Positions 1 to 64,000 of a stretch of DNA of 64,000 bases are shown here, piece after piece. Each line of letters starts with the position of its first letter. Position 1 is the stretch's first letter. The stretch comes from Polymyxa betae A26-41 (Eukaryota > Protista > Endomyxa: Phytomyxea). The position numbers were made by a program, and so were the translations under genes. The notes below the pieces were generated by a model. The model searched no databases. It was given only the letters and a program-made list of their open reading frames with translations, and was not told the origin of the DNA. The stretch spans positions 62,001 through 126,000 of the forward strand of contig RBZT01000781.1 of assembly GCA_003693705.1 (NCBI GenBank), given 5' to 3'.

Positions 1-1389
1 TAACGTTAATATCGGAAGCCATAACAAGATCATGTTCAGCTCTCGGACAACGCGATGGTATCACATTCATTTTTTTGTTTGAAAATCCCCAACAACATGA
101 AAATTGTCAAGGGCATTGTGGGAAATTCTGTCGCCTCACATTTTGAAAACATGTCGCGTCTCTGGCCGCAAATTGCTTTTCAGTAAAGTAACGCTTTGCA
201 CGCTTGCGACCTTGCGGGTGCCAAATGTCTCAGATTGCGTTTTTCACAGGCAGTCCACCTAACACGAGTTATGAACATTGAGATTACATACACTCAATAC
301 AGTATAATATATTATATCTAAAGATTCCTCCAACAATTCGAAACTCGAAATGTACCCGAATGTATTCTCAAAATCCATTCCTTGAGGCTAACTCGCCCAC
401 AAAAAACCCTTTATTGATAGAGTTGGGATTGTTTGGCAACGAGTTGTCAGTAACGACATCCCAGTCCAACAGAATGCAGGTCCAAATGAATTGTCATGGT
501 GAACCTCGCAAATGTTGCGGCGAAAACCAAAACCCTAACCCTGAAACAAAAGACTGTCGGTTTGCTGTGCACGAGCAGATCAAATTGTCCTGATTTCTAC
601 AACATTGCCAGTGTATTTGAGTTTGAGAGTTTTGGTGAAAAAACGGAGCCTACGGCCACGTTACAGTCGGCGGGATACCGTCACGAATCCGGGAATCGGA
701 CGGCCTGATTTTAGGAAAAATTTGGCAGTCAAAAAAGTAAAGCTGCGAAAAATTAAGCTGCGAGAATGACAACATTAGTTTTTGTTTTTGCAATTAGAAA
801 GGCTTGCAATATACGCAGGTTAAGAATGTTCGGATACTTTCAAATCCGGACAGCTTTCCAGAGTCGATGTTATGTGATGAACTGATGAACTTCTTCCAAA
901 GCACGACTGAGCAGTGGCTCTCCTATGGTGACTTTAGCTTCAAAGGACATCGTGTTGAGCCCAGATTAAGCACAGGAATAAACATCCAATTGTACGCATC
1001 CTTTTCCTTTCTGAATTTATGTATCTTTCTGGTGTACTGGTTTAAATTTTTCACAGCTCGAACCTATTTCCACATGGACTTAGAAAAATCACTCTATAGA
1101 ATGTTCCTGCGCATTCAGATTAAGAATAACTCGTGTGAGCTGACCATCAAAAAGCTCTGTGGATGTGACGCAAGAGAGTGCGTTCTGTCTGATTCTTTGT
1201 ATTGATTGTGCAGCCGAAGCCAGGCAAATGGGCCTAATCTGGTGCCGGCATGGCTGTCCAGTCGTCAACAACTGTGGCCGTGCCATGCCACGTAGAACGA
1301 AGGAGCATCTCCACGTTGGGATGAATGCTCGTTTATAATGTTAAATGAGAGAAGCTTGTTGTGAGCTCTTTGGGATTCATTCGATTTCG

Positions 1390-2592
1390 ATGAACATCGC
1401 CTACATTGTCGTCTTGCTGCTGGTCGGGCGGATGGCATCGGCGGCGGACCCACTGCCGACGATCGCGTCCGAAGATCTCGCTGCTCATTTCGAGCAGCAG
1501 CAGCCTGGTACTTCACAGCGAGTTCTTGTTCAGCTATATAACGGCAGCTCCGGTGTCAATCTGATCCTCCCCGTTACTCTATTGAAGGTCCCATCTAGAC
1601 AACTTCGTTTAAATGTTTAACATGCAATGCAGGGTTTGAATGGTGGCCCTCGTCTAGCGGTTACTGCAGCAATTCATGGGTAGCTGCGAATATCTGCAGT
1701 CAACCTTAAAGGAACTAAATAGCGTTTTTAGAGACGAAGTGACTGGCGTCGTGGTCCTCCAGAACTTCCTCGAGCAATTCGATATAGAGCAGCTTCGTGG
1801 TGATATTATCGTCATTCCAGGTCTAGAATCCTTAACCCTAAACTCTCCTGCTGATGACCGACAGTTTTGAATCCGTTCGGGTTCGCACGCTATCAGCGCG
1901 GCGGCTTCGCTGGCAAAGACTTGAACCGCTCATTTAGGGACGGGTCGTTGACTGGCGAGGAGAAGCACTACGCTGATCGATTGTTGCAAATGCTGAAGTC
2001 GTGCGATCTCGGTTATCATGTTGATTTTCATACGGCCACGACCAACAACGACAACTCGTTCTATGTCCGAGCCGATCTCAGCTCGCCCGTCGCTCAAGAC
2101 ATGGCCCGGGTCGTACAGCCTCAGATCATTCTCAACGCAACTGGGCCGGGAGACTCGCTACGCCAGGCGATGACGGCGTCCGGCGTCCATGCCATCACCG
2201 TCGAAATGGGTGGCCCGATCAAGGTCAACGACGAGTTCGTTAGGGGGGGCGTCAAGTCCTTATCGAATGTGTTACGATATCTGCAAATGATCGACAATGT
2301 ATTGCTGGAGAATGATGTCCACCATGAGCCGGTCGTCTGCTCGTCCTCAAAATGGATATGCACAAGTTACAGCGGGCTGGTCTTCGAAAAGGTCAACATC
2401 CTGGACAATGTTAAAGCAGGCGACGTCGTGGCGGAGATCAAGACGATGTTTGGCGAATCGGTGCTAAATCTCACTGTCCCGTTCGACGGTATCGTTATCG
2501 GTAAGACCGATCGTCTACCGGTCCAATACGGCGCCCGAATCGTCCACGTCGGAAAGGTTGAGCGGCATGATACCGACTCTACATCTAAGTGA
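1390..2592 (+). CDS. Secreted succinylglutamate desuccinylase/aspartoacylase (AstE/AspA, M14-like zinc hydrolase), 4 exons
   Basis: Signal peptide MNIAYIVVLLLVGRMASA. Splicing three GT-AG introns gives AAIHGDEVTG (HxxE), NPFG, DLNRSF, VDFHTA and ITVEMGG, plus a C-terminal barrel-sandwich-like VKAGDVVAEI...PFDGIVIG. Confidence 0.88.
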
Positions 2593-3011
2593 ATCTTCTA
2601 ATATCCAGAACGATTCTTCCAACAAACATCAAAATATCTTGTTTGTATTCTTAAGATTCCCTAATGTCTCTGATTGAAACAAATAAGTCAATCACAGCTT
2701 ATGTTTTTTACTGTTCCGTATAATATTACTCGTGATAATAATAAAGCGTAGAATCAAGGACTTCCAGGCGAGATGCTGGCCTGGTTGGTAATGTTTTAAT
2801 CTTGTTTGAAGCTAGCACCAGCTCCCAGTGCAATATTTGCTTTAAATTCATAGTCGTAAAATTAAAAACTATTCATCAGAATGATGGAAAACCTGTTTCT
2901 TACACTTCGCTTCCATTCAGGTCTATGTATGTTGTGAGTCGTTGGTGCTAAATGCCTGAGCATCCATTCTGTGAACTGTTTTTTTGGATAAGACCATCTC
3001 GTTTTCATCTA

Positions 3012-3154
3012 AGAGCCACAAAACAGGTGTTTTAGACATAAGAATCTAATTGTCGTTCTATAGCCACAAAAAAAGATGTGTTCGACAGGATCCCAATTAG
3101 GTAATCTACGTAGTTGTTGTATAGCCACAAAAAAAGATGTGTTCGACGGGATTC
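3012..3154. repeat. Three decaying tandem copies of the tRNA-Leu 3' end plus terminator (about 50-61 bp period)
   Basis: 28-bp exact match tatagccacaaaaaaagatgtgttcgac at 3059-3086 and 3120-3147; degenerate third copy agccacaaaacaggtgttttagac starting at 3014. Confidence 0.9.
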
Positions 3155-3222
3155 GAACCCGCGCCCCGCGAACGAGACTAGCGCCTTAAGCTAGCGCATT
3201 GGACCAACTCGGCCACAAACAC
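3138..3222 (-). tRNA. tRNA-Leu (anticodon AAG)
   Basis: Minus strand GTGTTTG...CGAACACA acceptor stem, D-arm TGGCCGAGTTGGT, anticodon stem CTAGC-TTAAGGC-GCTAG, long variable arm, T-arm GGTTCGAATCC, followed by a T7 Pol III terminator. Confidence 0.96.
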
Positions 3223-3314
3223 ATTCCTGGTATTAACGGCATCATTGATGTTCACACAGAGTGCAATAACATTCAATGAATTAGTGAAGCAGAAAAGCTC
3301 GTATATTTTCAGTC

Positions 3315-4170
3315 ATGGCCCCAACGATGAGTTTGCAACCCAGAATGTCTGATTATACTGTTGGAGTCCCTTCGGCATTGGGGGATGTCACGATCATTCG
3401 CGTTCCTGCAGATGATGGAACATTGACTGTCTTTCGAGTACACCGCTTAATTCTAGCTTTAGCTTCCGATTATTTCGCAGCCTTGTTTACCAGGGACAAT
3501 TGGGCAGAAAATCAAGCCAAAGAACTTGACAACGTCAGTTCTGTCATCGAGCTCCCACATCAGGACCCAGGAGAATTTCGCGAATTTCTCGATTTCTGCT
3601 ATCCCAATATCCGAGTGTGTGTAAACCAGTCGAATATCTCAGGCTTATTGCGAGCCTGTGATAGATATTTGTGCCCAAGCTTGAAGGAAGAATGTGCCGA
3701 GGTCCTCAATCGAATGCCAGTCAGCTACCAGGTCTTGGGGCTTTCATACGAATACGGGTTTGAAAAAGTCTGCCAGAAATCGATCGAATGGTGTCTTAGG
3801 CAGCCAGACCTAATGTGGAATGAGGAGTAATTTGCAGAATATTCTTTTGGCATAGCTGACGTTGTTTAGGTTCATGCAAGTAGATGTTGCCTTGCAAAAT
3901 TACATCCTGCGGATGGCACTCGTACAAGATCAGGCGAAGTCCAGTCCACAAAGCTGCCCTGAATGCAAGAAGTATGCAATTGGTGTGATAGCGATGGTTA
4001 GGACCCAGCCCATATACGATCCCAAGCATAGGAGTTGTTTGGTCAATCTACTGCCGAAGCTGAGGAGACTTCTGCCATTCAGCTTACAGATGGTCAGCCA
4101 ATTCAGGATACCACTTAATAGCAGAACGAACAAAAACCCAAAACCGCCACAAGACCATTCTGAAATCTGA
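3315..4170 (+). CDS. BTB/POZ domain protein, 2 exons
   Basis: DVTI...FRVHRLILALASDYFAALF...IELPHQDPGEFREFLDFCY BTB signature; one GT-AG intron at about 3827-3869 joins the two ORFs. Confidence 0.88.
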
Positions 4171-4413
4171 ATGGGATGCTGTAAAAATCAATAAATTTAG
4201 CATTCATTATAAGCAAATAGAAACCAGCACTGTTGATGAGAAGGCTGTTTGGCGATCTTTGTAAAAAACACTCTAGATTGCAAAGTTCGTGTTTATGCTA
4301 CCCAAGGGTACATATGGAGAGTGAGAGCAATTAGACCGACCCAACAGCCGACCTCTGTGCTGTCTGCTTTGATGTGAAATTTGAAATCCAGAAAAGACTC
4401 CAATCTCGAAATC

Positions 4414-5138
4414 ATGTCAGAGGCCGCGCTTTCCTATGATCAGTCTCTATATGATCTCATCTGTTTTAACCGGCAGCTCATCAGGAGGGCAATTGTCGTC
4501 TGATTATGCATCCATTTTTAACAAGACAGCGGATCCCTCGATCATTTGAGATGACAGTTACGCTTCTGAACGGCAGGCGGCGTCGCCTTGTCGCTAAATC
4601 TATCTATTTAAAGCGGAAAAACGCCTTATCTGCATCCGAATCTCGACAAGTGTCAAAATCGGAGCCAGTGACATCATCGGCAACGACATTCAAATTAGAA
4701 GAGGAGAAGGCTAAACTTGAGAAACTCGAATCATTGCTCCATGAGCGACTTCAGAAAAAGCATGAACAATTCACAATGCTTAAGCAGGTCTTGCAAGTCC
4801 AGAAAGTCATGGCTGCTGTAAATCAGAATGTTTCCAGTCCTGTCGCTCCTAGCTCTACCAATCCCATCTCTGGAAGTCCAAAGCCAGAAGCCAACATCGT
4901 TCCTGATGTTCCTGCCTCAGAAGAAATAAGAACACCGTCCTCGCCAGGGCCTCCGCCTCGACATTATTTGATGCAAGGCACATCGGGAAGACCGCCTGTG
5001 AGAAACCATTTTCCTTATCGGGATCGAGAACGGGGAGGGCGATGGCGTCCTGGGTTCACAGACAACTTCCGCCATTCTGGGCCTCGACGTTTCAGGGATG
5101 CTCCATTCGGGAAAGGAATCAGGAAAAGGTCTTGGTAA
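4414..5138 (+). CDS. Coiled-coil protein resembling GPS2 (G-protein pathway suppressor), with Pro/Arg-rich tail; 5' exon structure uncertain
   Basis: KLEKLESLLHERLQKKHEQFTMLKQVL resembles the GPS2 KHQLFLQLKKVL motif (from memory); ATG at 4414 needs an intron to join ORF 4506-5138. Confidence 0.45.
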
Positions 5139-5268
5139 CTAATTGGGCGCATCGTATCTATTGAGCTAATTTATTGTTTTGATATTTTAGTAATCTATTT
5201 ATTCTTTATCGCAAATCAGTATTTTTCTCCCAAATAGTGATGTAGATTTGTTTTTGGTTTTACTTGTG

Positions 5269-5290
5269 TGAGTCACCGTCGGGTATAAAA
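5269..5290 (+). promoter_or_regulatory. TGAGTCA (AP-1/GCN4-type site) plus TATA box
   Basis: TGAGTCA at 5269-5275 and TATAAAA at 5284-5290, about 70-90 bp upstream of ATG 5358. Confidence 0.5.
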
Positions 5291-5357
5291 AGAACATTCC
5301 GGCAATTCATTGAATCAATTTCATGCTGATCTGGTTCATTTTCCTTCCACTTTCGCG

Positions 5358-5840
5358 ATGGCTGCATTGAACGAATTGGTGCTCGTTGCTCTTCTGATCA
5401 TCAGTTTGGCTGAATCCAGCGATACTGAACATGGTCATGATCATGACCACCATTTTTCCATCGATCATGATATCGAAAATGGAAATCTCATCAACAATGT
5501 TGTTGGTACCGACAATTCCAATTCGTTGAATGCCGCTTCGACAGCGAAAAGCGGATCCCAAACTGGTCAAGAATTACATGCGTTTAGCGGTAAAGATACG
5601 CCAGATGGCATCCCTGGCATAGGGGACTTGAACCTACTTGGTGATTTGGGAGTAATGCCAACAGTTAGCGCCGTTGCATCGACATCTTGGACGACTTCTG
5701 GCTCTAGTTCTTCTACAACGACGTCTTCGTCCAACAACAGCAAAAATGAACTTGTCCACGACGACGCTATCGACAAGGAGACCAAAGACGGCATCGACGC
5801 TGGACACCACTCCGATCATCATGGACATCATCACCGGTGA
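5358..5840 (+). CDS. Secreted His-rich, Ser/Thr-rich protein
   Basis: Signal peptide MAALNELVLVALLIISLAES; His tracts EHGHDHDHH and GHHSDHHGHHHR; central S/T run. Confidence 0.7.
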   Translation: MAALNELVLVALLIISLAESSDTEHGHDHDHHFSIDHDIENGNLINNVVGTDNSNSLNAASTAKSGSQTGQELHAFSGKDTPDGIPGIGDLNLLGDLGVMPTVSAVASTSWTTSGSSSSTTTSSSNNSKNELVHDDAIDKETKDGIDAGHHSDHHGHHHR

Positions 5841-6178
5841 ACAGCAGAAGAGTTCTGGAAGTTTGTAGTCCTGCTACTGCCACCCAAGCTACACCAGGTG
5901 GTTCATCACCAGCGCCCCTTCGCCCTAACAGGGCAGCATGTCGTCAGGTGCAGCTTGGGCTCTCGTCCACCAGTCGCCAGCATGGCGCCAGAATCCTCAA
6001 TAAACAGAATGTTTCCACGCAAGGTCATATTATAACTAGCATTGGAGAAGGCATGTCAATAGATCAGTATCACCCCAAAAGCAAACCCCATTACCCCAGA
6101 ATCCCTGTAACGAGTCTCATGTGGTCCACTCCTAAAATCAATCTGCTTATCTTCATTCAGATAAAGCTTCCAGTGACT

Positions 6179-7223
6179 ATGAAGGTCGAACTCGCCGCCA
6201 TCGTTCTGGCAGCTATCATCTCCATCGTCATATTGCTTCTATTCTGTTGCCTTCAGCGCTATACCAATCAATGCGGGGATCGCCGGCGACCCCATGGTAT
6301 TCGATCCAATCATCCAAAAGCGAGCGATTTAGCGTGTGTTTCCCAGCATTGCAATTCGATGATGATCAATCACGAAAACATCTGCTTGAGGAAGGCGAAG
6401 ATGAACCACCGAACCAACGTACGCCTAGCCAGAAGCGTCCTCTCCCTCAAAATCGCTATTTCGTTCTGGGAGGACATCGATTTGAGGCTACTGCTAGTGG
6501 ATACAGGCAAATAGACGATGAAGCGTCCTATGACTTGAGTGAAGCTCAAAAACTGACTTTAAATGCCGATGACTCTCATGCGAATGCGGTTTTGAATAAC
6601 GAGGATATGATCGGTTCTGATCAGAACCCAAAACCTCGAAAGACTCGCCATCCATTGGCAGTTCAGTTTTCTGCAATGGCACATGCTGCCGAAGCTGAAG
6701 CTGAAAGTTCAATTGTCATCGAGCCAAATGCTTCACGACAATTTATGCACGATACCAAGCCAAGGTTGTTGTTTATATTTTAACCAGCTGTGCTTTTGAT
6801 TTTTTTCGTTTTAAGCATTAGTATGTGAATTGAGTTTAGAGTGATTGAGTTTCAAAATCATATTTGTTTGGATTCAGTCAGACCATTGCTTATGGAATTA
6901 ACAGTGATAATTACGTCTGGCCCTCCAAAGGTGGTCCAGCTACACCGATTCATGTAGAATGGAGTGGTAACACACAAATACCAGCTGCAAAACAAATGGA
7001 TTTCAAGGTTTCGGAAGAACAGATTGTCAACAAGGACGAAGCGGACCTCGACGCGTCCGTCAATGAATCAATGGCAGAGGATATCGCACCTAAGGAAGAG
7101 ACGGGAGAAAGTCAAGAGCAGCTCGTAAAAACCGATCAGCAAATTGTTCCCAAACCGAAATCAAAGAAAGGGAAGAAGAAGCAACAACAGCAACAGCAAC
7201 AAGAAGAGCAAGTAGAGTCCTAG
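6179..7223 (+). CDS. Single-pass membrane protein with disordered acidic tail, 3 exons
   Basis: N-terminal TM LAAIVLAAIISIVILLLFCC; GT-AG introns near 6297-6346 and 6764-6877 join ORFs 6247-6783 and 6864-7223; K-rich and polyQ C-terminus. Confidence 0.6.
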
Positions 7224-7424
7224 ACGAGCCTTTCGGCTTTACAGGCAGTATATTGCCCAACTTGACGTAATGGCTAAAAGAATGCTTCACTGAAGCGCTC
7301 TGCCGCCACTGAATTTACTATGTATAAAGTCGATCGGTTTTTGATGATCTTTACATGTGAATCGGCGAAAAGCGAATTAAGTTCAGTGTAGAGCTGTGAT
7401 CGATCATTCGCGTATTAGGTGTAT

Positions 7425-7979
7425 TTAAATGAAAATGGCCAAAGCCATCAGCATTAACAGCATAAACGCACCAGGCTGGCTTGCTAATGCACCAGAAACC
7501 GTCTTCGCGGGCGCCGGTGTCGCCGTTTGCGAGTTCAAGTTGATTAGGCATTTATGCTCAGCAGGACTGCAAATGACGCCCTTCACGCCGCTATTTGCGA
7601 CAACAGTTTCACAATCTTTATCTGCAATGCAGATGATGTCGGGATTCAGGAATCTCCCAGCTTGCTCTTGAGGTTGGAATTCCCATCCACAATAGCCCCA
7701 TTGCGAGCAGAACAGCTGACGGTTCTGGTTGTCAGGAGGGCATTGGACGCCCCCATACCAAGGCCCACAACGAGCTGGTTGGTAGGTGATATTTACTGGC
7801 TGGGAAGTCGCAGGCATTGTTGGAGCATAGGAGGGAGCAGCAGTCTGAGAGGCGGCGGGAGCCGGTGCTGTTTGAGGGCTGCTTGGAGCGACGTCAAGAT
7901 GGGCGACGAAAACGTCTTGCTGGGTTTGCGACAAACATAGAATCGGGGCCGCTAAGCTGAATATTAACAGGAATTTCAT
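7425..7979 (-). CDS. GPI-anchored chitin-binding (CBM18/hevein-like) surface protein
   Basis: Signal peptide; P/A/T linker; CGPWYGGVQCP...CSQWGYCG hevein motif; second Cys module (CIADKDC...CSPAEHKC); hydrophobic C-terminal GPI-like signal; intronless. Confidence 0.82.
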   Translation of the reverse strand: MKFLLIFSLAAPILCLSQTQQDVFVAHLDVAPSSPQTAPAPAASQTAAPSYAPTMPATSQPVNITYQPARCGPWYGGVQCPPDNQNRQLFCSQWGYCGWEFQPQEQAGRFLNPDIICIADKDCETVVANSGVKGVICSPAEHKCLINLNSQTATPAPAKTVSGALASQPGAFMLLMLMALAIFI

Positions 7980-8040
7980 TCGTTAGATTACCTTCAAAAA
8001 TAATTATTGGATTAGTTTGAGCTTTTTCGCAGGATTAAGA

Positions 8041-8077
8041 TCATGAGTCAGCACTCATGACGAAGTGAGTACTCACT
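8041..8077. promoter_or_regulatory. Palindromic TGAGT/ACTCA cluster upstream of the CBM18 gene
   Basis: Inverted repeat TCATGAGT-cagc-ACTCATGA (8041-8060, contains TGAGTCA) and perfect 14-bp palindrome AGTGAGTACTCACT (8064-8077). Confidence 0.5.
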
Positions 8078-8222
8078 GAGCTATCTGTCAATCAATCCAG
8101 TTTCGGTGGATACAAATGATAGAAATGGGACTATCTGGAAACCGGAAACGGTTCCAAAAAAATCAAAATTCAATCGGATTATAAAAGATCGGAAAGTAAA
8201 TGTCGGAACTCAACTCGGTGAT

Positions 8223-9400
8223 TTATTTGGTAGCCTCGCGAATCGCTTTATTGATGAGGTGTGCAATGATGTCCCAGCCATTATGATATTCAGGATGTTT
8301 CCGAAGGTCTTCGAAATCTGGATGAGTTTTTAGGTAGTTGATGGTGCCTTCTACTATTAAGGCGGCAGTTATTGGTGCACAGCGTGACGATTCTGGTTGC
8401 ATTGGTTTACCAAACTTGCTCACTCGGCAGCGACCATTCGATGATAGTTGAAGCATCATCAACGAGCGACGGGCAAGTTGCCTTATTGCTCATGAAGGAT
8501 CTTGCCCGCGAGGTAAGCGTTGGAAGCCTTTTCTACATCTAAATGGAGCATACGATTAATGCCTTTCATATCACTACGTGCATCCTTATCACGAGCTTTC
8601 TCTCCTATCAGTCGTTTGCCTCTATACAGAGATGAGAGGGAACAGCTCAGCTTGACGATGAACATGCTGGAAGCACTGCCAAGACGGGGGCGGAAAGCAT
8701 TCCAACGTCAGAGCATCGGGACGAGATGGAAACCTACATCAGCATGAAGCAGTCCTTGAACTAACCAAACGACGGCTTTGGTCATCTGCCAGGTACGGCC
8801 AAACCCCGAAAGACTTCGAGATTCTCTTTTTGTCGTTGCCCAGAGGACAATGCGGTAAGAAGGTTCATGCGGGCGATTTCGAAGCATCCCCCAAAGGCAT
8901 CGAGACTTGACGGGGTCAAGTATATCGTTTATCAGAACGATTTCGGATTGTTCTGTTGTAGTCACGACTTGTTCGACGCTTCTCTGGGAATAAAATCCCA
9001 TAAACTGGTTCTGATTGGAGAGTCGTCTGGTAGTGAATTTGAGCATCTACCATGACGGAAACGAGCTGATCTGCCAGAGCTGAATACGAACCAGCTTACA
9101 TGAAGTAAACCGACAACTAGCAATGCTTTCGCCAGGCTTTGAGGTTGCTTCCAGGTCCTATGAATATTGCGGTAATTCGTAAAACATCTCAATACAAAGA
9201 TAATGGAAAACGCAAAGCGAGAAAGTTGATGGAGCGAGGTCGGGTTAGCCGGGTGTTATAAAACCTCGTCCGTTATGAGGTCCGCTTGAAATATGGCAAG
9301 ATAGCGTCTCAAAGCTCAAAGAATGGATGCAGACTTTTGCCAATGTTATCGAGCTCCTTCGGTAAGCGCGTTCTGGACTCAGAAGCGAAGTTGAGCAATG
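8223..9400 (-). pseudogene. Probable frameshifted or decayed spliced gene of unknown family
   Basis: Protein-like fragments (...KILHEQ / IRQLARRSLMMLQLS...EGTINYLKTHPDFEDLRKHPEYHNGWDIIAHLINKAIREATK*) join only with a 1-nt indel near 8485; intron-like GT...AG segments; no clean full frame. Confidence 0.35.
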
Positions 9401-9541
9401 TACACAGCCAGGAGCAAAATATATAAGACAAAGAAGGGAGATTCTCCTCCAATATTATTTAACACATTATAATCAAGGGGTCATATAACCGATTCTCCAT
9501 AGGTCGTTGATGAATGAAATTTGGTTAAGCAGCAGAACATC

Positions 9542-10438
9542 TTAAATAAAGGAGCGATAACTTCTGTGTGCCGGATCGATGAACGTGCAATCGGGGCAAT
9601 CGCAGCTTATCTGCCTGTTCTCATAGCGGACGTCTTCTGGCGGCATCTCAAAACTCCATAATGCTTCCATTAGCTTTGACATCGCATCGTCTAGCGTCTG
9701 CATCATGGCTGAGATGCTCTCAGGATCCGATTCGGAGGCATCATCATCGCCCCTTCGAGTTGATTGCACTGCATCAGAAACGTCGTCGCCATTCTCGAAA
9801 GTCGCTTGCAATACAGCGTCGTGCAAAGCAGTCGCTTGAACCTCACTCTTTAAGCGTCTGCCATTCGTAGAAAGCGCCTTCCCTGTCTCTGATACTTTCC
9901 CTTTCACACTCTGTGCTATACCAGTTATCATAGCTTGCATCTTCTCTGCCACAGTTTGCCGAATGGCAATAGCGAACGCCTCCTGAATGGCGCTAGATAG
10001 CGTCGCTTGCATCGAGTCGGGCATCTCCTGGTTGTTGAAGATCGCTTGCATGCTTGATATCACGTCCTTACTGGTAGACAAATCCTGGGCCATGTCTGAT
10101 CTATCGTTAGCAGAATGGGGTGATTGCGAAGGGGATCCCTCTCTGCTCTGTTGTTGCAGCTCGGGTTCCGGTGCCCCTTCGCGAAGCTTATGCGACGACG
10201 TGGCCTTCAACCCTTTCAGAAAAGCATCGCTATCTTTCAGCAAGCCTCGGAAGCTGGCCGATATTTCAGCCATCGACTCTCGCATCTCGGCTATCTGCGA
10301 CGACAAAGAAGACAGAGACGAAATAGGCGGTGTAGAGTCATCGGAAGCGCCAGCCTCTGATGTGGTGATCTCAGGAAGCTCCGGATGTGATGTCTCGGCA
10401 GGCATGACCTCGACCGAATCGCATGCAGAGGGCGCCAT
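9542..10438 (-). CDS. Hypothetical intronless helical protein with C-terminal CxCxxC
   Basis: 298-aa ATG ORF, acidic/Ser-rich with amphipathic helices, ends SCDCPDCTF. Confidence 0.7.
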   Translation of the reverse strand: MAPSACDSVEVMPAETSHPELPEITTSEAGASDDSTPPISSLSSLSSQIAEMRESMAEISASFRGLLKDSDAFLKGLKATSSHKLREGAPEPELQQQSREGSPSQSPHSANDRSDMAQDLSTSKDVISSMQAIFNNQEMPDSMQATLSSAIQEAFAIAIRQTVAEKMQAMITGIAQSVKGKVSETGKALSTNGRRLKSEVQATALHDAVLQATFENGDDVSDAVQSTRRGDDDASESDPESISAMMQTLDDAMSKLMEALWSFEMPPEDVRYENRQISCDCPDCTFIDPAHRSYRSFI

Positions 10439-10520
10439 CTCACTCTCGCAATCCGATTAATTCTCCCAACTCCGAAATGGCCTGTCTTGGCGAATATTCA
10501 GATTCCTAGTGAATATCAAT

Positions 10521-10630
10521 ATCGTTATAAATATGAAATTTCAGATATTGTAACATAAAACTGAAAATTGACATCGTTAATTATGAGTTTTCAGATGCTG
10601 TAACATAAAACTGAAAAATAAAATCGTTTT
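10521..10630. repeat. AT-rich tandem repeat, about 2.2 x 51 bp
   Basis: Units start with atcgtt at 10521, 10573 and 10623; shared core tttcagat..tgtaacataaaactgaaaa. Confidence 0.85.
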
Positions 10631-11118
10631 AAAATTTGAATTGGTCAACAGAGCGAAATACCATTAGGTTGAATAATTGAAGTATTGATAGTAAAGATTT
10701 ATGAACGTGATGCAGCTGTTTGTGGGCCGGATCGACACGTTTGACAGAATGGCAGCTATCAATCGTCAGCTTCGTGATCGCCCATTCCCTTTAGGAACTG
10801 GAGATCGAGGAATTAATGCATCAACTGCAATATCATAGTCTGCATTGATCATTCGTGTACAATACCAGCTTGCATTCACTCTGCTATGTCGTTGATTTGA
10901 GGTGACGCTGTTGCATTTCAGTTCTTGATGTTTGTTAACACGAAGAGTCGTAACTCCCAACCCAGATATGGCTGCGATCACAAATAGAAGAGTCATATAC
11001 TGGTGGCCATTTGAACAGTATTATGGAGCATTCAACGAATGTGTCGAGACTTCACGCTTCCATTCGCGTTTAAAGCGGGATCGAAAATTGCGAACGCGCA
11101 TTCATTCCAACTCAAACG

Positions 11119-11565
11119 ATGCAGAGAGACCTTGAATCGGCTGAGGATCGCACCGTAGTATTGTCGCGCGACAAAGCCCTGGTCCATTCTAGAATTAGCC
11201 AGCTAGAGAAAAAGGTGCTGGATTTATCCGATGTAGCTGCGTGCTGCTGATTTCTTATAGCTTGCTGCACAAAAAGTCGCCGTCTATGAAACAGAAACTG
11301 CAGTAAAACGACAACAAGTATCTATCGTTATTGGGAAGTATACTTTCAGATCCTAACTTCTTTGTTCTAGAATGTTTACGTCCGACGTAGAAACATTTTC
11401 TTCAGAACTAAATCCGAGGCAGCCGCTGTGCAGCAACAAAAAGGTACTTTGTTTCACCAATGACAATCTTTTCGCGTGACGAAGATCTCAGCGGTTTCTG
11501 ACAAGCTGGAAGAGCGATTAGGAAATTTGCAAGAAAGTGTGAAAGCCATGGATCACTTCAGCTAA
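11119..11565 (+). CDS. 99-aa beta-prefoldin-like microprotein (ASDURF-like), 4 exons
   Basis: Exons 11119-11214, 11261-11317, 11371-11443, 11492-11565; three GT-AG introns (46, 53, 48 nt) keep the frame; helix - VYVRRRNIFF hairpin - helix layout. Confidence 0.78.
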
Positions 11566-11619
11566 AACATACAATCGTTTCTCTTAATCTATATTATTAT
11601 ATATATATAATTATTGAAC

Positions 11620-13330
11620 CTAGTAATTCGTAATCGTTTCGAAAGTGTCAAATACACCAGGACCTGAAGAATCTGTCCTGCAAACACCAGCGCCTCCAGA
11701 GCAGGAAAAGTAGCAGTCTGTCGTGAGGACGAACTTTTTCTCAATATTGGAACGGAATTCTTGCAGAAATACGAACAAGACTGATACAAGCCGCATTGGA
11801 TAAGAATCCAAATCAAAACGAATCAAGATCGAGGAATCCGATGGGAGTGACTTCACTTCCGTAAACAGCTTGTCGAGGTTGAGTCCCACGTCTCCATCGA
11901 CGTTCCAGGTCGCGATTTTGAATCCATGGCTGGTCACTTCCCGGGCACGACCATTGTCGAATTCACCAAAAGGTGGTCTGAGCTGATTGAAGTCAGTCAT
12001 GTTTGCGGCTCCAACGCATTGCTCCAGCCAATCCCTTGATTCGGTGAGTTGGAAGTCAATCTGCTGGGCGGTCATCGCTTTCATTGATTCGCCATTCCAG
12101 CCGCCCAGTTGAATGGCGTGGCCGCGTTCCATAGCAAGCTTGACTTGGTTGCACGACTCAGATGAGCATAGACCTGGACGAATGAAGAACGTCGCCGGTA
12201 TATGTGCTGAATCGAGCTCTGCCAAGACTTCAGCAGTTGGCCAGCCATCAAATGTCACCGCAATGAGATTGGGATGCTTGCCGCAGTAATTGAAAGCGTT
12301 TAGGCCGCTAGAACCTTCAGCTAAGGTGCAATGTGCACCTGTCCATCCAACATCGCAGCGATCACAATTGTCTCCAACAACGTGATTGTTGATACAAGTG
12401 CATTGACCAGTGCCATTTACACCATCGTTACAAATTCCCCATTCTTTCTTGCAAGTACAGACTTGAAGGCAATCGGGTCCATAGCGTCCAGGAAGACATT
12501 CATGGCAATTACCGGCAAATCCTTCAGGGCAAATGCACTGCCCATCGCCATTGATTCCATCATTGCAAACTCCACGACCGCAATCACCACACTCAAACTC
12601 ACAACGAGTGCCATAGCGACCTGTAAGCACATTGAGCCCAGATCACACCACATATATAAACACCAACCTGCTACACAATCAGCACAATCCGGGCCTTTGA
12701 AGCCATCCGGGCACGTGTTGTCATCGTTGTCCACAATAATATCCACATGTTGCTGTGACTCGACTACGACTATTTCGAGGTCTGAACCACATCGGACATC
12801 GTGAGGGCTGGTGCAGTGCTGGAAAAGGATTTCCTCAGTTGACACGTCTTTGATGGAGTAGAATAAAGCGATGTTGAGGTTAATCGCCACTTTGAATGCC
12901 ATTTTAGCATCCTCAAGGGCCGAAGCGCCTTCGATATATATCCCGCCTTCCATAGTTTTGCTGATATAAGAGCTTGGCTGAGCTTTTTGGATTGCCTCAA
13001 GGATGCTTTTCAGCTGTTCGTCTTCAAGAGCTGGATCGAAAGAGACCAAATATTTCGGTGTCGAATAATGAGCAGAGGCATTCTTGGCTGATCTCGCCGA
13101 CAAATTTTTGGCGAGCAGGACAGCACCGATGACCACTGCTGAAACTACCAATGTTGCAACGACCGTCACAATGATAAACTGATCAGTGCATCAGACAAAT
13201 GCAGAGCGGAACAGCAATTGCGGCGAACCTTTTGACGCCGACTGTGTCCATTAACCTCTGAGCTGTGAACAATAACGACTGGGTCGGCATGGAAGCCTAC
13301 GGAATCGCGAGGCGATCTTATGTTGATCAT
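11620..13330 (-). CDS. Type II membrane protein with EGF/laminin-EGF-like repeats and a degenerate NodB/CE4 polysaccharide deacetylase domain
   Basis: Signal anchor FIIVTVVATLVVSAVVIGAVLL; repeats CNDGINGDGQCIC and CNDGVNGTGQCTC; CE4-like IAVTFDGWP, ATFF, RPPFG, WNVD; introns near 13179-13228 and 12622-12668. Confidence 0.82.
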
Positions 13331-13680
13331 TTCGTGCGAACCGTCGTCTCCTGTTCGTTCAAAATCTGATGCAGTGATAATCACACTAAATTCTGTATGG
13401 AAGGGAATAGGGAAGGCAGCCACAATAGTGCCTGGCAGAAGACCAATCTGGAATAGTTCAGGGGGCCCCCAACAACTGTTTGACACATGGGATCACGATC
13501 GTCACAGACTCTGTCTGATTCTAGATAGAGTGACACCCTGATAGTACACGTATGGCGGCCCAGGAGACCAGCCCAGGCACCCCATTCGCTTCCCAGCCTG
13601 ATGTTACAGTACGAGAAATTCCATCGCTGCGGGCGTGCTCGGGGCCTTCACGGACCGCAGTTTCCTGCCAGCTCGCGACG

Positions 13681-14913
13681 ATGTCGGTGAACCAAGGGCG
13701 CCCAATGGCCCCTGGACGTGGCGCTCCGATGCGGCCACGTTCTGCTCAGTTCGGTGTCGGCCGGGTACCACCATCACCACAGACATGGCGACCCGCGCCG
13801 TCGGCTCCCTCTTCGTTCCATCACCAGATGCCGACGTATCATCAGGTTAGTTAAGGCGATTCTATAAAATTGACTTTGGATCGATTTGTTTATTTTCCAC
13901 TATTGCATACAACGCGACCAGATTGATCAGTCCCTATAGGGATATCAACAACAGGCGCCTGGCGATCAATATGGATATCAAGCTGACTATCAATATCATC
14001 AACAACAGCCATTTCAGCCTCAGCAATCCTCGTCTTTCGTGCAGGCAGCGCCGGCTCTGGCTGCCTTTTCTCAGTTTCCTCAGAACGAAGCCGTACAACA
14101 AGCTGTTTTAAATCTGGCTAAAGACCAAATGGGAAACATGTCTTGGCTCTCTATGAATCGCTTTCGCTATTATTTCCATGTGAACAACTCCTATGTCGTC
14201 AAGAAATTGCAAATTATTCTTCTTCCCTACTTGCAGAAAGTATGCATTTCCTTTAATCTTTTGCTGCATGAGCTCGACTAATTTTTTCATTAGCGCTGGT
14301 CAAGGGAACGTAACAGTCACGAAGGCGAAGGAAACGCATTTCTTCCACCCAGCGCTGATGTCAATGCACCTGATCTTTACATTCCATTAATGGCGTTCGT
14401 GACCTACATTCTGATGATGGGTTTTGTTTTGGGGATGAGCAAAGCGTTCACGCCTGAAATCTTGGGGGCTACCGCCACTTGGGCATTGGCGATTTTGATA
14501 CTGGAAGTTTTCCTACTCAGGGTTGGATTTGCTGTTGTTGGAAGCAATGCAAGCGTCGTGGCACCGCCTTTGCTTGATTTGATTGCCTATTCTTCGTACA
14601 AGTTCGTCATATTAGTTGTCGATCTTGCTGTATGGGCACTTTCTTATCATAATTCCACATTGTATTGGGTTATATCGATTTTTACTGGTATATCAATGAC
14701 AGTATTCATGGTACGAATCAAGACATTATGATAGACTTATGTCATTGAATTGTTAACCAGGCTCGAACTTTACAAAGGGCTTTCGTGCCCCGAGTCGATG
14801 GGTCATTCGGTATGGATGATGGCAATAAATCGACCAGACAGCTGTTCTTGATTGCGGTCGGTGTCTGCCAAATCCCATTGTGTGTAGTCCTGGGTCGTTC
14901 AGTCGCTCGCTGA
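13681..14913 (+). CDS. YIF1: YIF1 (Yip1-interacting factor) ER-Golgi membrane protein; start may be 13552
   Basis: RYYFHVNNSYVVKKLQIILLPY, DVNAPDLYIPLMAFVTYIL and LDLIAYSSYKFV; several introns. Confidence 0.92.
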
Positions 14914-14961
14914 TGAAAGGTATGATAAATTTTAGTTATAAATACAGTAGATATATTATCG

Positions 14962-16033
14962 CTAAGGAGCGCTTGCTGGAGCTTGACTCTGTGCTTTTCG
15001 TTTGAGGTATCGTTCACGGGCGGCTGCTGCTAATTCCTCTTTAGACGGTTTAGGTGGTGATGGGGCCCTTGCCTCAGATTCAGGCTTCACGTCAGAATCC
15101 ACAGCCGTAGATTCTTGAACAGATTCTTTACTTTTGCTTTCAGTTTTCGAGGGCTCTTGTTCGCGTCCTCTTTTCGTACCAATTGTGGGAGACTTTCTAG
15201 ATTCTGGTTGAGTTAAAGAGTTTGTTAAATTTTCGGATCTCGGTTCAGATAGATCCTTTTCCACAGACTTCTCTTCGACTTTCGCTACCTTGTCGGCGAT
15301 CACTGGTCCTTGATTTTCAACAACAGCTGCCGGCTGGCTTGACAATCGAGCAGCTTCTGGCTCGAGAGATGTCGGAGATGCAGGCGGCTCATTAAGAAGA
15401 TGAGAGAGAAATCCTCCAGCCATGCCAGCAATTGTCGGGCCTTTATTACGCCTATCGATGAGATCTTGCTGCGTTTGCCAGGCCTTATCTTTGATCATCT
15501 GGTTTTTATAACCGGAAGTAATGAATGCTTCTGTTTGCGAAAATTTCTCATCCTCAACAATGCGTTCCTTAACGATGTTTCTTTGGTAAATAACGGCTTG
15601 TTCTCGGTTACGTTCTTCGACTCGTTTAGCAACTTTATCGAAATATTTCGGCTTACTGCAAATCAGCAAAACTTTAAATCGCATGGTCATTCTGTTTACC
15701 TTACGATCGGCATCTGCACTTAACTTGGCAGCAATCTGGCCCCGTTTCTTTTCAGCCATAGACTCATAGACATCGTCATAGGCATAAACATTAGGATCCT
15801 CGGCGAGAAGCTTCACCTTCTCTTGCTCGGCCTAGACAAATGAAAACTTGCACTATAAAAATGAGAGAGTACACTGGAACCTTCTGCTTTTGTCGTTCGC
15901 TTTGCGTGGCGATCTGGGACGCGATCGTATGTTCGGGTTCGTCTTTAGGCTTTAACTGGTCAAAAACGTTAACAGCTGCAGTCGGTTTGTTGGACTTCTT
16001 TGTATTGAGGTTCAATCCATACTTGAGGATCAT
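14962..16033 (-). CDS. NSRP1: Nuclear speckle splicing regulatory protein 1 (CCDC55/DUF2040)
   Basis: LKYGL N-terminus, LAEDPNVYAYDDVYESM, AFITSGYK and C-terminal AAARERYLKRK. Confidence 0.88.
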
Positions 16034-16767
16034 GGTTTAAAGCCAGCGGACTTTGCCAGCGATTCTCAGAGGCGAAAACCCGCCCTGTGAATAGCAATGA
16101 CTCGGGCTCAAATCGAATTAGATCGGAGTTCGAAGTTTTCGTAAAAGTGCGAAAAAAATTGCTGCTTTGGCGCGTTTGACTTCCCAAATATCCGTTCATC
16201 GCTAAGTACAAACTTTACCAGTCTGCCTTACCTAAGTGACTGCTGAGTTAGACTTCCAAAAATGCGAATTTTTACAAGCTTCATCGTTTTGACGGCCGAG
16301 GCAATCATCAATTAAGCTGAAAAAAAAAAAGCCACTCTATGAACCAAGCAGCCGAACTCAAGCAGGCAGATTGTCTCCCCATAGTACGATTACGAATAAT
16401 TGAATAAATTTAACGTTAATTTTTATTTGTTTGCAAAAGCGATAGCCTTTAATTTTTCAAGATGCTGCATTTGAAAGACAATCTAAGAAAACATGGCCTC
16501 TATTTCTTCATCAGCTAGCAAATCGAACCCTATTCTAGATCGTTTTCAAGCCGGCTATCCATCACAGCCTCATACTCATTGAGAATTCCAGAAGCCAGCA
16601 AAAGATATGTAGTGTGGAACAGGATGGTCAAAGCTGTGACTAAAACCCCTTGCTAACAGTGAACTTTTGTATTATTTATCGACCGGATGAATCAACCACC
16701 GACTACGCTTAATGTTCGATCGCTACCTCATATCTTCACTTGTAGATTTCTTCGTACTTGACGATCG

Positions 16768-17321
16768 ATGCTTCCCGAATGCCAGACTGTCGTCCGATGG
16801 TGGGGATCTCGCCTTCGGTCCCTGGACAGCGTAGACAAAGCCACCGCAGACTCCTTCGAGACCAGTCTGCTTAGCGAGCTGCTCTCCCGCTTCGACGGCC
16901 ATTGGCACGTCAGTAATGCTGAGAGAGGCAGTGCATACAGGTACTGATTGCTGCTTTTAAGCTCTAAAGCCTTTCTAATTAGCTTAGATCTATCGCCAAT
17001 GATTCCACCCGACTCGATCCGGTTCTGCAAACAGCTGCAATTCGGAGTGGTCTTAGAAGGTCAATTTTACATCAACTGCTATCGTCGATGCCATCTTGCA
17101 TCATGTTCTGCAATCCTGGACAAGTTCGCCTACGATATAATGGCGGCATCGTCACTGATATTTATTCACTGCCTCCATCGCTCGCATTGACAACGGGACC
17201 GGTAGTCGCGCCTCAGTCCTCATCTAATTCAAAGTCGGCGCCGAAACCCATCATATCATGCAAGAGGCAAGCCAGACACAAGCCTAACAGCAGCTTTATG
17301 CTATCACCGTTCTTACATTAA
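16768..17321 (+). CDS. BTG/Tob (APRO) domain protein, about 168 aa, 2 exons
   Basis: Exons 16768-16940 and 16988-17321 give MLPECQTVVRWWGSRL...FETSLLSELLSRFDGHWHVSNAERGSAYRSI...DPVL (box A) and MPSCIMFCNPGQVRLRY (box B-like). Confidence 0.8.
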
Positions 17322-18602
17322 ATTGTGAAGTAACTGTATCTATTATCTCAATCCTGATCGTCTTCTTAAGGTGTGAGCTTGCCACTGCTTTGCTGTCAGT
17401 TATTACGCCTCTTATCTCATTATCATTTGGAGCATCTCAGCTGTGTGCGTATGGATTTGTAGCATCATCGAAAGTAGAAATCAAATCCCAGTTGCAATTT
17501 GCCTTCGGCGCACTGTTTAGGGTGTGATGACCCCAAGTGTCCCCCACGCCCCCAACGTACTACAGTATCACATTTCACATTTGACATTGATGATTCTACT
17601 TCGTTGTCTTTATTGAATTCTAAAATTGCCCGAGTTTGTTGAAGTTGGCCACTCGATGTCGGTCCATCCATTTGTAACTAACAAGCTGGAGCACGTCAAC
17701 TGCCGTCCAGGCAGCATTCGTCTTTCGAAATCTCGCAGATTGAAAGAAAGTAAGACCAAATTACTGAGGCGGTCGCCTTTATGTTGTGCTGGGGTCTTGC
17801 CAGCTCATAGTCTGATCGTCCAGCTGCGCTGACTACAATGAAGCTGTCGAATTTGAACGGATACCTATTCTCTGGAGACTGCCATAAAGCAATTGAATCA
17901 ATGCCTTGTATCACCAGTGAGCCAGGATGTTCGAAGTGGCATTGCCTTTTGCAGTCAGAGGTACTCCTCACCAAATGAATTCATTCACATTTGTCAGCAC
18001 TTATAAATCTGTTCTGTTTGCATCGTTCAAACATTGACAACGCCAGCAGATGCAGACATGCAGAACAGAATGCCTTCGCTCTGTTTATGAGATCGATGAC
18101 ATCGCCCGATCTGAAGTGAGGATCAAGACGAACAGGGTGAAACAAATTTTGTATGCAGGAAAGAGCTGCTGCTTCGAAAGAACAATGTTTCTCTAATAAC
18201 TCTGTTCGTCTCTGTAAAAACCGCTCTCGTTTTACCCATTGCTTGAAATCAAACCCGATTCACTATGAACCGGAATTGCAAGGTCGGTTATCGGCTGGTG
18301 TCGAGCTTTGCCAACAGATCTTAACGGAAACGAAAGTCTGTGTATCTGAGCAAACGAATTACATTACTGGAGACGGATAGCGTTTGTTGTTTGTCGCTGA
18401 GGATGGAGTCGATGACAATCCCTCAAGGGCTGTTTTTATAATACAATCAAAACGTTCCAGGTGATGATGGGTTGAAAGGATGCTTCCTCCTGTTGAACGT
18501 TTTCGAGAATATCAGTTTGCGAAGTCAACATCGCCAAGACGTATGCGATCCCATAATAAGCGATCAATTTATAAACGAATTAAACACGTCTTATCAATAA
18601 AA

Positions 18603-19856
18603 TTATTGAGATCTCTTTACTGGCTTCCGCTCTGGGTGAATATTAATGATCGAGATACTGACCGGCCCCAATGCTTCTTGTCGATAGAGCACGACTACTC
18701 GTGGAACTGGTTTCCGATCAACTTCATACAGCCAGGCTTTATTCGACACGAAATCAGCGACCCCAATCAACGCATGTTTATTTGAAGCTGCTGATGAGAT
18801 CACGACGCTTTCGCAGCAAAGTGTGTTTCTGCAATAAGGATACGACATCATCGGGTTGGGATATACAGCCTCGCCGTTGAACCATAGGTCGCCGTGCTCA
18901 CCCGTAATTGGGTCAATATACCAGATTGTTGATTCATACCAATCGTATATTAAACCGGAGCTGGACATTCGCAAATCGACAGGCGAACATACAGTATCAC
19001 AATATTGCAGCCAGAGAAGACTGCCATCGTTAGCATTGTAAACTTTGATGGCGATGTTTCCAATAGCGATCGTACAATGCATCTCCATAATGACATGCTT
19101 CCGAAGCTGGAACTCCGAATCAAAGGCACTGCCGTCGTGCCGATGGCTCCATAAACACGAACATTGGCATTGGTTATCTTCGCCAGGAGCTATTCGATAG
19201 ACAGCAGCGTACAGATGAGAGACGAATAAGAGCTTATCGCCCCAGAAACATCTTACGTATCTCGGAATAATATTGTCAACATTCGATGAGACCTTTATAG
19301 GGGTTGGGATCGTCCCGGGACATGCATTGTTGGCAATTTGCTTCGGGCAAAAAAACGAAATCGCTCGATTCAGGCGGACACACAGCAACCTGCTCTGTCC
19401 AGGATCCAGAGGCGAATTGAGTATTCGTTGGAATTCGATTGGGTAGGTTCCGATGAAGTTCCCATTCGGATCTATCAGACTGAAGCTTGACGGCCTCATA
19501 GTCAAGAAATAATCGCCAACCATCAGAACCAAATCTTTCGTCTCGCAGCCGGGAACCAGAACGCATCCGAGGCGATAAGAACCAGACGGAATCTCCGGCA
19601 TCGGTTCGGTGTACGACATTCGGACGAATCTCGGCAGCCTATCTGAACGAATCGAGATTCGGTGTCGAAACCCAAGCTTCCAATCGGCGGGTGGACGAAC
19701 CGGATTCACTAATCTCGATAAACGATGAGAAATGGTCGCCGTCCGGATTCGGTCGCGAAAGGCGCGCGACACCGATTCGCAGACCAGAATGCCGCTAGGG
19801 CCCAGAAATTCGAGGATGCGGGCCATCGCCTCCTCGGATTCCAGGGACGTCAGCAT
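18603..19856 (-). CDS. F-box-like protein with beta-rich C-terminus, intronless
   Basis: LTSLESEEAMARILEFLGPSGILVCESVSRAFR matches the F-box pattern. Confidence 0.7.
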   Translation of the reverse strand: MLTSLESEEAMARILEFLGPSGILVCESVSRAFRDRIRTATISHRLSRLVNPVRPPADWKLGFRHRISIRSDRLPRFVRMSYTEPMPEIPSGSYRLGCVLVPGCETKDLVLMVGDYFLTMRPSSFSLIDPNGNFIGTYPIEFQRILNSPLDPGQSRLLCVRLNRAISFFCPKQIANNACPGTIPTPIKVSSNVDNIIPRYVRCFWGDKLLFVSHLYAAVYRIAPGEDNQCQCSCLWSHRHDGSAFDSEFQLRKHVIMEMHCTIAIGNIAIKVYNANDGSLLWLQYCDTVCSPVDLRMSSSGLIYDWYESTIWYIDPITGEHGDLWFNGEAVYPNPMMSYPYCRNTLCCESVVISSAASNKHALIGVADFVSNKAWLYEVDRKPVPRVVVLYRQEALGPVSISIINIHPERKPVKRSQ

Positions 19857-20445
19857 TGGATGATTTCCGGCAACCGATGACGACGACACCGTCACAGCGG
19901 CGGCTGCGGCAATCTGTCATTTATCTGTTGTCCGAGATTTGTTCGTTCTTGTATTGCATCTGCCAAGGCAATTAATATGCAAAGAAGTCTTTCTTCCCTC
20001 CAATCCAATTTATTCTTGAATGTGATCGGTTTTTGTTCAAATCAATGCTCATCGAATAGTTTTTATTCATTCTTCTCGATTTGTTTTGCTGCCTAAACAA
20101 ACATGTTGATGTATTATTTTGTCAAAGCTCTGGCAGAATATGAAAAGGGTCATCTTCCGAACCAGAATCGTTGGAACTGCACTAACAGCAAGAATTCACA
20201 GGTTTCCAGATTTTATCAGGAAAAGCAGTCGTCGTCTCCAACGAAACTTCTTCTTGCTCGTACAGCAACGAACTTCCGTGTTATCCTGTGTTAAACATAG
20301 ATCTTACTCGAGCGAATTCTCTATCAGCATCACTTTAGCACGAAGTTTATGTTTCATCCACTGCTATTTACAGTCTGACTTTCAGATTTTTTTTTTTTGA
20401 CAAAAACGGCCTGTTTCAGGCCCGTTTTTATTGCCTTCAGTATCG

Positions 20446-22585
20446 ATGCTTTATGTTGAAGTGCGTCCCATTGCCACTATAGATCTGCAGGATCTACAAC
20501 AGATCCGCTCGCCATTTCATCCCTATCTGAATCGGGCGACAAGGCGGCGGGACGATAACAATGCTAATCTGCATCTCAGTCGCTATCAAGATGCTGAACA
20601 CCATTACCGGCAGCGCCTGGGCCAGATCCTCTTTCTGCCTAATTCCATTACGAATCGCCTCCAGCAGCGAATCGTTGAGGCTAATGCCCTTATGTCGAAA
20701 TCACCCCCAATAGGGACGTTTTGTTCGCGACATTCTGATGCAATTGTCATCCGAACAATTCTCACCGAAGGTTCAATAATTCATTACACTATCGATTCGA
20801 AGTCTGGCGAGCTGCTGCGCTGTGTCTTAGACAAATCTGTCACATCAGTTGTCGGAAAGATCGTCGTTTCGTCGTTTCTCAGCAACCCAAACGGTGTATT
20901 TTTCGGCTTGCAAAATCCGTCTAAAATTTTGGCATTGCCATTTCGTGTTGCCTCCCAAACCGTACGTCTTCATGGTCTGCATGATGTCGTTTTGAGATTC
21001 TGACAGGAACCTGTTTACAATTTAATGCATTTGGCTTCAGGCCATGGCTGGGTTGATAATTTCGATCGTCAGCCATTGACAATGGATATCGATGCCGATG
21101 GGAGGTTTCTGTGTGTTGGATATCGACACCGCATTGGTTTCGTATCGCTTGGTAACTCGAAGCTTCAGTCCAATTCTGCTGAGATTCAGCGCAAATCCAT
21201 CTCTCGCCGCTCGTTAGTGATTCGCAGCCAAGCATCTGACAGTACTGTGTCAGTACGGAAACATTCAGAGATTCCCCTGGGCCATACCAACCAACTGATC
21301 GCTTGCTTTTGGTTAAAATCTGCTGCCAGGACGGTGTTGGTCATTTCTCAAGAGAAGATCAACTCATCAACATATCGATTGCTGGTCGCCACCTATCAAC
21401 TGAACGAGAGCTCGGAGCTCCACCGTCCCTTGAACAATCTCCATATCGATATTGCACATGCTGTTAGCTGTACTGCACTTGACAATTGTCATGGAAGGCT
21501 ATCAGTCTTATTAGACGATAGCACTGCTGTGTTGATTGATTTAGTCACAATGTCCTGCATCTATCAGGTGCCCTGTCATAGTGAAAATCGTCTCATTGCT
21601 AAAGCGATTATAGGTGAAATTAGCGAGTCGTGCTAGGCCTTCAGCTATAGTCTGGCATCCGGACGATGCAATTCTGGCGGTTGCGTTCACCGACGGCGAG
21701 ATCAAGGCATTCGATTCCGCATTTCAAGACTTACCATTTATATCTGGAAAGATCCTGTTGAACGTTGTCCTTGGCGTTCATAGTCATGCAACGCATCTGG
21801 CCTGGATGAACAATTTGCTGGTTGCCGTTGCAGATCGAGGCCCGCTTTTTACGCTTCGAATCATTCCCGGGTTGCGTCATCAAGGTGGAATCACCGACCA
21901 AATTCTGCTCCAGGAACGGCTTCGACTGTTGCAGTTTGATGAAGCAGCTGCAGTCATATCATTGTCTCGAAATGTCACTTTTCGATTGGAGGCATTCATG
22001 GCTATGGTTCAGGTCTTGCTATGTCTCGATGACACAGTTGTAATCCAGCAGTTGATTCCATCTGATCGTCTGTCTTTGTGTTTTCGAGAAATCTGGCCTT
22101 TATGTAAAGGTACCAGTTATGCAGAACACGTCCGATGTTTGTATCAGCGTTTCATTCTCCGCTTAATCAGCACAAAGCAGATCGAATCGGCTTTCTACCA
22201 TGCTGAGCAAATTGATGATGAGATCTTATTCATGGATTTGTATTCGTCAGCAAAGCGATTACGCCACGACGTGATCGCGCGTCTTGCATATAAAAGATGT
22301 CATGCACTACATTTCACAAATGGTCCACCAAGTGAAAACAAAGCTGAACTAATCAATATCGATATCTCCTCTTTCAGTGAAATGATGAAATTAACCGACT
22401 GGCAATGCCATCAGTTTGAAGAGAAAAATCGTGCCCGTCTGCTAGGAGTTGCTCTCATCAAAGCCCATCGCTATCAAGATGCTGAGCAATTGTACCGGAA
22501 GTTTTTTCTTGAAAGTGAATTGAAATCTATGCAAAGTTTTCGTGCAGCGATTCAGCAGACGCAACTACCGGTAGACCTGTTTTGA
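20446..22585 (+). CDS. WDPCP: WDPCP/Fritz ciliogenesis (CPLANE) protein
   Basis: WHPDDAILAVAFTDGEIKAFDSA and YQRFILRLI...AFYHAEQIDDEILFMDL match Fritz motifs; three ORFs joined by introns. Confidence 0.8.
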
Positions 22586-23567
22586 TGCTGGTAATAATCT
22601 TTCGGTGGGCCAAGTCGAATGATGGAAGACAGCAATTTCCGGGTAGAAATTCGCTTCAGCGGTCATGTTGACAAGTGCGCGTCTTCCTTGGGGTTTGAAT
22701 CCCTCGTGATTCTACATCTATTAGTTCATCTGCAAACCCAATACAAAAGGCGACGTCTAAATCAACATAAAACTAATTGTATCTACATAAATAATTCTAA
22801 TTGATGTATCGGGCCACAGTTTAACACATGATTAGAAATTAAAGCGGATTAAGGAATCTCATTCTCACGGCAATAGTGACAGAGAAATGTTTCACAATCC
22901 AGATGATATAAACGCTCAAGCTAGGTAGCAGCGACGAAGATGGGCCTCAATCAACTGATCTAGACCTAGTGATGGTGAAAACGAAGGGCCTGCCATATAA
23001 GCGAATCCGTGAAAAACTGCAGTAACCACTAACCAAGATTATCACAAGCTATTTCCAATGTAGAATTCAAACCGAGCAGCTAATGGAATCGATAAGAGAA
23101 ACAGAAGCGAGGAACATGGAAGATAAGTCCTTTCAACGACCAAACGTGAAAGCCATCCCGATGTCACTTGCCGCTAGCGGAGATGGGCGGCATCGTCGCG
23201 TTGTGGCATGTCAAGCCCTTAAGGGCTTTTCTCTTTCCCTCTGATTCTCCTTAATGACCATAATGATAATGCAAAATAAAAATCAGCATCTTAATTCCGG
23301 AATGACAGATTTGATGCAGGATTGAAGCTACTTGTAGACTGTAGCCTGCCTAGCTAGCTCACCCAACCAAAAGAAAGTCATTTATGCTGCGATGCTATGC
23401 TGGGATGGGGCGTTGGGGCACCCAAGGCGACCCGATAAGTTCAGAGGAGCAAGCTGGGAAAGGAGACGTCGCCCCGTTAGTAGGCAAATTTAGTCTTAGC
23501 GCGGCAGGCTAACGCAGTTCATTTAAGAACACTCGAACATCACCTTTGGTGGCTGAAGGCCTGGTTC

Positions 23568-24577
23568 ATGTGTCGGCGTCGTTGTGCTTACGTCTGGGTC
23601 GGAATCACAGGAATCCTGCTCTGGGCCACTTTGATCGCCATTACCTTCCTAGTGCCCATCTCCAATCATGTGCGGTTGATTATCTGCTTGCTGGTCACGT
23701 TCACCTATCTAATCCCGTTCGTCCTGTACCGGGTCCAGTTTCGAAATCGTCGACAAGATCAGGCTCCAGTGCAGTCGTCATGTAAAGAATTTGTTGATGC
23801 AGTAATTGGAAGTCATCATGCAGCACATTATCATGCGTTCTTTCCTGCTTTGACGTCATATTTAGCTTCGGGCTTGCCGACAACCAGCTCATTTAGCGGT
23901 GGTCAATACCTACTTTGGACAGGGACGTATGCTCGCGAAATTCATCGTCGAGGTGGCATATGCACCTCGGGTCACAGCCACTCGTTAGAACTTCTAATTC
24001 AGATGTCGAAAGGTTTCATAACGGGTTATGGCTCCATGAGCAACATGCCCTGTGATGTTGAAGGCGGCTATACCGATTTCACCAACAACCGGGTCCTGGT
24101 TGCACTCTCATTACGATTTAAAGATTATGTTTGTGAATTACGAGGATTATTTGATGGCGATTTCTCTCTGGGCATGAGAGGAATATGGTCAATAGCTCAC
24201 CATCGTCGAGGGTGGTGGCGATCATGGCCTATCTGCATCGATCCACAGAACACGACACGGTTATATACATGTTATGATATATCGAATGATTGCACGGTTT
24301 GCTTCGAACGGAAATCCACCGTAGCTTGCCTTCCTTGTGGACATGTTATCGCATGCAACAAGTACATCGAAGAAACCTCTAAGAATCCATCGGACTGATT
24401 TTTTGTTTTCGTAGGTGCCTTTCTATGGTGATGCTGTGCCCCGCGTGTCGAAGGCCTATCTCGCGATTGGCGGCTCTTGAAGGTCAAGGCCTTGACCTGC
24501 ACATACACTCATCGGTGCTAGAGTTTATCCCAACATCGGCATCGTCTTACTCAGAATCGAGCGATGTTCAAGTGTGA
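23568..24577 (+). CDS. Two-TM C3HC4 RING finger protein (putative E3 ligase)
   Basis: Two N-terminal TM helices; CTVC...LPCGHVIACNK|CLSMVMLCPACR completed by one intron near 24362-24414. Confidence 0.82.
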
Positions 24578-24862
24578 GAACCTGACCTGTTCAGCATGAA
24601 CACGAATATCTAAAAGCGAGTCAATTCTCGTGCAGAACGTCTAGGGAAAATGCCCTTCTCTTCCCTTTTTAATATATATCTTCAGATTATTCTTACTAAG
24701 TTCCGTCCGTATTATCAATTCTGAGCAGTCTGTGAAGATATTCAATTGGAAGTTGCTACGCGATATATTCAACAAAGAACTGTGTGAGTAAGCCTTCTAA
24801 GCTCTATTAACGTAAGACGTTAAGTGCGCTCACTGACATTGTGTATTGACGTTTGTACTGCC

Positions 24863-26066
24863 ATGACGAAGGCGTTCCAAGCCTTCGTCCTTTTGGGGAT
24901 CACTGTTCTCTATGCTTCGCAAGCGTTTGCCGCCGGCAAAGCCATGGTTTGGCTTCGATTGTGGAAGTGGTCGATCTCTAAGAATGACATCCAGAGTGGC
25001 CAGCGCAAGCTCTCCTTTATGAAAGCTGAGAGCGCGGCTTCGAAATCACACGTCGTTCATTTCGACAAAACTAGCTTTATTGTATAATTTCGAACCATAC
25101 AGTGGTAAGTTGGCTAAAATTCTCTTTAGGAATATGTTATCAATGGGCCCCGACCATACCATTTAATTGTTCTGTTCACAGCTTTGGACAGAAAAATTGA
25201 TTGCGTGGCATGCAGGTTTGTCAAATTCGAATTTGTCCACGTCTCTTACCTGCTCTAGGTCCATAAATGACAATGAGTTAAAGCCATTTGCACAAGCTGT
25301 TTACTCAGCCTCGTTGAAAGCTGCGGACCCAGTATTTGTTGTTGAAATGGATTACTCGCACAAGGACGTTCGAGACCTCTTTATGATGCTGGATTTGAGC
25401 AACGTCCCATCTATGGTTTATGTTCCAGCAGATGAAGACATATCTGTTCCGAAACCGGAGACGTTCCTGAAAAAGATACCGGATCGCAATCGATTCGAGT
25501 TCAACACACGTGGATTTAAAGCCCAGACAATTCTTGACTGGGTGAACTCAAAAGTCGATCTAGACGCCCAAATTGTTACGCCAATCGATTGGAATGAAAT
25601 TATAACCACTATCGGAACACCATTGGTGGCGCTTGTTTTCACGCTGTACTTTCTCGGGCCATACATCTGGGCAGTTCGCAAAGTCACCAAGATTTATCTG
25701 TTTGGATCGTTTGCTGTCTATCTCTTCTGTGTATCAGGTGGCATGTACAACATTCTAAAGAACACTCCATGGGTTCACATTGACCAAAATGGTGTCTCGT
25801 ATATGCATGGTGACAGCGGCTGGCAGCTCGGCTCTGAATCGTACATCTGTGGTGGAGCGCAGCTCCTTCTTGGCATAATATTGATCTTTCTCAGTACTAC
25901 GGCTGTTGAATTCAAGAGAGAGTCAGTGCGGCAGACTTTCGTTGCAGTTTCGATTCTGCTCAGCTTCTATGTCTGGTATTTAATCCGATGGCTGGTTTCA
26001 CAGAAGATGCATGGATACAATCACGGCTGGGTCTATGATTGGTTGCAGTTCGTGCGACAACCATAA
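24863..26066 (+). CDS. Oligosaccharyltransferase subunit OST3/OST6 (MAGT1/TUSC3 family)
   Basis: Signal peptide; GPRPYHLIVLFTAL...CVAC thioredoxin motif; SGGMYNILKNTP, QLGSES; four TM helices. Confidence 0.9.
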
Positions 26067-26102
26067 GAACTTTTCTGCCTTAGCGCATTACATAAACCGA
26101 AT

Positions 26103-26832
26103 TTATATTGTGTCAATAGCTTCGTCTAATTCGGTTAAGCTCAGCGACTTTCTGGGAGGATTTGAAGCGACCTGATCCCATTCAAACGTCGAATACTGAG
26201 CGACAAACTCTTCGTCAACACTTGCTATAATGACTTTCTTATTCACTGCAGTAGCTAACCGTCCAACTAACAATTAATTGAACAAATTGTGAAAACATTA
26301 CAGCAAAAAAACAACCTGTGATCAAGTCAAGGATATCTAGCGGTTGATCAAATCCATGAACAAGAACAATATAGCTATGGTTGTGATTACTGGAAAATTG
26401 TTACATTAAACAAACATTACCTAGAATGGACTGTTCCTGGTGCTTTTTGATACACAAGCATGTCGCCGCCGAATTTCATTCCAGATGTGACCCACATTCC
26501 GCGCTCCCATAAGTCTTCAAACACTCTTTGGAATAAAGATCGCCTGACTGGAGTCGAAGAAGACGCTAGTTTCAGCCAACCTTTATCCAATGCTAAGTTG
26601 GCTTCTTCACAGGTAAGAATTGCCGAAATAACATATTCCTTAGGAAGGCGAGGATCCGATTCTAATGCAAGTTTATATATGGAACGAACCGTTATAGCGC
26701 AAAGGGACCTGGCACAGAACCTCCTCCGAGACGATTTCTACGAAGGCGCTGAGCTTGATCGGGTCCCGTTATCACCACCCCGCTACCGTCGCTGAACGCC
26801 CTGCCGACCACGACCTCTTCACCATCAGCCAT
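26103..26832 (-). CDS. TSEN34: tRNA-splicing endonuclease catalytic subunit Sen34, 195 aa, 4 exons
   Basis: Introns 26662-26708, 26375-26420 and 26267-26315 give VFEDLWERGMWVTSGMKFGGDMLVY...HSSY...GRLATAVNKK...YSTFEW with the Tyr/His/Lys triad. Confidence 0.9.
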
Positions 26833-27188
26833 CACAATAGAAACTGCGCCTCGTCAGCGCCGATCAGATCGCCAGGCGCCCAGGCCAACCGTCTATCGGA
26901 TTCCCACCGAATCCAGGGAATTCGTAAAGCAACGGATGCAGGCCGGCTCGATGCAGGTATGATGATGAAGGAGCCACGTCATCGATGGGAAGGAGAGGCC
27001 CCCCATGTAACGTAATCGACTCAATTCTAGAACTTGATAGAAAGAGAGTGAGTGGTGAGGGTTCCCGCGAGACACGACGGAATCTCGGTAGTTCTAACAG
27101 ACGAGGGACGTCGCAACCACCAGAAATCGTTCAGCGAAGAGGATAGGCAGTCGCCGCACGCAACTGCGTCACTTGATCTCATCTCGTG

Positions 27189-29025
<1,837 letters not shown>

Positions 29026-29092
29026 TTTATCGCTGTTTTTACTTAACATTTATCAATCCGAAGATTTTAAATAGATGCTCTAGTTTCCTGTA

Positions 29093-30003
29093 CTATCTTG
29101 GCTTCAATAGAACGAGGACGATAACGATTGGGGTCATAATAAGGAATGCAACAAAAACCGCTCGCCATCCACAACAAGGACGACGCTGCGATCGTTGCTC
29201 CGCTTTCTGGAGCGCTTCAGTCCCCTTCTTTGTACGATCTGCTATTTTAGCTGTATTCTTTTCAATTTCCTGATTAAACTGAGAACGCTGCATCTGAATA
29301 GCAGATTAGAAACCTTACTTGAAGGATATCGCGTTGCTTGTTGGTCAGGTACTTCATATCTTGATAGATCTCTGCTAAGTCAGCTGCGTCTTGTTGGATT
29401 CTCTTCACTGCTTCATGTTTGTCAATCACCTCAATGACGCAATCGGATACTTCTGCACTGAATCTTGGGTTGATTTCTATCTAAATGCAGATATATATCG
29501 TCATACCTGGGAGCATTGGCCGCTTTCTGTTGCATCTGCTGAAGCTCCAGTCTTACCCTATCGTTATCGGCATCGTTTTCCAGTTTTGGTGTCCCGCCAA
29601 TGTCTTCGAGCTTCTTCATCCTTTGATTCACATTCTGTGCTATTCGAATCTAACTTACATCAGCGAACTTCCAATGAAAACCAGTCGAGCAGCATACCTG
29701 CTCTCTCCAGTTTTTGAGCAATAAATCTCGCTCTGGGCCTTGAGGAGCAGTTTTCAAAACGTCCTGTAGAGAATGGCATCGGTCTGTTAGTGTTTCAACA
29801 GCTGCAATAACAGCTCCATAATCGCCAGGAGAATGCGATTGCAGCCAGCGACAGAGCGATACAGCCACAGGGTCCTGATCAGCTTTCAAGCTCTTAAGCA
29901 GATCGTCATTGAGAGTGCCATGGTTCTCTATGGCGTTCAGGATCGAGCTCAGAGCGTTAAAGAGGATTCCGGCATGGTGTAGAATGCGATGGGCACCATC
30001 CAT
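29093..30003 (-). CDS. Syntaxin-family Qa-SNARE
   Basis: Spliced SNARE motif AVKRIQQDAADLAEIYQDMKYLTNKQRDILQEIEKN...GTEALQKA followed by a C-terminal TM anchor. Confidence 0.78.
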
Positions 30004-30510
30004 CAATGAATGTAAAGGTGACCATCAGTGTGACGAGATACCCTTTTGCTATATGGGTTTTATTCGAACTTTTTTATTGTTGAGTATTTCGCCGGAAAAA
30101 AAAATACGTTTACATATAATAACGAATGGATTGTGACAGAATGCAAGAAGAAACAGCGAAATGAAAAATGATAAAAAGCATTGTTAGCTGCATAATTACA
30201 ACAAAACTGCTCACTAGCAAAGCTTCATAAATAAACCTTAGAATTTCCATTTTGTTAAGCTTGTTTGCTGTTATTCAATATGTATTGGAAGGGCTTCTAA
30301 AAAAATTATAACGGAATTTTCTTTTATTTTTTCTTTCCGCACTTGACATTTCCACTTCGACTTTATAGCGGGCTCGAAAGGCCATTGCTTGATTGGCCTT
30401 TATTAGTACCCCCTTTTGTGTCAAGATTGGAGTCGTCCCAAGTCTGCACAGGTACGTTGACCGCTTATACAGCTGCCCGTTGTGAATTAAAGGACCCTTG
30501 ATATCTCATC

Positions 30511-32316
30511 ATGGGTAAGAAATCAAGGTTAGGATCGCCATGCTTTCAAGCGATTTGATTCTGACTCTGATTATAGAACTAAGGATCGGATGCATATGAC
30601 AGGTTAGAGCATCGATTCTGATTGTATTGCCCACGCTGATATCGTATGGATAGCATCCGAATGGGCTCGCGAGTTCGGTGGCTATAAAGCAGGCGCGGGT
30701 CGAGCATCGTCAGCGAAATATCTGCCTTTTGACCATTGTGCCATGACTTTGACACCGTTTTCTGATCCCGTCTGTACGAGAGATGGCCTGGTGTTCGATA
30801 TTTCGTAAAATGTTTCACTTTCTTTTTTTCAAAACGTAAAATGATCTTTAGTAATATCGTCCCATACATCAAGAAACACGGAAAGAACCCTGTTACTGGC
30901 AATGATTTAGCTGTTAAAGATCTTATTATATTGCATTACCACAAGAATCCGTCAGGACAGTATCATTGTCCTCTCACATTCAAAGTGTTTAATTCGAATT
31001 CGCATATCGTCGCCAGTAACACTGTCTGTTCCTTTTTTTTCTGACAAATAACTGTGCTTGCAGTTGCATCGTCGGGCAATGTATTCGCGTACGATGCGGT
31101 CGAACAATTGAACTTAAAGCCCAAGATCTTCACCGATTTGATTACTGGCGAGAAATTCTCCAAAGACGATATTATCGTCTTACAAGACCCGAATGCCGAA
31201 CCTCGTCTTGTGGCGCCCGTGAAACCTGTCGAAGAAGCTCCCAAGACGGAACCCGCTTCTGCTGAATTTACGGGCAAACGTCTTCCTAAACGGCAACGTT
31301 CTGAACCTGATAATCCGGCACCCGAACCTGCGAAGAAAGACAAGTCCCAGAAACCTGCAACATACCATTTCAGTACAGGAGCGTGTTCAGCATCGTTCAC
31401 GTCGTCAGCCGTGTCTCTTCAGACTGTTAATGAGCTTGAGAAACTCACCGATGACGACCTGAGGGCGAGAAAATACGCCAAGCTTAAGGGGACCGACGCC
31501 AAAGCCTTTGTTCGGATCGCCACGAACAAGGGCCAGCTGAACCTGCAGCTCGATGCTGAACTGGCGCCGTTTGCATCCCACAATTTCGTGCTGCTGTGCC
31601 AGCAGGGATATTACAACAACGTCGTGTTCCATCGTTTGATCAAGAATTTCATGGTGCAAGGTGGCGATCCCACTGGGACTGGTGTTGGTGGTCAATCAGC
31701 CTGGAAACACGAATTCAGAGACGAAGTCAAAAATGGGCTTCGTCATGATGCTCGCGGGTATGCACTAACAAGGCGTCGTTCTGGAGGTTCCTATATCTTT
31801 GGTGTAGGGTGCTGTCTATGGCCAATGCTGGCCCAGATACGAACAAATCGCAGTTCTTTATTACGCTCAGGGCGACGCCGCATTTAGATGGGAAACATAC
31901 AGTGTTTGGCCGTCTCGTGGGCGGTCATGAAACTTTAGACAAAATTGGTAATATTGCTGCAAGAATTTGTTAGAGAGAAGACCTTCTTACGGTGAATAGA
32001 GGAGATTGCTGTGGATCGAGATGACCGGCCGGTCTCAGAGATTAAGATTATAAATACGGAAGTGTTTATGGATCCATTCAAAGAAATCATGGAAGGTGTT
32101 GAACCCGACTCGGCTGATAAACCGAAGCCGAAATCGAAAGATGATCAGGAATCCTATCTAGCCTACAGCGATCGTATGGTTGCTAAGGATCTTCCCACTG
32201 CAAGGTCCCGAGTTGGCAAATATATTAAGCAGACAGGAGACGAGGGCTTTGCCGTTCCCGACCGAATCGTATCCAGCCGGAAACCTACAGGTTATGGCAA
32301 CTTCGACAGTTTCTAA
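30511..32316 (+). CDS. PPIL2: U-box/RING-type cyclophilin PPIL2 (CYP60)
   Basis: [50 protein letters not shown] and [10 protein letters not shown]. Confidence 0.95.
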
Positions 32317-32782
32317 AATGCTCGTCACCGCTGTCATGCTCTGGCGGTCCCCAGCCTCTCCTTGCATGCACCATTGTATGTATTTATAAACATTCGACAA
32401 CAGCAAACGATAACGATGATAGCGTACCTAGCTCATGGTGTACTAAAAATTATATGGTGGAATCGAGAGGGCGCGAGGGTTTCGAATATCGCATCTAAAT
32501 GGCGTCGAAACAACCTGGATGAGTTCGCCCTGCCGTATTCTCCCATACAGATACGGAGAGGCTTACGGTAGTCGCCTAGTCGGTAGTACGTATCATCCCG
32601 CAGTATATTGTAACAGCGAACTTAAACCCTAACCTGTGTAACGTAAATGAAAAGAGAGGGACTGGGAGACGTGGCCCCCTGGTTTCTTCGAGAGTGACTG
32701 TAGTCACATGATCAATTTGGCTACACTTTGATGGTGATTGCCAGGCAATAGGGCTCGCTGTCACAGGTCGGTCTCATCGTCA

Positions 32783-34095
32783 ATGGTGTCGGCGTCGCTG
32801 GCGACTGATCCCCGTCACCGCTTGCCGGCTATCTTCTCTTGGCGTGGATGTCGTCGCCGCAAACGCCGATTGCACAGAGATGACCCAAAGCCGAGCGAGG
32901 TCGAACCGTCGACCGATCCCAAAAACCCGTTTTGCAAGCCCATTCTGAAGATGCATGACGATGACGAAGATGAGTCGTATATCGAAGGGTTAGCGCATCG
33001 GTTCCTGTTCCCGCCGCATGCTGCCAAGAATCCATTCATCTACAGGTCAAAGATGAGCTGCTCTCAGCTTCATGATGGCTGACTCTTCGACAGGGGATTC
33101 AAGGCGCCTTCAGATTGGACCGTGGCCTTGAACACATTATTCTATTGCGACAACGAGACCGCCAATGTGTATTCGTCGCTGTGGGGAGTGTTCCTGTTGG
33201 GTTTCCTCGCCATCAACGTTCTCGTAGCCGATCGTCCCGATTTCGACCCCACTGGACTGGTAGTACTCGCCCTCAATGACTGCGTTTCGCCATCGTGACG
33301 ATTGCTGCATCAGTTCATCGCTATGATGCTATTCGTTGGGAACATCGTCTTAACATCGGCCTACCATCTATTCAATCAAGTAATGCGAAACTTTTTTCGA
33401 ATGACGCTTTCATTTAGCTGGTTATTTTCGATTCTTTTCCTGAACAATGACTCAAATTGAATACTCCAGGTGCCGCATCTTTATACGATTTGGACGACTT
33501 TGGATTTCGCGGGAATCAACTTGGTTAGCATTTGCCATTGCCTTGATCACATTGTGAATTTTTTATAGGCGATCTGCTCCTTATCTTTTGCTATGTCTTG
33601 GTATGGATACAGTCTATGGCCAAGCGAGACATGGTATTACGAGTTCCTTGCCGTTTGTGGTCTAGCCATAATAGCAACGGCTGTATCTTCGACGTACCGG
33701 ATTGCAACCGATCACGATACCTTCATTCTGCAGCCTGTGAATATAGCCGCTTTGGTTTTGGTTCTGAGAACGTTCTTCTTGACGATGCCAGCTACCTCAA
33801 GGAGTACTTGCTTCGTTAGCTTTATGTTGATCGGTGCACTTATACATGTAATGGCTCTGGAACTGCAATCGCTCAGTTTTAAATGGGATACTAGGTGACT
33901 AAGATCCCCGAGCGATGGTTCCCAGGGCAGTTCTGTTTCATTGGTCATTCACATATGATCTGGCACTGCAGCTATACGATTGCTTTCTATTGTTTTTATT
34001 CTTGCATCGCCCGTGAAAAATTGGGCCCTGGCAGTCTCTGGGATGAATCGATATTCGAATTTATTGATCACTCGATGCCATCGTTTCAGAACTGA
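32783..34095 (+). CDS. PAQR/adiponectin-receptor (haemolysin-III) family protein
   Basis: NPFIY.G, NETANVY, AYHLF and KIPERWFPGQFCFIGHSHMIWH; multiple TM helices and introns. Confidence 0.88.
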
Positions 34096-34220
34096 GCTAT
34101 CCTCAAAGTTAATCAATTGTCTTATTTACATGGTTGGCTTGATAGTATATAAATTTCTAACCCCTCGATTAAATTGTAATTCATTTATTCGGATTGAAAT
34201 ACTGAAGGATCTCTGTACTG

Positions 34221-34675
34221 TTAATTATTGATGATACCTTCAGCAAACTCATCGATTTGCTTCAACATGGTCAAATCCTGCACAAAAATGTGAGCGGAGC
34301 ACCGGTATGAAAGAAGATGCTCTACATTAGTAGATAGGCCATTACAATCATGAGTCGTCAACGTGATATCAACAGTGTTATAGCAGTTGAACCATTCAGG
34401 ATGATGGTTCATTTTCTCGGCCAGCAATGCGATTCTGTTTCACATCATATTTGTGACAACAGAAATCCTGCAACTCGAACAGACCTGGACATGAACCCGA
34501 ACGCCGTATTGAAATCGACGAATCGGAACTGCTTCCGAATCGCATCGCGCCCTTCTACTTGGGCCCACGATTCCGGCAGCTGACGACGCTGGTCGCTCGT
34601 TAGTGGCTTTGGCGATGAGGATATCAGTCGCCGGCCCAGTCCGGACGGCGTTCCCATCCAGCGACGCAACACCAT
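34221..34675 (-). CDS. PCBD: Pterin-4-alpha-carbinolamine dehydratase
   Basis: [23 protein letters not shown] and [25 protein letters not shown]. Confidence 0.95.
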
Positions 34676-34829
34676 CTCCGTCGAATGTTTGAGTGTTTGA
34701 CAAAGTTCGGCTGCGTCGTCCTCATATACCTAACTTCATTCTTCTATCAATCGTGTTTCCAGGGACAATTCGATTTTTTTTTGAAGTTTATGGCTTTGCG
34801 GGCTGCGCAATTCCATTCTGAAATCTATC

Positions 34830-35750
34830 ATGACGTCGTTGCCGCCTCTCTGGAAGCGGACAGATAAGCATGTCCAGAAAGATATTGCCTTCCAGGTTTA
34901 CGAATCTGCTAATGGGCTCCTTGAAGATGATGGTCCGCCGCTTACAGCAGAACAATACCTTCTTCAGGTTCGTCGAGAGTCGAAGCGATTGCCGAATGTC
35001 GTCCAGTGCAAGACGCGTCCACAATCGCCAGCCAGAACATCGAATCTGTCTTCGCTGTCGTTATTTTTTGTCCCGATGACGGATCAAGCTCTGCTTCCTA
35101 ATCCAGCCTGGGCGAACGAGTTTATCAAACAGTTTATTCGCTTGCGGTCGACTTTGAGTGAATTATCAGAACGGATTCCACTTCCGGTGCCCACTGAACA
35201 AAGGACGCCGCTACCACATCCGAACAATGTCAAAGCCTGGTGTCAACGGATGATGGACGAAAATCAACTTCCTATCCTTGCTGAGATTGTTAGAATAGGT
35301 CAGTGTTTGTTTGGAATCACTCACTCCCTTAGAACTTGAAAACCTGATTCTACTGCTGGCTGTTTCTAATTCTAATTTTCATGGTTAATGCTTAATCTAA
35401 TGTTTAATAGATCAGGTGAACACTCGGGCAGCATTGAAGCATCTTGTCGAGCTTGTTCGAGCTGATAACGAAAAAGATCTGCTGACATCGGTCATGGTGT
35501 GGCTTTGGGCATTGCTTATGCGCTTAGACGCGTTGCTTCTGCCAGATACTGCTGCCGTACTGAGGAATCTGTTCAGAGCACTGGCTACTCGTCGTTCCAT
35601 GATGGTTACAATATATCTCTCATTGTTGAGTACTTCTGATTTGTTAAGTGACAGGATGCTGATGATGACATGTTGGGCGCAGTCAATATTGCACTAACCA
35701 TAATCCATCGCGTGTTTGGTCAGTCGATCCCAATGAATGATAACAGATAA
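34830..35750 (+). CDS. GEMIN2: Gemin2/SIP1 (SMN complex)
   Basis: PPLTAEQYLLQVRRESKRLPNVV, WLWALLMRLD...LRNLFR and final-exon HRVFGQ. Confidence 0.88.
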
Positions 35751-36477
35751 TCTGACATTATTATGATGTTTATCGAATCTTTCTGAGAGAATTCAACTTG
35801 AAAATGGTTCTCCAGATAGTACAGGGACAGCTATTTATTGTCCAGTCGAATCCGGTTCTAATAAAAGCACCATTGATTTCAGTAGCACGAGACCTATGCA
35901 CAAATCCCTAGGACACTGCGAGGTCGCGAGGACCATAAAGCCGCTTGTAGAGTTACAGTACGCTTTAAATCTGCTTCGGCGTGATTCCACCGCAGTGAAG
36001 GGACGGCTACAGTGTAGAAAATGGGAGAAAAAATTCGAGATGAGCCTTTCGGTTTTGACCAAGTGACACAAATCCCAAAATACATCTACCTCCGAGAGCC
36101 TAGAACTTTCATTATAAATTTTTTACAAAGATTCGATCCATTGAAGCATCCATGATATAGAACGACAGTGAAATATAGAAAGTACAGGCACTGACTGAGA
36201 TATGACTTCAGAACAGCCGCTTGCAAATTTCCATTAATCGCGAAAAAACACCAAACTACCCCATTCTGACCATTGGGATCCCAGATTGTTACATGTCATT
36301 TGGATTCGGTCACGAAACACACTTTCAATCAATGGAATGCCTCGATCGCTTCCAAAGCTGACGTTACAGCAGCCATTGTCATTCCAAAACCGAGACTGGC
36401 GTTCCGGAGAATTTAAAAAACGCTTTAAAAATCGGCCGTGGCATCGGTCTATATTAGATAGATAGATACTCGTTTAA

Positions 36478-39400
36478 TCAATGAATTTTAGACGCAGTGC
36501 TGGGTGAGAATTTGCTTTGCAGATATTTGGCGATGCTGACAGGCAGTGTCGAGCAGCAAGTGATTAAAAACACCTTCCAAATGAACTCCCAGCTTCCAAC
36601 GAACATGACGTCGATTTGGGATTTTAACATTGTAAGAGAGAGTAGGTACAGAAGCAGTGATATTACTTCGCACATGACCATCGTTAAGGTCCAATGATGA
36701 ATCTCGAATGCGACATTAAGCAGTTCTGAGAGGATTAGAGACGTGAACGTGATAGCAACGACATTAATGAATTTGTCTTCGAATAAAACCATGCCCAACA
36801 GCATAATTATCGATCCTTGATAGACCGACTTTAAAACCCATATTAAAAATGTTTTATGGGACAACGGGCGACTTTTTTGTAGCTCCTGATAAAGCTCGGG
36901 ATACAGATTAACTACGCCTTCATCAACATCTTGGTCAAGAACTAGAGCGCATACAGGAAGTTGGGTAAAAGCGGTAGCGTAACCGACATACAGCCAACCT
37001 TTCAGAGCATGTTAAAAAAAGAATTTGAGCGAGCATTGGACTACCAGTGTATATAGGAATAGTGACCCAGTAAAATAATGAGGAAAACACAGCCTGAATC
37101 ACAGAGATAATAATACCGCGATGCATTACAAACTGACTCATTCGAGCACTCCTGTAATATGAGTTTCGTCCATGCCTGAGACTGGAATAAATCTCAGTAG
37201 CCAGACAGATCCAATAACAAACCATAAAATCAGCCTCTGGATAAAAGAAAACTGCATAATCGAGAAATCTGCTGCCAATGAAGCTTGTTTCCCTTCTTTG
37301 CCAACAATACCGATGCCGACATGTGCAGCCTAAATAGCCATGTGAGGACAGTAGCAACGATTCCACGAAGTCATACTTGAATCATGGAAACATCATTGCC
37401 ACCATCACCGATGGCAGCACACCTTTTTTTGGTATATTCTGCTACGAGATTGACAACCTGAGCCTTTTGTGTAGGCGAACAACGACAACAGATAACAGCC
37501 GGTGCTTGACAGGCCATCTCAATAAACTGTTTTGGAGTCCATTCTAACAGCAGAGCGAGAGTAGTGCCGTCTATAAGCACTGCAGTTGAGCTGGTTCTGG
37601 TTCCAAATAAATCCAACCGATGGCAAGCTTCGCGTCGACTAGATGCAATAATATGGAAAACCTGAATGCAACGTCAGCTACCGGTAACAAAACAGGCTGC
37701 CAAGATCGACCTGTTGGTTCCTATCTACAAGTCGAGCAGAGCGTCCGATACATTCTGCAGTTTCAGCTTTGTCTCCGGTTAGCATCCATACCCTTATACC
37801 AGCATTCCGCAATGTCTCAAGTGTGGTTTTTACCCCTGGGAAAATTCAGATAAATCGAAGTCAACGCATAAAGAAAATACCTGGCTGAAGTTTGTCCTCG
37901 ACACCAGTAACTCCATATAAGGAAAGGTTAATTTCAAGAATCTGAACAACGGCGCGAACAGCCGCATCTCGTCCACGAAGCTGAGCCCTCGCAATGTTGT
38001 ATTTCTGGGCCCAGGCCTCATATTCATCGTGTGATAGCGCCCTTCCTCCAAACACTAGCGTCCTTAAACCTTCCCTGGCCAGCTGTTCAACTTCTTCGTC
38101 CAACCAATCAGATTGTTCAACACGCGTTCTCATGACAGACTGTAGAACAAAGGTCAGAAATCATGTCAGAAAAAAAACGACCGTAAACCAGACCTCGGCG
38201 CCTTTCAAGTAGAAATAGATCTCCCCAGATAGCACCGATTTGACCACAATGCCCATCCGTTTGGTTTCGGATGTGAAAGGAAAAATGTTCAAAACTTCAT
38301 ACTCAAGCAGCTCGCTATTCGGTAAACGCAACGTGATTTGTTTTGGCGTTCTGGATTCCAACATAATTCCAAGCGATTCGACGAATTTCACAAGAGCGAC
38401 CTTGAATGAGGATTAACGAACACCGTACAGAACTGCAAGTTTTACCTCATCTGGTGACGAAGCTTGCAACGTTCTGTTGGACGAATCCGGGTCTACAACT
38501 GGTGTGACATTATGACACAGAGCAATGCCCAGAACGCAGGCTTGCAACGCTTTGTCTGCCTCAGCACGACGTCGCTTCTCGTATCTGGTAACTTCATCAA
38601 GATCAGAGGTGCTGTCGTCGCCGCCAAAGGATCGGCGAATAGCCTCCTTCGTAGCAGAGAGCGTCTCCGGGTGGTGTGACCACGGTGGTCGAAGTTGCAG
38701 CTTTTTAAATATCATGACTATAACAGTTTTGAGAACAATAGACGTCAATAAGCCAACCAGCAATCTCACCGTTCTGCGTTAGAGTTCCCGTTTTATCAGT
38801 GAAAAGATAAGATATCCGCCCCAACTCTTCAGGGATTGTAGAAGTTCGAACGACAGTATCTTCGATGTTTTTATCTACAAAACAATTAGGCACGAGATTT
38901 TCATTGAGCCGGCGACAAATGGACCTGTCATGATCTGGTAAGAATATAAAGTCTTTGCCATATCCAGGTTGACTCGAAGAGAAATGGGGATAATGGCAGA
39001 AAATAGGAGCACAAAGCGAAATAACACAATTGGCCACTGCCCATGCAGACCTGATTTTTGTCAAACAAGATCCGACGACATCAATAAAATAATCCGGAAA
39101 CCTTTCATAGTAACCATTACGAACGCCAAAATTATGGTCATGACGAAAAGCAACTTCGAAATCGAGTTGAGTTCGAGATCGACAAGGCCAATTTTCGTTG
39201 AAGGCGAGTTGGCATTCATGACAGCCCGAGTCTCGCTGCCTGTGTAAATAACGCAGCCAACAACAGAGCCTGTTGCGATGACCGTATTCGACCAAACAGT
39301 GTTTTCGAGATCCAAACTCTCAACTGGTGCCTCGGTTTCGCCGTGTTGGCCTTCGTTGGGCGAAAATGCACCAGCGAAGTCGTAGATAGCTTTACGAGGC

Positions 39401-40410
39401 GCCTCAACTTCCAGTCGACCTTTCAGCTGCCAAACATTATCAAAAGATAAGTGCTAAATCGGAAAGATAAGCTGTAAGGAAAGTGACAGCTCGTAAATTA
39501 AACCTTGGTTGAATGGAGAGCATGGCGAAGCTTCCAATCAGTTTCACCATCAAGCTGGTCGGTTCTGATAAAGATTTCGCCGGATTCTTCTCGAGTTTTG
39601 AGCAATACCATATCGGCCGGTACTCGCTCGTCTTTATGAACAATCACTACATCTCCAACTCGTAAGCTTGAAGAGGGAACCTAATTTTGATTAAAACTAT
39701 CGTTTGAAAATCTTCGGCACAACAAACCTGCTTGACAACACCATTTTCGATAACTTGATACATGGCAGAATTTGCTTCTTTATCCCGCCGATACCTTTTG
39801 AAATCATCAAAGGCCTTAACACTTTATCAAATTCGGACTAATGAAAGCAACAGGCAAAACCTCTTTGGAAGTAGTCACCGATAAGACAAATACCAGAGGA
39901 GCAACATAGGTGAATAGCACACCAACTTGCAGCTCGGGTATAAACTGGCTACAGGCGACAACCAAAAAGTAAAGGTTGAAGAAATATCGAAACTGGTCAT
40001 AAAGCACCAGAGGCAGAAATGTCAGCAAGGAGTATTTCTGATTACGAATGCGATTAGGCGGGAAAGACAAAGCTGGTTCGGTATAAGAGCATCCATTTCC
40101 GAAGAATAACAAAGCTCTGGCTGTAGCGGTATCTTTTCGTAAACACAAACCCGGGCGTTTCTATACAGAAATAAGCCGGTTGCAATCAAATATGAAATCA
40201 ACCAGCAGTTTTTTGAAAAGCAGGCTTTAAAATTCTAACCTGCCAGATGCGTTCAAGGCAGAGACGCACCTTGTTAAACTGTTCCTTCAATAAAGGAACG
40301 CGGTCATGATGAGCCATATCCGACCCACTGCTGTTATCCTCGATTTCGAAAGCCTCGGCCGTGATCGGCACCATGTCGCTTCGTCGGGGCCGATCACGAT
40401 CACGAGCCAT
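36478..40410 (-). CDS. P4-type phospholipid flippase, ATP9/NEO1 subfamily
   Basis: [37 protein letters not shown] and [11 protein letters not shown]; many introns. Confidence 0.95.
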
Positions 40411-41001
40411 CCTTACAGGCTAGAGGCGCTGTTTTTCTGGAAATGACGTTCTTGACGAATGTATAACAGAAGGATCTGGATGCAGTCACTGATGATGAGC
40501 GTCCGGTGACTAGAAATGGGCTGCGACCTCGTTAACGTTACAATATGCAAGCCATGAAACAGATCAGTACTGATTTTCTGAGACTTCTTTCGTTGAGGCC
40601 GCTAAGTTACCTCAGCCTGACCAAGAGCGAGCTTGTTGTTACGACTGGGATCACGGAACCCGGAAATAGATAATGTAAATGTTGAAGATCGATCAGGTTC
40701 AAGTAATTAATATAGGAGCAATTTTCCGAGAAAAAAACAGGAAAGTTGGTGGAATTTAGATTGATTGGGCCTGCAGAAAGTACAGATGGCAGTTCCATTT
40801 ACCTAAGAGAAGCGGTTCTGATGTAAAGCAGCCAAGAATCAATGTGTCATTCTCAACAACGAGATTACAAGACAATTAGGTGCATATGAACTGTTTATGT
40901 AGTTAAACTGGGAACTAATACATAATAGAGCTCGATGGGGAAAAAATAAACAAATGCAGGGAGGAGGCTCGTAAGATGCAGAAAAACATTCTGCAAACAG
41001 A

Positions 41002-43366
<2,365 letters not shown>

Positions 43367-43901
43367 TTCGATTAAAATCTATAGCAATATGGTCAGCGAT
43401 AACGAATGGACATAGGGCGCCAAGCGCCGAGGCCCGATTAGTGGTAATGATCGACCGAGACTCGCGCGTTAACGGCGTCCACCGCTTGGACTTTCAGTCA
43501 CAAACCGACCTCGTGATTTGCTGATTAATGTTTGGAAAACGATAAATCACAGCGGACGACGGGTAAAGGGATTAACAAGAGGGAAGGACCCGAGCTGATA
43601 CAGACTCCGACTTCGTCTACGAAGATCAAGTAGTGTTGCGAGAAAGCGAGGATTTACGCACTCCGCCGCGCAGCCCGTCGCTTGTTACAGCAAGTATAAG
43701 ATCCGGATTTGGCAGAGAGGAAAATCCCGGTTGGGGGTATGATCAGCCTCCCTGGCCATTGCCATTGCCATCCGAATGAAACTTTCCAATAGCCTTAATA
43801 ACAATGACTAATCCAATGTCATTAAACCCAGATTTTAGCTGGTTTCTCTGGATTCGTCAGTTTCAGAAATATCGCGTGCCAGTTTGATTTAGGCGAAAGA
43901 G

Positions 43902-44687
43902 ATGACAGACAATGGCGCGCTTACGATTCGATTGGTGAAAGCTCAACGACGATTAGGAGATATTCTTGCCAAATGGCCGAGGCCTCCGATGCCGAACATG
44001 TTAGCAGCGTTGATGCCCGAGCTACAAACTTTACCAGATTATCTCGTTTCCCATATCATATCGTTTATGGATCTGTCAGATGATAAGCGTGGCGCGATTC
44101 TAGTTGCTATTGCCATAATTGCCATCGATTCACGGAAAGCTGCATTACGGTTGATTGAACCAATTAAAATTTCAACGTCAATACCGTGTATGGTTCAGCT
44201 GTTGGAAAACTTATTGAAGGAGCTGAACTTGGAGAGCGTTGCTGATCTTCGCAATCTTATCGCTAATCGCAACCAAAGATGTCACAGACTAACTTGCGGT
44301 GTTGAGTTCACACGACGTCAATCGCCATGGTGCAGGTTTCATACAGGCATAGCTGCTAGAGATCACCAGCAACACTCCTTGTCTCTGACAAGACCCGCAT
44401 GGATCGGGCGATATCGCAGGCAGCTATCGCTGGCTCCATATGCATGTTGCGGTGGGCAAATAGACAATAGCGAGCAATGTCGAATGGGGTATCATATCGG
44501 CGAACTGGAAGACATGCTTCTGTTCGGCTATGCGGTGATTGCAGGCGTTCAAATAGCCTTCCAACGTCCTTACAACGATGACGCAATGAAACTAGCACTG
44601 CAATTCTTAACCCTAGATGGTTTACACTTTGACATCGATGAGTTTGAGTGGGGAATACCTGCATCGGAATGGTCTCAAAGGCCATAA
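43902..44687 (+). CDS. Hypothetical protein with F-box-like segment and CHORD-like Zn motif, intronless
   Basis: LQTLPDYLVSHIISFM; CHRLTCG...CRFHTG...YACCG...CRMGYH. Confidence 0.6.
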   Translation: MTDNGALTIRLVKAQRRLGDILAKWPRPPMPNMLAALMPELQTLPDYLVSHIISFMDLSDDKRGAILVAIAIIAIDSRKAALRLIEPIKISTSIPCMVQLLENLLKELNLESVADLRNLIANRNQRCHRLTCGVEFTRRQSPWCRFHTGIAARDHQQHSLSLTRPAWIGRYRRQLSLAPYACCGGQIDNSEQCRMGYHIGELEDMLLFGYAVIAGVQIAFQRPYNDDAMKLALQFLTLDGLHFDIDEFEWGIPASEWSQRP

Positions 44688-44957
44688 GCGATCATGTCTT
44701 CTTAAGCGAAGAAACCTAAGCAAGATTGATATTATGGGCCTCATCTCGATTTGAACAGACGGTTTTCAGCTCTTCTGCAACTAAACGGCTGATTATCGAT
44801 CCAGAAGAACGCTTCATTATTTGCAAAGAGTAAAGAGTGGGGATTTCAAGTGGATTTTTCAACTCATTTCAGAAGCGCATGAAATATTGCGCCGCAGTTA
44901 GGTGAATTAGACGGGCGCACATTTCTGAAACTTTTTTTTAACTGCCATTTGCAGCGT

Positions 44958-47900
44958 ATGCAGCAGCCCGCCGTCAGCCATGACGACGATGCCCCTTTTC
45001 TCCATCCAGCCTTGGCTCTGGCTCTGCGGCTGATAGTAGCTGCCAAAACCAACCCTTCCGTTTCGATTTTGAAAGAAATAACATCACAACTCCAGGCGTC
45101 GCCGGTACCGGCCCCAGCTTCATTACTTTCCGTGGCTTTGCACCCGGCGTTGCCGCTTCTTGCTAAAGATCACCCAGAAGCGTTACAATATATTCAGACG
45201 TTAGTGAGGCTTTGCCCAGACCCAATACCGTTAGCGTTCTGGCCAACTGCTATTGGGGCTCTGTCTGCAGCATCACGGCGCCTGAAAAATGAGTGCTCTC
45301 GCCTCGATTGCATTCTTTTGATGCGAGCGATGTTCACACCAGCAGTCGGAAAACAGTTTTCTGACTCATCATTTTCTAGTCCTTTTGCTCATGTCGTCGG
45401 TGCTCTTTTAGAGACGACACGTTTGGAATCGCTGAAAGCGTTACGAGTTGCTGCTGTGGAGGCTATTGAAGCTCTCATCATTCATGTCGATGCTAAAGCG
45501 TTGACTCCAATAACCCCTGGTCTTTTGTCAGGCCTAGCGGCAGTTGCAGCGGGCGATTTCAAGTCTGGATCCAACGTTATCTGCAGTGCAATCCATTGCT
45601 TCACCTCAGTTATGCAGATTGTATTCAGTCTCTCACAGGATGATTCTTTTCGGTTTAATGCGTCAATGCTTTCTTCCAGTATTCTGCGAAGACGTTTTTA
45701 TGAAGGTCCAGAGCCAACTGCTCGTGTCCGTTCGTCCTTAGTTACTGCAGCCACAGCCTTGCTCAAGCTGCCTCTATGTGAAGAGGCTCGAGCAGCTTGG
45801 ATTGACTCTTTGCTTGCTCTTGCTGAGGACAATATTGTTGCTGAAGAAGCTCTTTCTGCTTTACAATCTGTGCCAGCTATTTCAAGTGGCGATCTTATGC
45901 GCCGCCTCTCTAAGATCTCAAAACCAGCACCTCGCTTACAGGACGTTCGATCTGCTATGAGAGCTATTCGGTTATGCCCTAGCTCAGAACTTGAAAATCT
46001 ATGGCGAACAGAGAAGGATAAAGTTTCCAGGATTCTCTCGAGCTTGGTTGCGATTGATACCCGTGCTGTAATAGCTTTGCAGCCGCGAACCATTTCTCGG
46101 TATCTTTAGCGTTTCTCCTTCTGACCTTTCTCTAATACTTTTGGTCAGATTATCTCCATACTATCAAATCAGCCTCTCCAACTTTCCATTGGTGCCTGAG
46201 GCTGCATTCAGTCTTGTAGAGACACTCATCCAATGTTTGTCTTACGATATGCTTGTTGATCTTTTCACAACATGCCTGGCTGAACCTGGTCCAACATGGC
46301 TGCTGATTGTCGATTGCATTATTCGGTCAGCGTCGGATTTACCGGCTGAAGTCTCCGATCGCATCATCAGTGATGATCTTTTTGCATTAGATCCTGATTC
46401 GCTAACAATATTGCTACGCTGCATTGGCTCTCTCGCCTTGCGTTTACGCGAAGAGTTTCGACCTCTGTTGCTGCATTCCCTGTTTCCAGTGGTACTCCTA
46501 ATCGCTCATTCTTCTCCAACCGTGTCGCAAGCTGCTTTAGCTACCGTCGATCGCATTGCTTACGCTCTGGATTATGACGGTTTTACTGCGTTGCTGGCTG
46601 ATAATGTGGACTATTTAGTGGATGCGATTTCGTTTCGTTTATCATCTCCGGATGCGCTCAACGCTTCCCGTTTACTCGAGCGACTTTTCTCATTTGAAAA
46701 TTCATCAACGTGCCTGGCTCCATTGTTAATCGACACGATTACGACCGTCATTGATTGTCTGTATGAGCCGAAACTTGACCCTGAATTGGCTCTGTCGTTC
46801 TTTCGTGTTCTGAATTTTGCAGCTCGAGCTCTCTTACCGGTTCCGAAGCGAGATCTTGAACAAGTCTCGACAAATGGTTGCTATTACGAACCTGAACAAG
46901 TGGCGATGAGGCTTTCTCACTCGATTTCTCGGTTTCGGAATCTTCGCAAGAGGAAGGACGAATTCGAAAAGAGTTTCGAATCGAATAATCGAGAAGAATT
47001 CGTTCCTCCGCACTTACAAAAGGAATTTGAAAACAGTAAAGTCGAAGGCATCAATGATGATGTTGATATTGATGACAAACCTGAATTAATTGATGCCAAC
47101 TCCATGGAGGCAAGCAAAAGTCAAGAACCATCAACGGAAATGAAAACCATCGTGCTGATTGTGGATCGTTGTAGACATTTCATTGAGACTCCAGATCTAC
47201 ATCATCGCCATGCTGTATTAGAGGTGGTCGCCTCTTGCTTACAAGCTCTTTCGTCCAGCTCTGAGCTACTTCTTCCTCAGGTACTTTGCTGCTTGTTCGT
47301 TGCTTTGTATTCGCCCACTGACTGAATCAAGGTTGCGAAAATCTGGGATCCTCTCAAATTGGCATTTAGCCCTAACAGTAGCAGGTTCGTTATTCAGAAG
47401 GCGCTTGATGTTGCCGAAGTTGTGGTATCTGTTTGTCCAGACTTTGTTGCCCATCGAGTATCAACAGATTTATGGCCAAGGTGAGCATATGTTTTGGTTT
47501 GACAATTCTTGAATAATCGATGATGCAGCATGAAAAGGGTATTGATTGCAGAGCAACGAACATTAGCTAATGCCTTAAATCCCAATGTGGTGGATCGAGC
47601 ATCTGTTGCTGCTCAAGGCCATGCTTTACGTTTGCTGTATTCAGCCCTGCGACACCCTACTTCCTGCAATAATATTATTGGAGAGATCGCCACTGTTATG
47701 TCGGCCTACCTTTCCGAATCAATGCCATCCGTTTTGCAAGAGGAAGCTCGGAAGCTGTTCAGTCTGATCTGCGACGTCGATCCTGATACGGCTTGGTGGT
47801 CTCTGGTATCCCTCATTTCGCCTTCTAATGTTCCAATCCCTAATAATTGTATACCTCTGCCCTTGCAATGGCATGCACCAAATCCCCGATTGTTTCAGCG

Positions 47901-47979
47901 CAATGTCGCTCATGTTCTGTCAAGGTTGCAAACATTACCTGAGGTCCGGTTTGAAGACTATTTAAATAGAGAAGAGTAA
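44958..47979 (+). CDS. TTI1: TTI1 (TELO2-interacting protein 1), HEAT-repeat TTT subunit
   Basis: PGLLSGL, LLADNVDYLVDAISFRL, ELLLP.V.KIW and VDPDTAWW; long helical repeat protein. Confidence 0.8.
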
Positions 47980-48087
47980 ATTTACTGTAATATCATAATT
48001 ATGTTTTATTATCCGGAGATCCATCGTCAGGCTAGCTCACATGATCAGACAAGTCGCTGTCTTGAATTATTCAGCATCGTCGTAATG

Positions 48088-48119
48088 TTAACCCTAACCC
48101 TAAACCCTAAAACCCCTAG
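48088..48119. repeat. Interstitial telomere-like repeats (CCCTA[A]n)
   Basis: ttaaccctaaccctaaaccctaaaacccctag-type run; shorter copies occur elsewhere in the window. Confidence 0.8.
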
Positions 48120-48385
48120 ACTATGCTGCCATAGTGAGATCTGGAGCGAATTGTCATGAAAAGAAGTAGCTTTGTAGTCTCTTAACTAAACATCGAAATT
48201 AAGTAGCGCATCCATTTTTGTCCAAACTCTACCTTCTATGATAAAGATTATGTAGAACGACTAAGTGAGAAATGTAATAGACGAAGTTGTTTTTTGAAAA
48301 TTAACTCCGTCACAAAAATCTGCGTTCCTCGAAAATTCTCTTGAATGTTTCATTTTTGAAGCTGCACGGCTTCAGTGAATCGAAA

Positions 48386-49975
48386 ATGTCCATGACCAGT
48401 AGCCTCCCGATGTCGCCATCGGGCGACCAATCGATGTCACAGCCGTCATCAGTGAAGCCACTGTACTGTTCGATGGCCGAATGCCCTGATGATTTTCGCC
48501 GTTATTTCGAACTCGAACGCACTCTCGATTTCTGCAGGCATCATGCTGTGAAAAAGCTAGCCTTACAGCTTCCCGATCATCTTCTCTGGGCAGCATCATG
48601 TCTCTGTCAATCTCTCTCCGAATTCGTGGCCGCCGTTCTCGCCGACTCGTCCTTCTCACCTTGTTGCGTCGATGAAATCGCCGCCGAGCACATCGCCGCC
48701 GACGCCATCGTCCATTACGGCCATCGAGCCTGCCTTTCACAGACAACACGAATTCCAGTCCTGCATGTCTTCGGCAAGCTGCCCATCAACGTCCCCGACA
48801 TCATCGCACAATTTGCAACTGTGAGTTTTCGCTAGAATCTAGGGTTTTAGGGTTTAACATTTCGGCACAGGTGAACAGCACTAATCTGGTTGTCGTTGCC
48901 GATCTGCATTATGTTGAATCGCTCGAGGCACAAGCCGCTCTGTTTCCAGAGGGCGTCCAGATTGCCACGCCCGGATGTCGTTGCGCCGGGCTCAATTTTG
49001 ACGGTCAGCCCGACGCCATCCTGTACGTCGGCAATGACGATTCGATCGCCACCCTTCTGGCTCTGCATTTCAATGACACGGCCCAATTCGTGTATGACCC
49101 GGCGGCGAAGACACCGACCATCACCCGGGTAAATTCGGTCCGCTCCAAGGCCCTGATGCGACGAAGGCGATTCCTGATCGAAAAAGTTAAAGATTCCACT
49201 TCGATCGGCATCGTTGCTGGCACATTAGCTGTTTGTGAGTCCTGATTTGTTTCGCGTTTAATCTGTTCGATCCTGTTGCTAATCTTCATATTTTATCCGA
49301 AATTCGTCATTTAGTCGATTGTCCTGACACAGTTTTCAGCCGGTTACCTTGATTGTATTCGGCATCTACAAAAGGTGATTCGAGATAGCGGCCGTCGCTG
49401 CTACACTGTCGCGATCGGGAAGCTAAACGCCGCCAAGATCGCCAATTTCGTCGGCATCGACATCTTCGTGATGGTCGCTTGCCCCGTCTCGTGCGTCATC
49501 GATTCGCTCGATTTCAGCGTTGATGTCGTGACACCCGTCGACGTCGACCTGGCTCTCAATACGTAACCCATCGCCCTATGATTCGTGGTTCGGAAAGTCA
49601 TGCTGCCCCTTGCAGGAATCGGTGCCCATACAGGCCGTATTCCACCGATTTTCATTCGATTCTGGGTGACCAGAGGGATGAATGTGAATGCTGCTCTGAG
49701 CGCGATGACGCCGAGGGTGACGAGGCGTCGCCGCGGTTCTCGTTGATCAGCGGGAAGCTCGTCAGTGTAATAAGGCGCGGCGTCTGTTTGTCAGCGACGG
49801 ATTGAATCTGTTTGTTCAGAATGGCGATGATCTGACGGCCAATGCATTCAACACTGTGGCAATGGTCGGCAATACGCGATCATTCTCTGGTCTGAATCCG
49901 AATATTGGTGCAACGCCAGTTCTTCCAGTTGAGAGGGGCCAGATTGGGATCCCTTCGGAATACTCGCCCTTGTAA
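48386..49975 (+). CDS. DPH2: Diphthamide biosynthesis protein 2
   Basis: ALQLPDHLL, SPCCVDEIAAEH...VHYG..CLS, GKLNAAKIANF..IDIFVMVACP and FSLISGKL. Confidence 0.9.
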
Positions 49976-50359
49976 TCTAATGGCATCCCGCCATTTTGCT
50001 AACCTTCTCTCTGGTCCAAAATGTAATCAAGATGATCAAGGTTTCGCAGCTCACTTTTTACTTTCAAATTTATCTAGCAATTACAAACTGTCTATTATAA
50101 ATAAATTCTATCAACTTTTTAATGATTTCACTTAGCTTGTGTGTAAACCAATGCTTGAACGATTAACAAGATTGATATCTGGAAACTACTGGAAGTGCAG
50201 TAAAAGTTAGGCTTATTGTCTACATTATACAGTCAGAGTATTTCCAGCAAACAATCTTTCATTTATGGTAAGTGGCTAGATTATTGATTATGGTTTTGCT
50301 ACCGATGTTGTCCTCTTAAACGCTCGTAAGAGGTTTCAAGCGAGTTCGGGCGGTACTGA

Positions 50360-50958
50360 CTACGTGCTGCTCTCTCCGGTCTCCTCCTTCTTCTTGGTCT
50401 CGGCATGGTTCGGGAACTGGCAGGTCACCAGCGTGAAATCCTTATCTGCGTCCCAGCAGTCCAACGTCATCGAAGCATTCTACACCTGCAGTTGCTGCTT
50501 ACCAGGAGCAATGACGATTTCACCACGTAAACTATGTAATCGCACCGTCACCAGCTGGTTCTGTGTTAACACAATCAATGGGGGTCCAGTACGGTCCAGA
50601 AACGATGCACTCGACCTCGTTCACGATCGGATGCCCGTCGGGATGGACGACGGCGGAATCGCTGACATTCGTATGGCCGGGGGCGTCCGCGGCACCGGCC
50701 AGAGCTTTGTCATCGCGAAGGAACTTCTGTGTCATGTAGACGAGCTCGGAAGTGAGAGCCGCCATCTGCACCATCTTCTTCGCATCCATCCCATCCGCTT
50801 TGATCGGGATCGCTACCAACACGATCAGTCTGGAGCGCGACCAAGAACCGAGACCCCGCCCGACCTTGGGCGTTCATCAAGACCCAGCTGGTGACGCCCG
50901 GATGCGTCTGCAGCTTGCGCAGACAGAGCTCCGGTGAGAACTCCTCCTCCATTGACAT
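50360..50958 (-). CDS. Dynein light chain roadblock/LC7-type
   Basis: Spliced LRKLQTHPGV...NAQGIPIK...NELVTVRLHSLRGEIVIAPDKDFTLVTCQ. Confidence 0.85.
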
Positions 50959-51116
50959 CGCCCTTAGTACGGTCGATTGTGCTGCTCTCTCATGACGACC
51001 ATCTCCATATTGGGGGCACCTCGGCCCCATGTGACGAGCAGCACGGGCTGTCAAACCCTAAACCCTTGACTAACCCCAAATTGTTATCTAAATGGTGCTT
51101 AATTGTATTGTTGATT

Positions 51117-51709
51117 TCATGAGCTGCCAGGCTCGCCGGGCTGACGCCACGGCCGCTCTTTGACGGTTAGCTGACGCGCTCGAGCTCGGGCCGCCTTGCG
51201 CTCGGCCGGTGATTCCCCATCGAACGGCGGCTTCTTTGAGGCTCGGCACCGCTGTGCGCGCTGCTTTGCCCGCCTGATATCTTCATCGGGATCGCGGCTC
51301 TCGATATTATGCTGACGTTGAATCGTATCTATTCGGTCGTTAACAGAACCAATGTAGCCTTCTCATCAATTTTCATTTTTAACAAGAAATGCTCTGTAAT
51401 ATCAAACGCCGTTCATCAAAGCTCTGCGTTTGACCCACCTAAAACGCTTTTGAATGCGATTTGGCCGACACTGGCTGCTCGGCCCATCGTCGCAGCTGTC
51501 GCCCGACGATGATGAAAGGCGACGTTCTCCAAAGCAACCACAATGTCTTGAAGGTCGCGCCGTGCCTCAGCAGTCGATGATTGGCCATGACGAACGCTAC
51601 GATCAGCAGCGAAGAGCGGCGTTGAGGGAAGCGACAGCGGCGTCTGAGCCGAAGGGCATCGGCGATGGATTCGCTCCCGCTTCCATAATTGAAAATCGTC
51701 TCGCGACAT
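51117..51709 (-). CDS. Hypothetical basic protein, about 3 exons
   Basis: MSRDDFQLWKRER... can be spliced through two GT-AG introns into an Arg-rich final exon ending TGA at 51117; no family recognised. Confidence 0.4.
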
Positions 51710-51811
51710 TCTGCAACGAACGTACCCCAGATCGATCAACAATGCCAATCATCTCTGTCAAATAATTGCAAGCGAAATTATGTATTGTAGGAAATCGACA
51801 GGCTGGGATAT

Positions 51812-52156
51812 TTATTTCTGGGCAGCTTTTTTGGCGACAGCCTTGGAGGAAACAGCCTTGGTGCCTTCACGGAAACCGTTCTTCTGTAAACGCGGGATAT
51901 GACGCAGGTAGCGCATACGACCAGTTCCGGTAGTTTTGCGACGGCACGCCTTCTCACTCCAGTTGTCTATTTGGCATTCGTCAGCAGACGATTCGAGGTC
52001 GTCTCACGACTTACAGCTTCGCATCTTCTTCTGGGGCCAGCCGCACGACGAGCATTGATGTTTCTGGATGTGGAAAGAACGACGGCCGCATCGGGCGTAG
52101 CAGATGACGTGCGTCTTCGAGGTACGCTTACCGAACGATGTGGTGCCCTTGGTCAT
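51812..52156 (-). CDS. RPL37: 60S ribosomal protein eL37, 2 exons
   Basis: [15 protein letters not shown]...[19 protein letters not shown]...[20 protein letters not shown]. Confidence 0.96.
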
Positions 52157-53086
52157 GGTGCTGCTGCTTGTCGGCCGATATCACACACGATCGAATAGGA
52201 GAGGATTTGGAGGCGACGGACTCCGCTACGGACTTGGCCACATTCTCTCGTTATATTATCGCCGCGCTAAAAATCCCATAAAATCTCCAAGAAAACATAC
52301 TGGTTTTATGTAAGTGTGCTGCCTTCAGGCAAGATTCAGTGCAGGTTAAAGATACGCTATCAATGATATCGTCGGTATATAATGTTTATCTACCAGACAA
52401 CTTGCACAGCTATCGTTGAAAGGAGAGGTTTGCCCGAGATCAGATATGGCTATGGTGAACAGATGAATCCGTTCATGTCGTAAAACGGCGAATAGTAGCG
52501 CTCGGTATAGCTGTAAGCAAACGATGCTTTCTGACAAATAGCATCATGATGAGCAGAGATGCGAAAGGAACAATTACCAACTAACTTTTACTAAAGTTCG
52601 TTGAACCAATACAAGCTTACGTCGTCTGTGTTGGCTAATTGCACGAAGATGATCAAGCACCGACGTTAAGCGATAAGCGAATGTTTCCAGATTTCAGATT
52701 GAATTTATGGCTTGAGATCGACGTTTCTGCCATTATGATTTGAAATTCTTTCTATGGACCCAGTCCGGTATCTGCTCGGTCGCATTTAGTTAGTCAGCTT
52801 CTATCTGCTATTGTAGTCTTCCATCGCCTTTGCTCAAGGTTCAAGGATTTTGTATTTCAGGTTTATTTCGTCATCAATCAAGAGATGCCGCAAGTTGACC
52901 AGCATCCTCTTAACTGCCACAACGGAAAGAGGAAGCCGTAAAAGCCCCGTTAGTAAAGCCGATTAAAAATGCAAGGCGGAATTCGAAAATGAGCTCCTTT
53001 GAAGGTAAGAGAATTACCCCCATTATCTATGTTCGGCAATTCTCTGCAAGAGTTCGTGTGGTGTATTGCATATGCGTGAGTAGCGA

Positions 53087-53950
53087 TTAGCGGCTGCCTG
53101 GTCTCGAGCCGAATACCCCGGAGAAACGTCGCCTTTGTCCAACGACTTCATCGATCGCACCGAGAGATACCTGTCTCGAGACGTCTTCAACTGGCTCGGC
53201 AGCGACCACAACATCCGGTTCATGAAAATCCTTGGTGGGAGACAGTATCCCTGGAGGTGATGGTTTCCTGGCGCCATAAAGACATCGCGGTTCATCTTTC
53301 GAGCCTACTTTCGTCTCAACCGGTCGTTCAGAATTTCTGATGCCGAATACACGTCTGAAGGGTTGTGGCTTATCGGAAACAGATCGCCGCAACGACTGTG
53401 GTGGATGCGGTCGCTCCGGGTTCGGCAATGATTGGTAGCTTTGTAAGACCGGCGCCCTCAGCTTGATTTTGGCCAATTTCTCTAACTCTGGCTTAAGGTC
53501 CAGGTCGACCGAAATCGCATGATCATTAGGTTCCGAGGATGACATTTGGACCAACTTGTTGAGTTCATCCGGAGTCATTTTAGGTAATGAGGCGGTACCT
53601 TTGCCAGGAGTCTTCAGACCCAATATTGCTACAGCCTTGCGATTGTCCAGATTCTCGACGTACTTGTGGGTTGATGGCTTGTCCAGGTGGAATTCTGTGA
53701 GCGCTGCTGATCTGTATGTGACCTTAGAGCTATCGATGCCTGCGAATACAGTTCGCCTTGGAGTACCACCCAGGTTGGGCAGAGGGGTTGGGTTCAGTGC
53801 CCGGGGAGCCTTCGGCAGCTTTCGATCACAATCCCAGCGCCGACGCGCCGGCCCAGACGACGCCCCCGCCGCATCAGCCGACGACAACAGCGCGACTACG
53901 ACATTGAATATGATGGCAATTGTCAGGCTGAGCCTCGGCTGATGAAGCAT
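53087..53950 (-). CDS. Hypothetical secreted basic Pro-rich protein; alternative start 54058
   Basis: Long intronless ORF; MLHQPRLSLTIAIIFNVVVALLSSADA resembles a signal peptide. Confidence 0.6.
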   Translation of the reverse strand: MLHQPRLSLTIAIIFNVVVALLSSADAAGASSGPARRRWDCDRKLPKAPRALNPTPLPNLGGTPRRTVFAGIDSSKVTYRSAALTEFHLDKPSTHKYVENLDNRKAVAILGLKTPGKGTASLPKMTPDELNKLVQMSSSEPNDHAISVDLDLKPELEKLAKIKLRAPVLQSYQSLPNPERPHPPQSLRRSVSDKPQPFRRVFGIRNSERPVETKVGSKDEPRCLYGARKPSPPGILSPTKDFHEPDVVVAAEPVEDVSRQVSLGAIDEVVGQRRRFSGVFGSRPGSR

Positions 53951-54091
53951 TGGGGTCGAATGGCCCCATGGGGGCGCCGCTACTCCCGCGCTAACGCAGT
54001 CGCACTCTTTGGGTTTCTTTTCTCTGTTACGCGGCGACTGCGCACTTCTTTGTACCATCACTGGGTGCGGTGTTCGTTATCGACGTCTTTA

Positions 54092-55281
54092 TTAGAATCG
54101 ATCGAGCTTGGTGACGATGACGACCTTCAGGGTTTGGTCCAGTGCGGTCACGACGCCCAAACCGATTTTATCGGCGCTCCAATCCAATGATACCAGAGGC
54201 TGGTCCGAGACGCGGCGCTTGTTCAGGCAGGTGAGCGTGCCGGCGACGCCCTGATCCCGCCCATCTTCGGTTTTGACCCGGCGTCGCGACGGGTATGCAT
54301 AACGCCACAAGTTCAATGTCCCATTGCCGCCGCCGGTCGCGAACAGATCGCGGTTCTGCGGCAGATGTCGTACGAGCCAGACGGTGGAGTCGTGCGCCTT
54401 CTCTGATAGGAATGCATAGCCAACATCGGTATTGAATGTTCGCATATCGTAGACTCGGAATCGGGACTCCAGCGTTGTCACAACAAGTTTGTTCATAGGA
54501 ATCTCAGCTCGGTCGAATTGCATCGATACGACACCGTTCTATGAAGAAATCAGCATGATAACAATAGTATAATCCGGAATTTGAAAAGTCGCTGGAAAAT
54601 GTCTAAAACTAAACGAATGCCTAAATGAAGGTTGTCAACCTTAACACTGGTCTCCCATCTGATCTTGTTGGTTCTGAGATCTAACAGCTTCACATCGCCA
54701 TTATCATAGCCGGCAGCCACGCAGCGCTCTGCATCATCGTAGGCGCCGCCGAACGCCACCGTCCAGCAATCACGGGCGGCAGCTGCCTTCACCGGGGCGA
54801 TCGCCGCCACCGGATCCTGTTGTCGCGAGTCCCAGATTCGGACGACGCCATCCCTTCCACCGGTCACCAGCTCTGGAGCACCAGATCCTCTATCTAGACC
54901 ACCAATACCATCGATACAATTCACAAGGCCAGTATGACCATTCGGTGCAGACCAAGCTGGGCGAGATTCGCCCGAGACTCTCTCCATATCCCATATACAA
55001 ACACCGCCTGAGAAGTCCCCGGTAGCAAGCTGTCGTGCATCTGTTGGCGACGCCCCGAACGTGCTGCATTTCAGCCCAGCGTCGTGATCGAGTTCGGCGG
55101 CAGGCTGCAGGCTTCCTTCTGTGAACTTGTACAGGCGAAGAAGGCCGGCGCCGTTCGGTCGCTGCCCAACCAGGGCGATTCTGGCGCTGAATGGGAGCCA
55201 GCGGGCATCGTAGGGCGTCAGGCCCAGAGCCAGGTTGACGTGCTCGATGACCTGTGGTGCAGCGCTGGCGTCCACCACCAT
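54092..55281 (-). CDS. WDR92: WDR92/DNAAF10 (dynein assembly factor, PAQosome subunit)
   Basis: PQVIEH, LATGDFSG, GAPELVTGGRDG, AGYDNGDVKLLDLR, HLPQNRDLF and DQTLKVVIVTKL. Confidence 0.95.
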
Positions 55282-55350
55282 CTTCGACAATGACGTTGTG
55301 TCACAGAGACAGCTGCTGCTGCTGGCAGAAACCCTAAAACCCTAACTTTA

Positions 55351-56680
55351 TTACGGGTCGGGAGGCAGCGCATCCATCAATCCAAGCAGGTCGATGTCGT
55401 CGGCGCTGTGGTTTGCATCGTTATCAACGTCGTCGAGCTTTGATATGATATCAGCTTTTATGGATGTTGCAGGCGCCACTATCTTCTGGAAAGACGACCC
55501 CGAGCTGCCTTGGTTGGTTGATGACGACTCGGTCGTGATGAGATCCAGCTCAAGCCTGAAGGTCGGATCAGGTGGCATAATCTTGATCAGATCGGTTAGC
55601 AGCTGTGTCGGTGCCGAAACTTTCAATCCGGATGAAGTAGAAGCGACCGAGGTCGCTGCCGCCTGCGACTCTGTTCTGTTGTCGTTCTCGTAACTGAAGA
55701 CGATTCAGACAGCGACCTGAACACATCTTGCAAAGTTACATGTTGCTTCCTAAAGCACAATTTTCAGCAACTACAGGTGGTGCGGCAGTGGCTGCTGTTG
55801 CTGCTATTTGACGACTTGGAAAAGTTATGTTGAACGTCTGGGTTAAGATCCTGGAAGTGAACACGCGAACCATCCCCAGCGGGTCGCCCATCGAAGGCTG
55901 CGACCCTCGACGTTCGTATGTGACAACGATGGCGCCGTTTGTGTCCTGAGATACATCAGGGAGCTAGCAGTCTTGGACAGCAGCGACGACCTGAAGATTG
56001 CTCTGAAGCAAGAGTGACACCTTGATTTTGCGATCTTGCAGGACATCAAGCAGGCGATAGCGCAGGACTGCAAACTCCCATTCGGCAACGCTGGCAAATA
56101 GCTAAGCTGGAGTCAGTAAAGTTCAACATTGTTGGGCTCTTACTTTGTTGACTGTTTGTAATGCGCGCTGGATTAACGAGACAGCTACACAATGGCGAGC
56201 TGACATCGGGAATAGCTCAATTAGCGAGTTCAAATGGTTTCTAGTGATGCGAACGACGTCGCTTGGGATAGTTGATGACATCAGCTGGAACTTAAAGCCC
56301 ATGGTCATTAAGTCGTATAGCTGCATGCCCGATGAGTTCGGTCAGAGGTGTGGTGATGGTGCTCACTTTCTCCATGCTGGGCTCATTCAATCGCATGATT
56401 GATGAATGCGCCAGGCGTCTGAAAATCTGCTGCAGTGCGTCCAGGTTCTGGACTGGGTGCGGCTTGAACATCTCGTCGATGAACTTGGTATTGAACATGG
56501 TCGCCGTTACTTCTTCCAGCACTGCGTCGATGATTAGGCGAGCCGCCGATTTAACAGCGATGACGAACCGCGAACGCTTTTGTCGATGGGAATGTTCTGC
56601 GCCCTTAATCTCTGATCGATTATGTAGACCATTTCGCCGCCCATGTTGATGACCAGCACCGACATCGCCATACGTGCCAT
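55351..56680 (-). CDS. OSCP1: OSCP1/NOR1 cilia-associated protein
   Basis: NMGGEMVYIIDQRLRAQNI, LAHSSIMRLN..SMEKLYDLMTMGFKFQ and the C-terminal DLLGLMD. Confidence 0.92.
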
Positions 56681-56988
56681 GACGGATGATTTGTCACTGA
56701 CGCTCGTCGCTGTGACGAGTTTCCTTCGCGATCGTTGTTTTCTCCGGGCATGATCCGACCTCTGGTCGCGTGGTGCGTTGCAATCGATACGCGTTGATTG
56801 CTTCTGTTTTAACCGAAAAATAAGTCTGAGGTTAACACCTCGTACAAGCGATGTCAGCTTTGGAGATAACAGCGTTTTGTTTTGCCTGGATTGAAGCATG
56901 AGTTAGGGTTTGGACAATTCTGGAGGGAACTACAAAGGTGTCTAATTCATAAATTGCATTTGATGTTACGTATAGATATGTATATGAT

Positions 56989-59490
56989 TTAAATCCAGTA
57001 CATTTGGGCACCAGTTCGTTCTAAAACCTTGGGCAGAGCAGTGATCTTGAAGCTTTCTGAGCCCGAACCGGACCGGAACTCGTTCTCTTCACTCTGCGAG
57101 TGATAACGCGCTCGATCTGCGGCGAGGTGTGCATAATAGACGGCCGGAACGATCGACACGGAACGGGTGCACCGAGCATAAGTATAACATTGATGATAAG
57201 TGATGCCTTGCAGAAGGTCAGCAGTGAAATTATTCTCGTCGAAGATAACATGGTAGTGAGTTGGCCTTGAAGTTCCTTGGATACCACCATGTGAACATAA
57301 ATAAAAATCAAATTGTCGAGGATGGACGACAGAAGAATCGACAACAGTTCCAGCGGGAATATTGCCAGAACGATCTCCAGCAGACGCTTGGTTAACAAAA
57401 AAACGAGCATGGTGGCGCTTCTGTACTATAATGAAGGTAATTTTAGGGGTATACCCGGGCTCAAGATTATTGCAAGCATCTCGAAGTGCATTTAATTCAT
57501 GTCTCAAAACAGATTCAAACTGCCCCTCAGAAACGCCATCACGATAGAATAGAATGCGTTCTGGCTTCTTGCCTTTTGTTGCCGTATAAAACCGAATCAA
57601 CAAGGTCTTAGCCATGTTGTTGAGATCTTCTATGATTTCTTGGCGGGGTTTCTGGGCTCGAGTTTCACAAGCGTATTTTGATGGGTGGGCATCCATCGAG
57701 GCAACAACTGCAGCTAATGAAGGAAGCCTAGAAAAAGCGGCCCCGTGCGTAACATCAGCTCCAAATATGATGACAGGTTTCTTGAATAAAAGCTCATGTG
57801 AAGGCGATCGAGACAAAACGCTGTTGATGCCCCCAATCCGAGTGTTAATCTTGAGTAGGAGATTACCACAATACATCGGGTCTGCCTTTTGAAGATGCTT
57901 GGATTGCATACATTGGGAAGGTACATCCAGCACAGTGTCGCAAATACGCTTGATCTCACCATATGCGTTACTGTCACCAAATGGTAGAATGATTAACAGT
58001 AATTGACACCGAAGTTTTGAACTCTCGATTTGCTTGACAGCTTTTGTTAGCGCATCCTGGTAGCAAATCGTGCCCCGCCCCTGTGGACGACAAGGGATTA
58101 TAACTGGTCGCTTGAAAGAAACACCATGTTCCTTTGCAGCCCCGTTGAGAACAGAGAGGAAGTTATTCACTTCATTTTCGCGAACACGTTGTTCAAAGAC
58201 GACAACACCCCAGTTATCGACCGGCGGGGAAGAAACGTAGGAAGCATCTCTGGCTTGCCAGGCTCCCAGCTGAGGTTGTACAGTCTTCTTCTTGGATTGT
58301 TGGTGATAGGAGATGGTAGGAGGTTCCAACACACGACCATTAACCTTGACCATTTGCGCGTTAACTTTTAATCCAAAGTCTTTTACAACAGGGTCTTTGT
58401 CATATTCCCGTTCTTGCAAACATTTCGCGATATTCTCCATTCGCACATTCGGCTTTGTCGCAGTCTTCTTGATCATTGCAGCAGTTTGTGCAGGCGCTAG
58501 CTTCTTAGTGATTCGCTCGCCAGAAACAACGTGGCAAACCTCCATCGGCAGATATGTAGGCTTTTCTTTGGACCCTACTATCAATAGAGGAAGATGCGGA
58601 TGCTGCAGCTTGAGGTTGTAGCGCTCTTGAAAGTATTTAGCAACGTTCGTTGACCGGGTTTCGTTGTCTTCTTCAATAGTAAACTTTAGCTGCACAGAGG
58701 ATTCCTTAGCAATGTCACGAATCCTGTACTTTCGCTTCATATCGCCGCGATGGGTAACGGAAACTTTGACTCCAATTAGTTCGGATCGAAGAGCACCACG
58801 GCAAGATTCGTTAATATTGGCTAGTTCTCGTCGAGTAGCGGCTTTCACGAGGTCGAGGACAGGCTGCGCCCGATGAAACACTGACGCAGCGATGTCGATA
58901 TTAACCAGTAAACGGCCGTGTGCAGGACGGAGAGACTGGTGATAGCCGAACCAAATCTCAGACAAGGCATCAAGTGGGACAGTGTTGCGACCGGAAAAGA
59001 AGGAAGAGCCAAGTGAAATAAGCTTGCCAATGGGAGTCGATCGGCAGATGACATCTAATGCTTGAACACAGTCTTGAGGAGTATCAAGATTTCGTCCAGC
59101 TAGGAATTGATGAAGAGAATTCATTGGCACAACAGCGACATGCTCGATCTTAATAGTGAAACGGCTTCTACGATCAGGAAGATTAATGACCTCCGTTTTA
59201 GACGGCCATGGCAATCTGATGGGATAATACATCGTAGCCTCTCCGTCATAAGCCAGGGCCTTATTGCCTTCGAAAAAGTTTTTCTGTTTGTGAAGGACGT
59301 TCATGATCTGGAGATTGGCGGCCTTGGGAACAGACGGTGTTATCTGCACATTGTACATGTGAAAGTCGGCATTAGGGATAGAAGAAACCTCGAAGAAATT
59401 GGCAGTCAAGCTAATGGGTTTGCCTGCCTTACCGACGCCAGGGCGCTGAGGCATGGCGTTGGGGTTGAAAGTATCGGGCGAAGTCGTCAT
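56989..59490 (-). CDS. AGO: Argonaute (AGO clade; N-PAZ-MID-PIWI), intronless CDS
   Basis: 833-aa ORF; GYHQSLRP, YLPMEVC, GADVTH, RQEII, YRDGVSEGQF, QKRHH, GTSRPTHYHV and YYAHLAA give an intact D-E-D-H tetrad. Confidence 0.98.
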   Translation of the reverse strand: MTTSPDTFNPNAMPQRPGVGKAGKPISLTANFFEVSSIPNADFHMYNVQITPSVPKAANLQIMNVLHKQKNFFEGNKALAYDGEATMYYPIRLPWPSKTEVINLPDRRSRFTIKIEHVAVVPMNSLHQFLAGRNLDTPQDCVQALDVICRSTPIGKLISLGSSFFSGRNTVPLDALSEIWFGYHQSLRPAHGRLLVNIDIAASVFHRAQPVLDLVKAATRRELANINESCRGALRSELIGVKVSVTHRGDMKRKYRIRDIAKESSVQLKFTIEEDNETRSTNVAKYFQERYNLKLQHPHLPLLIVGSKEKPTYLPMEVCHVVSGERITKKLAPAQTAAMIKKTATKPNVRMENIAKCLQEREYDKDPVVKDFGLKVNAQMVKVNGRVLEPPTISYHQQSKKKTVQPQLGAWQARDASYVSSPPVDNWGVVVFEQRVRENEVNNFLSVLNGAAKEHGVSFKRPVIIPCRPQGRGTICYQDALTKAVKQIESSKLRCQLLLIILPFGDSNAYGEIKRICDTVLDVPSQCMQSKHLQKADPMYCGNLLLKINTRIGGINSVLSRSPSHELLFKKPVIIFGADVTHGAAFSRLPSLAAVVASMDAHPSKYACETRAQKPRQEIIEDLNNMAKTLLIRFYTATKGKKPERILFYRDGVSEGQFESVLRHELNALRDACNNLEPGYTPKITFIIVQKRHHARFFVNQASAGDRSGNIPAGTVVDSSVVHPRQFDFYLCSHGGIQGTSRPTHYHVIFDENNFTADLLQGITYHQCYTYARCTRSVSIVPAVYYAHLAADRARYHSQSEENEFRSGSGSESFKITALPKVLERTGAQMYWI

Positions 59491-61471
59491 GGCAGATTGT
59501 AGGAGGACGAAAACTGACGCCTAATTAGCACGATGGTAGCCAAATGAATCAGAACGAAATCAAGAAACAGCGCACAGAAGAGCTCGTCGCCAGCGCAGGA
59601 CAGTAACCTGACTGGTGCTGACCTCTCCTGTCAGTGCGCTCCCAGTGGATCATGGTTACAACCGAACTGGTCATCAACGGAAACCCTGTCACCGCTTCTC
59701 ACCTACACTGATGCTGGCCTGTATTATTCGACATGAGCTGGGGGCTGCCGCCTATATACAGTCGAAACAGACTTAAAGCGGCCGTTTATGCAAACGGCGG
59801 AGCCCGCTCGGGCTGGGTGATTTGACAGACACTGAACGAGTCATGGGCAACGCAACTACGTAACATTTGGCATGTAGAGCATCATACTGTACGAATTAAG
59901 TTGGCAATCTGGCTGGCGTAAGCCGGGCTGTAAGTATGTCAAGTGCGTATGTCCACTGTTTGCAGTCTTTATTTTAGGCTTGTTGGGCCAGAAAGTCGAT
60001 AAATTCCAGTCAGTTCAACGAACAAAGACGACACGAAAAGGAGAGAAACTCGAAAACCCCGTCATATCAGCAATGTCTACAATGTCTGCTGCCACAGGGC
60101 TGCGCTGTGAACAATCGCGGCGTTTCTTCAAAGGCGGAGCCCTCGCCGTTGCGACATTGCTACAATGGTGTGCTCATCATGAGGCGGATCATAACAAACC
60201 AAGCATGCCACTCACTATCGCTCTGAAATATCAATTAATCGCTCATGGAGTTAGGGCAAGGAAGTTTCTGAATGCTGCTCTATTCCTTGCGCTAACGAGA
60301 GAATGCCGCCTGTCCAGGGATATCAGCGATCCTTCGAATCCAACCTAACTTTGATTGTTCATACTCGTTGTTGCTCGCTTAGATTGTTCATTTGGGCTCT
60401 GTGCAAGGGAATTAGTTTGTATCCATTCTTTCCAGCATGGAGCATCTTATGAGGCTATTCACTTGCTCTGCAATTGTGTTTATTTTTTGCTGAATCTGCT
60501 GATGATGGAGGGTTGCCGACCTTAAGAGTGTAGGAAGGGAATACTAAATTACTTCTGCATGTGATTGCATTTGACTGAATCAACTAAAGGCTGTTTTTGT
60601 TATGATTTGGTGTAGATCAGCAAACTTTGAATATCACCAGTTCGATTGCCGATGATATGCTGATTTATTGTTGATGATATAGATAAATAAACCATGCTAA
60701 AGCGAAATTAGTTGAATTTATTTTATTTAATCCATCAACTGAATTCCATGATAGCTATACTGGCCATTTTAAAATCTCTTTCCGGTTATGGTCACATTGC
60801 TTAAAACCTGTAAATCGTATCGAAATAAGTCGGATATGTGCTTAACTTTTTCAAATGCTATATAACTCGATCTTGGCAATGCTGAAAGATGCAGCACTCA
60901 AAGACAGTGATAGTGCCCCAGACTGGCTAATCTATGCGCTCTTGTCTGGCTTATCGATATATCAGTAGCCGAGCGCAAGCTGTAAGGTTTCAAAGAAATC
61001 ATCCATTGCATCTATGCCATTCTCGTTAAAGATGGACCTTTCAAAACTCGTTTACAATGTCTATCCAGTATATTGAGTTTGATGATTGCACAGTACATAT
61101 GCATCTGGGACCTTCTCAGAATTTATATTCAAATCATGATTGCGGTCCTCCACAAGGTTCAGTTATAGTTCATGCCAATCATTTGCCAACCAGCGATTTC
61201 GACCACGAACTGAAACCATATCAAATTACTGCATCATATACCAAGCATACAGCTATCGCTTGCTTGGGTTTAAATGGGTCCCCAAGTGCTCTGAATTGAA
61301 TAGATTTTTGTATTTTATGCACTGCTGCTTTTCCAGATTTTGATCGAATCAGCTGTTATCGAGTAAATTGCTGTCTATCAAAGAAATGGTCATGTCAATG
61401 TAACATTACTTCACTACCGTTATAAACGTGTAGCCCCGAGAGTCGTCATCATAGTTCAGACTTGAAAGACG

Positions 61472-63894
61472 ATGGCGGTCTCGGCCCACCCGTCCATGAC
61501 CTTGAAGGTTCGCGATGCGGTTGCCTCCTGGGATAAAATCGTTAGCGCCCAGGAGACAGCAGCTCTGGCGGAGGCCATGCAGAAGGCGCTCGACCACGAT
61601 CGGTTTAGCGCGCCTGCCAGGCCTGTTGTTCTGCCTCCAGCCTCTGATCCTCAATCACTGAAGAATGTATTATCGTTTTATTACGAGCTGAAGACAGAAT
61701 CAGAATCAGTGGCGGCTGTATATAGCCGAGGTCGGCTACGACTATCGTCGCTATCCGCTACGAAAGCCGTCCTATCGGATATGATCGGGCGTGTTCATTC
61801 CATTTGCAATCGAATGGATGCGTTAGTATCGCTAAATCGGTCGATTGCTGAATTTACCGATCAGATTCGGCAATCGTGTCAGCTGCTCGCTAAAGAAAAA
61901 GAGCAGCTGGTCGCCCAATCTGATTATCTCAGCGATGTGCTATCACATTTTGATGATAGCAGGCGACTCGGTATCTCATTTCAGCAATTTTTCATTTCTG
62001 TTTTTGATGAAAGCACTTTTTTCTTTATTGTTTCTCTTTATTTTGTAACTGCGGTTTATTTTTTTGTAATGAATGTATATCAATTTGCTTCAGCTCATAG
62101 GTTGTCGTTAACTAATAACATCTCGGCACAAGAATGGGCTTCGATATTGAATCGTATTGACGAATGCACATCGTTCATGAAGAAGCATCAAGACTATGCA
62201 GAAGCCCGACGTCATCTGCCCCAGTTCCAACAAATACGAACTCAGGCGCTATCAAAGCTTTGCACCCAGTTCCAAAAGATTCTTCAGTCGTCAATCGAAG
62301 CGAACCCAGTCGTTCCAAAGGACCATTTCTCCATTTCACTCCTTTCTTTTAGATCCGCTGCCAGCAGCGCTAGACCATTAATCGCAATTTTGGAACGGAA
62401 ATCGGGCATCTTCAATGAATATGATGAAGCTCTCCAGGAATGTGTTCAAGCTTATTACCAGATTCGGCAGAAGCTTTTGTATGAGACTTCAAATCAGTAT
62501 ATCACCTCGCTAGCAGAATCGAAATCACTGCCCGACTTTTCCCGAACGGCCTCTATTTATTTAATACGTATATGCTCGGTCGAAGCTCGACTGTTTTCGG
62601 ATTTCTTTCGAGCAGAGTCATCCTTCTCGTTGTTTCTACAGCTGATTTCAAGTGTCAGCAGCAGGTTCGCAATCATGCAATTGTTTAATTGAACATTTGT
62701 CTTTGAATTGTAGGCTTATTTCTGTTTAATGTGTGATGCATTGGATTCTCTTGTTGTTGCTCGACATTTCACTATTCAACCATCTTTGTGCTTTTTGTGT
62801 TTTTTCTTTCTCAAGATTACGTTGCTACTGAAACAAATTGTAACGTATGACGGTTATAAACCTGATTTAATATTCGTTTGCGTTAGAATGATCTGACTCT
62901 GTTCAGCCTTTATATACACATTCGATCTCGGGTCATCAACGAAGAGGATCTCGATATTCTCTCCGATGTTATCAACATCGTCCAATGCGAGATCCTCGAT
63001 AATGAAGTCATTCCGCGCGGTGATGAAGTCAACCCGATCATTCCTGTCCTGCAACGCATAGTTGAGGACGTTCAAGAACGTCTCATTTACCGTGCCACTA
63101 TCTACATTCGCGACAACGTCTCTGGATTCAGCCCGAATCCTGATCATCTTAACTATCCAGGCTCGCTGATAGCCGCTAAAGAGAATGGCCCAACTTCTCT
63201 ATCTTGGTACCCGGTTCTAGAGTCCTGCCTGATACTGCTGTCGAAGATCTATCGCTCGGTCGAGCGCCATGTGTTCGAGATGTTGGCCCAGGACGCGATC
63301 TCGGCGTGTATCCAATCATTACACTCTGCCTCCGAGATGTTTCCAACCAGAGACGATTCATATCTGTTCCTGATTCGTCATCTAGCCATTTTAAGAGAGC
63401 AAATATCTCCCTTCAACCTCAGTGGCGGATTCACCGAGCGTGAATTGGATTTGTCGCATGTGACCGGGTCGTTTCGGCTGCTTATCTCCGGTCGTCTACC
63501 AGCACTAACACTGACGGAAACTGAGGTGAATATTCAGCTCGCCTTGGAGGCCGATCTGAAACGAACCTGTGAGCTTTATATTCATCATGTCGTTAGGTCG
63601 CTTATTTCCGGCGACAACCTTCCACCGGTACGGTTGCATCATTTTTGATTTGCTGAACTTAATGACTTTTGTCAGGCTGAAAACTATGACGATCTAGTTC
63701 GTTCTGCTAGCGAGAAGGAGCTGAACTCTGATCCCGTCGCGTTTCAGCAAGGCTACCAGTCAATGCAAGATCAATTATCTTTGTATTTTGGTGGATCCGA
63801 AGCTACTCTGATTGAACCGATCAATAATCAGATCGACCATTTGATATCAGAAATCAGGAAATCGGCGAGTCTCAATATTGAACAGCAGGAATAA
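61472..63894 (+). CDS. COG3: Conserved oligomeric Golgi complex subunit 3 (Sec34)
   Basis: EDVQERLIYRA, LNYP, WYPVL...LSKIYR and LIRHLAILREQISPF. Confidence 0.9.
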
Positions 63895-64000
63895 ACGCCA
63901 ATGTCTGACTCCCGCTGTCATCGATGTCACAGATAGGGCTAATCGGCATTTCACTCAAATTTTCATAGCTCCTGTTTCATCGTTGGCAAAGCTTTAGTCA

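Follow-up and report, generated by a model that had tools for sequence, protein, structure and literature searches.

A candidate four-exon microprotein gene of Polymyxa betae that may encode an ASDURF-type prefoldin subunit

Introduction

Does a stretch of Polymyxa betae DNA between two genes hide a small, intron-rich gene that a list of open reading frames (ORFs) misses, and, if so, could the product be a prefoldin subunit of the type known in humans as ASDURF? A reading of the sequence without database searches (hereafter the sequence-only reading) proposed exactly such a gene. Here, we follow up that proposal with coding statistics, homology searches, and a survey of prefoldin genes in the same genome. 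All coordinates are positions in the window, i.e. the whole 64,000-nt stretch of DNA that was analysed, and the candidate gene is on its plus strand.

A helix, a short beta-prone hairpin, and a second helix within about 100 residues are the defining layout of beta-prefoldins. Human ASDURF (UniProt L0R819), the ASNSD1 upstream ORF (uORF) protein, belongs to the prefoldin-like module of the PAQosome, in which it is proposed to take the position of the canonical beta-prefoldin PFDN1. A protein of the ASDURF type is expected to be small, at about 96–116 aa; PDRG1, which is related to PFDN4, has about 130 aa.

The human ASDURF protein of 96 aa is encoded by a four-exon uORF of ASNSD1 (PMC10187264), and the peptide EYQEIENLDK is part of its sequence (PMC11781309). 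ASDURF both co-elutes and co-purifies with URI1, UXT, PDRG1, PFDN2, and PFDN6; a predicted structure of the protein can be aligned with those of beta-prefoldins. It is a subunit of beta type in the prefoldin-like module (PMC11009110). The masses of ASDURF and PDRG1 are 11.25 kDa and 15.5 kDa, respectively (PMC11009110 supplements). Additionally, a free-standing gene of Arabidopsis, At1g49245, encodes an ASDURF orthologue that was recovered with UXT and URI by AP-MS (bioRxiv 10.1101/2023.12.13.571423; PMC10893143).

Gene model and locus

The candidate gene would occupy a 1,181-nt gap between two minus-strand genes, and its features are listed in Table 1. The four-exon model of the sequence-only reading is arithmetically consistent: the exons sum to 300 nt (96 + 57 + 73 + 74), a multiple of three, running from an ATG to a TAA at 11563–11565. 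Its exon-by-exon translations could be reproduced as well, giving 99 codons, with one split codon (G|CG) that yields Ala76. The three introns, described there as canonical and 46–53 nt long, indeed measure 46, 53, and 48 nt, and all are GT..AG. Branch-like motifs (CTGAT, CTAAC, and GTGAC in introns 1–3) lie 13–17 nt before the AG; CTAAC in intron 2 is a textbook branch motif and is followed by a T-rich tail. Intron 3 holds an in-frame TGA, so that read-through of this intron is impossible. The nearest upstream in-frame stop is at 11071–11073, 16 codons before the ATG, and an earlier ATG is absent.

The divergent upstream neighbour is a minus-strand gene starting at 10438. On the other side, the candidate ends 54 nt from the stop of a convergent, unrelated gene, so that no ASNSD1-like frame follows downstream. 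The locus is single-copy in a DNA search of its own genome, in which no second, processed, or paralogous DNA copy of the candidate was found, and no Rfam family was matched in the gap. The divergent intergenic region upstream of the candidate contains an AT-rich stretch (10500–10700; GC 25%), inside which lies a tandem duplication of two 50-nt units (10528–10628; 84% match).

Table 1. Features of the candidate locus (window positions) and prefoldin genes found elsewhere in the same genome.
Feature	Location	Strand	Description
Intergenic region	10439-11118	.	No long ORF; presumed promoter and 5' leader, shared with the divergent gene
Exon 1	11119-11214	+	96 nt; 32 codons from ATG; N-terminal part, proposed helix 1
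Intron 1	11215-11260	+	46 nt, GTGCTG..TATAG; CTGAT 14 nt before AG
Exon 2	11261-11317	+	57 nt; 19 codons; end of proposed helix 1
Intron 2	11318-11370	+	53 nt, GTATCT..TCTAG; CTAAC 17 nt before AG
Exon 3	11371-11443	+	73 nt; 24 codons and 1 base; proposed beta-hairpin and start of helix 2
Intron 3	11444-11491	+	48 nt, GTACTT..GTGAC..CTCAG; phase 1
Exon 4	11492-11565	+	74 nt; 2 bases, 23 codons, and TAA; proposed helix 2
Spacer	11566-11619	.	54 nt, AT-rich; from candidate stop to stop of convergent gene
Convergent gene	11620-12630	-	EGF-repeat / polysaccharide-deacetylase protein
L001			PFDN4; best solved-structure match, E = 1e-11
L002	G000:C32		PFDN2; best solved-structure match, E = 9e-9
L003			PFDN6 (weak assignment); best solved-structure match, E = 0.28, top hit
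L004			PFDN1 (weak assignment); best solved-structure match, E = 0.046, top two hits
L006			PFDN3; best solved-structure match, E = 2e-16
L008			PFDN5; best solved-structure match, E = 5e-7
L007	G000:C271, ~71.1-71.8 kb		Third alpha-type prefoldin gene, on the minus strand; complete, ~158 aa, four exons by eye

Coding signal

Whether such a model exceeds chance was judged against dinucleotide shuffles of the 1,181-nt gap. Loose rules allowed at most three GT..AG introns of 42–62 nt each; strict rules additionally demanded a donor of the form GTR and, close to the 3' end, a TRAY motif. A spliced ATG-to-stop ORF of at least 99 codons occurred in 85% of the shuffles under the loose rules and in 22% under the strict rules. 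In-frame splicing by itself is thus not evidence of a gene, and these frequencies speak for the possibility that the candidate is a chance spliced ORF in an intergenic region that is never translated.

Codon usage is more informative. Codon log-odds were derived from 28 long ORFs of the window and other loci of the genome, 9,929 codons in total. On this scale, exons 1–4 score +4.2, +4.1, +3.5, and +4.7 bits, and none of the five other frames of any exon scores as high as the proposed one (in exon 2, the runner-up reaches 3.7 bits). The total of 16.6 bits lies within the range of genuine coding windows (13.9 ± 8.3) and well away from that of non-coding frames (−1.9 ± 7.2). When the longest strict-rule ORF was taken for each ATG, none of 300 shuffles reached this value. 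Under the most conservative null, which takes the best score of any strict-rule spliced ORF on either strand, five of 400 shuffles (1.25%) equalled the score of the candidate (p ~0.0125). In the real gap, the top-scoring strict-rule spliced ORF is exactly the proposed four-exon model, at 16.7 bits; the best result on the minus strand under the same search is 4.9 bits. A separate minus-strand ORF of 122 codons (11056–11187 joined to 10766–10999) was rejected, its codon usage scoring 3.7 bits. Once each intron is charged an arbitrary 6 bits, the four-exon model is not selected, because its exons are short and contribute only about 4 bits each. Overall, the coding signal is of moderate strength.

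The same procedure was applied to control models anchored on HMM-hit exons of the known prefoldin genes of the genome. These genes have three or four exons, introns mostly of 47–57 nt, and 0.16–0.28 bits per codon, compared with 0.169 for the candidate. In an unsupervised set of ORF-bridging introns from the genome, good motifs are enriched at 45–54 nt. As their size and motifs match those of both the control and the ORF-bridging introns, the introns of the candidate are typical of this genome; intron 1, at 46 nt, belongs to its modal size class.

The case for a chance ORF accordingly has two sides. A coding p-value of about 0.01 is not overwhelming and is lost under a stiff per-intron penalty, no search found a homologue (see below), and the locus is unannotated. 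Against this stand the agreement of all four exons with the proposed frame, the top rank of the model in the real gap at a score that so few shuffles equal, and introns that resemble real ones. Likewise, a gene-free gap of 1.18 kb would be unusual where neighbours lie 54 nt apart, and the proposed helices are free of Pro and Gly, the C-terminal one being heptad-periodic. We therefore regard a chance ORF as unlikely and consider it probable that an unannotated protein-coding gene of some kind is present. The earlier claim of a hidden microprotein gene is supported statistically by codon usage, by the size and motifs of the introns, and by the fit into a gap of a compact genome; the splicing itself we infer.

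Prefoldin genes elsewhere in the genome

If the gap does hold a gene, its interpretation depends in part on which prefoldin genes the genome encodes elsewhere. Scanning of 27.1 Mb in 1,001 contigs identified the genes listed in the lower part of Table 1. The size of the genome, its short introns, and its chitin-deacetylase genes fit Polymyxa betae, a plasmodiophorid. The sequence-only reading had suggested looking for separate canonical beta-prefoldins, and these are indeed encoded on other contigs (PFDN1, PFDN2, PFDN4, and PFDN6, with weak assignments for PFDN1 and PFDN6). The best model of the PFDN2 gene requires one intron of 128 nt, some 2.5-fold the modal length in this genome.

Besides PFDN3 and PFDN5, there is a third, distinct alpha-type gene (L007), the introns of which measure 47, 47, and 51 nt and carry CTGAT, CTGAT, and CTAAT, with one GTC donor (all by eye). 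To our knowledge, UXT and URI1 are the only extra alpha-type subunits, and URI1 is large. Since the product of L007 is small, we call it UXT-like, a name given by size, by elimination, and by presumed likeness to human UXT. A third alpha-type gene leads one to expect a prefoldin-like module and, with it, two extra beta subunits, PDRG1 and ASDURF. URI1 was not identified in the genome, where one further locus (L009) is a weak match only, and PDRG1 was not located there either, which leaves the argument for ASDURF by elimination incomplete.

Two PIH1-domain genes are present (G000:C3:6246-6413 and G000:C597:58172-58572). A search of the whole genome detected no RPAP3_C domain, which exon splitting or real loss could explain. 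Within the window itself, TTI1 is encoded at 44949–47325 on the plus strand by two neighbouring ORFs, which between them carry the N-terminal, central, and C-terminal Pfam domains of TTI1. TTI1 (TELO2-interacting protein 1) is part of the TTT complex, which works with R2TP.

Product architecture and homology searches

The predicted product of 99 residues has neither Pro nor Gly in its proposed helices and a central VYV-RRRN-IFF stretch. The proposed C-terminal helix (residues 64–97) shows a heptad (3.5-residue) hydrophobic moment with p = 0.011 relative to shuffles; for the proposed N-terminal helix, the heptad signal is not significant (p = 0.32 relative to shuffles). By eye, the spacing in the hairpin—an aromatic residue, four residues, Asn, and three hydrophobic residues—equals that in the hairpin of the genome's own PFDN2. 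The product may thus be called prefoldin-like, a label that reflects its architecture and not a homology statistic.

Homology searches were performed exon by exon. No Pfam family was matched at E ≤ 10, and a scan of the own genome with Prefoldin_2 (PF01920) listed five other places and not the candidate locus. The gathering threshold of Prefoldin_2 is 27.6 bits, which single exons of 19–32 aa cannot reach on their own. Among solved structures, the sole match was that of exon 4 to a generic coiled coil, that of coronin (E = 0.38). A stop-free stretch of 58 codons around exon 1 gave nothing in a word search of 5.8 billion proteins, a collection in which the proteome of this genome is not represented, and had no relatives in metagenome contigs. 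An exact look-up of the alpha-tubulin of the genome confirmed its absence from the protein collection, and blank searches of that collection consequently say little.

These results bear on the possibility that the gene is real but has nothing to do with prefoldins. Its product would then be a small coiled-coil protein confined to this lineage or drawn from another family of small helical subunits, and the VYV..IFF stretch would be just a hydrophobic patch. Such a protein would account equally well for the coding signal, and it would agree with the lack of any link between the exons and Prefoldin_2 or a prefoldin chain in the searches, with the generic character of the coronin match, and with the lack of a relative of exon 1 in the protein collection. 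However, significant family matches are impossible from exons this short in any case. Moreover, the succession of helix, beta-prone hairpin, and helix in about 100 residues is the layout of beta-prefoldins, the hairpin spacing is shared with PFDN2 (by eye), and the extra alpha-type partner makes extra beta subunits expected. On balance, an unrelated coiled-coil protein is unlikely.

The genome's own beta subunits were compared with the candidate as well. A search of the genome with pieces of its PFDN1 and PFDN4 did not detect the candidate as a paralogue, and pairwise comparison of each exon with the beta subunits of the genome gave only noise relative to a shuffle null. The scores of exons 3 and 4 were marginally better with PFDN4 and PFDN6 than with PFDN1 (p = 0.02–0.04, uncorrected, in 16 tests); for exons 3 and 4 against PFDN4, p was 0.042, also uncorrected, which amounts to noise.

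Comparison with known subunits and proposed role

Human ASDURF and the candidate are of similar size and organization (96 aa and 99 aa, respectively, each from four exons), and the proposed helix–hairpin–helix layout of the candidate is beta-prefoldin-like, as is that of ASDURF. The VY...NIFF hairpin motif presumably falls at about the same residue numbers in both, and the hairpin loop of the candidate appears two residues shorter than the human one. The two differ in genomic context: human ASDURF is a uORF of the ASNSD1 mRNA, whereas the candidate is stand-alone, with no ASNSD1-like frame downstream. In this respect it resembles At1g49245, both being free-standing small genes in non-animal eukaryotes; of the two, it is the Arabidopsis gene that is backed by interaction data and a phylogeny.

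Canonical PFDN1 has the same overall layout as the candidate and, judged by eye, resembles it in the second strand and at the point where the helix begins. The PFDN1 gene of this genome is nonetheless at a separate locus, and the C-terminal helix of its product is about 13 residues longer than that of the candidate. Like ASDURF, PDRG1 is an additional beta-type subunit found only in the URI/UXT module, the role proposed for the candidate as well, but it is larger (15.5 kDa, about 130 aa), and the 99 aa of the candidate do not fit its length. The size of the candidate therefore favours ASDURF over PDRG1.

Alternatively, the gene could be beta-prefoldin-like but of another type, encoding either PDRG1 or a copy of one of the canonical beta subunits that arose by duplication in this lineage. 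Two observations would suggest this: of the two extra beta subunits that are expected, PDRG1 was not located elsewhere in the genome, and exons 3 and 4 score marginally better against PFDN4 and PFDN6 than against PFDN1. That difference becomes noise after correction, though, and a DNA-level paralogue is absent from the genome. In its length of 99 aa, of which the C-terminal helix would take up about 37 residues, the candidate is also nearer to ASDURF (96 aa, 11.25 kDa) than to PDRG1 (15.5 kDa). We consider both variants together very unlikely.

We assign a probability of roughly 0.4 to the reading that the candidate is a real gene for an ASDURF-type beta subunit. Since genes for all four canonical beta subunits lie at other loci, an extra subunit is the likeliest role for the product. 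According to this proposal, splicing out of three short spliceosomal introns would leave an mRNA encoding 99 residues, and the protein would fold as beta-type prefoldins do, with a short beta-hairpin (VYV-RRRN-IFF) between a long helix and a second one. Within the prefoldin-like (URI/UXT) module, to which it would belong as an additional subunit of beta type, the putative ASDURF orthologue would contribute its hairpin to a central beta-barrel shared with UXT, URI, PDRG1, PFDN2, and PFDN6, while one coiled-coil 'tentacle' would be made up of its two helices.

Evolutionary implications

The sequence-only reading held that a distant ASDURF orthologue with no ASNSD1 downstream would point to an ancient eukaryotic subunit and to a derived bicistronic arrangement. 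This idea is not new, as the stand-alone At1g49245 of Arabidopsis has already been published, and for the same reason confirmation of the candidate would leave the current picture unchanged. What would be gained is a wider range: the ASDURF-type subunit would extend to a third eukaryotic supergroup, strengthening the view of an ancestral module, and one gene would be added to the poorly annotated genome of a crop-root parasite.

Tentatively, we suggest that this may be the first ASDURF-type subunit to be recognized in Rhizaria and that, together with the UXT-like gene, it may indicate that the last eukaryotic common ancestor (LECA) had the full six-subunit module with ASDURF as an ordinary gene, the animal uORF being a later capture. 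If so, the prefoldin-like module is older than the divergence of the SAR group, plants, and opisthokonts. The locus would also illustrate how microprotein genes divided into exons of 19–32 codons slip past both ORF finders and domain scans.

Other genes of the window

An ORF at 14962–15816 on the minus strand encodes a protein resembling NSRP1 (nuclear speckle splicing regulatory protein). Among 5.8 billion proteins, it has one relative only at E ≤ 1e-5, with 24% identity, which indicates that the lineage is poorly represented in that collection. This sole match, on an unrelated AT-rich metagenome contig, was also followed for synteny, as the ORF is a neighbour of the candidate, but its surroundings there hold nothing similar. 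Farther along the window, an intronless gene at 56989–59490 (minus strand) encodes an argonaute of 833 aa with the full ArgoN-L1-PAZ-L2-Mid-Piwi set of domains.
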